The position numbers were made by a program, and so were the translations under genes. Positions 1 through 64,000 of a DNA stretch of 64,000 nt are shown here, in pieces (within the stretch, counting starts at the first letter, position 1; each line of letters begins with the position of its first letter). The DNA lies in NCBI GenBank assembly GCA_965202785.1, contig OZ241855.1, forward strand, positions 192,001 to 256,000. Direction: 5' to 3'. Source of the stretch: Thermodesulfobacteriota bacterium. Lineage in GTDB: Bacteria > Desulfobacterota_D > UBA1144 > Nemesobacterales > Nemesobacteraceae. The notes below the pieces were generated by a model. That model saw only the letters and a program-made list of their open reading frames with translations. It had not been told where the DNA came from and did not search any database.

Positions 1-885
1 GAAATCGCTTATCTCGTAAACCACGCGTCCCGCGCGCTCGGGGGCGGGAAAATCAAACTCAAGGGTTCTTCGGGTCTCCGGGGACGGGGCTTCGGGCTCC
101 ATCTTTTCAAGCATTTTTATCCTGCTCTGCACCTGTCTTGCCTTTGAAGCCTTGTACCTGAACCGTTCTATGAAACGGCGCTGCGCCCGGAGTTTTCTCT
201 CCTGGTTTTTGGCAGTCGCCTCGGTGACCGCGGCGATCTGCTCTTTTCTCTCAAGGTAAGAGGAATAATCGCCCCGAAACTCCCTTATCAACCCGCCTTC
301 AAGCTCCGCTATCGTGTCAACCATGCGGTCAAGGAGATATTTGTCGTGAGATACCAGGACCACGGTTCCGCGGTAGTCCCCAAGGTAACCCTCGAGCCAC
401 TCTATGCTTTTTATGTCAAGATGGTTGGTCGGCTCGTCGAGAAGAAGAACCTGAGGTTCCAGAAGAAGTATTCTCGCAAGCTCAACCCGCATTTTCCAGC
501 CGCCCGAAAGAGAAGAGACCTTATGGGAGAGATGTTCCCCCGTAAAACCCAGTCCGAAAAGGATTTTCTCGGCTTCGTGAACAGGTTTTTCTGAACCGTC
601 CTCGCCTTCGCCGCGGTCGCCCGCGCGGGCCGCCGAGAGCACCGTAAGATCACCCGTTCCCAGATCCATTATCTGCGGCAGATAGCCCACAGTCAGCGCG
701 GAGGGGACGGAGGCCTGCCCTTTTTCCGGTTCCATGAGTCCCATTACGATCTCAAGCAGCGTGGTTTTACCCGAGCCGTTCGGACCCACAAGACCGTATT
801 TTCTTCCCTTTTTTATGCTCCACTCAAGGTTTCGGAAAAGTTCCTTGCCAGCGAAGGAATGACATATGCCTGACAGACTGATCAT
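1..885 (-). CDS. ABC-F family ATP-binding protein (5' part; runs off the window start)
   Basis: Manual translation from ATG at 885: MISLSGICHSF...GLVGPNGSGKTT (Walker A), FSGGWKMR signature, LLLDEPTNHLD, IVSHD-like H-loop; no TM segments. Confidence 0.9.
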   Translation of the reverse strand, partial: MISLSGICHSFAGKELFRNLEWSIKKGRKYGLVGPNGSGKTTLLEIVMGLMEPEKGQASVPSALTVGYLPQIMDLGTGDLTVLSAARAGDRGEGEDGSEKPVHEAEKILFGLGFTGEHLSHKVSSLSGGWKMRVELARILLLEPQVLLLDEPTNHLDIKSIEWLEGYLGDYRGTVVLVSHDKYLLDRMVDTIAELEGGLIREFRGDYSSYLERKEQIAAVTEATAKNQERKLRAQRRFIERFRYKASKARQVQSRIKMLEKMEPEAPSPETRRTLEFDFPAPERAGRVVYEISDF

Positions 886-886
886 C

Positions 887-1012
887 TCAACAGAAATAAA
901 AAAAACTGATGCTATTTTTCAGCGATATCAACCCTGTTCCCCGGTTGCAAGTATGGAGAAAACCTGAGTCAGAATCCAGCAATTTAATTGCGGATATGTC
1001 AGCAAGAATCAT
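887..1012 (-). pseudogene. Truncated PIN/VapC-type toxin remnant
   Basis: ATG overlaps the antitoxin stop (ATGA). It begins MILADISAI, like a PIN-domain N-terminus, then loses similarity and stops after 41 aa. Confidence 0.5.
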
Positions 1013-1269
1013 GAAGGCAATCCGGTATCATCATCGTATAGGAAGTTATCGGCTTCTGCCGCGGCAACACCGTCTAGACGCTTGGTCTTGGACCCTGCTG
1101 CTATCCTTTGAATTGCGGACAGTTTTTCGGCGGGGCTCTTTTTGGCAGCAAAGGGTCTTATTTCAGCCACGGGCCTGCCGTGCTTCGTAAGGATTACCTG
1201 TTCGCCCGCCAAGGCCGCATTTACTAGTGCGGACAATTTCGCCTTCGCTTCACTAATAGATATTTTCAT
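1009..1269 (-). CDS. Phd/YefM family antitoxin (type II TA)
   Basis: ISISEAKAKLSALV...GEQVILTKHGRPVAEI motif; acidic tail FLYDDDTGLP typical of VapB-type antitoxins. Confidence 0.9.
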   Translation of the reverse strand: MKISISEAKAKLSALVNAALAGEQVILTKHGRPVAEIRPFAAKKSPAEKLSAIQRIAAGSKTKRLDGVAAAEADNFLYDDDTGLPS

Positions 1270-1459
1270 TATGTCCCCCTCTCATACAGGCTATCATTAT
1301 AGCTCATAACGACTGAAATCAGATACTACAACAGTTAAATGCATCTTCCCGACCACAGGCAATCACACGGTATGACAACAACAAGTCCATGAGGTAGTTT
1401 TCTAACCGGAGACCACTGTTTAGAAGTAGGATGAGATTTCACTTGCCGGTTGCAAACGA

Positions 1460-2653
1460 ATGAAGGCACAAAAAAAGCTATCCAAAAAATCAATCGCATT
1501 CCAGATATTTCATTCGATAACGGAAGTCGAAAAAAAAGAATACGACTCCATCCAGCCCGATAACAACCCCTTTTTCGAGTTTGATTTTCTCTTCGCTCTC
1601 GAGAAATCCGGATGCGTGGGTCCCGGCACCGGATGGGAGCCGCGCCATCTTCTGCTGCGCGAGGGGAAAGAGCTTGTGGGGGCGGTTACGTTCTATCTGA
1701 AAACCGATTCCTACGGCGAGTACATATTCGACTGGCAGTGGGCGCGGGCCTATCAGGACGCGGGACTGAGATACTATCCCAAGGCGGTCGCAGGGGTGCC
1801 GTTTACCCCGGCAACCGGCCCGAGAATAATCGTTCGCGAAGACTACGATTACGAAACGTGCGCGCGAGAACTTGCAAAGAAACTGGTTGAGATATGTTCC
1901 CTTAAGAGCCTCTCTTCAATACATTTTCTGTTCGTAACAGAAGATGAGCAGGAACTGCTCTCTGACTGCGGATTCCTCTCAAGACTCACCCACCAGTACC
2001 ACTGGCACAACTCGGGCTATCTCTGTTTCGATGACTTTCTCGCAGACCTCCGCTCCGGAAGAAGAAAGCAGATAAGGAAGGAAAAACGCCGCCTCGGCGA
2101 CCTGGGCGTTGAGATCTCGGTGCTCGAGAAAGAACAGATACGCCGCGAGCACATAGACTTAATCTGGGAATTCTATGTGAATACTAATTCAAGAAAATGG
2201 GGGAACGCCTATCTTAACAGGGAGTTTTTCGACCTGATGTTCGAGACGTACAGGGAGAAAACCGTGCTTGTGATCGCGCGAATGGATGGCCGCCCTATCG
2301 GCGGCACAATCAACTTCAGAAAAGGCGACAAGCTCTACGGCAGGTACTGGGGATGCAGCATCGAGGTGCCGTACCTTCATTTTGAGTGCTGTTACTACAG
2401 ACCGATAGAGTTTGCCATAGACAACGGAATAAATGTCTTTGAGGCCGGGGCGCAGGGCGAGCACAAGTTCCTCCGCGGTTTTGAAGCGGTACCGGTCTAC
2501 AGTTCCCACCTGTTTTTCAATCCCGGGGCGCAGAGATCCATAGACAACTTCCTTCGGGAAGAAAAACCCTACATGCGCTCGCTTATCTCGGAGTACAACA
2601 CACACTCCCCGCTTAAGCGGGTCCGCGGTGGCAAACCGGAAAAAATCGTATAG
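1460..2653 (+). CDS. FemAB-like GNAT protein (DUF482 family)
   Basis: SYGEYIFDWQWA, YYPK...PFTPATG, LYGRYWG, LHFECCYY, FEAGAQGEHK motifs. Confidence 0.9.
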   Translation: MKAQKKLSKKSIAFQIFHSITEVEKKEYDSIQPDNNPFFEFDFLFALEKSGCVGPGTGWEPRHLLLREGKELVGAVTFYLKTDSYGEYIFDWQWARAYQDAGLRYYPKAVAGVPFTPATGPRIIVREDYDYETCARELAKKLVEICSLKSLSSIHFLFVTEDEQELLSDCGFLSRLTHQYHWHNSGYLCFDDFLADLRSGRRKQIRKEKRRLGDLGVEISVLEKEQIRREHIDLIWEFYVNTNSRKWGNAYLNREFFDLMFETYREKTVLVIARMDGRPIGGTINFRKGDKLYGRYWGCSIEVPYLHFECCYYRPIEFAIDNGINVFEAGAQGEHKFLRGFEAVPVYSSHLFFNPGAQRSIDNFLREEKPYMRSLISEYNTHSPLKRVRGGKPEKIV

Positions 2654-2663
2654 AATACTGCTT

Positions 2664-2999
2664 ATGTCTGAGCGTGAGAATCCGACACATACAAAGGATC
2701 CTCAGCAGGTCGTCAGGGAGGATATCCGGGTAAAAAGGCCGGACATGTATATGATAGTCCTGCTGAACGACGATTACACCCCGAGGGATTTCGTAGTCTG
2801 GGTTCTCATGAAGGTGTTCTTCAAAAATGAAAACGACAGTAGAACAATAATGCTCGAAGCTCACACCAAGGGAAAAAGCGTTGTCGACTGCTATACCTAC
2901 GACATAGCTACCACGAAGATAAGACAGGTAAAAGACCTGGCGGAGAAATACGAACATCCGCTGAAATGCATACTTGAAGTTCAAAAGGCGGGGAGCTGA
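2664..2999 (+). CDS. clpS: ATP-dependent Clp protease adaptor ClpS
   Basis: VLLNDDYTP..FVV.VL, MLEAH..G, HPLKC motifs; directly upstream of clpA; start moved to ATG 2664. Confidence 0.95.
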   Translation: MSERENPTHTKDPQQVVREDIRVKRPDMYMIVLLNDDYTPRDFVVWVLMKVFFKNENDSRTIMLEAHTKGKSVVDCYTYDIATTKIRQVKDLAEKYEHPLKCILEVQKAGS

Positions 3000-3000
3000 C

Positions 3001-5256
3001 ATGGTAGCATCGGAAGAACTTGAAAAAACCCTTTACCGCGCCTACCAGCAGGCAAAAGACCGCAAGCACGAGTTCATCACCCCGGAGCATATACTCCTTG
3101 AGCTCACAAGGGACAAAGTCGCCGTGGAAGTGCTGATAGAATGCGACGTCGACACCGGGCTTCTCGCGAACGATCTTGAGGAGCACCTCACCAAGAACGT
3201 ATCCTCGATCGATTCTCCCCATCTTCCCGAACCGACCTACTCCGAGGGAAGCAAGTACATCTTCAGAGTGGCTTCGATGCACGCCGAAAGCGCGGAAAAA
3301 AAAGAAATAACGGGGGCTAACATACTGGTCGCCATGTTCAGGGTCCCCGAATCGCACGCCGTGTACTTCCTCAATCGCCAGGGACTTACCCGGTTTGCCG
3401 TTATAAAGCATATATCCCATGGAAAAGGCGAGAGGACCGAGGAACATCAGGAAAAACCCGCAACCACCAAGGAGCAGCAGAGGGAAACAAAAAAGGCCGA
3501 GACCAAAAGCCCCCTTGAGCTTTACTGCACGGACCTGATCGAAAAAGCCCAAAACGGAAGCATCGACCCCCTCATAGGAAGAGAAAAAGAGGTCCAGAGG
3601 ATAGTCCACATTCTCGGCAAGAGAAAGAAGAACAACCCTGTGCTCGTCGGGGACGCGGGGGTGGGAAAAACGGCGATCGTTGAAGGGGTGGCTCACCGCG
3701 TGGTTTCCGGAGAAGTCCCCGAAGCGATGAAAAACCTCAAGATACACCTTCTGAACATAGGGACCCTTACGGCCGGAACGAAATACAGGGGAGACTTCGA
3801 GGAAAGGCTTAACGCCGTCATAGACGAAACCAAGAAGGACCCGGACAACGTGCTTTTCATTGACGAGATTCACACAGTAATAGGCGCCGGAGCGGTTTCC
3901 GGCGGAAGCCTTGACGCGTCCAACATGCTTAAGCCCGCCCTTGCCGGAGGAGACATAAAATGCATAGGAACGACGACGCTTAAGGAATACAGGATCATCT
4001 TCGAGAAAGACCACGCGCTCTCAAGAAGATTCCAGAGAGTAACCGTGGATGAGCCGTCGGTTGAGGACTGCGGAAAAATCCTGTTCGGACTTAAACGCCA
4101 TTACGAAAAGTACCATAACGTGAAATACTCCCGGGGAGCGATAAAGGCGTGCATAGAACTCTCAGACAAGTACATAATGGACAGGAAGCTTCCGGACAAG
4201 GCGATTGACATCATGGACGAGGCCGGAGCCGCCGTGAAGCTCCGCAACCCTGATCCCGAGATAACGAGACAGGTAAAAGTATCCGACATGGAGAAGCTGG
4301 TGGCGAAGATCGCGAAAATACCAACCAAGTCGGTAAAGGTCGAGGACCGGAATCTCCTCCACGACCTCGGGGACAACCTAAAAGAATTCATCTACGCCCA
4401 GGACGAAGCCATAGACAAGCTCGTAAACGCCATACAGATGTCGCGCGCCGGCATAAGCGAGCCGGAAAAGCCCGTGGGCTCCTTCATGTTTTCGGGACCT
4501 ACGGGGGTCGGCAAAACGGAGCTCGCGAAAAAACTCGCGGAGATACTTGGAGTCGAATTCATACGCTTCGACATGAGCGAATACATGGAAAAACACACCG
4601 TCTCCCGCCTCATAGGCTCACCGCCTGGATACGTCGGCTACGACCAGGGAGGACAGCTTACTGAAGCCATATACAAATCTCCTCACTGCGTCCTTCTGCT
4701 CGATGAGATAGAGAAAGCGCACGAGGACATATACAACATCCTGCTTCAGGTAATGGATCACGCGACGCTCACGGATTCAAACGGAAGAAAGGTGGATTTC
4801 CGCCAGGTAATTCTGATTCTGACAACGAACACCGGATCGAGGGAAAGCATGAACAGGAACGTCGGGTTCGCGAAAAAAGAGTTTGAGGACAGGAGTCCGG
4901 AAGCCATAGACAGGTACTTCTCTCCGGAATTCAGAAACAGGCTGAATGAAATCATCAGGTTTAACCCTCTTGATATAAAGATAGTGGAGAGAATAGTTGA
5001 CAAGATGATCGGAGAGCTTCAGCAGAGGCTCGTTCCGAAAAAAGTGACGATCAGTCTTACGCCGGAAGCGAGGCTTTTTCTCGCACGCAAGGGCTACGAT
5101 CCCCAGCTCGGCGCAAGACCCGTGCAGAGAGTAATAAACTCCGAGGTGGCGGAGCGGCTTTCAAAGGAAATCCTCTTCGGCGAACTCTCAGGCGGCGGCA
5201 AGGCGATTCTCTCCCTTGAAGATGAACAGATAGTTCTTCGGGCGGAAACTGACTGA
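3001..5256 (+). CDS. clpA: ATP-dependent Clp protease ATP-binding subunit ClpA
   Basis: Clp N-domain (HEFITPEHILL), two AAA+ modules (GDAGVGKT, GPTGVGKT), no ClpB coiled coil. Confidence 0.95.
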   Translation: MVASEELEKTLYRAYQQAKDRKHEFITPEHILLELTRDKVAVEVLIECDVDTGLLANDLEEHLTKNVSSIDSPHLPEPTYSEGSKYIFRVASMHAESAEKKEITGANILVAMFRVPESHAVYFLNRQGLTRFAVIKHISHGKGERTEEHQEKPATTKEQQRETKKAETKSPLELYCTDLIEKAQNGSIDPLIGREKEVQRIVHILGKRKKNNPVLVGDAGVGKTAIVEGVAHRVVSGEVPEAMKNLKIHLLNIGTLTAGTKYRGDFEERLNAVIDETKKDPDNVLFIDEIHTVIGAGAVSGGSLDASNMLKPALAGGDIKCIGTTTLKEYRIIFEKDHALSRRFQRVTVDEPSVEDCGKILFGLKRHYEKYHNVKYSRGAIKACIELSDKYIMDRKLPDKAIDIMDEAGAAVKLRNPDPEITRQVKVSDMEKLVAKIAKIPTKSVKVEDRNLLHDLGDNLKEFIYAQDEAIDKLVNAIQMSRAGISEPEKPVGSFMFSGPTGVGKTELAKKLAEILGVEFIRFDMSEYMEKHTVSRLIGSPPGYVGYDQGGQLTEAIYKSPHCVLLLDEIEKAHEDIYNILLQVMDHATLTDSNGRKVDFRQVILILTTNTGSRESMNRNVGFAKKEFEDRSPEAIDRYFSPEFRNRLNEIIRFNPLDIKIVERIVDKMIGELQQRLVPKKVTISLTPEARLFLARKGYDPQLGARPVQRVINSEVAERLSKEILFGELSGGGKAILSLEDEQIVLRAETD

Positions 5257-5302
5257 ACTTCTCCCGGAGCGTACCCCGCGGCGGCGCGCGGCAACGAAAC
5301 CC

Positions 5303-6325
5303 ATGATCTCCATACGCGAAACTGCTAACAAAATGGTCCAGTACGTGCTTCCCGAACACTCCAACAACCACGGGACCCTGCACGGCGGAATACTTATGGA
5401 CTGGATTATGCTCACGGGCAGCATCACGTCTTTTAAGTTCACAAACGGGCCTGCGGTCCTGGGAGCCACAGACAGCATAGATTTTCTTAACCCCGTAAAG
5501 ATCGGGGAGATAGTAGTCCTTGAAAGCTGGGTTGAGTATGCCGGGAACTCGTCCATTGAAGTCGCGGTACGCGTGCACTCAGAAGACGGGGAGACCGACG
5601 AAAAAAAGCTCATAACCCTCTCCTACATGGCCTTTGTCGCCGTGGACGAAAACGTAAAGCCGAGAAAGATAGAAGCAAGCCTAAGCGCGTCCAGCACGGT
5701 TGAACGGGAGCTCATAGACCGGGCGGAGGAAAGGAAGACGCAAAGGCTTCCGGAAATAAAAAAAAGGCAAAGAAACGTCTCCAACGTAGCGGATGAGACG
5801 GAAAATTCGAGGCTCATCTTCAATACCACCAAGATGGTACTCCCGGAAGACGCCTTCTACGGGAAATTCATGTCCGTAGGAAAGCTCATGAAGTACATTG
5901 ACGAGAGCGCCGCCATTCTGGCGAAAAGGTTTTCCAAGGGGGTTCTGGTTACGGGGTCCCTTGACGATCTTTTTTTCTATTCGCCGCTTAATGTCGGAAA
6001 TCTGATTGAATTCAAGGCGGGCATCACCCATGTGGGAACAAGGTCGCTCGAACTGGCGATCAAGGTTGATTCCTATGATACACGGACCGGAGAGTCATCC
6101 CACGCGTGCACGGCCTTTCTAACCTACGTGAAAGTCGACGAAGAAGGAAACCCCGTCCCGGTTCCCGAGTTCACTCCCGAGACTCCCTACGAAATCCGCC
6201 TCTGGAAAGAAGCGGAAAAAAGGAAAGCAAGGAGAAGAGCGCGGGTGGAGAGAGCCAGGAGTCTTGCCGATGACTACCTGAACGAATACAAAAAAGTAAG
6301 CTCGAGATCAAACAAAAAGAGTTGA
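5303..6325 (+). CDS. Double hot-dog acyl-CoA thioesterase
   Basis: PEHSNNHGTLHGG and a second hot-dog repeat; YciA-like motifs. Confidence 0.85.
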   Translation: MISIRETANKMVQYVLPEHSNNHGTLHGGILMDWIMLTGSITSFKFTNGPAVLGATDSIDFLNPVKIGEIVVLESWVEYAGNSSIEVAVRVHSEDGETDEKKLITLSYMAFVAVDENVKPRKIEASLSASSTVERELIDRAEERKTQRLPEIKKRQRNVSNVADETENSRLIFNTTKMVLPEDAFYGKFMSVGKLMKYIDESAAILAKRFSKGVLVTGSLDDLFFYSPLNVGNLIEFKAGITHVGTRSLELAIKVDSYDTRTGESSHACTAFLTYVKVDEEGNPVPVPEFTPETPYEIRLWKEAEKRKARRRARVERARSLADDYLNEYKKVSSRSNKKS

Positions 6326-6399
6326 TTGCCTTCTCCGGCGGACCTTAAGACCTGTCTTTTCTCACCCCGGAGCAAGCATACAAACACGACGGCAGAGCT

Positions 6400-7212
6400 A
6401 TGGAAGAGAGAAAAAACCAGGCAATAGGAATTTTTGATTCGGGAATAGGAGGACTTACGGTCTCAAAGGAGATAATGAATCTTCTTTGCGGGGAGAATAT
6501 CGTATATCTCGGCGACACGGCCAGAGTCCCTTATGGAACGAAATCCCAAAGAACCGTAAGAAAATACGTTGAGAGCACCACTAATTTCCTCCTGTCAAAA
6601 AACATAAAGCTTCTGGTCGTGGCGTGTAACACCGCGTCTGCCTACGCAATAGAAATGCTGAAAGAAAATCTTGAAATCCCCGTTGTGGGAGTAGTGGAAC
6701 CGGGAGCGAAAAGAGCCTCGGAACTCACCGTCAACGGGAAAATAGGAGTCATAGGGACCCAGGCGACAATAAAAAGCGGTTCCTACGAGAAAAAACTGCG
6801 GGAATTCTGCTCCTCCCAGGTCGAGATACACTCAAAACCCTGCCCGCTTTTCGTTCCGCTTGCCGAAGAAGGATGGGAGAATGATGAAACCGCCGTCCTT
6901 ATAGCCGAGAAATATCTTGGAGACCTCAGGGAATCAGGAATAGACGTGCTGATACTCGGCTGCACGCACTACCCCATTCTTAAAAACACGATCGCCGGGG
7001 TTATGGGAGAAGGAATAAATCTCGTTGACTCGGCCGAAGAAACCGCGAAGCAGACCGAAAACATACTAAAGTCCCAGGGGCTGCTAAGAGAAGACGGCAA
7101 GACGCGGGAGATGTCTTTTTACCTTACCGATGATTCGGAAACCTTTACCTCAATCGCGTCCAGGTTCCTCGGAAGACCCATGGAAAAAACGGAAGTCGTC
7201 GATATAGTGTGA
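6400..7212 (+). CDS. murI: Glutamate racemase
   Basis: FDSGIGGLTV, VACNTAS, LGCTHYP. Confidence 0.97.
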   Translation: MEERKNQAIGIFDSGIGGLTVSKEIMNLLCGENIVYLGDTARVPYGTKSQRTVRKYVESTTNFLLSKNIKLLVVACNTASAYAIEMLKENLEIPVVGVVEPGAKRASELTVNGKIGVIGTQATIKSGSYEKKLREFCSSQVEIHSKPCPLFVPLAEEGWENDETAVLIAEKYLGDLRESGIDVLILGCTHYPILKNTIAGVMGEGINLVDSAEETAKQTENILKSQGLLREDGKTREMSFYLTDDSETFTSIASRFLGRPMEKTEVVDIV

Positions 7213-7221
7213 CGGGCTCCG

Positions 7222-8205
7222 TTACTCGGACAAGGCTTTTTTGAGTTCCTCGGTAAGCGGGGGAAGAACCTGGAAAAGGTCTCCGCAAATTCCATAATCG
7301 GATTTCGCGAAAATCGGGGCTTCCGGATCCTTGTTTATGGAAACTATAACTTTCGATGAACCCATGCCGGAGAAATGCTGTACCGAACCGGATATGGCGA
7401 CCGCGACGTAGAGTACGGGAGACACCGCCTTTCCAGTCTGGCCGACCTGCATGTCATATGGACAGTATCCCGCGTCGACTGCGGCTCTTGTCGCTCCCGC
7501 GGCCGCGCCAAGCAGATCCGCGAGATCGTATATGTGATTGAAATTCTCCTCGCTCCCAAGACCCCTGCCGCCGGAAACCACCCTCTCGGCCTCGGTAAGC
7601 TCGGGCCGGTCGGATTCCTTGGTTTTCATTTCAATGACCTTGATTCTTATGTCGGCATCCGTGATCCCGGCATCTTCGTTCACCACCTGCCCCGCGCCGG
7701 CCGACTCTTCCTCCTTAAAGGAATTGGGCCTTACGGTGGCGATCATCGCGCTTCCGTCTCCGTTGAACTCCTGAGTGGATATCGCCCTGCTTGAGTGTGA
7801 ATACCTTTTTATCCTAAGCCTTCCGTCGTCGGTCATGCCTATGTCAACGCAGTCCATGGCAAGCCCCGAACCCACTCCCGAAGCCACCCTGGGAATGTAA
7901 TCCTCCGCAAAGGCCGTGTTGCCTGAAAGCACAACCGCGGGAGAGTGCTTCTTTATAAGTTCGCAAAGGGCCTTCACGTAACCGTCGGGATTAAAATCCC
8001 TGAGGTTGGGATTGTCAACCACGTAGATTTTCTCAGCTCCGTAGCCCGCAAGCTCAGAAGCTCTGTCCGAAACGCCGCTTCCGAGCAGCACCGCGCAGAC
8101 GGGACCTCCAAGTTTTCTTCTGGCCTCGGAAAGAACCTCGAACGTCACCTTTCTTATCTGTCCGTCAGCCTTTATATCAGCAACAACCCAGATTTCACTA
8201 CTCAT
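7222..8205 (-). CDS. etfA: Electron transfer flavoprotein alpha subunit
   Basis: VVSGGRG, QVGQTGK, ISGSVQH, INKDPEAPIF. Confidence 0.95.
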   Translation of the reverse strand: MSSEIWVVADIKADGQIRKVTFEVLSEARRKLGGPVCAVLLGSGVSDRASELAGYGAEKIYVVDNPNLRDFNPDGYVKALCELIKKHSPAVVLSGNTAFAEDYIPRVASGVGSGLAMDCVDIGMTDDGRLRIKRYSHSSRAISTQEFNGDGSAMIATVRPNSFKEEESAGAGQVVNEDAGITDADIRIKVIEMKTKESDRPELTEAERVVSGGRGLGSEENFNHIYDLADLLGAAAGATRAAVDAGYCPYDMQVGQTGKAVSPVLYVAVAISGSVQHFSGMGSSKVIVSINKDPEAPIFAKSDYGICGDLFQVLPPLTEELKKALSE

Positions 8206-8260
8206 TTAATTCAAGCCTCCTAGCGATACTTTCTGATAAAGCAATCCCGGATATCCCGGA

Positions 8261-9103
8261 TTATATGATCTTCGCGTCATCTCTCAAAAGCTTAACGAGT
8301 TCCCTTGCGGACTCGGCAATCTCGTCTCCCTTGACCGTAGTCTCGTCGCTTCCCTTTATGATCCTCAGTTTTCTCTCCACTTCGGGAACCTCAAGACTCA
8401 CTGTTTTTATCTTCGCCCCTGATTTGCCCACTGCATCCCTGCTGATGCCGAGAGAACCGAAATCCACATCGTCTAGGGAAACTGTTTTCATCGGTTTTCT
8501 CTTCGCTTTCATTATATTGGGAACAGACGCGTAGCGGGGTTCGTTCATAGCGTCGGGACAGGTTATAAGGGCCGGGAGAGAAACCTCGACGGAAACGCTT
8601 CCGCCGTCGATCTCTTTCTGGCAGACAAGCTTTTTCTCGTCCGGCTTTACGTCAATCACCTTGCTTACAAGCGCAAGGTGCGCAATTCCCAGTTCCTCGG
8701 CTATCTGTATGCCGACCTGTACGGATTCTTCGTCGATGATCTTCATCCCCGTGAAAATAAGATCCACCCCCTCAATATTTCCGAGTTCCGACGCGACAAG
8801 CTTCGAGAGGACAAGGGAATCCACGGTTTCCCCGAGAGCTTCATCCGAAACATGCACCGCGGAATCCGCGCCCATTGCAAGCCCCTGAAGCAACGCCTGT
8901 GAAGCGCGTTGCGGGCCCGCCGTAATCAGAACAACTTCGCCCCCGTATGCTTCCTTGGTCCTGATGGCTTCCTCAACGGCGAATTCATCATAAGGATTCA
9001 TGATCCATTTCATGCCTTCTGTGTCTATGGAATCTCCAGAGGAACCGACCTTTATCCTTGCTTCGGTGTCCTGCGTCTGTGTTATAAAAACCACTATCTT
9101 CAC
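8261..9103 (-). CDS. etfB: Electron transfer flavoprotein beta subunit
   Basis: MNPYDEFAVEEA, AMGAD, NEPRYAS...IMKAKRK. Confidence 0.95.
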   Translation of the reverse strand: MKIVVFITQTQDTEARIKVGSSGDSIDTEGMKWIMNPYDEFAVEEAIRTKEAYGGEVVLITAGPQRASQALLQGLAMGADSAVHVSDEALGETVDSLVLSKLVASELGNIEGVDLIFTGMKIIDEESVQVGIQIAEELGIAHLALVSKVIDVKPDEKKLVCQKEIDGGSVSVEVSLPALITCPDAMNEPRYASVPNIMKAKRKPMKTVSLDDVDFGSLGISRDAVGKSGAKIKTVSLEVPEVERKLRIIKGSDETTVKGDEIAESARELVKLLRDDAKII

Positions 9104-9332
9104 CTGATACTACCTCCATGCTGGACTGATTTAATAGAGATGAAATTTAAGGAAAAAGCAGCAGAAAAGCTGACTCTAACTCCTTGCTAAGCGTATGATT
9201 ATAAATACTGGGGAGTTGCTGTCAAGGACAGGAAACCCTCTTGCAGATAGTCATCTCCCAGACAAAAGCGGGAGCTCTCTTCACATTGCAGACGCCCGGA
9301 ATCACTCTTGCTCTTAAAACGCAGGATCTCCG

Positions 9333-11245
9333 CTATAAATCAGTTCGATAGAGATAGCGGATATCCCAAAGCCCGTACAACGTGGGCGTCGTGTTGCCGA
9401 AGACTTTTCGGACCGCACTCATCCGTTCCTCACGTGTTGTGTAGATGAGCGGCATGTTCTCGGAAGCGATTTCCTGGGCGCGGTGATAGAGCGCTACGCG
9501 TTCATCGCGATCCAGTTCCTGGCTCCCCCTCACGTAAAGGCGATCTATTTCGGCTTCCCAGTCCGTCGCCGGCTGCGGCTGATTCGGATACCAGAGGTGC
9601 AAGTTCTCACTGCTGTGCCAGAGAACAATTCCGGAATACGGGTCCGTTCCGCCTCCGAAACCCATGACCATGGCTTCCCAATCGTAGGAACGTGTCAACT
9701 GGGAGACGAGTTCGGCGAACTCGACCAGCCTGAAATCCGCCTTGATGCCGATCTCCTCGAGGCCCTGCTTGATGATCATCCCGACCCTTTCACGAAGGCT
9801 GTTTTTGGTATTGGTTACCATTGAGAACGCAATCGTATTGCCTGCATCGTCTTCGCGAATCCCGTCCCCGTCGGTATCGACCCAGCCGAGGCTATCCAGG
9901 ATGCGGTTGGCTTCAGCGATGTCGTACTCGTACCGTCGCACGTCGGGATTGTGGAAGTCGCCCGCGGATGGGCTGATGGAGGACCACTGCGGATAGCCGA
10001 GTCCGTGATGCACGTCGCGTATGATCGCCTCTTTATCAACGATGTGCGCGACAGCCTGGCGGAACTGAGTATTCCGGAACCACTTAAGCTTGTCAGCCGC
10101 TACATAGGGCTCCATTGTATCCGGGTTTTCGCCAGGGTTCATGTTAAAAGTCAGAAACGTCGACCCCAAGCCCGGACCCCTCCTGTAGATCGTGAAATTC
10201 CCCTCCGCCTGCAGCGGTTCGAGTTCCGCAAACTCCCTGCCCAGCACGCCATGAGTGTCTGAGTCCCCGTCCTTGAACCTGACAAGTTCGGTCTCTAGAT
10301 CCGGGACGATAAGGTGAACGATTTTGTCCAGGTACGGCAGACTGTTGCCCGCATCATCGTTTAGCCAGTAGTTCGGGTTGCGGCTCAGGACCACGCGATC
10401 GTCGGGGACATAGCGCTCGATGGTAAAGGGACCGGTGCCGATGACTTCGGCCGGGTCCGTGTCTATGTCCCATACCTCGTTGAAAGTGCCATTGTCTACG
10501 TACGGCTCCAGAATGTGCTTGGGATAGATAGCGGTACCCATGGAGCGCAGGAACGGTGCAAATGACACCGGTAAAACGCATTGTATCGTATAGTCGTCAA
10601 GCGCCTTAACGGCCATTTCGGCTTCCGTCCAAGTTCCGGTAGCCTCGTCCAGAAACCGGAAGTTGAATGTTGCCCGGTCGCTGGAGTTTATGTCCTCGTT
10701 GTAGATGATGCGGTTGAATGTGAATCCACGTCATGCGCCGTAAAAGGTGTTCCGTCATGCCACGTTACGTCCTTGCGCAGGGAGAAGGTCCAGGTCAGGC
10801 CGTCATCCGAATGGGTCCAGGACTCAGCCAGTGACGGTTCGACTTCGTCAGTGAGCCAAGAGATCTCGGTCAGGCCCTCAAAAAGATACCCCAGAACTCC
10901 TGTCGATCCGGAATCATCCGCAAGAGCCAGGTTGAGGGTAAGCGGCTTTGAGATTGTCGCAATCGTCAGCAACCCGCCGGTGCTGCCAATGGTGTACTCA
11001 AATTCCTCGGCATTTTTTCTGAGCTGGTCGGCAATGCTGCCCGGACTGTCGCCGTCGTCCAAGCAGGCAAGCAATGTCAGCGTTGCGAAAACAGCAAAAG
11101 CGGCAAAAAGAACACCAGTCTGAGCGCATGACCGCAGCAATCGCCTTCCTCGGTGGGGTACACCGCCCCAAGCAAGCTTACTATACCAAGAACCACTGGG
11201 GCAAACATAACTTTTTAACTCTCGCTGTTGAAACATATCTTTCAC
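9333..11245 (-). pseudogene. ABC transporter peptide/nickel (family 5) substrate-binding lipoprotein, frameshifted near 10723
   Basis: ORFs 10688-11245 and 9333-10616 are N- and C-terminal parts of one SBP_bac_5 protein (LAESW..SDDGLTWTF.LR..VTWHDG.PFTA.DV; GTGPF). Adding one base at ~10723 restores DVDFTFNRII. True start uncertain. Confidence 0.8.
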
Positions 11246-11603
11246 TCCATATTTAAGCTGCTGATCTTGTCCTAACGATAGATCATTCTACAATATCATA
11301 CGTTTTAGAGTATTTCGAAATTAAGCCGCCCTGTGAGTACCAACCAAAAGCTAAGCGTTATATTAATCTTATCAAACGTCCTGTAGACAGAAGCCGGTTC
11401 TTTAAGGCGATAACCGCAGCAGGTTGTTTGGCCCGTGATGTTGCCGCCATATTATGGTATAGATTTATATCAAAACGAATCGATATCTTTTTCGGCTCGG
11501 AACATTTAGAATTCCGGCCCTTTTTAAAAGGGAACCAAGACTTGAATTCCCCTTTTAGAGGGGTTTGAAACAACGGATAATTCCGATAAAGGAGACCCTG
11601 AAA

Positions 11604-12056
11604 ATGAAGATCGCTATCGGAAGTGATGAAAAAAACGCCCTCACCGACGAGGTAATAGAGGAGCTTCGCAAAAGAGACATGGAAGTTGAGCTCTTCGGGC
11701 CCCTTGCGGACAAAAATGAGGAATGGGCTGAAGTCGCCGAGCAGGTGGCCGAGAGGGTTTCTGAGAAAGAGTGCGACCAGGGAATACTGTTCTGCTCTAC
11801 GGGAACCGGGGTAAGCATTGCCGCGAACAAGGTCCCCGGAATAAGGGCGGCCTTGTGTACGGATTCCAAAACGGCCGCGGGAGCGCGCAAGTGGAACGAC
11901 GCGAACATACTTGCCATGAGTTTGCGTCTTGTATCCCCCGACGTAGCCAAGGAGATCCTCGACGCCTGGTTCCAGAGCGAACCGGATCCCTCGGAGAGAG
12001 AAAATATAGAAAAAGTGGCCGGAATCGAATCGAAGTACCGCAACCGGACGGACTGA
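11604..12056 (+). CDS. rpiB: RpiB/LacA/LacB family sugar-phosphate isomerase
   Basis: MKIAIGSD, GILFCSTGTGVSIAANKVPGIRAA, WNDANIL. Confidence 0.85.
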   Translation: MKIAIGSDEKNALTDEVIEELRKRDMEVELFGPLADKNEEWAEVAEQVAERVSEKECDQGILFCSTGTGVSIAANKVPGIRAALCTDSKTAAGARKWNDANILAMSLRLVSPDVAKEILDAWFQSEPDPSERENIEKVAGIESKYRNRTD

Positions 12057-12063
12057 AAGAAAA

Positions 12064-13095
12064 ATGGAAAGAAAAGAAAAATACAATGTGGCGATAGCAG
12101 GAGCCACGGGGGCCGTGGGACAGGAGATGATGCAGATACTCGAGGAGAGAAATTTCCCCGTGGGAGAACTGCGCCTTCTCGCTTCTGAGCGGTCCCGAGG
12201 GAGAAAATACAGTTTCTGCGGAAGGGAGATAACCGTTTCGGTGCTGGGCGAGGACTCTTTTCGCGACATAGACATAGCTCTTTTTTCCGCCGGCTCCGAG
12301 AGAAGCAGGAGATACGCGGACCGCGCCGTCGCAAGCGGAGCGGTGGTTATCGACAACAGTTCGGCGTTTCGGATGGACCCAGAAATTCCCCTGGTAATAC
12401 CCGAGATAAACGCCCAGACGGCCGCGCTTCACGAAAAAAAAGGAATAGTTGCCAATCCCAACTGCACAACCGCGGTAGCCGTCATGGCGCTTAAGCCCAT
12501 TCATGACGTATCAAGAATAAAAAGGGTGGTAGCGACGAGCTTTCAGGCAGTCTCAGGAGCGGGGGCCGGCGGGATAGCGGAACTCGAAAGCCAAGTGCGA
12601 AGCTGGTCTGAGAGCGGAGAGCCCCCTAGGGAAACAAACACGTTTCCCCACCAGATAGCCTTTAACGTGATCCCGCACATAGACTCCTTTACAGAGAGCG
12701 GCTACACGAAGGAAGAAATGAAGCTTCACAACGAAACGCGCAAGATACTTGGGGATGATTCCATAGTCCTCACGGCGACGACCGTGAGGGTTCCGGTTTT
12801 CCGGTCCCACTCGGTTTCACTTAATCTGGAGACGGAAAGAAAAGTGACAATCGAGGAGGCGAGGGAGGCTATCAGGAATTTCCCCGGGGTCTCTCTCGTT
12901 GACGACCCGGAGAATTCCGACTACCCGATGCCGGTTGAAAGTTCCGGGAAGGACGACTGCTTTGTCGGAAGAATCAGGGAGGACTACACGGTCAAAAACG
13001 GTCTTTCCCTGTGGGTGAGCGGAGACCAGTTAAGGAAGGGTGCGGCTCTTAACGCAGTGCAGATAGCGGAGCTTCTGGTCAGAAATCATGTCTGA
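12064..13095 (+). CDS. asd: Aspartate-semialdehyde dehydrogenase
   Basis: GATGAVG, ANPNCTT, QAVSGAG, DQLRKGAALNAVQIAE. Confidence 0.97.
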   Translation: MERKEKYNVAIAGATGAVGQEMMQILEERNFPVGELRLLASERSRGRKYSFCGREITVSVLGEDSFRDIDIALFSAGSERSRRYADRAVASGAVVIDNSSAFRMDPEIPLVIPEINAQTAALHEKKGIVANPNCTTAVAVMALKPIHDVSRIKRVVATSFQAVSGAGAGGIAELESQVRSWSESGEPPRETNTFPHQIAFNVIPHIDSFTESGYTKEEMKLHNETRKILGDDSIVLTATTVRVPVFRSHSVSLNLETERKVTIEEAREAIRNFPGVSLVDDPENSDYPMPVESSGKDDCFVGRIREDYTVKNGLSLWVSGDQLRKGAALNAVQIAELLVRNHV

Positions 13096-13615
13096 AACAG
13101 GTATTTTCAAAAAGCTTTCGGATTTTTTTCTTGCGCCGCCGAAGATCGATTCCGACGAACTAAGGGAGTTGCTCGGGGAGGACGATTCTGTGCTGCTCAC
13201 GGTTCAGACCCTCAGCTGCACTTACAAGCCGAGGGCGTGGGTAGACAGAAACACTTTTTTCAGAAGCATTCTGATGCTTACGGAAAAAAGGATCTTGCTA
13301 CTTAAAAACAGTTCCAAAGTGAACGTTCTAAGGGACATAGAATTTGACACCATAACGCATCACAAGTTTGGTTCCACCAGAAGCAAGGGACTCAAGCTTG
13401 AAATAAAAACAGTTGACGCGGAAGACTCGATAATGTTTCACCAGCAGTACAGAAATGAGTTTGAGGAGCTTTCGGAAAAATTCGAAGAAGTGATGTCCCA
13501 GGCCATTGAACTCTCCACGGGGACTGGAGAGACTTTTTTCTGCATGCACTGCGGAGCAAAAATTCCCGCCGCGAGCGTCTTCTGTTCTTCCTGCGGGAAG
13601 AAAGTTAAGGTATAG
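13088..13615 (+). CDS. Hypothetical protein, PH-like domain plus C-terminal zinc ribbon
   Basis: LMLTEKRILL (bacterial PH-like); FCMHCG...FCSSCG; coupled to asd. Confidence 0.7.
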   Translation: MSETGIFKKLSDFFLAPPKIDSDELRELLGEDDSVLLTVQTLSCTYKPRAWVDRNTFFRSILMLTEKRILLLKNSSKVNVLRDIEFDTITHHKFGSTRSKGLKLEIKTVDAEDSIMFHQQYRNEFEELSEKFEEVMSQAIELSTGTGETFFCMHCGAKIPAASVFCSSCGKKVKV

Positions 13616-13636
13616 CCTCTTGGGACGGAGAAAAAA

Positions 13637-14512
13637 TTGATACACGGTTCAATAGTAGCGATAGTAACGCCGTTTAAAGACGGCGCCGTTGACTACGGAA
13701 AGCTAGAAGAGTTAATAAAGTTCCAGATAGAGAGCGGAACCCACGGCATAGTTCCGGTCGGAACCACGGGAGAATCCCCCACCCTTTCTCACGCTGAGCA
13801 TGAAGAAGTAATAAAATTCACCGTGGAAACAGTAAAGGAGAGGATTCCAGTGGTTGCGGGCACGGGATCAAACAGCACAGAGGAAGCCCTGCGCCTCACG
13901 AAATTCGCGGAGCGGGCCGGCGCGGACGCGGCTCTTTTGGTAACTCCTTACTACAACAAGCCGACTCAGGAAGGAATCTACCGGCATTTCCGCACGATTG
14001 CAGACGAGACATCCATTCCACTGGTACTCTACAACGTGCCCGGGCGCACGGTCGTAAACATAGAGCCGGAGACCGTGGAGAGACTTTTTTGCGACTGCGA
14101 GAGCATAATCGGCATCAAGGAAGCCTCGGGCTCGCTTGAGCAGGCAAGCAGAATCATTTCTCTGTGTGGAGAGGATCTGATCCTTCTCTCGGGGGACGAC
14201 GCGGTTAACTATCCCCTTCTAGCAGCCGGGGGCAAGGGTTTTATAAGCGTAACGGCGAACATAGCTCCCCAAGACGTATCGGAAATGTACAACTCCTTTG
14301 CAAGGGGGGAGCTTGAGAGGGCCAAGGAGCTTCACTACCACCTTCTCCCGCTCAGCAGAGTTCTCTTCGTGGAATCAAACCCGATACCCGTAAAGGCCGC
14401 TTTGGCCGTGATGGGGAAAATAAGCCCCGAGATAAGAGCCCCTCTTTATGAGCTTTCGGGAGAAAACCTCGAGAGACTGAAAAGGGAGCTTGAGAACTAC
14501 GGGCTCACGTAA
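13637..14512 (+). CDS. dapA: 4-hydroxy-tetrahydrodipicolinate synthase
   Basis: GTTGES, PYYNKP, LYNVPGRT, GIKEASG, SNPIPVK; TTG start. Confidence 0.97.
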   Translation: MIHGSIVAIVTPFKDGAVDYGKLEELIKFQIESGTHGIVPVGTTGESPTLSHAEHEEVIKFTVETVKERIPVVAGTGSNSTEEALRLTKFAERAGADAALLVTPYYNKPTQEGIYRHFRTIADETSIPLVLYNVPGRTVVNIEPETVERLFCDCESIIGIKEASGSLEQASRIISLCGEDLILLSGDDAVNYPLLAAGGKGFISVTANIAPQDVSEMYNSFARGELERAKELHYHLLPLSRVLFVESNPIPVKAALAVMGKISPEIRAPLYELSGENLERLKRELENYGLT

Positions 14513-14520
14513 CACGGAAA

Positions 14521-15123
14521 TTGTCTGAATCCGACTGCTTTTTACACACTGAAGATAGAATCCCAGTATCCGGGAGAATCGTGGCCGGCGTTGACGAAGC
14601 CGGGAGAGGATGTCTGGCCGGGCCGGTCGTGGCAGGGGCCGTAATACTTGATGAGAACCGGCCTATTCACGGACTCAGGGATTCAAAGGCGCTTTCCGAA
14701 AAAAGGCGCAATGAGCTTTTCGAGCAAATCCAGCAAAAGGCCCTCGCCTACTCGGTCGGCATGACCGCGGCCGATGAGATTGACCGCATAAACATCCTGC
14801 AGGCAGCGCTTTTGGCAATGGAAAAAGCCGTTCTGGCCTTGGGTGAAAAACCGGACTGCATTCTCATAGACGGCAACTCGAAGACTTCTCTCCCCATCCG
14901 GCAAAAAGCGATAATAAAGGGTGACTCAAAGTGCGCGTCAATAGCAGCCGCTTCAATTGTCGCGAAGGTGACAAGGGACCGTATCATGACCGAGATTGAA
15001 AGTGAATATCCCGGATACGGCTTCTCCCGCCACAAAGGTTATCCCACAAAAGAACACCTCGGTGCCCTGCGAAATCTGGGGCCCTGTCCGATACATAGAA
15101 AATCCTTTAAAGGTGTCTTATAA
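14521..15123 (+). CDS. rnhB: Ribonuclease HII
   Basis: GVDEAGRGCLAGPV, DSK, SIAAASIVAKVTRD, HKGYPT. Confidence 0.97.
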   Translation: MSESDCFLHTEDRIPVSGRIVAGVDEAGRGCLAGPVVAGAVILDENRPIHGLRDSKALSEKRRNELFEQIQQKALAYSVGMTAADEIDRINILQAALLAMEKAVLALGEKPDCILIDGNSKTSLPIRQKAIIKGDSKCASIAAASIVAKVTRDRIMTEIESEYPGYGFSRHKGYPTKEHLGALRNLGPCPIHRKSFKGVL

Positions 15124-15179
15124 CTGATTGACATAATTATATCTTGACTTTTTCCCGCTATTGAAATGATAATATAAGT

Positions 15180-15530
15180 ATGTCTGGAATGCTTTCAGAT
15201 CTGTCTCTGCCGGACAAGCTTTATTTCAAGATAGGAGAAGTAAGCGAGATCATAGGAGTGAAACCCTATGTTCTCAGATACTGGGAAACCGAGTTCAAAG
15301 AGGTAAGGCCTATCAGGAGGAAGTCCCAGAGACTTTACGACAAGGACACGATTTATCTCTTCCACAAGATAAAGCACCTGCTCCACGATCAGAAGTTCAC
15401 CATAGCGGGGGTTCAGAAAAGACTCAAGGATGAGAAAAGCGGAAGCGGAAATATATCCCCCCTCTATTCGGACAAAGTGCTGTTGCGCGAAATTCTAGAT
15501 GAGTTAAAATCCCTGAAGCAGGATCTCTGA
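15180..15530 (+). CDS. MerR family transcriptional regulator (tRNA-Pro-associated type)
   Basis: PDKLYFKIGEVS...YVLRYWETEF. Confidence 0.9.
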   Translation: MSGMLSDLSLPDKLYFKIGEVSEIIGVKPYVLRYWETEFKEVRPIRRKSQRLYDKDTIYLFHKIKHLLHDQKFTIAGVQKRLKDEKSGSGNISPLYSDKVLLREILDELKSLKQDL

Positions 15531-15580
15531 ACGGGCCACTTCGCGTCCTGTTCGCCTCTGATCCGGTTTCTTGTTAAATA

Positions 15581-15656
15581 CGGGGTGTGGCGCAGTTGGT
15601 AGCGCACCGGTCTGGGGGACCGGGGGTCACCGGTTCAAGTCCGGTCACCCCGACCA
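15581..15656 (+). tRNA. tRNA-Pro(GGG)
   Basis: Cloverleaf, anticodon arm CCGGT-CTGGGGG-ACCGG, GGTTCAA T-loop, CCA end. Confidence 0.95.
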
Positions 15657-15778
15657 AATCAAACCCGCAAGTCAGTTTCCAAGGCAAGTTTCGTTGTCTA
15701 TGCGACTCTCTCCGTGCGCAGGGATTGGCTGTTGCGAGAAATCCCTGATGGGTTAAAATCTAGCCGGAACTTTTTGTT

Positions 15779-15855
15779 CGGGGTGTAGCGCAGCTTGGTA
15801 GCGCACCGGCTTCGGGAGCCGGGGGTCACCGGTTCAAATCCGGTCACCCCGACCA
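15779..15855 (+). tRNA. tRNA-Pro(CGG)
   Basis: Cloverleaf, anticodon arm CCGGC-TTCGGGA-GCCGG, CCA end. Confidence 0.95.
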
Positions 15856-15864
15856 TTCCCAGAC

Positions 15865-16623
15865 ATGAAATCTAAAATACTGCTCTCAAATGATGACGGG
15901 GTGAATTCAGAAGGCCTAAAAGCGCTTGGAGCGGCCCTCTCTCACCTGGGAGAAGTCTACACCGTGGCTCCGGACCGCGACCAGAGCGCCTCAAGTCACT
16001 CGCTCAACCTCATGAGACCTCTTAGAATCGAGGAAATTTCAGAAAGAGTGTTCTCCGTGGACGGAACCCCCACCGACTGCGTGAATCTCGCAGTGAACGG
16101 AATTCTGGGTGACAGGAAACCCGATCTCCTGGTCTCGGGAATAAACATGGCCGCCAACCTAGGAGATGACATAACGTATTCGGGGACCGTAAGCGCCGCG
16201 ATAGAGGCAACCCTTATGAAAATCCCCGCAATAGCGGTATCGCTCGCGGCGAAAAAAGACTTTCTGTTCCAAACCGCCGCCCACTACTCAAGGGTGGCCG
16301 CGGAATTTGTTCTTAAAGCCGGTCTTCCCGAAAACACTCTGCTCAACGTGAACGTGCCTAATCTTCCCCTAAAAGAAGTAAAGGGAATACGGGTTACGCG
16401 TCAGGGCAAGAGGGTTTATCAGGCACCAATAGTGGAAAAGACCGATCCCCGGGGGAAGAAGTATTACTGGATAGGCGGAAACGAGCTCAATTCCCTTAGA
16501 ATTGAAAACTCAGACATAGTGTCCGTTCTTGAAGGCTACGTCTCCATAACCCCGATAAAGCTTGATATGACGGATTACGGGTACCTCGAAGAACTCAGGG
16601 AACAACTAGAGAACCATGCTTAA
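15865..16623 (+). CDS. surE: 5'/3'-nucleotidase SurE
   Basis: ILLSNDDG, DGTPTDCV, SGIN...NLG, YSGTVSAA. Confidence 0.97.
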   Translation: MKSKILLSNDDGVNSEGLKALGAALSHLGEVYTVAPDRDQSASSHSLNLMRPLRIEEISERVFSVDGTPTDCVNLAVNGILGDRKPDLLVSGINMAANLGDDITYSGTVSAAIEATLMKIPAIAVSLAAKKDFLFQTAAHYSRVAAEFVLKAGLPENTLLNVNVPNLPLKEVKGIRVTRQGKRVYQAPIVEKTDPRGKKYYWIGGNELNSLRIENSDIVSVLEGYVSITPIKLDMTDYGYLEELREQLENHA

Positions 16624-17197
16624 AAGCCTCTACGAATGGGTTCTGGGCTGGGCGGACAGAAAACATGGTCCCTTCGCGCTTTCCCTGGTTTCCTTCACGG
16701 AAGCATCTTTTTTCCCAATCCCCCCAGATCCGCTTCTCATGGCTCTCTGTCTCGGAAACCCTCGGAAATCATACCGTTTCGCTCTTTACTGCTCCGTTTT
16801 TTCCGTACTGGGAGCGGCGGCGGGGTATCTCATAGGGTACTGGGTGTGGGAACTGGTCGGCGGTTTTTTTCTCTCGCACATCATAACCGCAGAGACGTTC
16901 ACGATTGTAGGCGACAAGTATTCGGAGAACGCGTTTGAAGCCGTTTTGGCCGCAGCCTTTACCCCCATACCTTTTAAGGCGTTTACGGTGACGGCGGGAG
17001 TCTTTAAGGTCGACTTCCTCGCCTTCATCGCCGCCTGCGCCGTGGGAAGAACGGCCAGATTTGCGATAATTGCAGGCCTTCTTTCGGTTTTCGGAGAAAG
17101 AGTAAAATTGCTTATCGACAAATACTTCAACATATTTACGGTTATATTTTTCACACTGCTTTTGGTTGGAGTATTGCTTCTAAAGAAGCTGGGCTGA
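16616..17197 (+). CDS. YqaA/DedA family membrane protein
   Basis: SFTEASFFPIPPD, FTPIPFK, GR..RF. Confidence 0.9.
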   Translation: MLKSLYEWVLGWADRKHGPFALSLVSFTEASFFPIPPDPLLMALCLGNPRKSYRFALYCSVFSVLGAAAGYLIGYWVWELVGGFFLSHIITAETFTIVGDKYSENAFEAVLAAAFTPIPFKAFTVTAGVFKVDFLAFIAACAVGRTARFAIIAGLLSVFGERVKLLIDKYFNIFTVIFFTLLLVGVLLLKKLG

Positions 17198-17322
17198 AGT
17201 GTCTGGAAAAAGCTTCGCGGACATGCGGGCACGGAAAGTGATTTGTTGGCACGTAACTTGCCACATAAAAACATATATGTTTCATAGAAACCCGGTTTCA
17301 AACCGTATCACACGTACAGATT

Positions 17323-18351
17323 ATGAGCGCTAGAAAAGTCGTTTTAATCCCGGGAGACGGCATCGGCCCGGAAATCGCCGAAGCGACAAAGAACGTCATT
17401 GCCGCTTCAGGAGCCAAGATCGAATGGGTCATAAGAGGGGCCGGCGTATCGGCTCTAGAAAAGTACCGGGAAGTCCTGCCGGAAGTCACTCTGGACGCCA
17501 TAAGGGAACATAAAGTCGCGCTCAAGGGGCCGTGCACGACCCCCATAGGAGAGGGATTTTCATCGGTAAACGTGGAACTGAGGAAGAAACTTGACCTCTA
17601 CGCGGCCGTAAGGCCGGTACGAAACATTGAGGGCGTGAGAACCAGATTCTCCGACGTTAACATAGTCATCGTGCGCGAGAACACCGAAGGTCTTTACAGC
17701 GGTGTTGAAAACACGGTTTCCCCCGGGGTAGTGATGAGCATGAAGGTCGCGACCGAGAGATCGTGCGAGCGAATCGCCAGATGGGGTTTTGAGTACGCGA
17801 GAAAAAGGGACAGAAAGAAAGTAACCGTGTTTCACAAGGCCAATATAATGAAGATTACCGACGGGCTTTTTATCAGCAAGGCAAGGGAGGTAAGCGAACA
17901 GTACCCGAATATAGAGTATGAAGAATACATCATAGACGCGGGATGCATGAGGCTGGTTCAGGATCCGGGCATGTTTGATACGCTACTGCTTGAGAATCTC
18001 TACGGCGACGTGATGAGTGACCTCTGCGCCGGCCTTGTCGGAGGACTAGGCGTTGTTCCCGGCGCCAATATAGGGGACGAGTACTCGGTCTTTGAAGCGG
18101 TGCACGGGTCCGCGCCGGACATAGCGGGACTCGAAATAGCAAATCCGCTTGCCCTAATAATGTCAGCGGTAATGATGCTGAGGTATCTGGCCGATTCAGA
18201 AGGAAGAGAGGATATGAGAGAAGCGGCTGACAAGATAAAAACGGCTTACAACATAGCCCTTTCAAACGGCGACAAGACCCGGGACCTGGGAGGCGACCTC
18301 AAAACGGCCGATTTTGCCAGGGTTCTCATACAGAATATACTCAAGATATAG
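17323..18351 (+). CDS. Isocitrate/isopropylmalate dehydrogenase family (likely NAD-dependent IDH)
   Basis: [41 protein letters not shown]. Confidence 0.9.
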
Positions 18352-18393
18352 ACAGGCCCCGCCTCGCGCGCGCCGAAATGCTGGTAAACCCCG

Positions 18394-19290
18394 ATGAACA
18401 GGAACAGAAAAGTCCCCTTTCCGGTTTTTCTTCTGATCTCAACCGTGCTGAATCTCCTGCTGATTCAGCTTCTTTTCTCAGAAATACTGCCAGACCCCGA
18501 AAGTCTTAAGGACCCGCTTGAAAGGACATACATAGAACTTATCGAGATACCGGTCAAAGAAACCGAGCCTCCTGACAAGCCCTCAAGACTCGCCGACAAG
18601 TCTCACAGGGCGGAAAAAGAGACTACGATAGATGACACGACGAAACTCTCAAGGTCCGTGCCCCAACCGACAAAGAAAAGCACTGTGCAGAGAAAACCCG
18701 CGGGAGCCATTCAACCCGGAGAACAGGAAAAAAGCGCGGAGAGGTTCTCTCCCGAAAAAGACCGGGTCGCCATTATACCCGAGGGGGAAAGAAATAAACC
18801 CGAAAAAAGAAAAACCAGTCCCGACCAACCGCCCGGAAGCAACCCGAGTGCCTCCGCCTCGCAGATGGTCAATCCCAGGATAGCGGACGTTCCCTTTGAC
18901 TACAACACAGAAGAGCAGCTCCTTGGAACCAAGGACGTCGAGAAGGAAATTACCGTTGATCTCAACACGACGGAATACAAGTACATATCCTATTTCACGA
19001 AACTGAAAGAGAGAATTTACCAGGTCTGGAAATACCCCAAGGAATCGCAGATAAGAAGGGAACAGGGAAACGTGCAGATCGTCTTCACCCTCAGAAAAGA
19101 CGGATATCTTGAAAACGTGAGGATAATCCACCCCTCCGGTTTCGAGAACCTGGACAGGGAAGTGCTGCGCACAATAAGAGTGGCTTCCCCCTACAACCCA
19201 TTTCCCGAGAGCTGGGATGAAGAAAAACTCAAAATACCCGCCACCTTCGATTACAAGCTTCCGAAATGGGTAAGGAGATACTACAACTGA
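18394..19290 (+). CDS. Energy transducer TonB family protein
   Basis: N-terminal TM anchor, Pro/Lys/Glu-rich linker, TonB_C domain (WKYP...G.V...F.....G...SG...LD). Confidence 0.85.
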   Translation: MNRNRKVPFPVFLLISTVLNLLLIQLLFSEILPDPESLKDPLERTYIELIEIPVKETEPPDKPSRLADKSHRAEKETTIDDTTKLSRSVPQPTKKSTVQRKPAGAIQPGEQEKSAERFSPEKDRVAIIPEGERNKPEKRKTSPDQPPGSNPSASASQMVNPRIADVPFDYNTEEQLLGTKDVEKEITVDLNTTEYKYISYFTKLKERIYQVWKYPKESQIRREQGNVQIVFTLRKDGYLENVRIIHPSGFENLDREVLRTIRVASPYNPFPESWDEEKLKIPATFDYKLPKWVRRYYN

Positions 19291-19300
19291 GTCTGTGTTC

Positions 19301-20344
19301 TCAGAGAATGCGGACCTTGGTGTCGGTGGTGCCAGCTTCTTTTATCTCGCCGATAAGGTAAGCCGGTTCCGACAGGTTCCGCGCGAAGGACAAAGCTTCT
19401 TCGGCCTGCTCCCGCGGCAGCACCGCTATCATTCCCACCCCGCAGTTAAACGTCGAGTACATCTCGTCGCGGCTTATGTTCCCGGTTTTCATTATCAGGT
19501 CAAAAATGGGAGCAGCCTGCCAGCTTTTGCTATCAATTGCCGCAAAAAGTCCGTCAGGAATCACCCTTGAGAGGTTTCCCGGAATCCCCCCGCCCGTCAC
19601 GTGGGCAAGGGCTTTTACGTCAAATTCCGCACAGAGCCCGAGAATGGCTTTCGAGTATATGACCGTGGGTGTGAGAAGTTCCTCTCCAATGGTTTTTGAG
19701 AGACTTCGGAGCTTTGAATCAATGGAGTAGCCTCCGACATCGAAAAGCACTTTTCTCGCAAGAGAGTAGCCGTTTGAGTGAAGACCGCTTGAAGCAAGCC
19801 CGATTACCGCGTCGCCGGGAACTACCCCGGCGCCGTCAATATAAAGATCTTTCTCCACCACCCCGACACAGAAACCTGCGAGATCAAACTCCCCTTCGGC
19901 GTAAAATCCGGGCATCTCAGCCGTCTCGCCCCCGATAAGCACGCACCCCGCCTGGACACATCCCTCGCAGATACCTTTTACCACCGCAGCTGCTTGCTCG
20001 GAGTCAAGCTTCGAAGTAGCCAGGTAATCAAGGAAGAACAGAGGTTTTGCGCCGCACGTAATCACGTCGTTAACGCTCATGGCGACCAAGTCTATTCCTA
20101 TCGTATCAAACTTGCGTGCGGAAAAAGCCGTTTTGAGTTTTGTGCCGACGCCGTCTGTGGCCGATACAAGCAGGGGCTCGCGGAAAGCATCCGTATCAAG
20201 CGGAAAAGCGCCCGCAAAACCCCCGAGCGGGCTTACTTTGCTTTCGCCGTAGGTCGACTCGACTAGAGGCTTTATAAGCCGCACGAACCTCTCGCCTTCT
20301 TCCACGTCAACACCGGCGCTTTTGTAAGTAACCTTTTCCGACAC
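19301..20344 (-). CDS. purM: Phosphoribosylformylglycinamidine cyclo-ligase
   Basis: TYKSAGVD, TDGVGTK, GGETAEMP, SSGLHSNGYSL, FNCGVGM. Confidence 0.97.
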   Translation of the reverse strand: MSEKVTYKSAGVDVEEGERFVRLIKPLVESTYGESKVSPLGGFAGAFPLDTDAFREPLLVSATDGVGTKLKTAFSARKFDTIGIDLVAMSVNDVITCGAKPLFFLDYLATSKLDSEQAAAVVKGICEGCVQAGCVLIGGETAEMPGFYAEGEFDLAGFCVGVVEKDLYIDGAGVVPGDAVIGLASSGLHSNGYSLARKVLFDVGGYSIDSKLRSLSKTIGEELLTPTVIYSKAILGLCAEFDVKALAHVTGGGIPGNLSRVIPDGLFAAIDSKSWQAAPIFDLIMKTGNISRDEMYSTFNCGVGMIAVLPREQAEEALSFARNLSEPAYLIGEIKEAGTTDTKVRIL

Positions 20345-20362
20345 GAAAAAAGAGACCGTCTG

Positions 20363-20977
20363 TTAATTGACGACCTTCATGGACAAAATAGACACCGTCT
20401 CGACGGGAACATCTCCCGGTCTGGTCTGAACAGCGGCGATTTTGTCAACAACTTCGATTCCCTCAACCACTTTTCCGAACACCGCATAACCGAAATCACG
20501 GACACCATGATCAAGAAAAGAATTGTCTCTGTGATTTATAAAAAACTGTGACGTCGCGGAGTCAACATCGGCGGTCCTGGCCATTGCTATGGTGCCGCGT
20601 TCATTTTTAAGACCGTTATCGGCCTCGTTTTTTATCGGGGCTTTAGTCGGCTTTTGTTTCATGTCCGCGGTTATACCGCCACCCTGTACCATGAAATTAT
20701 TTATCACCCTGTGAAATATGGTGTTGTCGTAAAAACCCTCTTCCACGTAGGAAAGAAAATTCGCCACGGTAATCGGCGCCTTTTCTTCATAAAGCTCAAG
20801 TTTTATGTCGCCCAGCGAAGTTGAAATAAGAACCATTGGTTTTCTCCTTTCTTTCTTGCCGCTCGATTTAGCGGACGTATTTTTGTTATTACTGGAATCG
20901 GAATTAGAGTACCCGTCACCGGGAAAAGCAATCAAAGCGAAAATAAAGCATAGAGCGAAAACAACTGCGTTTTTCAT
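20363..20977 (-). CDS. ppiA: Periplasmic cyclophilin-type peptidyl-prolyl isomerase
   Basis: Signal peptide; [43 protein letters not shown]. Confidence 0.92.
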
Positions 20978-21237
20978 TGGAGACCTCTGGATCGTAGATT
21001 TAAGAAGAAATGGAATTCGTTCTATCTAAAACGGGCGGTAAAAAGTTCCTCAGACACCGCTGGCTTTCTTCTTCCCGTCGCCCGTAATGATAGCACAAAG
21101 AAGTGAAACAGTGAACTTTTATTTCCCTGCCCAAGCAAGCAAAAGAGGCAGCACCGTGTTTACAGTGTCCCCGGCTAAAGGGATAATTACCCGTGCGCTT
21201 TACACCCCGCGCGAACACAAAAAAACGGAGACAGACA

Positions 21238-22170
21238 ATGGGCAGACCCGAATTCGGAGTAATGCTGAGACAGCAGAAAATAGATTTTGAGGATATAAAG
21301 GCCGCGGCGCAGTTATGCGACTCGACCGGATACGATTCCGTTTGGTTCTACGATCATGTTCTAGGTCAGGGAATAATAGGGATAGACATCTATGAACCTT
21401 GGACTTTAATGTCCGCACTCTCGACAGTAACGGAGAACGTTAAGCTCGGAACGATGGTGCTCTGCAACCCATTCAGGTACCCTCCCCTGCTTGCCAAGAT
21501 GGCTTCAACGCTTGACGTGATAAGCAACGGACGCCTGGAATTCGCAATAGGGGCCGGATGGTTTGAAGAGGAATTTCGCGCTTACGGATATCCCTTTCCT
21601 TCAACGAAAGAAAGAATAGAGATGCTGAGAGAAGCGGTCACGATACTCAAACTGATGTGGGCTGATGAAACCGCCTCTTTTGCCGGCAAACATTACAAAG
21701 TGGAAAACGCGTTTTGTAACCCCAAGCCCGTTCAGCGTCCCCACATTCCAGTATGCATCGGAGGTTCCGGAGAAAAATTCCTCTTAAGGGCAGTGGCGGA
21801 ACTCGCCGATGAATGGAACTGTCCCGCGACAAGCGCAATTGAATTTGACCGCAAGCACTCGATACTCCGCAAGCACTGCGAGGAAGTCGGGAGAGAGATA
21901 AAAGATATAACGATATCTCAGCAGACCGTCTGCGTTCTGGTTGAGGACAGAAAAGATCTCCCCGAAAAACTCGAAAAGGCCCAGAGACGCTATGGATTCT
22001 TCGGAGACATAGAAAAACTCGGGATCGTGGGAACCCCGGAAGACTGCGTAGGAAAGATCAACGCGGATCTGGAAAAGGGAATATCCAAGTACACGATTTT
22101 CTTCTCCGACGTGATGAATCCCAAGACCATAGAGCTTTTCGCAAAGGAAGTAATACCCGAATTCAGATAA
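21238..22170 (+). CDS. LLM class flavin/F420-dependent oxidoreductase
   Basis: YDSVWFYDH, LAKMASTLDVISNGRL..AIGAGW, IGGSGEK. Confidence 0.9.
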   Translation: MGRPEFGVMLRQQKIDFEDIKAAAQLCDSTGYDSVWFYDHVLGQGIIGIDIYEPWTLMSALSTVTENVKLGTMVLCNPFRYPPLLAKMASTLDVISNGRLEFAIGAGWFEEEFRAYGYPFPSTKERIEMLREAVTILKLMWADETASFAGKHYKVENAFCNPKPVQRPHIPVCIGGSGEKFLLRAVAELADEWNCPATSAIEFDRKHSILRKHCEEVGREIKDITISQQTVCVLVEDRKDLPEKLEKAQRRYGFFGDIEKLGIVGTPEDCVGKINADLEKGISKYTIFFSDVMNPKTIELFAKEVIPEFR

Positions 22171-22292
22171 AGATTAGGCTGTTGGAGTTCTTCACTGATT
22201 TGCAATCTCTTCTGCGCAATCTGCTTCTTTCGAACCTCTGCTATTGAAGTTTGAACTAATAGTGAATAGTTTATAATTAGGATGTGGACACT

Positions 22293-22634
22293 ATGAAAAC
22301 AGCATTGCTACTGGCAACATGCTTCGCATTGTTTCTTACCGGCGGTGTGGCGAATGCTTTCTCCACATGTCCAATGAACATGGAGAAGGCTTCCGCCGAA
22401 ATGCAGATGGACGCCAACATGGACATGCCTTGCCATGAAACAAAAGATTCGGAAGATCGAAGCTCCGAACAATGCGATGGCTGTGACTGCCAGCATTGTG
22501 TCCAGATAAACGCATTGCCGCTTGAAGAATTAAAAGATCATCACGGGGGATCTGCTGTCGGAATTCTTGCCGATCAGCTTCTGTCCTCCCGCCAGATCGA
22601 AACCCATTTCCGACCTCCAAAACACCTCTCCTGA
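22293..22634 (+). CDS. CopL/DUF2946-like secreted metal-sensing leader peptide (uORF), C-terminal FRPP
   Basis: Signal peptide, Met-rich segment, PCH and CDGCDCQHC, ending HFRPPKHLS; first gene of a heavy-metal operon. Confidence 0.75.
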   Translation: MKTALLLATCFALFLTGGVANAFSTCPMNMEKASAEMQMDANMDMPCHETKDSEDRSSEQCDGCDCQHCVQINALPLEELKDHHGGSAVGILADQLLSSRQIETHFRPPKHLS

Positions 22635-22707
22635 GCAAATCGCGCGCGTCCGCGCGCTATAAACGGCTTCGCCTCGGCGTCGTCAAGCCATAATCGATAC
22701 TCAGGAG
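22628..22707 (+). promoter_or_regulatory. SD-sequestering RNA switch
   Basis: CTCCTGAG (22628-22635, spans the uORF stop) is the exact reverse complement of CTCAGGAG (22700-22707, SD of next gene); GC hairpin GCGCG..CGCGC at ~22642-22657 in between. Confidence 0.65.
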
Positions 22708-22712
22708 GAAAC

Positions 22713-23360
22713 ATGAAATTAACAGTTTTCACTTTATGCTGCGTGATCCTGATGGGATACGCCCCTCAGTCTTTGTCTCGTCCGGTTTCATATCCGGGCG
22801 GCTGGACGATCATGCAGAAAAACGACAAGAACGCGCATTCTCTTCACGTTCATTATTCACCGACGGCCAAGTATTCGATAGGATACAGAACCGAATACTG
22901 GCGCGAGGAGGAGTGGCAGTTCCACGGCGCACAGCTTAACTATCTGGTGAAGCGCCATAATGCGGCGACCTCACAGGCAAACTTTTATCTTAAAGGCGGT
23001 CTTGGCATGGCCTACGGTGATCTCGGAGTGCCCGACGGCGAACCCCAGCCCGCCGCCTTTGCCGATATCGCCCTTGACTGGGAAACCCGGCGGTACTTTA
23101 CGAGTTATGAGAACCGCGTCTACTACGCCGAAGACATAGCGAAGTTCTTCAGGCAGAAAGCGCGGGTGGGAATCGCCCCTTATATCGGGGACTACGGCGA
23201 TATCCACACTTGGCTGATGCTGCAAGTTGACCACATCACGGGGGAGAGAGATAACATCTCGTTTACGCCTTTTGTCCGGTTTTTTAAGAACGAGTATCTC
23301 GCTGAGGTCGGAATCAGCGACAAAGGTGGGATTTTGTTCAATTTAATAATAAGATTTTAA
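22713..23360 (+). CDS. Putative outer-membrane beta-barrel protein
   Basis: Signal peptide, alternating aromatic strands, C-terminal Phe; strong SD. Confidence 0.7.
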   Translation: MKLTVFTLCCVILMGYAPQSLSRPVSYPGGWTIMQKNDKNAHSLHVHYSPTAKYSIGYRTEYWREEEWQFHGAQLNYLVKRHNAATSQANFYLKGGLGMAYGDLGVPDGEPQPAAFADIALDWETRRYFTSYENRVYYAEDIAKFFRQKARVGIAPYIGDYGDIHTWLMLQVDHITGERDNISFTPFVRFFKNEYLAEVGISDKGGILFNLIIRF

Positions 23361-23370
23361 GGAGAAAACT

Positions 23371-23760
23371 ATGAAAATATCAATCACAGTGATTCTTTTT
23401 ATGACGTTTTTCTTTGTGTTCCCAATCCTTGCACAACATGGAGAACACGAACATAACCATAGCCATGAAGGTCAGGTGGTGGAGCCCTCTGCCGCTTCAA
23501 ACAATATGGAAAACGCCGCCTGTGAAGACACCGTCAATATCAAGGTCAGCGGGCTTGTATGCGATTTCTGCGCCCGTTCCCTGGAAAAAGTCTTCCTGAA
23601 ACGCGGCGATGTTGCGGGAATCAAGGTTGATCTCGGCAAAGGCTCCGTAGCGGTCGCTATGAAGCCCGGATTAACCATTGATGATGCAACGCTTACGAAG
23701 CTTATCACGGACTCAGGGTACAAAGTGAGCGCAATTCACAGGGGGTGCGAGCATGGATAA
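23371..23760 (+). CDS. Periplasmic heavy-metal-associated (HMA) domain protein
   Basis: Signal peptide, His-rich HGEHEHNHSH, GLVCDFC metal motif, SGY end of HMA fold. Confidence 0.88.
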   Translation: MKISITVILFMTFFFVFPILAQHGEHEHNHSHEGQVVEPSAASNNMENAACEDTVNIKVSGLVCDFCARSLEKVFLKRGDVAGIKVDLGKGSVAVAMKPGLTIDDATLTKLITDSGYKVSAIHRGCEHG

Positions 23761-24148
23761 CGCAAATCCCGGCTATGGAGTGAAGCAAACGCTTCTCCCC
23801 TCGCTTAGCCTGCTTACATCCGCTGGAACACTTGTGTGCTGCGCCCTTCCCGCATTATTAGTGACGATCGGCGCCGGCGCGGTTCTGGCGGGAATCGTAG
23901 GCACCGCACCCTGGCTGATCGCGTTGTCAAAATACAAGATCTGGACGTTTGGAATCTCAGGCGCAATGCTTCTAATCGCCGGAGTCGCGCTCTGGAGGGC
24001 AAGAAACGCCCCCTGCCCGATTGACCCGGCTCAGGCAATGGCGTGTGCCAGATTACGAAAGACAAGCAACTGGATATACCTGTTATCCGTGCTCCTGTGG
24101 TGCGTGGGGTTTTTCTTCGCTTTTATCGCCGTGAGAGTTTTTTACTGA
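23753..24148 (+). CDS. MerT/MerC-like heavy-metal transporter
   Basis: Three TM segments, vicinal CC in TM1 (LVCCALP), cytoplasmic CP..D....AC pair. Confidence 0.8.
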   Translation: MDNANPGYGVKQTLLPSLSLLTSAGTLVCCALPALLVTIGAGAVLAGIVGTAPWLIALSKYKIWTFGISGAMLLIAGVALWRARNAPCPIDPAQAMACARLRKTSNWIYLLSVLLWCVGFFFAFIAVRVFY

Positions 24149-24227
24149 CATCTTTCGGGTCAAAAGATTAGGGAAATGTCCGGGAAAACCGGCGTTTCCC
24201 TAGCCTGCAGGGGACTAGGGATGTTGG

Positions 24228-24578
24228 TCAGGAATTTTTCTGGCCTCCGAAAGACTCTAGGACCATCTCGGCGAACTCGCCCGCGAATTCTCTTATTCTG
24301 TTCGATATCTGCTTCTCGGAAGTAGCCCTTTCGTAAGTATCGGCCATTCTCATCATCGTATAGTAGAAATGGTAGTTCATTTCGCCCACTTCCATTTTCT
24401 TGGTCCAGAGATCTATTACCAGAGATTCCTTCTTCTCGGCATCCCACATGGAGAGGAAAGCCGCCTCGCAGCGTTTTTCTCCCGGTTCCTCAGACTGAGA
24501 AGCCTCCCAGAAAAGCTCTTCGGGAACATTGTCGTCCCCCAGTATTACCTTCAGTTTTATTTCAGCGTCTTTGGACAT
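24228..24578 (-). CDS. gldC: Gliding motility protein GldC family
   Basis: I...V.L....VPE...W.A, AFLSMWD......LVIDLWTK.M.V.EM..H......MADTYERAT matches the GldC pattern. Confidence 0.8.
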   Translation of the reverse strand: MSKDAEIKLKVILGDDNVPEELFWEASQSEEPGEKRCEAAFLSMWDAEKKESLVIDLWTKKMEVGEMNYHFYYTMMRMADTYERATSEKQISNRIREFAGEFAEMVLESFGGQKNS

Positions 24579-24717
24579 GGAAGACTCCTTAACAGATGGT
24601 TTTATGAAAAAAGCGGAAGAAAACCCGCACGGAAATTATATCCGGTTTCGATTAAAGCGTTTCAAGATGGTCAATGAACTGGGCTAGTGCGAATTCGTTC
24701 ATTAAACAAAGACAGAT

Positions 24718-25968
24718 TTATGCTTTCATTAGTTTTTGGGGATTGCGTAAACTGCGCCATGCATTAGTCTCTTTTTCGATATTGGGAATCCAAGTTTTCA
24801 ACGCATTGATCCTTTCCATTGTGTAGTCCTTAGCAAATGCGTAGTTCTCGTCCTTCATATTCTTTTCAAGCAGAACAGCAATCGTAACTGCGGCTGTTAC
24901 TTGCAATAAAAACGCCCCAGGAAGCAGAACAAGCGCCCCGGAAATAATCGAACTTTTTACAATCCCTTCAGTTGAGGCTTTGACGCTAAGATCGGTTCCA
25001 GTCGCAATTGCATATGCAATGGAAGAGATCATGACCAAGGCCAGAAGCGGGTTGGCGGAAACAATGCTCACAATCCCCATTGCTCCAAGTGCTTCAGACA
25101 ATTCTTCAATCTGTTCCGTTTTCAGAAAATACACTACTGCCGCTGCTGATATTCCGGCCCCGAGTATCTCCAAGGCATCATAAGATAAAGCGTCGTAAGT
25201 CCAATTTCTGCTGACTCCGTAATTGCTCAACTTGTTAGCCAAAGAATCATAGGTCTGCTTTTCCATAGTCATAAAGGGCAACCCTTTTGGTGTGGTAGCG
25301 TCCTTCCACAAGGCCCCGAAATACCCGTTCACCTGCTCCCTAGTCGAACATCCGGTTTTGGCACACATGTCGGCAATATTCGACCAAGCTCCTCCGAGGG
25401 TGTGTCTTCCGTCAAACAGCCTGTGGTTAGGACCGCCCGCATAGGTCTTTAGGTATTCTGCGTCTAGTACTTTATCGAAGTTTGTAGGTACGGATTTTGT
25501 TAATGTCTCAAGATAGTTAAGCCATTGGCTTTGAGAGATTATAGGCAGAACGGTCGAAAGGTCGGCAACGCCTCCAGGGTAATCTTTTGCATAATAAAGA
25601 GCCGGAAGCGTGCGTTCTTTCGCAATCTTTACATAATACAGCCCGTCTTTTCTTTTCTCGTAACTGTGTCCAATCCCGCGCAAAGAGTAGGAATACCCCG
25701 ACTTTGCGAGTTCCCTGCTTTCTTCCAGTCCCCGTTTTGCGTATTCCGCATACGGAGACACTCCGCCCCTCAGGTTCTGGACAGCTACTTTGCTCCCTTG
25801 GGTAAAAACCGAGTACAAACCCGCAATCATCTCTTTCGTTACTCTCTCTTTTGAAAACTCCCACGCATACGCTTGGGAGTAAGGAGCCGAGACCAGAATT
25901 GCCGCCAGCAGGAAAGAACAGGTGATATTCAGCCGAATCTTGGTCACACGCAAAACCGGGAAGGTCAA
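24718..25968 (-). CDS. Hypothetical membrane-associated protein
   Basis: 416-aa ORF, possible signal peptide, GGPNHRLFDGRHT and DATTPKGLP motifs, C-terminal hydrophobic helices; start uncertain. Confidence 0.65.
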   Translation of the reverse strand: MTFPVLRVTKIRLNITCSFLLAAILVSAPYSQAYAWEFSKERVTKEMIAGLYSVFTQGSKVAVQNLRGGVSPYAEYAKRGLEESRELAKSGYSYSLRGIGHSYEKRKDGLYYVKIAKERTLPALYYAKDYPGGVADLSTVLPIISQSQWLNYLETLTKSVPTNFDKVLDAEYLKTYAGGPNHRLFDGRHTLGGAWSNIADMCAKTGCSTREQVNGYFGALWKDATTPKGLPFMTMEKQTYDSLANKLSNYGVSRNWTYDALSYDALEILGAGISAAAVVYFLKTEQIEELSEALGAMGIVSIVSANPLLALVMISSIAYAIATGTDLSVKASTEGIVKSSIISGALVLLPGAFLLQVTAAVTIAVLLEKNMKDENYAFAKDYTMERINALKTWIPNIEKETNAWRSLRNPQKLMKA

Positions 25969-25970
25969 GG

Positions 25971-26120
25971 TTACCAGGGGAGTTTGCCCATCAATGGAGC
26001 TATCTTGGTGCCGAAAAGTGCTACGGTGGCCACTATACCTATAAAAGCCGCGATACCGATAGCCACTTTCACAGTGAAAAGCAGAACTATTTTGTCGAGC
26101 TGTTCAGGAGTAAGTTTCAT
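25971..26120 (-). CDS. Small single-TM protein (49 aa) at the end of the act operon
   Basis: ATG 26120, 1 nt after the actF stop, with AGGAGGA SD (26131-26137); one hydrophobic helix. Confidence 0.65.
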   Translation of the reverse strand: MKLTPEQLDKIVLLFTVKVAIGIAAFIGIVATVALFGTKIAPLMGKLPW

Positions 26121-26121
26121 C

Positions 26122-27300
26122 TCAATGCCCTCCTCCTTTCGATTTGCCGTCAAAGTACGGGTCGCCAAAAGGTATTACTGGAAACCTGTTTACAAACAGA
26201 AGGAACGTTGCTACAAATCCCGCAAGAAAACCGAGAGTGATCAGGAAGTGATTGATACTGAAAACCAGTTCGTTGGTAAGCGAGGGGATGACCAGCAGGA
26301 ACTTGTCCATCCAGAGTCCCGAGAAAGAAACCGTAGCGATAAAGACGGCTATCGGGGTAACTATCTTGTGTGAGCGGGGCAGCAGGGAGACAAAAGGAAA
26401 TATGAAGCAGCATGTGAGGATAGCCCACGCAAGCGAGCGGAAGGGCTCATCCACTACCCTTTTTATCACAAACCCGGTCTCTTCAGGCATGTTCGCATAC
26501 CAGATCGTAAGAAGCTGGGAAAACATTAGGTAAACCCAGAAAAGAGAAAAACCCTGAAGTATCTTTCCCATATCCCAGTAATGATGAAGGGAAAGGTAGT
26601 CGTCAAGCCCCAGATAACGCTTTAGGGGAACCGAAAGTATTATCGTCGCCCCTATGGCCGCTATGAGGCTTCCAATAAAGTAGTAGGGACCGAAAAGCGT
26701 GCTGAACCAGTGAGGATCAAGCGACATCATGAAATCCCAGGCGAAAAGGGAAAAAACAAGGGCGTAGACAATAACTATGGCGGGGGCCAGCTTCTTTAAC
26801 CTGACGATTCTCTCCTTGCCGTTTAGATCCTGTTCAATGGATGTTTTAAGGTAGAAGTAGTTCAGAACGAGAAGGATCGCGAAACCTATCACGTTTCTCG
26901 CCATCACGAAATTCATATTAAGCCATATGTCCTTGGGGCTGTGATAGTGATGATGGGCGTAAGGAAGCACAAACTCCTGTCCGATGAAAAGAACCAGCAG
27001 GAGCACTAAAGAGACTAAAGTGAAACTCGCAAAGCCCTCGCTTATGCGAAGAAGTCCCCTGCCCCACCTGGCGTTGGTTATCCTCAGTATGCAGGAGAAC
27101 ACGAGCCCGCCCTGGGCCACTCCCGTCCAGAAAAGAAAATTCACCAGGAAAAGCTGCCAGACCTCCTCGGCCCTCTCTCCCCTGGCGTTAACTACGAAAG
27201 CCACCACACCCACAGCCGCCAGAGCAAGGAAAACCTTGAATACCCAGCCGGGTATCTGGTTTCTTTTCGCGAGTATCTCCTGGTTTATGGACTGATCCAT
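26122..27300 (-). CDS. actF: Alternative complex III subunit ActF
   Basis: NrfD-like polytopic protein; WDFMMSLDPHWFSTLFG, FSQLLTIWYANMPEE. Confidence 0.9.
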   Translation of the reverse strand: MDQSINQEILAKRNQIPGWVFKVFLALAAVGVVAFVVNARGERAEEVWQLFLVNFLFWTGVAQGGLVFSCILRITNARWGRGLLRISEGFASFTLVSLVLLLVLFIGQEFVLPYAHHHYHSPKDIWLNMNFVMARNVIGFAILLVLNYFYLKTSIEQDLNGKERIVRLKKLAPAIVIVYALVFSLFAWDFMMSLDPHWFSTLFGPYYFIGSLIAAIGATIILSVPLKRYLGLDDYLSLHHYWDMGKILQGFSLFWVYLMFSQLLTIWYANMPEETGFVIKRVVDEPFRSLAWAILTCCFIFPFVSLLPRSHKIVTPIAVFIATVSFSGLWMDKFLLVIPSLTNELVFSINHFLITLGFLAGFVATFLLFVNRFPVIPFGDPYFDGKSKGGGH

Positions 27301-27304
27301 CGTT

Positions 27305-27886
27305 CTACTGACTCTCCTTGACAGAACCCGGGTTCTGAAGTTTTCTCACGTAATTGACCACGTGCCAAGCGTCCTGCTCCGATATGTTCTCGCTGTAAGA
27401 AGGCATCATCACCTTGCCCCCGTAGCGTATATAGGCATAGATGTAACCGTCGGTTCTCTGCGCCACGGCAGGCGTGGTAAGGTTAACCGGGTAAAAACCG
27501 AGCCCTTTCTTTATTATGATTCCGTCCCCCAATCCTCCGGGGCCGTGACACACGGCGCATTGCTCTTTGTAAACCTTCGCTCCTCTGGCAACCGACTCAC
27601 CACTTCTGGGAACCGGTCCCTTTTTTATCTGCTCGATCTTGTTTCTGTCTTCAGGCCTCGTTTTGCTGCCGTCGGTGGAGATCGAGTTGCGAGGAAAAAG
27701 CACGGGCTCTTCGTAGGGCTGAATCGAGTCCTGAGACCACATGTCCCAAGACCAGGGAAGCGAATGGGCGGAAGAAGACGAGAGCGCAACCGCAAAAATA
27801 ACCGCCGCGCACACTTTCAGTCCCAAAGAGAGACTGGGAATCCGGGCTTTCCCCGGAACTGTCCGAAAGAACTCTCTATGCTTCAT
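27305..27886 (-). CDS. actE: Alternative complex III monoheme cytochrome c ActE
   Basis: DMWSQ, single CAVCH, MMPSY, W.VVNYVRKLQ. Confidence 0.88.
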   Translation of the reverse strand: MKHREFFRTVPGKARIPSLSLGLKVCAAVIFAVALSSSSAHSLPWSWDMWSQDSIQPYEEPVLFPRNSISTDGSKTRPEDRNKIEQIKKGPVPRSGESVARGAKVYKEQCAVCHGPGGLGDGIIIKKGLGFYPVNLTTPAVAQRTDGYIYAYIRYGGKVMMPSYSENISEQDAWHVVNYVRKLQNPGSVKESQ

Positions 27887-28382
27887 CGAACTTTATTTCT
27901 TCAGCTCCCGTAGAATTTAATATCGCTTCAACCGCGCCTATTTTTTCCTTCTCACATATAACGGCGACGCCGAACTTGTCATCCGAAAAACGCTCGTCAT
28001 AAAGCCTCACCGGGGTTCTTTGTCTTATAAGGGAATTTATTATCAGCCCCAAAAAAGTTGAGAGCGCGCCGAAAAGCACCGTAAGTTCAAAAACGATAAC
28101 CATGTAGGGAAGTATCGAAACTATGGGCTTGGCACTCACCGCTATCGGCCAGGAGCTTGAAGTAAGAACCGTAAACCCGATTCCGCAGGTGGCCCCCAGC
28201 AGGCCTCCGAAGAGGGTGAAAAACCGCACGGGGCTCTCAGGCAGATCAACCGCCGCCTCAATTTCGTGGTCCGGAAACGGGGAGAACACCCTCATGTTGC
28301 GGTAACCCGCTTCCTTGAGTTTCTCCACGGCCGAAAGAACCGAATCCTGATACGAGTAAATTCCGACTACGCCCTGATCCAT
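27876..28382 (-). CDS. actD: Alternative complex III subunit ActD (DUF3341)
   Basis: FSPFP, two TMs, FELTVLFGAL, YDERFSDDKF. Confidence 0.9.
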   Translation of the reverse strand: MDQGVVGIYSYQDSVLSAVEKLKEAGYRNMRVFSPFPDHEIEAAVDLPESPVRFFTLFGGLLGATCGIGFTVLTSSSWPIAVSAKPIVSILPYMVIVFELTVLFGALSTFLGLIINSLIRQRTPVRLYDERFSDDKFGVAVICEKEKIGAVEAILNSTGAEEIKFDEA

Positions 28383-28388
28383 TTCCTG

Positions 28389-29720
28389 CTAACCTCCCTT
28401 CTTCGGCACCGGAAGTATTTCCTTCATCTCCGCTATGGAAACTGCCGGAAGGGTCTTCACGAACAGCAAGAAGAACATGAAGAACCACGCGAAACTTCCG
28501 ATTGTTATGCCGGCTTCGACGAATGATATCTTGTATATGCCCCAAGCGCCGGGCTCAAAATCTCTTGAAAGCGATATGACGATGATATTGAACCGCTCGA
28601 ACCACATTCCTATGTTTATCAGTATGGATATGACGAAAAGGGCCTTTATGTTCTTTCTCACGCTCTCCCACCAGAGCACTATGGGAACGAAGCAGTTGCA
28701 TATCACCATAGTCCAGTAGAAAGGCGCGTACTCTCCAGTCGCCCTGTAAACGAACTGTCCCCACTCATAAGGACTTCCGCTGTACCACGCCATGAAGAAT
28801 TCCGCAGCGTACGCGTAGCCGACTATGCAGGAAGTAAGAATTATGAGCTTCGCCATGCCATCGTAGTTATCAAGCGTTATGTAGTCCTCGAGATGGAAAA
28901 TCTTCCTTATCGGTATGGTAAGAGTGATAACCATCGCGAGACCCGAGAAAATAGCTCCCGCAACGAAGTACGGCGGGAATATTGTAGTGTGCCATCCGGG
29001 AACGTTACCCATTGCGAAGTCCCAGGACACGACGCTGTGAACCGAGAGGACAAGTGGCGTGGCGAGAGCCGCGAAGTAAAGATAGGCCCTCGTGTAGTGA
29101 AGCCATTCCTTGTTTGAACCCTTCCATCCGAAGGAAAGAATCGAGTATATGATTTTTCTCGGGGTTTCCTTGACCTTGTCCCTTATCGCCGCTATATCGG
29201 GAATCATTCCGACCACGAAAAACACCGAACTCACCGTAAGATAGGTGCCTACCGCAAACACGTCCCACACAAGCGGGGATTTGAAGTTTATCCACAGCTC
29301 CCTTGAATTGGGATAAGGGATCAGCCACAGGAAGTTCCAAGGTCTTCCAAGGTGGATTATGGGGAAAAGTCCCGCCGTGAGAACCGCGAAGACCGTCATG
29401 GCCTCGGCGATTCTGTATATGGACATCCTGAACCTGGCGCGGAAAAGATAAAGTATGGCCGAGATAAGGGTCCCGGAGTGCGCTATTCCAACCCAGAAAA
29501 CGAAATCGGTTATGTAAACTCCCCAGAAAACCGGGTGACGGTAGCCGGCGACTCCAAGTCCCGTGGCCACCTGATAGAAAAAACACGTGACGCCGAGTCC
29601 CACGAGCGCCACCGTGGGAAGAAAAAGCGCCCACCATTTCGCGGACGGCTTGTCGACCATCCTGACTACATCTTCAGTTATTCTCGCGTACGTTAAAGGT
29701 GTCTGCTGCGTCTGGCTCAT
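28389..29720 (-). CDS. actC: Alternative complex III quinol-binding subunit ActC (NrfD family)
   Basis: FVFWVGIAHSGTLISAIL, HLGRPW, SPLVWD, SVHSVVSWDFA, WHTTIFPPYFVAGAIFSG. Confidence 0.95.
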   Translation of the reverse strand: MSQTQQTPLTYARITEDVVRMVDKPSAKWWALFLPTVALVGLGVTCFFYQVATGLGVAGYRHPVFWGVYITDFVFWVGIAHSGTLISAILYLFRARFRMSIYRIAEAMTVFAVLTAGLFPIIHLGRPWNFLWLIPYPNSRELWINFKSPLVWDVFAVGTYLTVSSVFFVVGMIPDIAAIRDKVKETPRKIIYSILSFGWKGSNKEWLHYTRAYLYFAALATPLVLSVHSVVSWDFAMGNVPGWHTTIFPPYFVAGAIFSGLAMVITLTIPIRKIFHLEDYITLDNYDGMAKLIILTSCIVGYAYAAEFFMAWYSGSPYEWGQFVYRATGEYAPFYWTMVICNCFVPIVLWWESVRKNIKALFVISILINIGMWFERFNIIVISLSRDFEPGAWGIYKISFVEAGITIGSFAWFFMFFLLFVKTLPAVSIAEMKEILPVPKKGG

Positions 29721-32659
29721 TAGACTCTTTCCTGTTTGACTTTCTTAAGATAGGTAATCGCGGGCTTAGTGTTTACCACTTCGAGAACCTTGTAACCCCT
29801 ATCGTCCCCAGAGAGCACCGACGCCCTGCTCTTGTCGTCAAGCAGGTTGCCGAACACTATGGCGTCGCTCGGGCAAGCCTGCTCGCAGGCCGTGAGAACC
29901 TCTCTGTCGCGAAGGAGCCTTCCTTCATCCTTCGCGAGGTCCTTGCCGTAGCTTATTCTCTGAACGCAGAAGGTGCATTTTTCCATGATCCCTTTCGACC
30001 TGACGGTCACGTCGGGATTAAGCTGCCAGTTAAGCGGCTCGGGGAACTTGTAGGTATACCAGTTAAACCTTCTTACCTTGTAGGTGCAGTTGTTCGCGCA
30101 GTACCTGGTTCCAACGCAGCGGTTGTATATCATGCCGTTTAGGCCCTCGTGGTTGTGGTAAGTCGCGAAAACCGGACACACGGGCTCGCAAGGAGCGTTT
30201 CCGCACTGCTGGCAGAGCATGGGCAGAAATCTTACGTCAAGGCTCCCATCGCTGTTTTTCTCAAAAAATCTCTCTATGCGAATCCAGTTCATCTCGCGAC
30301 GTTTCGCCATCTGCTTCTTTCCGACAAAGGGAATATTGTTCTCCGCGGAACACGCAGTCACGCAGGCTCCGCAGCCGGTGCACTTGTTAAGGTCTATTGC
30401 CATTCCCCATCTGTATTTCGAGTATTCTTTTTCCGGATAGAAATCAGGGTGCTCCGAGTGGTGCGCCCCATGGGCGCCGTTATGATGACCAATCTGGTCA
30501 AGAGCTACAGTCTTGGCGACATGCCTGTCTCCCTGGGTTTTCGTGTACTGCGTTCTTACGAGCAGATCCCTTTTTCTAAGAGATGAAACGTTTGCCTTGG
30601 TTGAAAGGAGCGAGAATCCCCCTGAGAGCGCGTCGGTCGCAGCCGGCAGCAGGGCAAAAGGATTCACCCCCCTTCCCTTCGCGTACCTTCCGTAGGAAGT
30701 GTGCCCCTGCCCCAGTGGAACGGCTATCGTATCGGGCCTTATTCCCTCATAGACGAAAACCTGGACCTCAAAGCTTCCCCCGGGGACATCCACCTTCACG
30801 TAGGAACCGTCCTCGAGGCCCATTTTCGCCGCAACCGCGGGATTTATCTCAAGCCACGAATCCCAGACCGAAGTGGTAAGAGCTTCGGGAAGTTCCTGAA
30901 GCCACGGCTTGTTTGCCCCCCTTCCGTCCAAAAACCTGTATGACGGATAAGCGATCAGGTGAAAATCTCCCTCTCCGCTAAACTGCGGGTCCTTGAACGA
31001 AACAGAACTTATCTTCGGTGAAAGAGCGACGCTGACGGGGGCAGGAGTGGTCGTGACGAACCCTTTTACGACAAGATTCTTCCAGAACTTCTCAAAGCCC
31101 GTTCCAGGGGAGATTGTCGCGGCTTTTTCCTTCCAGGCGTTTCTCAGATAGTCATAATATTTTTTCTCGGCAAAGGCATTTTTAAGCCCCTCGACATTCT
31201 TTGAAACCGATATCAGGGTATCACCCGCGGATTTGGTATTGAAAACGGGTCTCATAACGGGCTGAACGATACCGGTTACGCTTTTTTTCGGGCTGTAGTC
31301 ACCCCAGCTTTCAAAATTGGTGCTTTCCGGAAGTACGAGATGGGCTTTCTCGGAAGTTTCATCAAGGAACGCGGAAAGACTCAAGACAAACGGCACTTTT
31401 TCAAGCGCCTCGGCGACTTTCAGCTCTCCGGGAAGCGTGAAAACGGGGTTCACGTTATGAACGATGAGAATTTCCACCTTGCCCGACCTCATCTCCTCCA
31501 CAAGATTGCTTATATCGCCGAAAGTGTTCGCTCCCGAGATTGAGAGCGGATCTGAGAAATCAACCGTCTTGCCTATGTTTCCCGCAAGGTAGTTCAGCAT
31601 GTTCACGGCAACCATGGTTTCGGTAGCGTTCGATCCGGTGTTGGCGGCACCGCCGCCTATTGCGAGACTCTTGGAAGCCGCGAAGTCGCGCGCGATTTTC
31701 TGTATCGTGTCCGCGGACACTTCGGTAAGCCCCGCGACTTTTTCGGGCGTATAGCCTGAAACCATTGCGGCTATCGGCCCCGGGGCAACCTTGTTAAGCC
31801 CCTTTGAGATCATAACGTTAGCTATTCCCAAAGCGAGGTACTGTTCGGTACCCGGTTTCGCCGCGATCCATGTATCGGCATTTGAAGCGGTCATTCCGGA
31901 GCGCGGCTCTATATGCACAATCTGGCCGGTTTTCCCGTGATCTATATCCCTCAGCTTTGAATGCCCTATGGAATTTGAAACCGTGGATAGCCACGTCTCA
32001 AGATAATCTGCCCCGAAGGAAAGAAGATAGTCCGCCTTGTCTATTCTGTAGGAAGGAATTTCGTCTCTTCCGAAAACAATTGAATTCGCCTTTCTGATGG
32101 GTTCGTGGGAAAAAGTCTCGTAAACGTAATGCTCTCCCCCGAGGGGTTTCAGAAACTCGGCCACCAGCTTTGAGTAAGTTCCCGATATGTCGTTGCTCAG
32201 ATAGACGATCTTCCCCGAACCGAGGGAATTTAATTTCTCCGCGAGCAGTTCTTCACCCCGCTTCCAGCCTATAGCTTCAAGCCTCTGGGTTTCAGGGTTG
32301 CGTACAAGCGGGGAGCGGACCCTGTCGGGGTTGTAAAGGCCCTGTAGGGAAGCCTGGCCCATGGCGCATGTCTTACCCTTGTTTATCGGGCTATCGGGGT
32401 TGCCTTCAACCTTTATGGCGCGACCCTCGCGGTTTTTCACTACAAAACCGCAACCGGATGAACACTCCCTGCAGGTCGTCGTATAGAACTTAGGAACTCC
32501 GGGAATAACGTTTTCAGGAGGAATAACGTAAGGGATTATCTGCTCTACCGGCTCCGAGCAGCTTCCGGCAACAGCTGCCGTACCGCCCGCTACCCCGATC
32601 ACTTTCAGGAAATCTCTTCTTTTCATCCCCTCTTTCCCTTTCTTTTCTTTCCCAGACAT
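29720..32659 (-). CDS. actB: Alternative complex III subunit ActB (molybdopterin-oxidoreductase-like domain plus Fe-S domain)
   Basis: TAT motif KRRDFLK followed by a lipobox-like Cys; CTGCGACVTAC, CQQCGNAPCEPVCP, CVGTRYCANNC, EKCTFC; start at ATG 32659 with GGAGG SD. Confidence 0.93.
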   Translation of the reverse strand: MSGKEKKGKEGMKRRDFLKVIGVAGGTAAVAGSCSEPVEQIIPYVIPPENVIPGVPKFYTTTCRECSSGCGFVVKNREGRAIKVEGNPDSPINKGKTCAMGQASLQGLYNPDRVRSPLVRNPETQRLEAIGWKRGEELLAEKLNSLGSGKIVYLSNDISGTYSKLVAEFLKPLGGEHYVYETFSHEPIRKANSIVFGRDEIPSYRIDKADYLLSFGADYLETWLSTVSNSIGHSKLRDIDHGKTGQIVHIEPRSGMTASNADTWIAAKPGTEQYLALGIANVMISKGLNKVAPGPIAAMVSGYTPEKVAGLTEVSADTIQKIARDFAASKSLAIGGGAANTGSNATETMVAVNMLNYLAGNIGKTVDFSDPLSISGANTFGDISNLVEEMRSGKVEILIVHNVNPVFTLPGELKVAEALEKVPFVLSLSAFLDETSEKAHLVLPESTNFESWGDYSPKKSVTGIVQPVMRPVFNTKSAGDTLISVSKNVEGLKNAFAEKKYYDYLRNAWKEKAATISPGTGFEKFWKNLVVKGFVTTTPAPVSVALSPKISSVSFKDPQFSGEGDFHLIAYPSYRFLDGRGANKPWLQELPEALTTSVWDSWLEINPAVAAKMGLEDGSYVKVDVPGGSFEVQVFVYEGIRPDTIAVPLGQGHTSYGRYAKGRGVNPFALLPAATDALSGGFSLLSTKANVSSLRKRDLLVRTQYTKTQGDRHVAKTVALDQIGHHNGAHGAHHSEHPDFYPEKEYSKYRWGMAIDLNKCTGCGACVTACSAENNIPFVGKKQMAKRREMNWIRIERFFEKNSDGSLDVRFLPMLCQQCGNAPCEPVCPVFATYHNHEGLNGMIYNRCVGTRYCANNCTYKVRRFNWYTYKFPEPLNWQLNPDVTVRSKGIMEKCTFCVQRISYGKDLAKDEGRLLRDREVLTACEQACPSDAIVFGNLLDDKSRASVLSGDDRGYKVLEVVNTKPAITYLKKVKQERV

Positions 32660-32673
32660 ATATCCCCTCCGGC

Positions 32674-33306
32674 CTAATAGTGGCAGGTCAGACAATCCTT
32701 AAGTTCAGTCTTGTGCTGCTCGTCGTCAGCGTTTTCTTCATGACACGATATGCAGAACCCCATAGTCAGGTCCTTTGCCTTGTGCACCACGTCCATTTTC
32801 TCAACTTCCCCGTGACAGGTACTGCACTCAAATCCGCGCTTTATGTGCCTTTTGTGGTTAAAACGCACAAACTCCGGCATTCCCGCGGAGGTCGTGCCGT
32901 ACATTCCGGTAACCTTTACCCACGGTATCGGTTCCTGCCTTCGCCAGTAACCCTTTACCTTGTTTATCTCCTCTCTTATGTTGATCGTCTGCCCTCCCTG
33001 GGTGGTGTATTCAACGTCCCTTCCGGCAACATAGGAATGACATCCCATGCACTTCTGCATCGAGGGAATACCGGGATGGGGAGAAACTTCCGTGTAGCTG
33101 TGGCAGGTCTCACATTTTATCTGGTTGTCACCAGCGTGTATTTTGTGGCTGAAAAGAACGGGCTGCGCCGGCCCTTTGTCTCTGCTCTCGGCAGTTTCCG
33201 CGTGTAGGCAAAAACCCGCAGCGACAAATAAAACGGTTATAGCAATACGCAGGAATCTGTGTGTGTCTCTCTTCATCCTAAACTTGCTGAAAAACGGGTT
33301 ATTCAA
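32674..33306 (-). CDS. actA: Alternative complex III pentaheme cytochrome c ActA
   Basis: QPVLFSHKIH plus five CxxCH motifs (CETCH, CMGCH, CSTCH, CISCH, CLTCH). Confidence 0.92.
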   Translation of the reverse strand: MNNPFFSKFRMKRDTHRFLRIAITVLFVAAGFCLHAETAESRDKGPAQPVLFSHKIHAGDNQIKCETCHSYTEVSPHPGIPSMQKCMGCHSYVAGRDVEYTTQGGQTINIREEINKVKGYWRRQEPIPWVKVTGMYGTTSAGMPEFVRFNHKRHIKRGFECSTCHGEVEKMDVVHKAKDLTMGFCISCHEENADDEQHKTELKDCLTCHY

Positions 33307-33446
33307 TCAGGAAGTAAATTTGATCGGCTAGTATTATTAGCAAGTTCTCTTAATCTGTCAAGAATTCAGAAACCGCGTTGGAGAAACCACGAAACTTTAG
33401 AGAGGAAAAGTTCCCGGCGACTGGTTACAACTCGAAAAAAATCACC

Positions 33447-34205
33447 TCACCACGATGCTTTCTCCGAGAGCCCCTCTAAAAAGGCATCCGCTGAGAATTC
33501 TCCCCCGAAAAGCGGGGAAAAACAGCCTTCCCCAATGCCCTTGAGTTCCGAAAAGGAGCCGCCTTCAACATCAAGCCCCGGCAAAAAGGGCAGCACCCCG
33601 AGTATGTTCACCGAGAAGACATCCCTCAGGACGGCCGGGTTGGTGGCTGAAGCCACGTCCGCGGGTCTCGGGAATCCGTTTATCACTACTCCGAGCACCT
33701 GTGCGCCCCTTTGCCTAGCGTATTCAAGTGAAAGGGCGGTATGGTTAAGGGTGCCGAGCCCCGGGCGCGCAACTATAATCATCGGGGCATCAAGATCAAC
33801 GGCAAGGTCAGCCATCATGTAGCTCCCGGTAACGGGCACGCAGAGACCTCCCGCGCCTTCAACGAGGGTTACTTCGTTTCGGGATATATAATCCCGCGTA
33901 TGTTCTATTATGTCCTCCAAGGGAATATCAACCCCTTCAATCCCGGCGGCACGATAGGGAGAGAGGGGAGCTTTCAGGCGGCAGGGAGAAACCTCGGACA
34001 GCACGCAGTCCCTTCCCAGGAATGCGTAGATGAATTCGGCGTCGCTCAGGCCTTCGAGCTCCGTTCCAGTCTGAAACGGCTTTATTGCTCCAGTCACAAC
34101 ACCTTTTTCCCAGAGAAGAGCCGCAAGCGCCGCGGTGACCGCGGTTTTCCCCACTCCCGTGTCGGTACCGGTTATGAAAACGGCTTTGGGAAGGTCTTTC
34201 ATCAA
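33447..34205 (-). CDS. bioD: Dethiobiotin synthase
   Basis: FITGTDTGVGKT, KPFQTG, VEGAGG, LGTLNHT. Confidence 0.95.
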   Translation of the reverse strand: MMKDLPKAVFITGTDTGVGKTAVTAALAALLWEKGVVTGAIKPFQTGTELEGLSDAEFIYAFLGRDCVLSEVSPCRLKAPLSPYRAAGIEGVDIPLEDIIEHTRDYISRNEVTLVEGAGGLCVPVTGSYMMADLAVDLDAPMIIVARPGLGTLNHTALSLEYARQRGAQVLGVVINGFPRPADVASATNPAVLRDVFSVNILGVLPFLPGLDVEGGSFSELKGIGEGCFSPLFGGEFSADAFLEGLSEKASW

Positions 34206-34221
34206 ATTCGCGGCAGGAAAA

Positions 34222-34680
34222 CTACAAACCCAGTTCTCTTACCTTCTCGGTTACCTCTTCAGCGTGAGAGGAGGTCTTCACCTTGTTCCAGATATGGGCT
34301 ATTCTGCCACCTTTCTCTATAAGGAAGGTGACCCTGCGGGCGCTATCGAACTTGCTTTTTACCCCGTAAAGATCCACTATCTCCCTGCTCTTGTCGCTCA
34401 GCAGCGGGAAATTGAGCGAAAGCTTGTTTCTGAAGTTCTCATGGGACTTTACCCCGTCTGTGCTTACCCCCAGGACCTGCACTCCAAGGGACATAAGTTC
34501 CTCCTCCGCGTCGCGAAGCGAGCAGGCCTCCTTAGTACAGCCCGGGGTGTTGTCTCTGGGATAGAAGTAAAGCGCCACGGTTCCTTTCGAGTAAAAGTCA
34601 CTCAGTCTTACCTTCTCCGCTCCGTAGGTTTCGGCTTCAAAATCAGGAGCCTGGCTCCCTATCTCAAGATTCTCTGCCAT
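34222..34680 (-). CDS. bcp: Peroxiredoxin Q/BCP, copy 1
   Basis: LYFYPRDNTPGCTKEAC. Confidence 0.92.
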   Translation of the reverse strand: MAENLEIGSQAPDFEAETYGAEKVRLSDFYSKGTVALYFYPRDNTPGCTKEACSLRDAEEELMSLGVQVLGVSTDGVKSHENFRNKLSLNFPLLSDKSREIVDLYGVKSKFDSARRVTFLIEKGGRIAHIWNKVKTSSHAEEVTEKVRELGL

Positions 34681-34716
34681 TTCTAACCTCCTTGGTCACG
34701 GCAGCAAAGCAGGTAA

Positions 34717-35040
34717 TCAGAACATTCCCAGACTTTCTTTTGCCGCCTCGCTCATCTTTCCCGGATCCCAGGGCGGATCCCACACGATCTCAACGTTTAC
34801 TTCTGAGACTCCGTCAAGTTCCTCGACAAGGTACTTGGCTTCGGCAACTATCTGCGTTGCGGCGGGACATCCGGGAGACGTCATGGTCATATCGATATTC
34901 ACCCGGGAACCTTCTATGGCAATACCGTAGACAAGACCCAGATTGACTATATCTATCGGTATCTCGGGATCGTATATGTCGCCGAGAACCTCCATCACGT
35001 CATCTTTTGTAACTTCGGATTTTTCAGTCGTCTCGCTCAT
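34717..35040 (-). CDS. DUF59/SufT metal-sulfur cluster biosynthetic protein
   Basis: DPEIPIDIVNLGLVY, TMTSPGCP, VWDPPW. Confidence 0.92.
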   Translation of the reverse strand: MSETTEKSEVTKDDVMEVLGDIYDPEIPIDIVNLGLVYGIAIEGSRVNIDMTMTSPGCPAATQIVAEAKYLVEELDGVSEVNVEIVWDPPWDPGKMSEAAKESLGMF

Positions 35041-35071
35041 CGTAAAAAAGGCCCTTACTTAAAAAATATCA

Positions 35072-35326
35072 TTACCCGGCCTGCAACTCAACACCGCATC
35101 TGGGACAGAAGCCGTCAGACTCTCCGTATTCGTAGTATTCGCCGCAGTAAGGGCAAAGCTTTACTTTAGGCCTCGTGATGAGCCATAGCGGCAGAAACAG
35201 TATGAGGACGAAAAACACGCCGAGGAACCATAAAAACGCCTTCCCCGTGCTCTTGCCCCTGTTTTTCGCATCCGTATAAACCCAGAAAGCCGCTATAAAC
35301 GCGATTGCCAGTCCAAGAAATTGCAT
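35072..35326 (-). CDS. Small membrane protein with C-terminal zinc ribbon
   Basis: WVYTDAKNRG plus two TMs; CPYCG...CPRCG. Confidence 0.7.
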   Translation of the reverse strand: MQFLGLAIAFIAAFWVYTDAKNRGKSTGKAFLWFLGVFFVLILFLPLWLITRPKVKLCPYCGEYYEYGESDGFCPRCGVELQAG

Positions 35327-35371
35327 GGTAATCCTTATTCCCTATCGAAAATTATATGCTTTGTTCACCGT

Positions 35372-35836
35372 TCAAAGACCTAGTTCTTCTACCTTGCTGA
35401 GTATCTCTTCGGCATGGGACGAGGAATTAACTTTGCGCCAAATATACGCTATCCTGCCACCTTTCTCTATAAGGAAGGTGGTCCTGCTAGCAACGAAGGG
35501 GAAGAACTTCCATCTTACCCCGTAAAGATCCACTATCTCCCTTCTCTTGTCGCTCAGCAGCGGGAAGTTGAGCGAAAACTTGTCTCTGAACTTCTCATGG
35601 GACTTTATCCCGTCTGTGCTTACCCCCAGGATCTGCACTCCAAGAGACTCAAGCTCCTGCTCCGCGTTGCGAAGCGAACAAGCCTCCCTGATACAGCCCG
35701 TAGTGTTGTCCTTAGGATAGAAGTAAAGCGCCACGGTCCCTTTCGAGTAAAAGTCGCTCAACCTTACTTTTTCCGCTCCGTAGGTTTCGGCTTCAAAATC
35801 AGGAGCCTGACTCCCTATCTCAAGTTTTCTTCCCAT
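35372..35836 (-). CDS. bcp: Peroxiredoxin Q/BCP, copy 2
   Basis: LYFYPKDNTTGCIREAC; close paralog of 34222-34680. Confidence 0.92.
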   Translation of the reverse strand: MGRKLEIGSQAPDFEAETYGAEKVRLSDFYSKGTVALYFYPKDNTTGCIREACSLRNAEQELESLGVQILGVSTDGIKSHEKFRDKFSLNFPLLSDKRREIVDLYGVRWKFFPFVASRTTFLIEKGGRIAYIWRKVNSSSHAEEILSKVEELGL

Positions 35837-35892
35837 AACTGCTCCTTAATCTTGATGAAATCTTTGGTGAATTATCTATAATAATTCCCCCT

Positions 35893-36405
35893 CTATCCTA
35901 TTGATTTTATCACCTCAAGCGCCGCATTGTAATCCGGCTCGTTCACTATGTCTCCAACGTACTCAACGTGCTCGACCACGTTATCACGACCCACAACGAA
36001 AATCGCGCGGGCGAGAAGTCTGTTCTCCTTTATAAGCACCCCGTAGGCCTCGCCGAAAGAGGCGTGCTGGTAATCTGACGCCGTCCTCACCCTATCCACT
36101 CCGGCAGCCGCGCAGTAGCGGCTCTGTGCGAACGGAAGATCCACGCTCACCGTTATTATCTGGACCGAGTCAGAAAGCGCCGCCGCTTCCTCGTTGAACC
36201 TCCTGATCTGAACATCGCAGACCGGCGTGTCAACTGAAACCACAACGTTGAAAACCTTTACATCGTCTCCGAAACTCCCAAGGCTTACCTCGCTTCCCAA
36301 GGTTTCCACGCACCTGAAATCGGGAGCCGGGTCGCCTTTTTTCAGTTCAGGCCCGATAAGGGTAATCGGATTGCCTTTCATCTTTACCGCGTTGTCCCTT
36401 TCCAT
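35893..36405 (-). CDS. tpx: Thiol peroxidase Tpx
   Basis: SVDTPVC, DLPFAQSRYC, LLARAIFV, EPDY. Confidence 0.93.
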   Translation of the reverse strand: MERDNAVKMKGNPITLIGPELKKGDPAPDFRCVETLGSEVSLGSFGDDVKVFNVVVSVDTPVCDVQIRRFNEEAAALSDSVQIITVSVDLPFAQSRYCAAAGVDRVRTASDYQHASFGEAYGVLIKENRLLARAIFVVGRDNVVEHVEYVGDIVNEPDYNAALEVIKSIG

Positions 36406-36420
36406 TTGTCTTTTCCCTCC

Positions 36421-36771
36421 TTATGACTGTTTTTCGTCAATATCAAGATTTATTTTCCTAGCCGTTACGTTCGCATCATAAATGGATATCCCGGCAATGA
36501 AAAGCGTCGCAAGAGAATACCCCGCGACAAGAGTAAGCGTAGAGCTGGGAACATCTTCAAGCGTCTGGGTGTCCGCAAACTCAAGAAAAACCGCAAGCGG
36601 TTCGCGCGAAAGCATGTTCACGATGATTATGAGAGCGAATATCGAGATGGCCTTGGCAAATTGCCCGTTGTAGAGCTGTCCCAGTCCCGGGAAAAAAAGG
36701 GAAAGCAGAACTGCCAGCCAAGGTTTTTTTCTTCCTTCTCCACGCATGCTCCACAAGCACTCCATCAGCAA
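36421..36771 (-). CDS. Hypothetical membrane protein (TM2-like)
   Basis: KKPWLAVLLSLFFPGLGQLYNGQ motif; start may be a few codons downstream. Confidence 0.7.
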   Translation of the reverse strand: MLMECLWSMRGEGRKKPWLAVLLSLFFPGLGQLYNGQFAKAISIFALIIIVNMLSREPLAVFLEFADTQTLEDVPSSTLTLVAGYSLATLFIAGISIYDANVTARKINLDIDEKQS

Positions 36772-37538
36772 AGAAAACCGCGAAGGGCCTCCCCGGGGCT
36801 CTCAGCTTTCATAAACGTTTCTCCTATAAGAAAAGTGTCTATACCGCAGGCCATAAGTCCTTCCATGTCCCTGACCGACGATATGCCGCTTTCGCTTATT
36901 ATGATTTTCCCTTCAGGCACCATGGCGGAAAGCCTCTTTGAGACGTCAAGCGAAACGTCAAATGTCCGAAGGTCCCTGTTATTTATGCCGATTATCTCGC
37001 TTCCTGCCAACAAAGCGGTCTCAAGTTCCTCCTCGCCGTGCACCTCCACGATGCAGTTCATCCCTAGGGAACGCGAGAGAGAAAGATATTCCTCTATCTG
37101 CCCGCGGTCCAGCACGGCGACTATAAGAAGCACGAGGTCGGCCCCGTGGCACCTTGCCTCATAGACCTGGTAGGGGTCTATGGTGAAATCCTTTCTCAGA
37201 ATCGGAAGCGCCGAGTGAGTTCTTATATCGGAGAGATAGGAAATGTCTCCCCCGAAGAACTTGCGGTCTGTAAGAACCGAAAGCGCAAAAGCCCCCGAGG
37301 CTTCATACTCCCGGGCAATAGAGAAATGATCGAAATCATCCCTTATGACGCCCTTGGAGGGAGAAGCCCGTTTTATTTCCGATATTATTTTCACCCCACG
37401 GGTCTTTGCGTGAAGAGCGGCAAAGTCAATTGCCGGGGGGCGGTCCGCGGAGGCGGAGGCGAGTTCTTCGAGAGGAAGCTTTTTTTTCGCTTCATCCAGT
37501 TCCTGCCTTTTATACGCAACTATATCGTTAAGAATCAT
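36765..37538 (-). CDS. trpC: Indole-3-glycerol phosphate synthase
   Basis: IISEIKRASPSKG, LRKDF, GINNRDL, SESGI; start at MILNDIV. Confidence 0.96.
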   Translation of the reverse strand: MILNDIVAYKRQELDEAKKKLPLEELASASADRPPAIDFAALHAKTRGVKIISEIKRASPSKGVIRDDFDHFSIAREYEASGAFALSVLTDRKFFGGDISYLSDIRTHSALPILRKDFTIDPYQVYEARCHGADLVLLIVAVLDRGQIEEYLSLSRSLGMNCIVEVHGEEELETALLAGSEIIGINNRDLRTFDVSLDVSKRLSAMVPEGKIIISESGISSVRDMEGLMACGIDTFLIGETFMKAESPGEALRGFLC

Positions 37539-38562
37539 TGGGCTGGTTCCGCTTGGTAATTTCAACGAGCATTTCAAGCTTTCCAAGGGCGGCCCCGCTT
37601 GAAAGAGAATCTTTGGCCAGAACGAGTGCTTCCGCAAGGCTCGCCGCCTTGCCCGAAACGTATATGGCCGCCATCGCGTTAAGCAGACTCGCGTCTGTTT
37701 TCGCCCCGTTCTCCCCTCCCCTCAGCACAGAAAGGGTTATCTCGGCGTTCTCAGCCGCGCTCGCGCCGCCCCTGAGTTCTTCCTGCGAGCGGGTTTTTAC
37801 GCCAAAATCTTCGGGGTGCAGATCATACTCGGCGATTTCGCCGTCGCGAAGTTCGGCCACTTTCGTGTCCCCCGTAACGGTTATTTCGTCCATGCACCCT
37901 TCACCGTGAACCACCATGACCTTTTGCGAACCCAGGTTCTTAAGCACCTCGGCAACGGGAACGAGAAGCTGCGGTGAGTAGACTCCCATAACCTGATTCC
38001 TCACTCCCGCGGGATTTACCACGGGACCTATCAGGTTAAAAACAGTCCTTATTCCGAGTTCCTTCCTGCACTTTGCTACATTTCTCATGGCGGGGTGATA
38101 CACAGGAGCGAAAAGAAAAGCTATGCCCGCTTCCGAAAGACATTTCTGCGCGAGAGACGGGGGAATGCCTATTTTCACTCCGAGCGCTTCCAGTACGTCC
38201 GCGCTTCCGACCGGGCTTGAAACCGACCTGTTGCCATGTTTTGCGACCGTGACTCCTGCTCCTGAGACTATGAAGGCAGCGGTTGTGGATATGTTAAAGG
38301 TCCCGCTTCCGTCACCGCCGGTTCCGCAGAGGTCCACTGCCGTTTCCCGGTCGCAGTCTATCTTTTCGGCCTTACCCAAAAGGGCCTTTGCCACGCCGGT
38401 TATCTCGGAAACGGTTTCCCCCTTCATGCGAAGCGCCGTAAGAAAGGCGGCCATCTGGCTTTCGGGAAGTTCCCCCTCCATCATAAGGTCAAAGACCGCG
38501 GTCACTTCTTTCTCCGAGAGATCTCCACCTTCCACAAGCTTAGAGATTACTTCAGTTATCAT
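37528..38562 (-). CDS. trpD: Anthranilate phosphoribosyltransferase
   Basis: DLCGTGGDG..TFNIST, KHGNRSVSS..GSADVLE, RTVFNLIGP. Confidence 0.96.
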   Translation of the reverse strand: MITEVISKLVEGGDLSEKEVTAVFDLMMEGELPESQMAAFLTALRMKGETVSEITGVAKALLGKAEKIDCDRETAVDLCGTGGDGSGTFNISTTAAFIVSGAGVTVAKHGNRSVSSPVGSADVLEALGVKIGIPPSLAQKCLSEAGIAFLFAPVYHPAMRNVAKCRKELGIRTVFNLIGPVVNPAGVRNQVMGVYSPQLLVPVAEVLKNLGSQKVMVVHGEGCMDEITVTGDTKVAELRDGEIAEYDLHPEDFGVKTRSQEELRGGASAAENAEITLSVLRGGENGAKTDASLLNAMAAIYVSGKAASLAEALVLAKDSLSSGAALGKLEMLVEITKRNQPNDS

Positions 38563-39007
38563 CGCCGAACTCGCCTCTTTCCATGCTTTTCCCAATCTTA
38601 TCGAGAATACCGTTTATAAACGCGGCGGAGGTCTCCGACCCGAACTCCTTGGCCACTTCGATCGCCTCGTTTATAGTAACAGGCAGAGGTATATCGCTCA
38701 AGAAGACGATCTCGTAAACCGAGAGGCGCAGAATGTTCCTGTCTATCGGGGACATTCTCGACACCCTCCAGTGCTCAGAATATCTGTTTAAGATGCCGTC
38801 TATGGACTCGATGTTCCCCACAACGCCCTGGCAGAGCAGAAACGCAAATTCAAGCGTTTCCCCGTCCGCCGCTTCGTGATGAAGCAAACAGAAAGATTCA
38901 AAATTGGAACGCAGGTTGGATGACTTTGGGGAACTTTCCCCGGAGGCTGAATCAACCTGATAGAGAAACTGAAGGGCGGTTTTCCTGGATGACCTTCTCT
39001 TCCCCAT
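38552..39007 (-). CDS. nusB: Transcription antitermination factor NusB
   Basis: RRSSRK.ALQFLYQ, DRNILRL, INEAIEVAK.FG, FINGILD. Confidence 0.96.
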   Translation of the reverse strand: MGKRRSSRKTALQFLYQVDSASGESSPKSSNLRSNFESFCLLHHEAADGETLEFAFLLCQGVVGNIESIDGILNRYSEHWRVSRMSPIDRNILRLSVYEIVFLSDIPLPVTINEAIEVAKEFGSETSAAFINGILDKIGKSMERGEFGDDN

Positions 39008-39017
39008 CTGGTAAATC

Positions 39018-39485
39018 TTAGGAAAGCGCTTTTACGAGATTAACCATCTCAAGCGCGCTAAGTGCGGCCTCGCTTCCCCTGTTTCCCGCCTTAACCCCTG
39101 CCCTTTCAATGGCCTGCTCGGTGGTTTCAGTGGTTATTATGCCGCAGCAGACGGGCACTCCGGTTTCAAGAGCCACCGCTGAGAGATCCTTTGTCACCTG
39201 CGAAGCGAGAAAATCAAAATGGGAAGTCTGCCCCCTTATTATGGCTCCAATCGCCACGACGGCATCGTATTTTCCTGACAGTGCCGCCTTTTTCACCGCC
39301 AAAGGCACCTCAAAAGAACCCGGCACCTTTATCACGTCTATTGACCTCTCCGCCGCGCCGTGACGAACGAGGGTATCGATCGCTCCCTCCGTCATGGGGT
39401 TCGTGACGAAACTGTTGACCCTGCTTGACACGATGGCGAAGCGGAATTTCCCGGCGCTCAGTTTTCCTTCTATCGTTTCAGGCAT
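39018..39485 (-). CDS. ribH: 6,7-dimethyl-8-ribityllumazine synthase
   Basis: VPGSFEVP, GAIIRGQTSHFD, QAIERAG. Confidence 0.96.
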   Translation of the reverse strand: MPETIEGKLSAGKFRFAIVSSRVNSFVTNPMTEGAIDTLVRHGAAERSIDVIKVPGSFEVPLAVKKAALSGKYDAVVAIGAIIRGQTSHFDFLASQVTKDLSAVALETGVPVCCGIITTETTEQAIERAGVKAGNRGSEAALSALEMVNLVKALS

Positions 39486-39496
39486 TTGCTCCCCTC

Positions 39497-40696
39497 TTAC
39501 TTTGATATTGACACAATATTACCGTAATCAGTGCTTTTTCCCATTGCAATTTCCTTTTCCGTGTAATCCGAGATATCTATGGGAACGCTCCCGACCATTC
39601 TGAGCCCGAATCCCTCAAGCCCCTTTACCTTTATTGGATTATTAGTGAGAAGCCGTATGTCACGCACTCCAAGATCTCTGAGTATCTGGGCTCCCACTCC
39701 GTAATGCCTGAGTTCAGCCTTGAGTTCCTGTCTCTCCGGAACAAGCGTGGGCATCTCCTTTATCTTTCCGTTTGAATAGCGATTTATCTTTTTCGCGAAT
39801 CCCCCGTTGCTTGACTCCTGGTTTATGTAGACGAGAACCCCGGAGCCGTTTGCCTCTATCATCTTCAGGGACTGGGTAAGCTTCGCCCTGCTGTGGCAGT
39901 AAAGAGAACCGAAAATGTCGCTTATGGCGCAGTCGGAATGCACCCTGACGAGTGTCCCCTCCTCGGGGCTTAGTTCCCCTTTCACAAAGGCCATGTGCTG
40001 AAGGCCGTCTATTTCATTTTCAAACGCGATAGCACGGAAAACCCCGTATTCGGTAGGCACTTCCGCCTCGGCCACCCTGCGCACGAAGCTCTCCTTGCCT
40101 ATCCTGTATCTTATGAGATCGGCTATAGTGGCGATCTTTATGCCGTGCTTCTTCGAGAAAACCATCAGATCCTCAAGACGCGCCATGTCGCCGTTTTCCT
40201 TCATTATCTCGCAGATAACCGACGCCGGGTGAAAACCCGCCAGCCTTGATATGTCGACCGAGCCTTCCGTGTGGCCGGCGCGGACAAGCACCCCGCCCTT
40301 TTTCGCTATAAGCGGAAAAATATGTCCGGGACGCACGAAATCCTCAGGTCTTGAATCCCGGGATATCGCCTGTCTTATCGTTGAGGCCCTGTCATGGGTC
40401 GATATGCCGGTCGTAACTCCCTTTTTCGCATCTATGGGAACGGTGAAAGCCGTGTGTTCGGGAGCTTCGTTGTACTCGGGTTTTATAGGCTGAAGAGCCA
40501 GGCGGTCTGCGTCTTCCTGAGTAAGGGAGAGACAGATAAGGCCACGGCCGTGAGTAGCCATGAAATTGATCACTTCCGCGCTAGCGTTTTCGGCGGGTAT
40601 GACGAAATCCCCCTCGTTCTCCCTGTCTTCGTCATCGACCAGTATTACGAGTTTGCCCTGTTTTACGTCATCAATAATTTCTTCGATGGAGTTCAT
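39497..40696 (-). CDS. ribB: DHBP synthase fused to a degenerate GTP cyclohydrolase II domain (RibBX-like)
   Basis: Intact RibB motifs (DDEDRENEGD, RPGHIFPL, RAGHTE); C-terminal RibA domain lacks the third Zn Cys and the EGRG motif. Confidence 0.9.
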   Translation of the reverse strand: MNSIEEIIDDVKQGKLVILVDDEDRENEGDFVIPAENASAEVINFMATHGRGLICLSLTQEDADRLALQPIKPEYNEAPEHTAFTVPIDAKKGVTTGISTHDRASTIRQAISRDSRPEDFVRPGHIFPLIAKKGGVLVRAGHTEGSVDISRLAGFHPASVICEIMKENGDMARLEDLMVFSKKHGIKIATIADLIRYRIGKESFVRRVAEAEVPTEYGVFRAIAFENEIDGLQHMAFVKGELSPEEGTLVRVHSDCAISDIFGSLYCHSRAKLTQSLKMIEANGSGVLVYINQESSNGGFAKKINRYSNGKIKEMPTLVPERQELKAELRHYGVGAQILRDLGVRDIRLLTNNPIKVKGLEGFGLRMVGSVPIDISDYTEKEIAMGKSTDYGNIVSISK

Positions 40697-40799
40697 CTTC
40701 CCATATGCCCTTGCGTTGCGAAACACATCTTAAACACAAACAATTTCTTTAAGCAGGATATAGAATAGACAGCGTCTCTGTCAACAAACACGCGGAGCT

Positions 40800-41801
40800 T
40801 TAAGTACGGAAAAGACCAACCTTCTCCTTTATCTCTTCCATGTTCTCTTCGGCTATCCGTTTCGCCCTGAGGGTTCCCTCGCGGAGTATGTCCCTTACCT
40901 CGTCCGTCCTTTTTTCATACTGCGCCCTTTTTTCCCTGATGGGTTCAAGGAGAAGATTTATGGCGCGGGCGAGTTTCTTCTTCACTTCTACATCCCCAAC
41001 GTTTCCTGTTCTGTAGCGGTCTTTGAGATCCTCTATCTCCTCGGTATCGTCGTTGAAAAGATCGTGGTAGATAAAAACCGGGTTGCCTTCCACGGTGCCC
41101 GGTATGTCGGCCCTTATTCTCTTCGGGTCGGTATACATGCTTCTTACTTTGCGCTCAACTTCCTTTTCGCTGTCGCTGAGGTATATGCAGTTGTTAAGAC
41201 TCTTGCTCATCTTCCTGTTCCCGTCGGTGCCTACGAGGCGAGACGCTTCGCTGATGAGCGGTTCAGGCTCCCCGAAGTAATCGCCGTAGAGAAAATTAAA
41301 CCTCCTGGCAAGCTCCCTCGTGAGTTCCACGTGACTCAGCTGATCCTCGCCCACGGGAACCTTGGTCGCCCGGAACATCAGTATGTCGGCCGCCATTAGC
41401 ACGGGGTATCCGAGAAGCCCGGCAGAGTAATTGTCCCCCACTCCCATATCCTGAATTTTCTCCTTAAGGGTGGGGATTCTCTGGAGTCTCGGCACGGGAC
41501 AAAGCATCGAGAGTATGGTTGAGAGTTCGGTTATCTGAGGCACCTGGGACTGGACATAAAAAACCGAGCTCTCCGGGTCCATTCCCACAGAAAGCCAGTC
41601 GCATACCATTTCGATCGTGTTTTCCTCAACCTCAACAGCCCTGTCGTAATGCGTGGTCAGCATGTGGAGGTTGGCAACCAGAAAAAAGCAGTCGTATTCG
41701 CTCTGAAACCTGATGCGGTTTTGAAGCGAACCCACAAGGTGTCCCAGATGAAGCTTCCCCGTCGGCCTGTCGCCGGTAACCAGAATGGGTCTTGAGCTCA
41801 C
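40800..41801 (-). CDS. trpS: Tryptophan--tRNA ligase
   Basis: [25 protein letters not shown]; GTG start at 41801 with GGAGG SD. Confidence 0.96.
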
Positions 41802-41968
41802 TTTAACCTCCGAAAATCGATGCGTGGCGGTAATGTTACTCAAACAGCGAAGATACTCAACATGAGGTACGGGATTAGGGGCCGTCGGCCCAGGCTCCTG
41901 TCAGATTCCTGCAGGAAATAAAATCCCGCCACGCCGAAACCGAAGACCTCACCGGCCCGATTACATCA

Positions 41969-42020
41969 TTGACACGGTACTTTCTCATGTGGTAAGCTAA
42001 ATGATAATATTTCTCATTTA
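41969..42020 (+). promoter_or_regulatory. Sigma70 promoter overlapped by a Fur/Zur-type operator
   Basis: TTGACA (41969) - 18 bp - TGn-TAAGCT (41993); palindrome TAAATGATAATATTTCTCATTTA at 41998-42020. Confidence 0.8.
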
Positions 42021-42029
42021 CCTATGCAG

Positions 42030-42314
42030 ATGAGCAGAACATTTTCCTTATCGCTTACAATCGCCTTTCTGGGAGCGCAGATGCTTTCTTTTGCCCATGC
42101 GGCCGAATACGGTTCCTGGGAACACGAGCATGAGGGAGTTTCCTGCGAAATCTGCCTGAGCGCCAAGTATCAGGACTTCTCAAGTCCCGGCGCCGCGAGC
42201 GGGCCCAGTGTTCTCCGCCACGCGGAATACGTCTCGCAGTCACCCACTGGCGCTACCATCGTTCGGGACGATTACGATGAGGGAATTACCCGCGGACCTC
42301 CCCTTTCCTCCTGA
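42030..42314 (+). CDS. DUF2946/CruR-like secreted leader peptide with HEH-CxxC and RGPP, copy 1
   Basis: Signal peptide (AHA|A), HEHEGVSCEIC, 45-aa spacer, ITRGPPLSS*; ATG 42030 is homologous to the copy 2 start. Confidence 0.8.
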   Translation: MSRTFSLSLTIAFLGAQMLSFAHAAEYGSWEHEHEGVSCEICLSAKYQDFSSPGAASGPSVLRHAEYVSQSPTGATIVRDDYDEGITRGPPLSS

Positions 42315-42391
42315 GATGTAGACAGACTTTTTATTCCCCGCGCATACGTGCGGGCAGCGGAATTTTCTTTTAAAACTTTAAGGAGGAAAAA

Positions 42392-43885
42392 ATGAATATA
42401 TTGCGTTTCGCGGTAATAACTGCGTTTTTTGCCGTCTTGCCGTTTTCTCATATCCCCGCTTTCGCCGCTTCTGATCAGGAGATAGAAGCTTTAAAGAAGG
42501 AAATACAGGAAATGAGGTCAGAATATGAGAACCGGATTTTAAAGATGGAGGAAAAACTTGCCGAGATGAAGACTGCGGCAACCGTGGATAAAACGAAAAC
42601 GACTTACTCAAAGAGCAGAGACAGCGCCTACCCCGGCAGAGCCGTTTACAACAGCACCCTTAATCCTTCAATCGGAGCGGTACTGGGCGGAACCTTCGCC
42701 GCATTCTCTTCTGACGAGGGCGAGATTCCGGGGTTTGTCCTGGGACACGAAGGAGAACGGGGAGCGGAAGGAATTTCCCTCGGGGAAACCGAACTCAATT
42801 TCTCTACAAGCGTCGATGATAAATTTTACGGACACATAACCACGGCTCTTGCAGACCATGGAGACGGGGTTGAGATAGAGCTTGAGGAAGCGTACGTGGA
42901 AACCCTTCCAGGTTTCGGGCTTCCAACGGGAGCGACGATAAGGATGGGACGCGCGTTCTGGACTTTTGGATACCTGAACGAGCATCACGCCCACGCTGAC
43001 GATTTCGCCGATCGTTCCCTGCCTTACAGGGTGTACCTCGACAATGGCTTTAATGATACCGGAGTGCAGATTTCATACGTGCTTCCAACAGATTTCTATG
43101 TTGAGGCGGGAGGCGGTATTTTCCGCGGAGACGATTTCCCGTTTGCGGGAGCTGAGGGTAGCGACATAAACTCATTCAGCGCCTTCCTGCGGGTAGGCGG
43201 TGACATAGGAAATAATTCATCCTGGAGAATCGGAGGTTATTTCCTTGACGGAGAGGCAAGCGGTCGCGGCGGCGGACATGGACACGAAGACGAGCATGCC
43301 CATGAAGAAAACGGCCATGATGATGACCACATGGATGAACACATGGATGAACACGATGATGACCACATGGATGAACACGCGGATGAACACGATGATGACC
43401 ACATGGATGAACATGGACATGAGGAGTTCTTCAGCGCCGGCATGTTTACGGGCGACACGAGGCTTTACTCGGTTGATTTTCGCTACGTTTGGGCCCCCAC
43501 CGGAAACATCCGCCAAAAAGAGGTGCTTCTCCAAGGTGAGTATTTCTGGCGTGACGAAGAAGGCTACTACACTCTTGAGGAAGGAGGCGAGGTCCACGAA
43601 GAGCACCTCGACGGAGGAAGCCACGGCTGGTACGCGCAGGGGGTTTTCAAGTTCTCGCCGAAATGGAGAATCGGAGCCCGCTATTCCCAGATATACTCTC
43701 CCGAGGATTCAGGGATAGATCACGATCCCTACGCGGTAGCGGTCATGGGCGACTGGTCAAACAGCGAGTTCTCGCGCTTACGCCTTCAGTACAACTATGA
43801 AAAACTGGGAGAGGACCTGAGCGACAACCAGATCCTGCTCCAGTACATAATGAGCATAGGCGCACACGCCGCGCATAAATACTAA
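42392..43885 (+). CDS. Zinc-regulated outer-membrane beta-barrel/porin-like receptor with a His/Asp-rich loop
   Basis: Signal peptide, coiled coil, NPSIG, ELEEAY, GYLNEHHAHADDF, SEFSRLRLQY, C-terminal GAHAAHKY. Confidence 0.8.
   Translation: MNILRFAVITAFFAVLPFSHIPAFAASDQEIEALKKEIQEMRSEYENRILKMEEKLAEMKTAATVDKTKTTYSKSRDSAYPGRAVYNSTLNPSIGAVLGGTFAAFSSDEGEIPGFVLGHEGERGAEGISLGETELNFSTSVDDKFYGHITTALADHGDGVEIELEEAYVETLPGFGLPTGATIRMGRAFWTFGYLNEHHAHADDFADRSLPYRVYLDNGFNDTGVQISYVLPTDFYVEAGGGIFRGDDFPFAGAEGSDINSFSAFLRVGGDIGNNSSWRIGGYFLDGEASGRGGGHGHEDEHAHEENGHDDDHMDEHMDEHDDDHMDEHADEHDDDHMDEHGHEEFFSAGMFTGDTRLYSVDFRYVWAPTGNIRQKEVLLQGEYFWRDEEGYYTLEEGGEVHEEHLDGGSHGWYAQGVFKFSPKWRIGARYSQIYSPEDSGIDHDPYAVAVMGDWSNSEFSRLRLQYNYEKLGEDLSDNQILLQYIMSIGAHAAHKY
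43316..43414 (+). repeat. In-frame 36-bp tandem repeat (~2.75 units) encoding HDDDHMDEH(M/A)DE
   Basis: Units start at 43316, 43352 and 43388. Confidence 0.9.
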
Positions 43886-43932
43886 GAGCAACCGTAGCGT
43901 GAAACGCTACCTGGTTTTTCTCTCCATCCTCC

Positions 43933-43969
43933 TGCCGGGGCCGCTTTTCGCGGCCCCGGCATATTTTTT
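43933..43969 (+). terminator. Rho-independent terminator
   Basis: 12-bp stem TGCCGGGGCCGC/GCGGCCCCGGCA followed by TATTTTTT. Confidence 0.85.
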
Positions 43970-44021
43970 GGCAACTGCCCCAAGGAATCGGTGGAACTGA
44001 CGGCCCGAAGTACATACATCA

Positions 44022-44073
44022 TTGACACCGTACTTTCTCGTGTGGTAGGCTAAATGATAATATTTCTCATTTA
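44022..44073 (+). promoter_or_regulatory. Sigma70 promoter overlapped by a Fur/Zur-type operator
   Basis: TTGACA (44022) ... TAGGCT (44046); identical palindrome TAAATGATAATATTTCTCATTTA at 44051-44073. Confidence 0.8.
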
Positions 44074-44082
44074 CCCATACAG

Positions 44083-44367
44083 ATGAACAAAACATTTTCC
44101 TTATTGCTTACAATCGCCTTTCTGGGGGCGCAGATGCTTTCCTTTGCCCATGCGGCCGAGTGCGGTTCCCGGGAGCATAAGCATGAGGGCACTGAATGCG
44201 AGATATGCCTGAACGCCAAGTATCAGGACTATACAGATCCCGGCGCCACGAGTGAAGTCCGTGTTCTTCACCGCGCACAGAACGTCCCGCAGCCACTCGC
44301 TGACGTTATCGTCGTTCGGGACACTTGCGAAGCGGGAATTACCCGCGGACCTCCCGTCTCTTCCTGA
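44083..44367 (+). CDS. DUF2946/CruR-like secreted leader peptide with HKH-CxxC and RGPP, copy 2
   Basis: Signal peptide, HKHEGTECEIC, 45-aa spacer, ITRGPPVSS*. Confidence 0.8.
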   Translation: MNKTFSLLLTIAFLGAQMLSFAHAAECGSREHKHEGTECEICLNAKYQDYTDPGATSEVRVLHRAQNVPQPLADVIVVRDTCEAGITRGPPVSS

Positions 44368-44443
44368 GCCGTAAACAGACTTTTTATTCCCCGCGCATAC
44401 GTGCGGGCAGCGGAATTTTCTTTTAAAACTTAAGGAGGAAAAA

Positions 44444-45355
44444 ATGAATATATTGCGTTTCGCGGTAATAACTGCGTTTTTTGCCGTCTTGCCGTTTTCT
44501 CATATCTCCGCTTTCGCCGCTTCTTATCAGAAGGTAAAAGTATTTGCCTGCGAACCGGAATGGGCGGCACTGGCCCAAGAAATCGGCGGTGACAAGGTGG
44601 AAGCGTTTTCAGCCACCTCGGCCACACAGAATCCACACTACATAAGGGCACGCCCAAGCCTGATATCCAAAGTGCGCAAAGCCGATCTGCTGATCTGCTC
44701 GGGCGCAAGTCTTGAGGTAGGCTGGCTTCCGGTTCTGCTTAAGAAGGCAAGTTCTGATCTCCAGCCCGGCTCCCCCGGTTACCTTATGGCTTCAAATCTG
44801 CTCACCATGCTCGAAGTACCGGTTGTGGTCGACCGCAGCATGGGAGATATACATCCGGAAGGCAATCCCCACGTGCACCTGAATCCGTACAACCTGATAA
44901 TTGTAGGCGAAGTGCTTGCCGATCGCCTTTCGGAAATCGACCCTGGGACCGCCTCTTTTTACAAAAACCGATTCCGGGATTTTTCATCACGCATGCAAAA
45001 GGCCATCTCCCGGTGGGAATCCGAGGCCGCCGAGCTTAAAGGAAAGCCGGTGGTGGTTCATCACAAATCGTTTAGTTATCTGATTGACTGGCTCGGAATG
45101 AAAGGAGTGGGGGCGCTTGAACCGAAACCCGGAATTCCCCCCACAGCTTCTCACCTGAAGAATCTGCTGCTGCAGTTAAGAAACAGCCCGGCGGATGTGA
45201 TTATCCGTACCCCTTACGATCCGGGTGACGCGAGTGAATGGTTCTCGGAGAAAACCGGGGCAAGGGCAGTCGTGCTTCCTTACACCGTTGGCGGTGACAG
45301 CCAGAGCGGCGACCTGTTCGCGCTGTTTGACAGGACTATAGCTTTGTTAAAATAG
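44444..45355 (+). CDS. Zn/Mn ABC transporter substrate-binding protein (ZnuA-like)
   Basis: QNPHYI.ARPS, GDIHPEGNPHVHL, HHKSFSYL, EPKPGIPPT.SHL. Confidence 0.92.
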   Translation: MNILRFAVITAFFAVLPFSHISAFAASYQKVKVFACEPEWAALAQEIGGDKVEAFSATSATQNPHYIRARPSLISKVRKADLLICSGASLEVGWLPVLLKKASSDLQPGSPGYLMASNLLTMLEVPVVVDRSMGDIHPEGNPHVHLNPYNLIIVGEVLADRLSEIDPGTASFYKNRFRDFSSRMQKAISRWESEAAELKGKPVVVHHKSFSYLIDWLGMKGVGALEPKPGIPPTASHLKNLLLQLRNSPADVIIRTPYDPGDASEWFSEKTGARAVVLPYTVGGDSQSGDLFALFDRTIALLK

Positions 45356-45359
45356 ACAT

Positions 45360-46124
45360 ATGATGTTGAGTGGTGAACTTCTGGAAATCATCGGGCCGGC
45401 AGTGGCTGCCGGCCTCATGATTGCGCTTACCCACGCTCCCTTGGGCATCGAGGTGCTGCGCCGCGGCATCATCTTTATTGATCTTGCGGTGGCGCAGATT
45501 GCGGGACTCGGGCTTGTGGCCGGCAACATGTTTATCCATGACCCGTCTCCGTGGCTGATCCAGTTAATGGCTCTTGGCTGCGCGGTCGCGGCAGGGCTGT
45601 TTTTCCGCAAGGTGGAAACGGCGATGCCCGAGCGACAGGAAGCGGTCATAGGGTGCACTTTCGTACTTGCCGCATCGCTGGCGCTTCTGCTGCTGGCCGA
45701 TCACCCCCACGGCGGAGAAGAGGTAAAACACCTGCTTTCGGGACAGATGCTGTTTGTGACATGGACAGACGTGGCGAAACACTCGCCCATTTACGCGTTG
45801 ATACTGCTGGCTTGGTTCTTCAGGCCCGAGGTGCGGAACAACGTTGGATTTTACCTGCTCTTCGCCCTTGCCATCACTTCGTCGGTTCAGCTGGTCGGCG
45901 TCTATGTAGTCTTTGCGAGCCTCATACTTCCGGCTCTGGCCGCCGTACGCGTAAGAAAGCCTCATCTTGTCGCATGGCTCTGCGGGGTGGTGGCGCTTCT
46001 GTCAGGCATCGCCTTCGCCGTAGCGTTCGATATGCCTGCCGGACCGATTATTATCCTGTCATATACCGCGACGGCCCTGATCATACGAGGGGTCAGGATG
46101 GCAAACCGGGATCATAAAATTTAA
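45360..46124 (+). CDS. Metal ABC transporter permease (ZnuB/ABC-3-like)
   Basis: HAPLGIEVLRRGIIFIDLAVAQIA, QEAVIG, SVQLVGVYVVFASLILPA. Confidence 0.9.
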   Translation: MMLSGELLEIIGPAVAAGLMIALTHAPLGIEVLRRGIIFIDLAVAQIAGLGLVAGNMFIHDPSPWLIQLMALGCAVAAGLFFRKVETAMPERQEAVIGCTFVLAASLALLLLADHPHGGEEVKHLLSGQMLFVTWTDVAKHSPIYALILLAWFFRPEVRNNVGFYLLFALAITSSVQLVGVYVVFASLILPALAAVRVRKPHLVAWLCGVVALLSGIAFAVAFDMPAGPIIILSYTATALIIRGVRMANRDHKI

Positions 46125-46254
46125 GAAGGGTTTATTGTGCGCGCCCCAGTGAGCAATTTACGAATCAACACAATGCTCTATATCAGGAATGTTTCAATGA
46201 AACAATTATCGTTAAATAAATCCTTTCGACATGAAACGTCAGGAGGTCAGAGAG

Positions 46255-47373
46255 ATGAGACAATTTGATGTTGTTATTGTTGGAGCCGGTCCGGCAGGGA
46301 TAGGGATTGCCGCTATGCTTAAGGATCTGGGTATAAAGCGAATGATTGTTCTTGAGAGAGAAAAAGTCGGCGCGACTTTCGATAAATGGCCGAAGGAAAT
46401 GCAACTCCTAACCCCTTCATTTACAACTAACTTTTATGGTCATCTTGACCTTAATGCGGTTATATCCGGGACCTCGCCAGCATATATGCTTCGAAAGGAA
46501 CACCCTACCGGCAAGGAGTATGCCCGGTATTTAAGAGAGATATCAGAATATTTTGATTTGCCAGTTGTTGAACATACAAATGTAGAGAAGGTGCTTTATT
46601 CTGAAGGCTCTTTTAAGGTTCATATTACTGGAGGAAAGCCGATAGAGTCTCGCTTTTTGATTTGGGCGGGCGGAGAATTTCAGTACCCGAATACAAATCC
46701 TTTTTCAGGTGCTGAGTTGTGTTTGCATAACAGCCGAGTGAAAAGCTGGGAACACGTTAAAGGCGATGAAATTTATATTATCGGCGGTTATGAGAGCGGA
46801 ATTGATGCAGCCATCCATTTGAGTCGACTGGGCAAAAAGGTTCATGTATTAGACCGCGATGCGCGTTGGAGCAAAGAAACAACTGACCCAAGTGAAAACT
46901 TATCGCCTTTTACGTTGGAGAGGTTGAGGCAGGAAATAATTTATAACAGGATTGAGCTTGTTGGTAAATCCATGGTCAGGGAGATAAGGCTGGAGCAGGA
47001 CAAGTATTTGATTTATGTCAGAGGCAAATCATCACCTTATCAAAGCGCCACACCACCCATTTTGGCAACAGGATTTAAAAGCAGCCTGGTCGTCATTAAA
47101 GAGTTGTTTGATTGGGAGAAGAATAAAGACTACTGTTTGCTGAATGAGCAGGATGAATCAACCAAAACTTCTGGATTGTTTCTCGTTGGTCCACAAGTTC
47201 GCCATGATGATCTTATTTTCTGTTTTATTTATAAATATCGGCAGAGGTTTGGTGTTGTCGCTAATGCAATTGGAGAGCGATTGGGCATGGATACAACGCT
47301 GCTTGAGACATATCGCAATGAAGGCCTCTACCTGGATGATTTGAGCTGCTGCGGAGAGGAGTGTGTTTGCTGA
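46255..47373 (+). CDS. NAD(P)/FAD-dependent oxidoreductase with Cys-rich C-terminus
   Basis: IVGAGPAG, IIGGYESG, ATGF, FCFIYKYRQRF, ending DLSCCGEECVC; AGGAGG SD before ATG 46255; AT-richer than flanks. Confidence 0.88.
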   Translation: MRQFDVVIVGAGPAGIGIAAMLKDLGIKRMIVLEREKVGATFDKWPKEMQLLTPSFTTNFYGHLDLNAVISGTSPAYMLRKEHPTGKEYARYLREISEYFDLPVVEHTNVEKVLYSEGSFKVHITGGKPIESRFLIWAGGEFQYPNTNPFSGAELCLHNSRVKSWEHVKGDEIYIIGGYESGIDAAIHLSRLGKKVHVLDRDARWSKETTDPSENLSPFTLERLRQEIIYNRIELVGKSMVREIRLEQDKYLIYVRGKSSPYQSATPPILATGFKSSLVVIKELFDWEKNKDYCLLNEQDESTKTSGLFLVGPQVRHDDLIFCFIYKYRQRFGVVANAIGERLGMDTTLLETYRNEGLYLDDLSCCGEECVC

Positions 47374-47591
47374 TGCAAGAAGAACTAGTTCAGAAAGAAA
47401 TTAAGACCAATATAAGCATACAATGGTTATGCCAATTGATCGCCAGTTTGTCCTGGTTCACTTCCGTTATTGTTTACGGATCATTTGAACTGGGTGATTG
47501 CCTGCAATTGTTAGCTGCATCCGCGTGGACCGTATCTAATATTGTGAATTATTTTACTAACAAAAATCATGTCATAAGCCAAAGCATGTGA
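47373..47591 (+). CDS. Small hypothetical membrane protein
   Basis: TGATG coupling to the upstream gene; two repeats of QL.A.S.W in hydrophobic helices. Confidence 0.55.
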   Translation: MQEELVQKEIKTNISIQWLCQLIASLSWFTSVIVYGSFELGDCLQLLAASAWTVSNIVNYFTNKNHVISQSM

Positions 47592-47622
47592 CGGTGGAAG
47601 TAGAAAGCCAGTGTCAGCAGAA

Positions 47623-47836
47623 GTGGCTTCTGGCGCATACGATGCCCTTAAGTTTGGAACTCCTGAACAAAGATGCCGGTTGATGAACTTTGTATTTTCG
47701 AACCTGGAGCTAAAGAGATTAACCCTTTGTTATACCTCGCCCCTTGAAAAAACTGTTTGATAGGTTCGTAAATGCGTCTAATATTGAAGAATGGCGCGCC
47801 CGGAGGGATTCGAACCCCCAACCTCTTGATCCGTAG
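47623..47836 (+). pseudogene. C-terminal remnant of a large serine recombinase reading into the tRNA
   Basis: Manual translation ASGAYDAL...EQRCRLMNFVFSNLELK..LCY / (frameshift) LKKLFDRFVN....EWRARRDSNP resembles tails of tRNA-targeting island recombinases. Confidence 0.6.
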
Positions 47837-47868
47837 TCAAGCGCTCTGTCCAGTTGGGCTACGGGCGC
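47792..47868 (-). tRNA. tRNA-Arg(ACG)
   Basis: Cloverleaf, anticodon arm CTTGA-CTACGGA-TCAAG, CCA end. Confidence 0.96.
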
Positions 47869-47998
47869 GGAAAAGTAACGCTTCCTAATGGTTCCTGAGC
47901 CGAGTGGAGCAGTCAAACCAAAAAAAGGCAGGAACGATTAACAATACGAATTTCTGTATTATAATAGTCGTTCTGAATTTTATTCTGGGAAAAACTAA

Positions 47999-48619
47999 AT
48001 GGAAGAGCTTGAATCGCTTCTTGACATCGAAGTCGAAACCTATCTTCGCAGGGTGAAAGACAAAGAGGAGATAAAGGATCTTGTTTCAGGGAACCTCTCC
48101 CGGGAAACCTATGCAAGATTCCTGTTCACTTTTTATATAATCGAATTTCTGAGTCAGAGAGCCGTTAACATGGCAAGCATAAACACTAAAGACTCCGATC
48201 CCTACCTGAGCAAAAGGTTTCATTCCTGCGCACAGGGAGAACTCGGGCATGCAGAGATTGCCCTTCGTGATCTAAAGGATCTCGGAGAGAAGGAGATCAA
48301 TCCTTTCTGCCTAGAGATCGTAAGGGAATACGACGAGTTCCTCCAGAACGCCGCCGAGCAGTTTCCTCTCGCGATACTCGGACATTCCTATCTGTTTGAA
48401 AACGTATCGGGGCTTCTTTTCCCCGAGTTAGAAACAGTTCCCGATCCCTCAACATTCATAGAGGTTCACGCCAAGGAAGATCCCGCGCACTCTCTGGCGA
48501 TAAAGAAAACGGTAAGAAGAATCGAAAAAGATCTCGGCAAAGAAAAGATCGAAAAAATAGTCCAGTTCAGCAGGGAAAGCGGAGACTACCTGATGCGGCT
48601 ATTTGACTCCCTTGCTTAA
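47999..48619 (+). CDS. Heme-oxygenase-like (TenA/PqqC/HDO) iron-containing redox enzyme
   Basis: Y..FL...Y, GELGH...AL.DL..LG, LG..YLFE, F..VHA.ED..H pattern. Confidence 0.75.
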   Translation: MEELESLLDIEVETYLRRVKDKEEIKDLVSGNLSRETYARFLFTFYIIEFLSQRAVNMASINTKDSDPYLSKRFHSCAQGELGHAEIALRDLKDLGEKEINPFCLEIVREYDEFLQNAAEQFPLAILGHSYLFENVSGLLFPELETVPDPSTFIEVHAKEDPAHSLAIKKTVRRIEKDLGKEKIEKIVQFSRESGDYLMRLFDSLA

Positions 48620-49195
48620 GCCCAGGATCTCTTCGTAGCGAAAACACGAGACCAGGTGATCGTTCACCACCCCCGTCGCCTGAAGATGGGCGTAGACGAT
48701 AGTGGGACCCATGAAGCGGAAGCCCCTTTTCTTAAGGTCGCGACTGACCGTCACTGAAAGTTCCGTCGAGGCCGGTATTTCCGATAGTTCCTCCCAGGCG
48801 TTAGTAACCGGGACTCCGCCGGTAAATCCCCACAGATAATCGGAGAAGCTTCCGAACTCATCCCGTATTTCAAGGAACCGCACGGCGTTATTTATCGAAG
48901 CCTCTATTTTCTTTCGGTTGCGTATTATTCCGCTGTCCGACATGAGCTCCTGTATCTTCTCCTCTCGGTAGCGGGCGACTTTTTCCGGATCGAACCCGTC
49001 GTAAAGACGCCTGTAGTTCTCCCTTTTTCGAAGAACCGTAAGCCAGCTGAGGCCCGCCTGGGCGGATTCTAGGACCAGAAACTCAAACTGCTTTTCGTCG
49101 GAGAAAACGGGAACTCCCCACTCCTTGTCGTGGTAATCCCTCTCAAGGTCGCTTCGCTCGCACCATGGACATCTTCGCATCTTATCTCTCCCCAC
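48599..49195 (-). CDS. tag: DNA-3-methyladenine glycosylase I
   Basis: RCPW, YHDKEWGVP, LESAQAGLSW, IIRNRKKI, G.VNDHL..C. Confidence 0.96.
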   Translation of the reverse strand: MGRDKMRRCPWCERSDLERDYHDKEWGVPVFSDEKQFEFLVLESAQAGLSWLTVLRKRENYRRLYDGFDPEKVARYREEKIQELMSDSGIIRNRKKIEASINNAVRFLEIRDEFGSFSDYLWGFTGGVPVTNAWEELSEIPASTELSVTVSRDLKKRGFRFMGPTIVYAHLQATGVVNDHLVSCFRYEEILGLSKGVK

Positions 49196-49198
49196 GGT

Positions 49199-50203
49199 TC
49201 AAAGAAAGGCGTTATAGAGAAACCCGAAAAAAAGCACCTGAGGGACGGCCACTACGGGAAGGAGCAAGGCCGTCTTTCTGCCTATGTTAGTCCAGAGAAG
49301 ACCGATCTCCGTATAGTCGGTCACAACTCCCGCCATCAGAAAGACGAACGGGTTTCCAAATGCCTGGACCTTGTCGTAGATCTCAAACGCAACAACCGAA
49401 CTTCCCTCGCTGCAGACCTCAATCACGGTAGCTCCCACTAGGGTGAGCAAAAGACCGCCTGTGTCCGGACCAAGATACTGCATAAAAAATTCTCCGGGCA
49501 CGTATACGTCTATCAGGACCGCCGCGATAAGGCCGACTATAAGCCACCAGAGAACCATGTTGGAAAGGTCGAGACTTCCCCTCAAGACCCCCGTGACGCT
49601 TTCCCGGAGGGAAAAGTTCCTTATCCTCTCCCACTCGTATCCTTCCTCCATGTCCCCGAGATAGCTTTTCTCCAGGTAACCGCCCCGTTCAAGCATCCTG
49701 AAGATAAAGCCCGTGACAATCGCTATGAACCCGGCCGTGACTATGAACAGCACGCCCTTCCACCCGAAAAAGCTTATGAGAAGAATGGTTACGGGGAAGT
49801 TCGCCCATGGAGAAGCGAGAAGAAAGGTTATAACCGCCGGGATGCCCGCCCCTTTTCTGTAGATCTGAATCGCTATTGCAAGTATTCCATGGGAACAGGA
49901 GGACATGAGAAACCCCCCGGCAAGAGCATAGAAAAGAGATGAATTCCCCGTTGCGCCAAGGTACCTGTATATAAACCCTTGGGGAACAAAGTAATCTACG
50001 GCCCCGCCGAGAAGAAAACCCACAATAAGCGGGACGGCGAGCAGCTTCAGATAACCCAAGAGGGAAGCATTAAGGGCCGAAAGCGCCGGCAGGAAAGAAA
50101 CGGCTACCAGGCACAGAAGCAACGCAAGAGAGATTTTAAGGTTCCGGCTGACTCTGAGAGGTTCGCCGGGCGGCGTAGTGTGGCAGCAGGAAGCCTCATT
50201 CAT
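49199..50203 (-). CDS. Permease (DUF318/ArsP-like)
   Basis: Polytopic; SSCSHG, FLLASPW, EVCSEG, FLMAG motifs; N-terminal CCH. Confidence 0.85.
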   Translation of the reverse strand: MNEASCCHTTPPGEPLRVSRNLKISLALLLCLVAVSFLPALSALNASLLGYLKLLAVPLIVGFLLGGAVDYFVPQGFIYRYLGATGNSSLFYALAGGFLMSSCSHGILAIAIQIYRKGAGIPAVITFLLASPWANFPVTILLISFFGWKGVLFIVTAGFIAIVTGFIFRMLERGGYLEKSYLGDMEEGYEWERIRNFSLRESVTGVLRGSLDLSNMVLWWLIVGLIAAVLIDVYVPGEFFMQYLGPDTGGLLLTLVGATVIEVCSEGSSVVAFEIYDKVQAFGNPFVFLMAGVVTDYTEIGLLWTNIGRKTALLLPVVAVPQVLFFGFLYNAFL

Positions 50204-50323
50204 CTTACTAATGTAACATAATTCGAAGTCCCGGCCGAACGCCCCGCGCTCTTTGCCATAGCGGAACGAAGAAAAAGCTTTTTCGTTTGTCCGCTCTTTT
50301 TTCTAGGGTAAAATCCTTGCGTG

Positions 50324-51397
50324 ATGGGAAAGAGAATCGTAGTAGCCATGAGCGGAGGAGTCGACAGCGCCACCACTGCCGCCCTTCTTAAGTCCCAGGG
50401 GCATGAAGTCATAGGAATGACCATGCAGCTTTGGGATTACGGAGAGAGCGAGGGGGGATGCTGTTCCGCGGACGAGGTCTGCGACGCGAGAAGAGTCGCA
50501 TACGAGATAGGCATACCTCACTACGTGGTAAATTACATGGATTCCTTCAGGGAACTCGTGGTCTCCGATTTCGTAAACAAGTACGATTCCGGAGAAACCC
50601 CCATACCCTGCGTGCTCTGCAACCAGTTCATGAAGTTCGATTTCCTTTTGAAGCGCGCTCTTGAGCTCGACGCGGACTTTCTCGCCACAGGCCACTACGC
50701 GAGAATATCCCGTAGCGCCGAAACCGGCGAGTATTCACTCGAGCGGGCCGTTGACTCCACAAAAGACCAGTCGTACTTTCTTTTCACCCTCGGTCAGAGG
50801 GAACTTCAGAGGCTTATTTTCCCTCTGGGAGACAAAACGAAAACCGAGGTGAGAAAAATTGCCGAGGACATGGGACTTCGGGTCGCCACAAAGGCCGAGA
50901 GCATGGGCGTCTGCTTCATCACGGGAAGCAGCTACAGAGAATTTCTTGAGCCTTACCTGGAGAGAGGAAAAAGAGAGGGAGACATAGTGGATATGGATGG
51001 GAACTCGGTCGCCAGGCACCGCGGAATCGCGTCTTTTACAATCGGTCAGAGACGCGGACTCGGTTTCGCGAAGGGAAAGCCGATGTATGTCGTCGGTATC
51101 GATGCAGAACGAAACGAGGTAAGGGTCGGAGAGGAAAAGGACCTCTACAGCAACGCCCTTACTGCGGGAGACCTCTCGTGGGTAAGCCTGCCTCCAGAGG
51201 GAGAGATCGAAGTGCGCTCGAAAATAAGGTACCGCCACGGCGCGGTTCCCTGCAGAGTAACGGTCACCGACGACGGGAAGGCAACAGTGAATTTCCCGGA
51301 ACCGCAGAAAGCCGTAACGCCCGGCCAGGCAATTGTTTTCTACAAGGATGAAGCGGTGATGGGAGGCGGCTGGATAAAAGAGGCGTACATGCAATGA
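50324..51397 (+). CDS. mnmA: tRNA 2-thiouridine synthase MnmA
   Basis: AMSGGVDS, TPIPCVLCN, ATGHYA, KDQSYFL, TIGQRRG, TPGQ. Confidence 0.97.
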   Translation: MGKRIVVAMSGGVDSATTAALLKSQGHEVIGMTMQLWDYGESEGGCCSADEVCDARRVAYEIGIPHYVVNYMDSFRELVVSDFVNKYDSGETPIPCVLCNQFMKFDFLLKRALELDADFLATGHYARISRSAETGEYSLERAVDSTKDQSYFLFTLGQRELQRLIFPLGDKTKTEVRKIAEDMGLRVATKAESMGVCFITGSSYREFLEPYLERGKREGDIVDMDGNSVARHRGIASFTIGQRRGLGFAKGKPMYVVGIDAERNEVRVGEEKDLYSNALTAGDLSWVSLPPEGEIEVRSKIRYRHGAVPCRVTVTDDGKATVNFPEPQKAVTPGQAIVFYKDEAVMGGGWIKEAYMQ

Positions 51398-52683
51398 GAA
51401 AGATCTCCGTTGTAACCCTGGGGTGCAAGGTTAACCAGTACGACACTGCCGCCTTGCTTAACCACCTGCCATCTTCAGAGTTCGTAAAGAACGAAAAATT
51501 TGACGAGCCGGCAGACGTGTACGTAATAGACACCTGCACCGTTACGCACAAGGCGGATTCGGAAGCCAGGAACTACATATACAGGGCAAAAAGATCAAAC
51601 CCCCACGGCGTTGTAATAGTCACGGGCTGCTACGCCCAAGTCTCCCCCGAACAACTCTCGGCAATGGAGCAAGTCGACTACGTAATCGGAAACTCCCATA
51701 AGTTCTCATCCCTTCTCGGAGCAATACGCCGGGGCAAGGTTCAGAGTGAGCCGAAGGTTCTCATATCAGATATTTTCAAGGAAAAGAAAAAGAAATTCGA
51801 TACCCCAGATATAAGGTTCTTTCCCGACAGGACGAGGGCATTCCTCAAGGTGCAGGACGGGTGCAATTACGCCTGCACGTTTTGCGTGATCCCAAGGGCG
51901 CGGGGACGATCTCGCAGCCTGGAGGCAGATGAAGTGATCTCAAGGCTAGGAACTCTCGCGCGTGGGGGTTACAAGGAAGTCGTTCTAACCGGAGTTCATC
52001 TCGCAAGCTACGGAAGGGATATAGGCTCAGATCTTGTCAGCCTGCTACAAAAGATTGAAAAGTCCAGGGCCGTAAGCAGAGTAAGACTCAGTTCCCTTGA
52101 TCCCGCGGATACCACAGAGGAACTGATCCGTTTCGTCTCGAACTCCGAAGTCGTATGTCCGAGTTTCCACGTAGCACTTCAAAGCGGAGACAGGGATGTC
52201 CTCAGAAGAATGAGAAGAAGGTACAGTCCCGAGCAGTTCCTTGAGTGCACTGACTCGATACGCAGCGCATTGCCCGAGGCTTCAATCGGTACAGACATAA
52301 TGGTTGGATTTCCCGGGGAAACACATGAGCAGTTTGAGAATTCCCGTGACGTCGCGGCCGCATCGGAACTCACCTATTTCCATGTGTTTCCGTACTCAAT
52401 AAGGAAAATGACCCCAGCCGCGAATATGAAAGATCAGATTCCCCCGCAGGTAAAAAAGGAAAGAGCGGCAGAACTCCGGGCTCTTGGAAAAACAAAAAAA
52501 GAGAATTTCTACAGAAAGTTTATCGGCAAGACCCTTGATGCTATTGTCGAGAGCAAGTCGAGCTGCACAACGGAAAACTACATAAGCGTAAAGCTGATTG
52601 AGAGCAACATCAATGCCGGGTCAGAGATAAAGGTAAAAATAGAGGATGTAAGAAACGAGGTTGCCTACGCAACAGCAGTATGA
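51394..52683 (+). CDS. mtaB: tRNA t6A37 methylthiotransferase MtaB
   Basis: TLGCKVNQYD, TCTVT, KVQDGCNYACTFC..P.ARG. Confidence 0.93.
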   Translation: MRKISVVTLGCKVNQYDTAALLNHLPSSEFVKNEKFDEPADVYVIDTCTVTHKADSEARNYIYRAKRSNPHGVVIVTGCYAQVSPEQLSAMEQVDYVIGNSHKFSSLLGAIRRGKVQSEPKVLISDIFKEKKKKFDTPDIRFFPDRTRAFLKVQDGCNYACTFCVIPRARGRSRSLEADEVISRLGTLARGGYKEVVLTGVHLASYGRDIGSDLVSLLQKIEKSRAVSRVRLSSLDPADTTEELIRFVSNSEVVCPSFHVALQSGDRDVLRRMRRRYSPEQFLECTDSIRSALPEASIGTDIMVGFPGETHEQFENSRDVAAASELTYFHVFPYSIRKMTPAANMKDQIPPQVKKERAAELRALGKTKKENFYRKFIGKTLDAIVESKSSCTTENYISVKLIESNINAGSEIKVKIEDVRNEVAYATAV

Positions 52684-52847
52684 GCGATTTTACTGAGACT
52701 ATCCTGTCACCGGAGCCTTAAGCCCATCCCTGACAAAATTTCCTGCATCATTTTAGAAGTAAAGATGAGAATTTTATGTTTTTACGCGGAAACACCTTAC
52801 AAATTCGGAGTCTATCTCCGAGAATGCATGCATGCCGGGAAAATGAA

Positions 52848-52939
52848 TGGCGGAGAGAGTGGGATTCGAACCCACGAAGGGGCTTTCACCCCTTACTCGA
52901 TTAGCAATCGAGCGCCTTCGACCACTCGGCCACCTCTCC
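52848..52939 (-). tRNA. tRNA-Ser(GCT)
   Basis: Long variable arm, anticodon arm CTCGA-TTGCTAA-TCGAG, CCA end. Confidence 0.96.
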
Positions 52940-53005
52940 CCGCTCGGTGAAAAAATCATAACTCAACGGAAAACAGAGTCAAAACTCCGCTCCGCCTGTT
53001 TTTTT

Positions 53006-54358
53006 TCAACCCACGATGGAAAAGACCTCAAGAATGATCAGGATATCATCTGTTTTGTTTTCGACAGTGCAGTTTGCCCCGTCTTCAAAAAAAACGGTCT
53101 GCCCCAGGCAGAGTTCATCGCTGCTTTTATCGCCGATTATCAGAGCTTCTCCCTCGAGAACCAGAAGTCGGAGATCTTGAGAAGAGGTGTTCTCCGTCCT
53201 TGCGGATTTGCCGGGGAAAATAGTCGTTTTCGTTACTTTCGAGAGTTCTCCTTTTTCAATTTCTTCCCTGCTGCCCCAAGGATAGTGAACTACCTTCGGA
53301 CGGTCTGCCTCATCCCTCCCCCGCTCTCTTAATTCCCTCGCAAACTCGCCCGCCTCACTCGAGCGGTCAAGATCGGAGATAAAAACGGCGTCCTTAGTTT
53401 CAATCACGGCAACGTTGCGAAGACCGGATACGCAGACAAGCCTCGAGCCGCTTCTTACAATGGAATCCTCAGTGCCCTTCAGGATTACGTCTCCTTCAAG
53501 CACGTTTCCCTCGGAATCTTTCGGGAAAAACTCGTAGAAGAGCCGCCATGACCCTACGTCGCTCCATGGAAAAGAAGACGGTATTACGGCTCCGCGCGAG
53601 GTCTTCTCCATTACCGCCCGGTCAACGGGAACGGAAGGAAGCCCGTCATAAATATCACTGCTGATTTTCCCGCGGGAAGCTTCGTGCATCGGCTCATACA
53701 CCTCGGGGCAAAGAGCCGCGTATTCCTCGATCATGGTCCGGGCCCGGAAAACGAACATTCCACTGTTCCAGAAGAAGTTTCCTGAAAGCAGGTATTCGCT
53801 CGCAACTTCGGCGCTGGGCTTCTCTATGAACCTTTCTATTCTGAGTCCGCCGTCGCGAAGCGGTTCCCCTCCCTCGATGTAGCCGTACCCGGTCTCGGGG
53901 GCGGAGGGGGTAATTCCAAAACATACTATGTAATCGTCTTCGGCGAGCGAAACCGCCCTTCGCACTTGATCGCAGAAATCCTCGTCGTCTCCGACCACAT
54001 GGTCCGAGGGGAGAACCATTATCACCGCGTCTTCGTCTTCTGAGGCGACCCCGAGCGTCCCAAGCAGAATCGCCGGAGCAGTGTTTCTGCCCACGGGCTC
54101 GGTCACAATTTTTATCTTTCCCGAAAAGTCCGTGTAGCGAAGATTGTCTTCAATCAGAGGGCGCTGTTTTTCCTCAAGTACAACCAATATGTTTTCTTCG
54201 GCGACAAGACGGGCGGCCCGCTTAAGCGTTCCAAGCAGAAGTGACTCATTCCCGTTTATGGTGAGGAACTGCTTGGGTAAGGACTCTCTTGATAGAGGCC
54301 AGAGCCTGGTTCCCCGTCCCCCGGCAAGAATAAGGCAGTAAAGATTTTTTTTAGGCAT
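53006..54358 (-). CDS. manC: Mannose-1-phosphate guanylyltransferase with a divergent C-terminal cupin
   Basis: ILAGGRGTRLWPLSR...PKQF, EPVGRNTAPA, PSDH, WNSGMF, WSDVGSW. Confidence 0.92.
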   Translation of the reverse strand: MPKKNLYCLILAGGRGTRLWPLSRESLPKQFLTINGNESLLLGTLKRAARLVAEENILVVLEEKQRPLIEDNLRYTDFSGKIKIVTEPVGRNTAPAILLGTLGVASEDEDAVIMVLPSDHVVGDDEDFCDQVRRAVSLAEDDYIVCFGITPSAPETGYGYIEGGEPLRDGGLRIERFIEKPSAEVASEYLLSGNFFWNSGMFVFRARTMIEEYAALCPEVYEPMHEASRGKISSDIYDGLPSVPVDRAVMEKTSRGAVIPSSFPWSDVGSWRLFYEFFPKDSEGNVLEGDVILKGTEDSIVRSGSRLVCVSGLRNVAVIETKDAVFISDLDRSSEAGEFARELRERGRDEADRPKVVHYPWGSREEIEKGELSKVTKTTIFPGKSARTENTSSQDLRLLVLEGEALIIGDKSSDELCLGQTVFFEDGANCTVENKTDDILIILEVFSIVG

Positions 54359-54394
54359 TTTGAGAACCGAGTTCCGCAGAACAGTGTCTGAGTT

Positions 54395-55867
54395 CTAATC
54401 TACCTGATGTGGCTCCTTCAGAAGATCCCATACGGTCTTCACGGGATTAAACGTTGTGGAGGGAACTTCGACGAAAACGGTTATCCAGCCGGACATGGAA
54501 CCGTTCCAGAGCCCGGGAAGCTCAAGCGCCTTTATCTTCATAGTACCAAAGGTCTTTTCGGTGATAATTCCGGCTTCCGGATCGACAAAGCCAGTCAGAT
54601 TAAATTTCTCCCCCCTGAAATCCTTTACTCCGCAGACAATATCCACAGGATTAAAATGGGTTGAGTTCTCCCAGATATGCCGTTGGGAAGAGGAGTCTCG
54701 GTCAATCTCGGCACTCTCAACTATCTGAAGGGACTCCCCCCCTTCTCCTTCCACCCAGAACGGACCGCCGCCCGGCTCACCCATGTTCTTTACAACGCCG
54801 CATACCCTGATGGGCCTGTGAAGAGCCCGAAACAGGAATTCCCTCCTGCCGGCTCCAGACAGCCCTGAAAGTTCCTGGGAGAGGTCCACGAAAAGTTCCC
54901 CCCGGCAAAAGGAAATTATCTCCCGCTCAAGTGCCTCAGAGGTCCAGGAGGAAGAGAGGGCTTCTGTATAGAGGAAAACTCTTTTCTGTATAGAGAGAAG
55001 AACTCCCCCCAAGGTCTTTTTCCACTTAACCGTATCGGGGAGAAGCTCCTCTTTCGCCACGTTGTCTATGTTCTTTACGAAAATACAGTCATAGGAAAGT
55101 TCATTCAGGTTCTTCAGCAGCGCTCCGTGCCCAGCGGGCCTTCTGAGCAGAGATCCGTCGGCGTCAGTAACAGGCGTGTTGTCCATTGCGACCGCGATTG
55201 TATCCGTTTCGGGGTCCTGAACCGAGTATGTTACTTCAAATGAAACCCCTTCGCAGGACAGAAGAGAACCTGCGTCCTTCTCCTCCAGAGCAAACTCCTC
55301 GGCAAAGGCAGGTGGAATAGTAAAATGCATGGAGACCGTGCCGCACGAGGCTATATATCCCAGGGCCTCTTTGAAATGTTCGGAAAAAGCCGTTCTTCTC
55401 TCCTCTCCATAGCTGTGAAAAGGCACAAGTCCTTTCGGAATGTCCGCATAACCCAGTCCGCCGCTTCCCAGAAGAGTATCGAGAATAAGTTTGAAATTCC
55501 CCGAAGAGACAGCATCTTCAAGCTCTTCTTCCAACCTCTCTTCAAGCAATCCCGCGAAGGGGAATCTCGTTAAGTTCGAGAGGAATTTCTCAAGCATCTT
55601 TTCCCCTTTGGGGTCCAGAACCTTTTCGTCCGAGGAGAAAGCATCCCGAAGCACACCAAAGTCCCGGAACATTCGCGAGGCCGCTCCCGATGCCGGAACG
55701 AATTTGCACACGCTAGTTTCAGGAAGAGAATCCTCGTATTCGCGCTGAAGTGCCCGGGATTCATCCTCTCCCAGTTTTCTTATGCCGTCGCCTACTGTCG
55801 CGGGGCGGAGGAGCCTGCGGAAGGGATAACCCTTTTTGAACCGTTCAATCTGTTTTTGAATATCCAA
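54395..55867 (-). CDS. DUF4301 family protein
   Basis: KFVPASGAASRMF, RPAGHGALL.NLN, IKNIDN-like motif, GEPGGGPFW, ELPGLWNG.M. Confidence 0.88.
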   Translation of the reverse strand: MDIQKQIERFKKGYPFRRLLRPATVGDGIRKLGEDESRALQREYEDSLPETSVCKFVPASGAASRMFRDFGVLRDAFSSDEKVLDPKGEKMLEKFLSNLTRFPFAGLLEERLEEELEDAVSSGNFKLILDTLLGSGGLGYADIPKGLVPFHSYGEERRTAFSEHFKEALGYIASCGTVSMHFTIPPAFAEEFALEEKDAGSLLSCEGVSFEVTYSVQDPETDTIAVAMDNTPVTDADGSLLRRPAGHGALLKNLNELSYDCIFVKNIDNVAKEELLPDTVKWKKTLGGVLLSIQKRVFLYTEALSSSWTSEALEREIISFCRGELFVDLSQELSGLSGAGRREFLFRALHRPIRVCGVVKNMGEPGGGPFWVEGEGGESLQIVESAEIDRDSSSQRHIWENSTHFNPVDIVCGVKDFRGEKFNLTGFVDPEAGIITEKTFGTMKIKALELPGLWNGSMSGWITVFVEVPSTTFNPVKTVWDLLKEPHQVD

Positions 55868-55972
55868 GATGTGAATTTCCCGTGGCGGAACCTAATGGGA
55901 GAACTATACATAAAAAAGCTGAAAACTCCCCCTGGTCCCTGAGCGGAATTCCGTGCGATTCTTTGATCGGGG

Positions 55973-56050
55973 TGGCGGGACCGACGGGATTTGAACCCGC
56001 GACCTCTGGCTTGACAGGCCAGCGTTCTAACCAGGCTGAACTACGGCCCC
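55973..56050 (-). tRNA. tRNA-Asp(GTC)
   Basis: Anticodon arm CTGGC-CTGTCAA-GCCAG, CCA end. Confidence 0.96.
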
Positions 56051-56062
56051 GTTTAAATCAGA

Positions 56063-56137
56063 TGGTGGGCGGTACAGGATTCGAACCTGTGACCCCCTGC
56101 TTGTAAGGCAGGTGCTCTCCCGCTGAGCTAACCGCCC
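56063..56137 (-). tRNA. tRNA-Val(TAC)
   Basis: Anticodon arm CCTGC-CTTACAA-GCAGG, CCA end. Confidence 0.96.
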
Positions 56138-56211
56138 GCAAAAACGCAAAAAAGCAGGCAATCTGTATAACCGAATAAAAACTCTTTGTCCAAGACTAAG
56201 ACACGGAACGG

Positions 56212-57171
56212 CTAAAGTCCATGCTCTTCTATGAACCTCTCGGCGTCCATAGCCGCCATGCACCCGCTTCCCGCCGCCGTTATAGCCTGCTTGTATCTTG
56301 TGTCCTGTATGTCTCCGGCGGCAAAAACGCCGGCGACGCTTGTTTCAGAGGTGCCGTTACTGGTAATCAGGTAACCGTTATCGTCCATATCAAGCTGTCC
56401 CCTGAAGATTTCGCTGTTGGGAGTGTGCCCGATCGCTACGAACATGCCTTGACATTCCTTAACGTAACTCTCCCCGGTCACGACATCCTTTATCCGTACC
56501 CCCGTTACTCCGTCCTCTCTTGAACCCAGCACATCTTCAACGACACCGTTCCATATAAAATCTATTTTTTCGTTTTCTCTGGCACGCTGCTGCATTATCA
56601 CCGACGCTCTGAGCTTGTCGCGTCTGTGAACCACCGTAACCCGGGTGGCGAATTTGGTAAGAAAGATGGATTCTTCCATGGCGCTGTCGCCTCCCCCGAT
56701 GACCACAAGCTCCTTGTCCCTGAAGAAAAATCCGTCGCATGTGGCGCACGTTGAAACCCCGTAGCCCACAAGCTCGCGTTCGGAAGGAAGGCCAAGCATC
56801 CTTGCCGTGGCGCCCGAAGAAATAATGAACGTGGAGGCAAGTATCTGCCCGTCTTCCGTCGATACGAGAAACGGCCTTTTGGAAAAATCGACGGCGGTTA
56901 CGGCCTTCTGCACGCACTGCGCCCCGAAACGCTCGGACTGCTCCCTCATAAGATCCATGAGTTCAGGACCCATGATTCCTTCCGGGAACCCCGGGAAATT
57001 CTCAACATCGGTAGTCGTGGTAAGCTGCCCCCCGGCTTCCGGACCTTCAAATACAAGCGGCTCAAGATTCGCTCGCGCTGTGTAAAGGGCCGCGGTCAGC
57101 CCCGCAGGGCCGGAACCCATGATGACCACCCTGTAGCTTTCTTTCAGTTCTTTCACTTCGCACTCCTGCAA
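56212..57171 (-). CDS. trxB: Thioredoxin-disulfide reductase
   Basis: GSGPAG, GGQL, CATCDG, GGGDSAMEE, QAITAAGSG. Confidence 0.97.
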   Translation of the reverse strand: MQECEVKELKESYRVVIMGSGPAGLTAALYTARANLEPLVFEGPEAGGQLTTTTDVENFPGFPEGIMGPELMDLMREQSERFGAQCVQKAVTAVDFSKRPFLVSTEDGQILASTFIISSGATARMLGLPSERELVGYGVSTCATCDGFFFRDKELVVIGGGDSAMEESIFLTKFATRVTVVHRRDKLRASVIMQQRARENEKIDFIWNGVVEDVLGSREDGVTGVRIKDVVTGESYVKECQGMFVAIGHTPNSEIFRGQLDMDDNGYLITSNGTSETSVAGVFAAGDIQDTRYKQAITAAGSGCMAAMDAERFIEEHGL

Positions 57172-57278
57172 TTTCTTTTTAGAACAGGGACTTTATACTA
57201 CATTCAGGAAGTGGTTTTTCAAGAGATAAAACAAACGCAGGAGACGGCCAGAACCCCGCCCCGCAAACGCTTACGCTA

Positions 57279-58370
57279 ATGGAATCCGCGAAGAAAACTC
57301 CGCTTTATGAAAGACACGCAGCCCAGGGAGCCGTATTCGGCGAGACGGGCGGATTTTTTCTTCCGAAAAGCTACGGTGACCCGGAAGGGGAAGCAAAGAC
57401 CGTAAGAGAATCTGTGGGCGTTATAGACATTTCAAGCAGAGGAAAACTCATGCTGTCGGGAGCCGACCACATAAAATTCCTGCAGGGAATGCTCACAAAC
57501 GACGTAAAGGAAAAAACCCCCGGGACAGGGGGCTACGCGGCGATACTCACCCCCAAGGGAAAAATGATTTCAGACATGAGGGTCTTTAAAAATGAAGACT
57601 CTGTCTACATGGATACAGAACCCGGCACGGGTGGGAACATAGCGGAGCTTCTTCGCAAGTTCAGGCTTTCATACAAAGCAGAAGTACTTGACGTTACCGA
57701 AGATTACTGCGTTTTTCACGTCTGCGGTCCCGGCTGCGGGGAATTAATCGAAAAGCGCCTCGGCGTCGACGTTAAACAAATGAAAGAATATGATCACCGG
57801 GCTTGCGGCGAGGCAACCGTAATGAAGCTCAACAGAACGGGAGAAACCGGTTTTGACGTTTTTTTTGAAAACCGCAGTGCTCAGAAAATCTGGGAACTCC
57901 TTCTTGAAAATCCGCCGGTTCCGGGACTTTGCGGACAGGAGGCTCTCGAAACCCTGAGAATAGAGGCCGGAATCCCAGTTTACGGAAAGGATATGGACAT
58001 CTCCACCATACCAATTGAAGCCGGCATATGGGATGCCCTTGACTTTGAAAAGGGATGCTACGTGGGGCAGGAAGTAATAGCAAGGATAAAGTGGAGAGGA
58101 AGAGTAAACTGGCATCTAGCGTATTTCGAGGCGCAGCAAGGCGGCAGTGCGCTACCGGGAGACACGCTCTGGGTTAAGGAGAAAAAAGTGGGGAGAATAA
58201 CCTCTTCAACATACTCTCCGACTCTGGGGAAAAATATCTCCATCGGCTATATAAGAAGAGAATTCTGCGATTTTCGGGAAGAAATATTCATTGGCGGGGA
58301 ACACCACGCCGATAAAACTCCGAACACGGTAAAAATAACGGAAAAACCCTTTTATAGCCGCTTTGAATAA
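57279..58370 (+). CDS. ygfZ: Folate-binding YgfZ/GcvT family protein
   Basis: GcvT-like N-terminus; KGCYVGQEVIAR signature. Confidence 0.88.
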   Translation: MESAKKTPLYERHAAQGAVFGETGGFFLPKSYGDPEGEAKTVRESVGVIDISSRGKLMLSGADHIKFLQGMLTNDVKEKTPGTGGYAAILTPKGKMISDMRVFKNEDSVYMDTEPGTGGNIAELLRKFRLSYKAEVLDVTEDYCVFHVCGPGCGELIEKRLGVDVKQMKEYDHRACGEATVMKLNRTGETGFDVFFENRSAQKIWELLLENPPVPGLCGQEALETLRIEAGIPVYGKDMDISTIPIEAGIWDALDFEKGCYVGQEVIARIKWRGRVNWHLAYFEAQQGGSALPGDTLWVKEKKVGRITSSTYSPTLGKNISIGYIRREFCDFREEIFIGGEHHADKTPNTVKITEKPFYSRFE

Positions 58371-58498
58371 TTAAAAAAAATGCTATAGTTTAGAGGTTAA
58401 CTATTTGGCTGTGTACTAGTCTGTCTTACAGGGGGCATAAGGCGAGTATTTCGGGTTTGATTATGTTTTAACCTAAAGAATGAGGTAATTATAAAATA

Positions 58499-59539
58499 AT
58501 GATACTGGACAACCTTCTGGAATATTTTTCAAATGATCTGGCAATCGACCTCGGGACTGCGAACACCCTTGTATACCTCAAAGGTAAGGGGATAGTGTCC
58601 AATGAACCGTCGGTGGTAGCCGTGCAGCACATTCCGGGACAAAAGTCACGACTCATCGCTGTAGGCCAGCAGGCCAGGGAGATGGTAGGAAGGACCCCCG
58701 AGTCGATTAAAGCCATAAGACCTCTTCGCGACGGTGTTATTGCTGATTTCGAAGCGGCTCAGAAAATGATCGAGTATTTCATAAAAAAATCCAACGGCAA
58801 TAAAAGAAGCTTCGTGCGCCCGAGAGTAATAATATCGGTTCCCCTTGAGATTACCGAAGTAGAGAAAAGAGCTGTAAGAGAATCGGCCGAGGCGGCGGGA
58901 GCTAGGAGAGTATACCTCATCGAGGAAACAATGTGCGCCGCCATAGGGGCTGGGATAGAAGTGCATAGACCCTCGGGCAACATGGTGGTCGACATAGGAG
59001 GCGGTACCACGGGAATAGCCGTTATCGCACTGTCCGGGATAGTTGTGAGCAAATCAATCAAAACCGGTGGAGACAAGATGGATGAAGCCATACAACAGTG
59101 GCTGAGAAGAAATCACAACATAGTAATCGGATACAGAACAGCAGAAGAACTTAAGAAAAAGTTCTCTTCGCACCCGGAAACAAACAGCGGCAGAAAGACG
59201 CAAATGAAAGTAACCGGAAGAAACAACATTTCCGGTGTTCCTTCAATGCTTACAATTGACTCAGAAGAAATCCAAGAGGCGGTAGAAGAAACCATAAACC
59301 AGATAGTCGATGCAATTATGCAGACTTTGGAGAAAACCCCGCCGGAACTCTCTGCAGATGTCTTTGAATCGGGAATAGTGCTAGCCGGAGGCGGCTCGCT
59401 TCTAAGAGGACTGGGCAACCGCATAGAGCAAAAAACCGGCATACAGATAAAAAGGGCCAAGCAACCACTTGATTGCGTCGTTATGGGCTCTGGAAAAGCT
59501 CTCGAAGATATAGATCTTCTAAACTCCGTCGCTATATAA
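58499..59539 (+). CDS. mreB: Rod shape-determining protein MreB
   Basis: DLAIDLGTANT, RPLRDGVIADF, VDIGGGTT, GGGSLL. Confidence 0.97.
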   Translation: MILDNLLEYFSNDLAIDLGTANTLVYLKGKGIVSNEPSVVAVQHIPGQKSRLIAVGQQAREMVGRTPESIKAIRPLRDGVIADFEAAQKMIEYFIKKSNGNKRSFVRPRVIISVPLEITEVEKRAVRESAEAAGARRVYLIEETMCAAIGAGIEVHRPSGNMVVDIGGGTTGIAVIALSGIVVSKSIKTGGDKMDEAIQQWLRRNHNIVIGYRTAEELKKKFSSHPETNSGRKTQMKVTGRNNISGVPSMLTIDSEEIQEAVEETINQIVDAIMQTLEKTPPELSADVFESGIVLAGGGSLLRGLGNRIEQKTGIQIKRAKQPLDCVVMGSGKALEDIDLLNSVAI

Positions 59540-59827
59540 ATTGTAGAAAGCCAGTGATATCGGGCGGATTCCATAATGTTCCGATTATTGAGCCGCAAGT
59601 GCCGAATTCGGCCTTGATTTGCATCTGCTTTAACAATCATGCTCTAACACGGATTGCTTCTTGATTTTTCCTTGAAACTTAAATTGTTTTGTGTTATGTT
59701 GATTCACAGTGATTTTTTGTTTTAGTGTCCCGTAATTTCTTGCAGTGGCTGTCATTATATGGACAATGATTTTTTCCGTCGCTTGTGAGAATCGTAATTA
59801 AGTATTTCCGACCGGAAGGGAAGCTTA

Positions 59828-60634
59828 ATGAAGAAGCTTTTCAGCAAAAATCAACTATTCCTGTCCTTTATCCTCATAATTGCTCTAATTCATCTGTTGC
59901 CCGTCACTTTTGATCTGGCAAAGAAAGAAAACAATTACACAACAAAATTGATGCTAAGCATCAACTACGGTTCTGGTGCTTTCGCAAACTATGTTAAAGA
60001 TGGCGTAAGGTACTATTGGGACCATTATATTGACCTCGTCGATACAAGCGTTGAAAATTCCCGCCTGAAGGCTCAGCTACAGGAAATGGAAACACAAGAG
60101 TTGATGCTAACGGAAATAAGGCTTGAGAATGAAAGGTTAAGAAGACTTCTTAACTATAGGAACTCCTTTGAGGGAGAAGTCGTGGGAGCAAAGGTCATAG
60201 GTAGCAGTCCTTCGCTGGTGGGGCCTGGCTTCCTTATAATAGATAAAGGATCGTCTTCCGGAATAAGTGAGGGGTCCCCGGTGCTTAACAACGTCAGGGC
60301 TATAGGAACCATACACTCGGTAAATGAAAGAACCTCCATGGTAATGCTAATGACAAATCCCTCAAGCGTAGCGGATGCAATTGTACAAAGGAGCCGCGCA
60401 CGAGGCATAGTTGCTGGAGCGGGGAACCATTACGTTATGAAGTACATTGAGCAAGAGGAAGATATTATAGTCGGAGACAAAGTAATATCGTCCGGAAAAG
60501 ACAATGTTTTCCCAAAAAATATTGTTATAGGAACCGTAACAAGAATCGAGATGGACAGAGGACTTCAAAAAGCCATCATAAAACCAGTAATCGATGTGAG
60601 CAGGGTTGAAGAGGTGCTCATACATCTCAATTAG
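59828..60634 (+). CDS. mreC: Rod shape-determining protein MreC
   Basis: TM plus coiled coil ENERLRRLL, IDKGS, GD.V.SSG...FP. Confidence 0.93.
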   Translation: MKKLFSKNQLFLSFILIIALIHLLPVTFDLAKKENNYTTKLMLSINYGSGAFANYVKDGVRYYWDHYIDLVDTSVENSRLKAQLQEMETQELMLTEIRLENERLRRLLNYRNSFEGEVVGAKVIGSSPSLVGPGFLIIDKGSSSGISEGSPVLNNVRAIGTIHSVNERTSMVMLMTNPSSVADAIVQRSRARGIVAGAGNHYVMKYIEQEEDIIVGDKVISSGKDNVFPKNIVIGTVTRIEMDRGLQKAIIKPVIDVSRVEEVLIHLN

Positions 60635-60661
60635 CTCTCTCCAACTGAATCCAGCTGGAAT

Positions 60662-61168
60662 ATGATGAGAATAAACTTCTCTTTTCTTTTCTATCTATTC
60701 TGCTCTTTCCTTTTCATCGTTATCCAGACATCAGTAATCCCGACATCTTCTCTGGGCAAGTTCACCCCTGATCTCAACCTGATCTTAATAATCTGCCTAG
60801 CAGTCAGAACCGAAATACCTTATCTGTTCACACTTGCCATGCTGAACGGGTTTTTAATGGATGTTTTTTCGGCCGGAGCTTTGGGGCTCCATACGGTCAC
60901 GAGATTCGCCGTGTTTCTCACTCTGCGAGTGAGCATGCACAATCTTAATTACAACCGCAACAACCCCCTTTTACTACCTCTGGCACTTTTTACAGGAACC
61001 CTGCTCATGCACTTGCTGCTACTGATATTGCTTCTGTTTAAGCAAGATAGCGGACAGTTGGCATTTCTTAGTGTTGAGCTAGCTTTCTATCAAGCTATCA
61101 TTAATACAGTGGTCGGCGTTCCTATAATAATACTTCTGAGGAAACTAGATGGGGTTCCTAAAACATAG
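60662..61168 (+). CDS. mreD: Rod shape-determining protein MreD
   Basis: Hydrophobic, PDLNLI, GFLMD; operon position. Confidence 0.88.
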   Translation: MMRINFSFLFYLFCSFLFIVIQTSVIPTSSLGKFTPDLNLILIICLAVRTEIPYLFTLAMLNGFLMDVFSAGALGLHTVTRFAVFLTLRVSMHNLNYNRNNPLLLPLALFTGTLLMHLLLLILLLFKQDSGQLAFLSVELAFYQAIINTVVGVPIIILLRKLDGVPKT

Positions 61169-62954
61169 ATTCACAATAGCCTCCTCCCTAATTGTGCTGC
61201 TTTTTCTCGTATTCTCGGCGAGGTTGTTTTACCTCCAGATATACAAGGGCGAGGAATACAGAAATTTTTCGGAAAGAAATATCCTGAGGGCACTTGAACT
61301 TCCTGCGCCCAGAGGACGCATTTTCGATAGAAACGGCGAAAAAATCCTCTATAACAAACCGTCTTTTAACATACGAATATTTCCAAGAGAAATAACAGAT
61401 GTCGAGGAGCTCGCAGAAAATCTTGCGGGGATAATAAACGTTCCAGAGAAAGAACTTCTGAAAAGACTTCGGGAAATAGCAAACCTCAAAAGTTTCTATC
61501 CCGTTACAATCGCCAAAGACATAAGCAGGGAAGAGCTTCTTCTGGTCGAAAAAAGCAAGGAAGCGCTAGAGGGCATATTTCTTGAAGTGGGGCACAAGAG
61601 ATTCTATCCACATGGAGAGGCAGCCGCCGTGCTTCTTGGATACACGGGAATCGCTGACGCAGAAGAGGTAAGAGCCTACAGTCGGATCAAGGCGGGAAAC
61701 GAACTCGGGAAAATGGGTGTTGAAAAGGTCTTTGACAGCGAACTCAGAGGAACAAACGGTCTTGAATACGTCATGGTAAACGCGCACGGAGAGATAATCT
61801 CAGACTCTGCTGCCGCACTATTGCCAACCCGCAAGAGCAGGGAAATGGTTCAGGGAAAAGATATACACCTCACCATTGACGCGCAGCTACAGAAGGTCGC
61901 CTATGACGCTTTGGGCAAAGAGAAAGGGGCCATAGTGGCAATGGACGTAAAAAGCGGAGAAATTCTGGCAATGGTAAGTCGTCCATCCTATCGTCCTGAG
62001 CACATATCCAAGGAACTTTCTCCTGACCAAAAAAGAAAAACAAAAAAGAAAAAATCCTTTTCCCTTCTAAACCGCTCAACCCAAGGAACCTATCCGCCCG
62101 GATCAGTACTCAAAATAATCACGGCCTTTGCGCTGCTAGAGGAAAAAACTGCTGATCCGAAGTTGTCCGTAAACTGCCCGGGTTATTATTTGATAAACAA
62201 CAAACGTTTTAACTGCTGGCGGGACGAAGGCCATGGGCATATAAACCTCCACAGGGCGATTGTCGAATCATGTGACGTATATTTCTACAAACTTTCCCAG
62301 AAGCTTGGTGTTGACGGCCTCTACCCCTACCTGAAGAAATTCGGACTTGGAGAAAGAACCGGCATAGCACTGCCCGAGAAACGGGGAGTGAACCCATCCA
62401 AGACATGGAAAAGAAAGCACCTAAAAGAACCTTGGTACCCGGGTGAAACTGCAATTCTGGCAATAGGCCAAGGATACGTTACCGCAACTCCTCTTCAGAT
62501 AAGTGTTATGACCTCAGCCATAGCAAACGGAGGCATTATAGTCAAACCCAAGATAAGAAAAATAGATGAAAAGAAACCATCTCGCATAACCGGGGCGGTT
62601 CAGCGCCTTGACGCAAAGTCAGTATCTTTTCTCAAAAAAGCACTTTACGGCGCCGTAAACGAACACCGAGGTACCGGGATTTACGCAAGATCAAAGATCA
62701 CGTCCGTCTCGGGCAAGACGGGTACGGCTCAGGTTGTCTCGGCAAAATTTGAATCGACAAAAAAACGGTTCAAAGACCACGCCTGGTTTACATCCTACGC
62801 ACCGTCGGATTCGGGGGAGATATCCGTAACCGTCCTCGTTGAAAACGGAGGAAGCGGAAGTGTGGTCGCAGCCCCGATAGCAAAAGAAATCATCGAAACC
62901 TATTTCAGACTCAAGAAGGAACGAGATGAAGCTCGAATTGCCAAATCTGAGTAG
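61149..62954 (+). CDS. mrdA: Penicillin-binding protein 2
   Basis: APRGRIFDRNG, YPPGSVLK (SxxK), SCDVYFY, GKTGTAQ. Confidence 0.95.
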   Translation: MGFLKHRFTIASSLIVLLFLVFSARLFYLQIYKGEEYRNFSERNILRALELPAPRGRIFDRNGEKILYNKPSFNIRIFPREITDVEELAENLAGIINVPEKELLKRLREIANLKSFYPVTIAKDISREELLLVEKSKEALEGIFLEVGHKRFYPHGEAAAVLLGYTGIADAEEVRAYSRIKAGNELGKMGVEKVFDSELRGTNGLEYVMVNAHGEIISDSAAALLPTRKSREMVQGKDIHLTIDAQLQKVAYDALGKEKGAIVAMDVKSGEILAMVSRPSYRPEHISKELSPDQKRKTKKKKSFSLLNRSTQGTYPPGSVLKIITAFALLEEKTADPKLSVNCPGYYLINNKRFNCWRDEGHGHINLHRAIVESCDVYFYKLSQKLGVDGLYPYLKKFGLGERTGIALPEKRGVNPSKTWKRKHLKEPWYPGETAILAIGQGYVTATPLQISVMTSAIANGGIIVKPKIRKIDEKKPSRITGAVQRLDAKSVSFLKKALYGAVNEHRGTGIYARSKITSVSGKTGTAQVVSAKFESTKKRFKDHAWFTSYAPSDSGEISVTVLVENGGSGSVVAAPIAKEIIETYFRLKKERDEARIAKSE

Positions 62955-64000
62955 ATCCTCCTGGCTGTTTCTGCTGACCGCTTTGCTTTGCTTAGCGGGA
63001 CTCATCAATCTCTACAGCATATCTTTGTTGGCTGACTTGGGTGCATTCAAGAAACAACTCATATGGGTTCTCGCGGGACTTTTGACTGTAGGGACTATTA
63101 GTCGCTTAAGACCCGTTACGCTGAAAAATCACTCGGTTACCTTCTACCTGTTTTTCCTCGCGTTACTGGCGTTGATTTTCGTATTCGGGAAAACGGTATC
63201 GGGATCCAAGAGTTGGTTCCAGATAGGTCCGGTCTCCGTCCAGCCATCCGAATTTATTAAAATCGGCATAATAATGGCGCTTGCTAATTACTACGCAAAC
63301 GAGGTGGCTGCGAAGAAAAATTACAATTTGTGGGAACTCCTCAAGCCTTTAGCTCTTCTGCTTATTCCTACCGCAGCAGTCATTGCCCAGCCCGACATGG
63401 GAACCGCGATCACCATTCTTCTCACAGGTTCAAGCATCATCTTGTTTATGGGAATCAGCAGAAAAGCACTGCTTAAAATAATAATAATAGCACTGATATC
63501 CATCTTGCCGGCCTGGCATCTTCTGATCAAAGACTATCAGAAGGAAAGAATATATTCCTTCATGGATACCTCCTCTGATCCTTTCGGTATAAGCTACAAC
63601 TCGATTCAGTCCCAGATTGCGATAGGTTCCGGCATGGGTTACGGAAAAGGCTTTTCTCTGGGTTCGCAGTCTAACCTGAATTTTCTTCCCGCACACCATA
63701 CGGATTTCGCATTTTCTGTGATTTCCGAGGAATGGGGATTTCGGGGTTCAGTGTTTATCCTTCTTCTATATTTCTCCATAATCCTTTTTATCCTCAATAT
63801 AGCAACATCCCTAGAAGATCGTTTCTCGACGATCGCATGCTTTGGAATTGCGGCCATGTTCTTCTGGCACGCCGTGATAAATATCGCTATGGTAACGGGA
63901 CTTATGCCGATTATCGGCACTCCTCTTTTCTTCATCAGTTACGGCGGTTCGTCAACCCTTACGGCCTTTATCGGAATCGGTATAGTTCTCTGCCTGAGAA
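62926..64000 (+). CDS. rodA: Rod shape-determining protein RodA (runs off the window end)
   Basis: Manual translation from ATG 62926: GSKSWF..G..SVQPSEF.K, QPDMGT, QSQIAIGSG, HTDF.FSV..EEWG, SYGGSS. Confidence 0.93.
   Translation, partial: MKLELPNLSRSSWLFLLTALLCLAGLINLYSISLLADLGAFKKQLIWVLAGLLTVGTISRLRPVTLKNHSVTFYLFFLALLALIFVFGKTVSGSKSWFQIGPVSVQPSEFIKIGIIMALANYYANEVAAKKNYNLWELLKPLALLLIPTAAVIAQPDMGTAITILLTGSSIILFMGISRKALLKIIIIALISILPAWHLLIKDYQKERIYSFMDTSSDPFGISYNSIQSQIAIGSGMGYGKGFSLGSQSNLNFLPAHHTDFAFSVISEEWGFRGSVFILLLYFSIILFILNIATSLEDRFSTIACFGIAAMFFWHAVINIAMVTGLMPIIGTPLFFISYGGSSTLTAFIGIGIVLCLR

Follow-up and report, generated by a model that had tools for sequence, protein, structure and literature searches.

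Genes and duplicated modules at the locus

Three genes follow one another on the forward strand of the window (the whole stretch of 64,000 nucleotides that was analysed): a His-rich outer-membrane porin (42392-43885), a ZnuA-family solute-binding protein (SBP, 44444-45355) and a ZnuB/ABC-3 family permease (45360-46124). All features described below lie on this strand, apart from the palindromic operators, which are given without one. Elsewhere the porin family carries the annotation "zinc-regulated TonB-dependent receptor" (omr), and the sequence-only reading had likewise called this gene an outer-membrane receptor. The structure model of the protein (497 aa, mean pLDDT 66), in which 17 strands were called and a plug is absent, points instead to an OprP-like porin, with Z 24.6 and rmsd 3.7 (309 aligned) against OprP, Z 19-22 against classical porins and Z 11.8 against FecA. 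A TonB-dependent receptor with a 22-strand barrel and plug was rejected on these values. An ABC system had also been named; the operon at this locus has no ATPase gene, neither after the permease nor elsewhere, and no Walker-A cluster was found among the genes common to at least 3 of 80 loci. An ATPase gene is present in the nine loci of other Dadabacteria families. Identity to the V. campbellii operon amounts to 35% for the porin, 41% for the SBP and 37% for the permease.

The porin and SBP genes are each preceded by the same module. Module copy 1 (41953-42480), the source of the duplication, comprises promoter, operator, leader, intergenic stem and the first ~30 porin codons, while copy 2 (44001-44532) is inserted in the 5' end of the SBP gene, which now carries the signal peptide of the porin. 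Both derive from a single ~530-bp duplication that occurs in 17 of 36 genomes of the genus, and they are therefore counted once and not as independent evidence. What is left of the original SBP gene, a non-functional 5' fragment with its old signal peptide, lies at 43899-43990 and has an intact counterpart in single-module relatives. Within it, a 12-bp hairpin followed by a U tract (43933-43969, folding z -6.18) is a probable terminator separating the two units in this lineage. Through the duplication the SBP-permease pair acquired a predicted promoter and a leader of its own. The earlier description of one leader for each transcription unit reflects this lineage-limited duplication, and comparison of the loci indicates that the ancestral arrangement is a single leader for the entire operon.

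The leaders (42030-42314 and 44083-44367) are upstream ORFs of 94 aa each with 65% identity. Both ORFs were re-read and agree with the twin layout reported before: CxxC at residues 39-42, a spacer of 45 residues and RGPP at 88-91, three residues before the stop (RGPP codons 42291-42302 and 44344-44355). Near its N terminus, leader 1 has a hydrophobic helix containing Gln17 and His23, followed by His32, His34 and Cys39 (Cys42). The helix spans residues 3-27 in the structure model and is predicted to be an export signal or membrane segment; the spacer is predicted to be unstructured. No obvious Shine-Dalgarno (SD) sequence was seen for the leader itself. The twin layout exceeds a chance match: the six-frame translation of the genome contains 80 segments ending in R[AGS]PP, and a CxxC 40-50 residues upstream occurs in these two only.

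Conservation of the leader family

Leaders were found in 68 of 80 homologous porin loci and are distributed over several phyla. An R[AGS]PP motif is present in 65 of them and HAPP, RDPP or RGSP in the other three, variants that have been named elsewhere as arrest or arrest-like motifs. Among 37 copies from the genus, dN/dS was 0.25 in the helix, 0.24 in the His/Cys region and 0.05 in GITRGPP, and 0.63 in the spacer, the length of which is fixed (45 residues in 31 of 33 genus modules). Across 138 aligned homologs, Gln17 is conserved in 93%, His23 in 98%, His32 in 86%, His34 in 93% and Cys39 in 100%, and the distance from Cys to Arg is 48-50 residues in 122. The CxxC reported earlier is present in both leaders at C39-C42, but its second Cys is poorly kept in the family, with CxxC retained in 50 of 137 motif-bearing homologs. 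The alignment thus indicates that the conserved candidate ligand set is His23/His32/His34/Cys39 and not CxxC.

A relation to DUF2946 had been suggested as well. Neither leader matches the DUF2946 profile (PF11162), and the whole genome is without a match at E <= 10. Six of 90 homologs scanned, from 150 listed, match at E 2.6e-4 to 4.6e-3, all below the cut-off. Both leaders fall within the CutF-like rule set (shorter than 150 aa, PP among the final 15 residues, a signal peptide and a gene on the same strand no more than 1000 nt away; PMC9973294), as they have 94 aa, PP at 90-91 and a same-strand gene 77 and 76 nt downstream.

Pairing of the leader tail with the downstream SD

The earlier observation that the 3' end of each leader pairs with the next SD was confirmed for both copies, including its coordinates. 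The anti-SD of leader 1 (42304-42312), formed by the tail codons and the first stop base, is the exact complement of the porin SD (42381-42389), and that of leader 2 (44359-44365) pairs with the SBP gene SD (44433-44439) with one G-U. The predicted P-site Pro codon of leader 1 is 42297-42299, an assignment borrowed from the CruR toeprint (PMC12992588), and the anti-SD occupies +8 to +16 from it. A ribosome stalled at RGPP would be expected to cover the anti-SD, as had been proposed, and footprint masking agrees: when the ribosome footprint is masked, the start region becomes cheaper to open by at least 3 kcal/mol in 45 of 66 loci, as against 0 of 66 with an upstream mask. At this locus the opening cost decreases from 10.5 to 5.9 kcal/mol in copy 1 and from 7.6 to 5.9 in copy 2, which is a weak switch in silico. 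Folding from tail to start was not better than in shuffled sequences (z -1.43 and -0.94; 15 and 37 of 200 shuffles did as well).

In 38 non-Dadabacteria loci the pairing is conserved: tails pair with their own SD at -11.9 kcal/mol and with those of other loci at -8.7 (0 of 20,000 permutations), an advantage that holds within GC terciles too. Covariation is weak when tested against nearest kin, where the own SD was better in 21 and worse in 16 of the 38 (p 0.035) and, among ten disjoint nearest-kin pairs, better in five and worse in four. The SBP SD of the same operon pairs with the tail nearly equally in many loci, the porin SD being stronger in 23 of 34. TCC encodes the final Ser in 24 of 25 and 20 of 27 leaders, compared with a background frequency of 0.18-0.19. 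The anti-SD was lost from the second copy of one relative (L007), and the same tail pairing is absent by eye from the leaders of other Dadabacteria families.

The GC hairpins reported between leader and gene are present at 42337-42354 and 44390-44407 with identical sequence, and the former closes the long stem. Between the hairpin and the start of the U tract there is an offset of 8 nt, and no terminator was called, so a canonical terminator was rejected.

Promoter, operator and repressor

A predicted promoter precedes each leader (41969-41998, with the -35 at 41969-41974 and an extended -10 at 41990-41998; 44022-44051, with the -35 at 44022), and in both modules the extended -10 sits 18 nt beyond the -35 hexamer. 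The consensus promoter scan left the predicted leader promoter unlisted. It is kept in most genus copies, with the spacing destroyed in the second copies of two relatives. A 23-bp palindrome (41998-42020) covers the end of the -10 and the predicted start site and recurs at 44051-44073. The box matrix finds three strong sites in 1.64 Mb (30.9, 30.9 and 26.6; next best 12.5). The same box precedes the repressor gene (G000:C1:802055) and lies upstream of 30 of 30 ortholog loci scored; box and regulator are jointly lost in G004 and G016. These distributions support reading the palindrome as a Fur-family operator whose cognate repressor would also regulate its own gene. Of the Fur/Zur box described earlier, the Fur-family operator shared with the repressor gene therefore stands, but the Zur type is not established by profiles: the repressor scores below every NCBIfam cut-off, and Fur models outscore the Zur model. 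It is without the His and Glu found at two N-terminal positions of aligned Fur proteins, which we take to be iron ligands of Fur. Among 36 genomes of the genus, 30 have leader and repressor, four the repressor only, two the leader only and none neither, so that the two control tiers are separable.

Proposed control of the operon and alternatives

We assign a probability of roughly 0.55 to a two-tier explanation in which a repressor and a CruR/CutF-like arrest leader act on a zinc-type uptake operon. In the first tier, a Zur-like Fur-family repressor encoded elsewhere would bind the palindrome and, once the cytoplasm has enough metal, block the promoter. In the second, the leader would act in cis as an arrest peptide. 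With the first Pro of RGPP in its P site, the ribosome would sit over the anti-SD and, by analogy with homologous systems, keep the SD open for translation of the uptake gene. From the anatomy of the leader, its N-terminal helix would engage the membrane, and metal, most likely Zn, would be bound by His23/His32/His34/Cys39, whose distance from the stall is constant. Folding around the metal would then pull the chain free, leading to termination, re-formation of the stem and uptake switched off. RGPP ranks with the strongest arrest motifs, and arrest by CruR was demonstrated in vitro (PMC12992588), although a RAPP-class motif alone is insufficient for arrest. It is highly probable that the leader is a cis-acting arrest peptide gating the next SD, and quite probable that metal would release the stall rather than cause it.

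Zinc is the likely sensed metal, because the orthologous Vibrio operon is Zur-regulated and Zur-type boxes occur in Alphaproteobacteria. The V. parahaemolyticus operon is induced 283- to 1034-fold under zinc limitation (PMC9817125), the V. campbellii three-gene operon is preceded by Zur-type boxes, and such boxes stand before the leader in six of 42 non-Dadabacteria leader loci, including alphaproteobacterial homologs. The zinc uptake proposed earlier is upheld to this extent, but not by the type of the local repressor. That the same arrest and SD switch senses Ni, Co, Cu or Mn, or that leader and repressor sense different metals, is unlikely. Repressor orthologs head CbiM/CbiQ/ECF-ATPase genes (CbiMQO-type, Co/Ni) in four related genomes, a MerC-domain gene follows the repressor in this one, both characterised DUF2946 leaders respond to copper, the repressor has no metal type from profiles, and the best PDB sequence matches of the SBP are Mn-binding proteins. 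These points are set against the Vibrio induction and the alphaproteobacterial boxes, and also against ZIP genes in the repressor's downstream slot in three genomes, the lack of iron or copper genes at the three box sites, and a His-type third ligand of the SBP where PsaA has Glu.

Both downstream genes encode Sec substrates, SecM-type leaders share the SD-stem logic and CutF opens its stem through Cu-induced stalling, so the leader might monitor secretion or membrane insertion, or metal might prolong the stall, without switch-off at plentiful metal. The near-invariant His/Cys set at constant distance from the stall, the absence of sec or yidC genes downstream, and the fact that metal-induced uptake would work against the repressor on the same promoter make this quite improbable. 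An effect chiefly on transcription, by Rho-dependent or intrinsic termination with SD pairing secondary, is very unlikely: CruR operates via Rho, a GC hairpin and U tract are conserved between the genes, and untranslated mRNA would invite Rho anyway, but the U tract is offset and uncalled as noted, it is deleted in two relatives (L024 and L025), and tail/SD pairing bears nucleotide-level selection. Least expected is that the small ORF simply encodes a metal-binding protein, secreted or anchored in the membrane, and that the pairing reflects a purine-rich SD meeting pyrimidine-rich Pro/Ser codons. The unremarkable folding z-scores, the weak nearest-kin test and the inherent complementarity of Pro-Pro codons to the SD core fit this account; it is opposed by a predicted unstructured spacer that is near-neutral in sequence yet fixed in length, by retention of RGPP, the most avoided tetrapeptide in ten bacterial groups, by the position of the leader always immediately 5' of the porin, and by the TCC bias.

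Relation to known systems

In CruR (Bp2923) of Bordetella pertussis, a DUF2946/PF11162 protein, 45 residues separate the CxxC from a RAPP-like motif that ends 3 residues short of the C terminus; for the family the values are 45 +/- 2 and about 3 (PMC9426467). The leaders here resemble it as the first gene of a metal-uptake operon, in export signal and spacing, and in being predicted ON when stalled. They differ in carrying RGPP without a DUF2946 score, in a conserved His3-Cys site with the second Cys in about one third of homologs, in preceding porin-ZnuA-ZnuB genes instead of a copper TonB transporter, in a short intergenic region with the anti-SD in the leader tail where CruR uses Rho termination, and in the additional Fur-family operator. 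With CutF of Rhodobacter capsulatus (PMC9973294; bioRxiv 10.1101/2025.02.05.636593) they share a small exported His/Cys leader, a C-terminal proline motif and a stem hiding the next SD that is opened by stalling (here in silico, and weakly for copy 2). CutF, in contrast, stalls with copper present, controls a detoxifying oxidase and has a PPP-type motif needing EF-P; the leaders here precede uptake genes and are predicted to have reversed polarity. SecM, ApdA/ApdP and other RAPP-class monitoring substrates (PMC10987492) likewise combine a RAPP-class C-terminal motif, an N-terminal localisation signal and an SD-sequestering stem under the stalled ribosome, but they precede secA, secDF or yidC, sense translocation force and are without this His/Cys set. 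Assignment to these monitoring substrates was rejected, as the genes downstream here are porin, SBP and permease. Vibrio omr-znuAII-znuBII (PMC9817125) has the same three genes without an ATPase and Zur-type control, whereas in V. campbellii the boxes lie directly before the porin, and the examined locus is without a leader.

The arrangement had been regarded as undescribed. RAPP upstream ORFs before this receptor family are, however, already rows in 2025 source data, undiscussed there (PMC12992588). In Caulobacter, a DUF2946 gene heads the Zur-activated zinc efflux operon CC2720-czrCBA-zntA, which thus already combines the two elements; the passages on it describe no leader function (PMC4176598).

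Biological meaning

To our knowledge, only two metal-sensing arrest leaders have been characterised, both for copper, and the locus probably extends this known CruR/CutF-type switch to a zinc-uptake operon. If a branch with another ligand set serves zinc, nascent-chain metal sensing would prove to be general and retunable. The locus also offers a compact system in which to study how bound metal ends or lengthens a RAPP-class stall, the natural leader-only, repressor-only and double-control lineages permit comparison of both tiers, and the duplication is a clear record of one operon splitting into two separately controlled units. More doubtful is the idea that the His3-Cys nascent-chain leader senses zinc at the membrane face and can replace Zur altogether; if true, the leader would be the sole control on zinc uptake in many genomes, and others would use an inside sensor (the repressor) and an outside sensor (the leader) in series.

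Leaders and boxes in the genome

The feature is real, and every element named by the sequence-only reading was found in its place. Upstream of the porin gene (42392) and of the substrate-binding protein (SBP) gene (44444), both leaders run to 94 codons, with the CxxC at residues 39-42, a 45-residue spacer, and RGPP at 88-91, followed by three residues before the stop. In the first copy, the leader tail and the porin Shine-Dalgarno sequence (SD) are perfectly complementary; in the second, the tail pairs with the next SD with one G-U. Among 80 six-frame segments of the genome with an R[AGS]PP end, only these two carry a CxxC at a leader-like distance. A matrix built from 14 boxes of the genus identified three strong sites, one in each module and one at the promoter of a Fur-family gene with a MerC-domain gene after it. 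This repressor locus (G000:C1:802055-802930), which has its own box ahead of the repressor and the MerC-domain membrane protein behind it, is duplicated in some relatives. A weak box-like site (score 12.3) lies at G000:C1:641139 ahead of a ferritin-like ORF and may instead belong to a PerR-like regulator.

Pfam and NCBIfam searches assigned no family to the leaders or the porin. Close porin relatives are labeled Ca. Dadabacteria or Thermodesulfobacteriota. In three metatranscriptome assemblies, sequence from relatives matched portions of the locus, as contigs that cannot give level, strand, or ends.

Conservation of the leader peptide

Substitution patterns indicate that the leader is under selection as a peptide. 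Among 37 copies from the genus, dN/dS came to 0.05 for GITRGPP, against 0.24 for the His/Cys part, 0.25 for the helix, and 0.63 for the spacer (pairwise values, not independent), and the spacer length was 45 in 31 of 33 modules. A profile search recovered 214 representatives at 50% clustering, and 137 of 150 homologs among the matches listed had an R[AGS]PP end. In 138 aligned rows, Gln17, His23, His32, His34, and Cys39 were conserved in 93, 98, 86, 93, and 100%, respectively, and the distance from Cys to Arg was 48-50 residues in 122 rows. The second Cys was retained in only 50 of the 137 R[AGS]PP homologs among the matches listed, and the CxxC was rejected as the defining site of the family.

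The model places a helix at residues 3-27, then a small hairpin with a helix surrounding the ligands, and leaves the remainder unstructured. The near-invariance of His23 at the helix end suggests that this residue belongs to the metal site; cleavage of a signal peptide would take it away. DUF2946 gave no score on the leaders of the window and weak scores in 6 of 90 homologs scanned; on these scores the leaders are divergent relatives of DUF2946 and not formal members.

Pairing of the leader tail with the SD

With the first Pro of RGPP in the P site, as the CruR toeprint places it (PMC12992588), the anti-SD falls at +8 to +16. With this footprint masked in silico, opening the start region cost 5.9 kcal/mol in both copies, down from 10.5 kcal/mol in copy 1 and 7.6 kcal/mol in copy 2. 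The cost fell by at least 3 kcal/mol in 45 of 66 loci, and in 0 of 66 when the mask ended upstream. In 38 non-Dadabacteria loci, tails paired with their own SD at -11.9 and with those of other loci at -8.7 (0/20,000 permutations, also within GC terciles), with gene starts set by hand at five loci for this final test. Several loci (L086, L100, L101, and L102) kept the pairing with wholly different letters. The last Ser codon was TCC in 24/25 and 20/27 leaders, compared to 18-19% in porin genes. The first Pro codon of RGPP was CCT in all 26 Dadabacteria leaders, creating a second SD-complementary stretch, and in 10 of 38 elsewhere.

These comparisons indicate that the tail/SD pairing is conserved. 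On the other side, whole-region folding was no better than shuffles, and the nearest-kin test was weak, with the own SD better in 21 and worse in 16 of the 38 loci and disjoint pairs at 5 versus 4. Position-wise covariation reached significance at only one of 12 positions in the 27 of 38 loci that were anchored, the other 11 including the most divergent pairings, and in many loci the tail also pairs with the SD of the SBP gene. Compensatory change is probable, although not firmly separable from shared ancestry. The inner hairpin between leader and gene varies with compensation, as judged by eye. Because 8 nt separate it from its U tract, which two relatives have lost by deletion, an intrinsic terminator in this gap was rejected and the hairpin is read as a scaffold.

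Duplication of the module

From the promoter through the first 30 porin codons, the regions at about 41953-42480 and 44001-44532 align over their full length; this alignment rules out independent origins and identifies the two modules as the outcome of a single duplication event. The second module was inserted within the 5' end of the SBP gene, which now starts with the signal peptide of the porin, and the former SBP signal peptide persists as a dead remnant (43899-43990). The remnant hairpin with its U tract (z -6.18) is a probable terminator separating the two units. The window shares the adjoining U tract with its three closest relatives, and most other two-module loci lack it. The hairpin is older than the probable terminator, and a deletion moved the U tract beside it in the window's subclade. 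The terminator probably arose out of the coding sequence of the dead remnant.

Of 36 genomes of the genus, 17 carry both copies in full, and these are confined to a single part of a quick porin tree. Among relatives, the second leader has been lost again in L041, the anti-SD of the second copy has been lost in L007, and the second promoter is broken in two. One leader per transcription unit, as had been proposed, is therefore a derived and unstable arrangement. Upstream of the porin in L045, the leader has been lost, and promoter and box stand in three tandem copies. In L036 (1024-2346) and five further loci, an inserted lipoprotein gene with DUF5666 repeats separates trpS from the module.

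Genes of the target operon

The outer-membrane protein, previously taken for a receptor, is modeled as a barrel without a plug, with OprP and classical porins as its nearest matches, and a TonB receptor identity was rejected on this basis. The model has a long His/Asp loop, encoded by a 12-nt repeat (43270-43425) whose length differs among relatives and strains. A ZnuA-family SBP and an ABC-3 permease (45360-46124) follow. No ATPase gene was found downstream of this pair here or in 80 related loci. In other families of the Dadabacteria, the porin is more distant and comes with a complete set that includes an ATPase. After the permease, a lower-GC FAD-dependent oxidoreductase (Pyr_redox_3) with a C-terminal Cys cluster and a small membrane ORF (46231-47591) occur in 11 of 80 loci, with no box ahead of them.

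The same three genes are found in V. campbellii with identities of 35, 41, and 37%, respectively, under Zur-type boxes and with no leader. PMC9817125 mentions a cluster of this kind in V. campbellii and gives an induction of 283- to 1034-fold under zinc limitation for that of V. parahaemolyticus; the sequences compared here are those of V. campbellii. A Sulfurovum plasmid (L114:2312-2668) carries a His/CxxC leader with a HAPP end and a far longer spacer before the same porin-SBP-permease set, and its tail is apparently complementary to the porin SD too.

Occurrence of repressor and leader

The two tiers of control are separable. Leader and repressor occurred together in 30 of the 36 genomes of the genus, the repressor only in four, the leader only in two, and neither in none. 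The two leader-only genomes (98% complete) also lack the box throughout and retain, of the Fur family, only PerR-like genes; they are sister taxa and therefore represent one event. Among 50 non-Dadabacteria loci, all eight leaderless ones were in genomes with a strong Zur-model match (at least 80 bits), and 26 of the 42 leader-bearing loci were in genomes lacking a match of 70 bits, a count that depends on analyst-set thresholds, genomes of unknown completeness, kin that are not independent, and one truncated match scored absent. A Zur-type box preceded the leader in 6 of these 42 loci, based on a consensus that agrees with the Caulobacter boxes in PMC4176598.

In seven genomes of other Dadabacteria families, repressor, box, a ZIP or CbiMQO transporter, and porin form one cluster, with a leader in six. 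This gene neighborhood ties the repressor to the operon, and its metal may be Ni/Co as an alternative to zinc. Profiles and PDB matches did not separate Fur from Zur for the repressor, which is without two residues carried by aligned Fur proteins. CbiM-like S components under the same box (L160-L163) are extended by two residues and a His ahead of their usual N-terminal motif, a change that might alter metal choice.

Proposed mechanism and relation to known leaders

The sequences show the anatomy, the selection, the geometry of pairing, and the co-occurrence. By analogy with CruR, CutF, and SecM-type systems (PMC10987492), stalling at RGPP would open the SD. As the context suggests, metal bound at His23, His32, His34, and Cys39 would release the stall, and uptake would occur only when repressor and leader both see little metal. 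Measured to the P site, the ruler is about 51 residues long for Cys39 and 67 for His23, and its fixed length would fit a site forming at the outer face of the membrane. This geometry rests on the lengths of the ribosomal tunnel and the translocon. CruR works without its signal peptide, as reported in PMC9426467.

According to the same paper, CruR has the same spacing as the leaders here, but it senses copper and uses Rho. CutF has an SD stem as here and a polarity opposite to that proposed (bioRxiv 10.1101/2025.02.05.636593; PMC9973294). A search of literature that included few subscription papers found no account of an arrest leader linked to zinc or Zur, either in general or on zinc in this taxon. 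The protein list of PMC9973294 or the supplement of PMC12992588 may already include these leaders. Most likely, they form a branch of the CruR/CutF leader class that is linked to zinc and gates the SD in the manner of SecM, to which the locus adds a duplication history, a His3-Cys ligand set, and leader-only, repressor-only, and double-control states.
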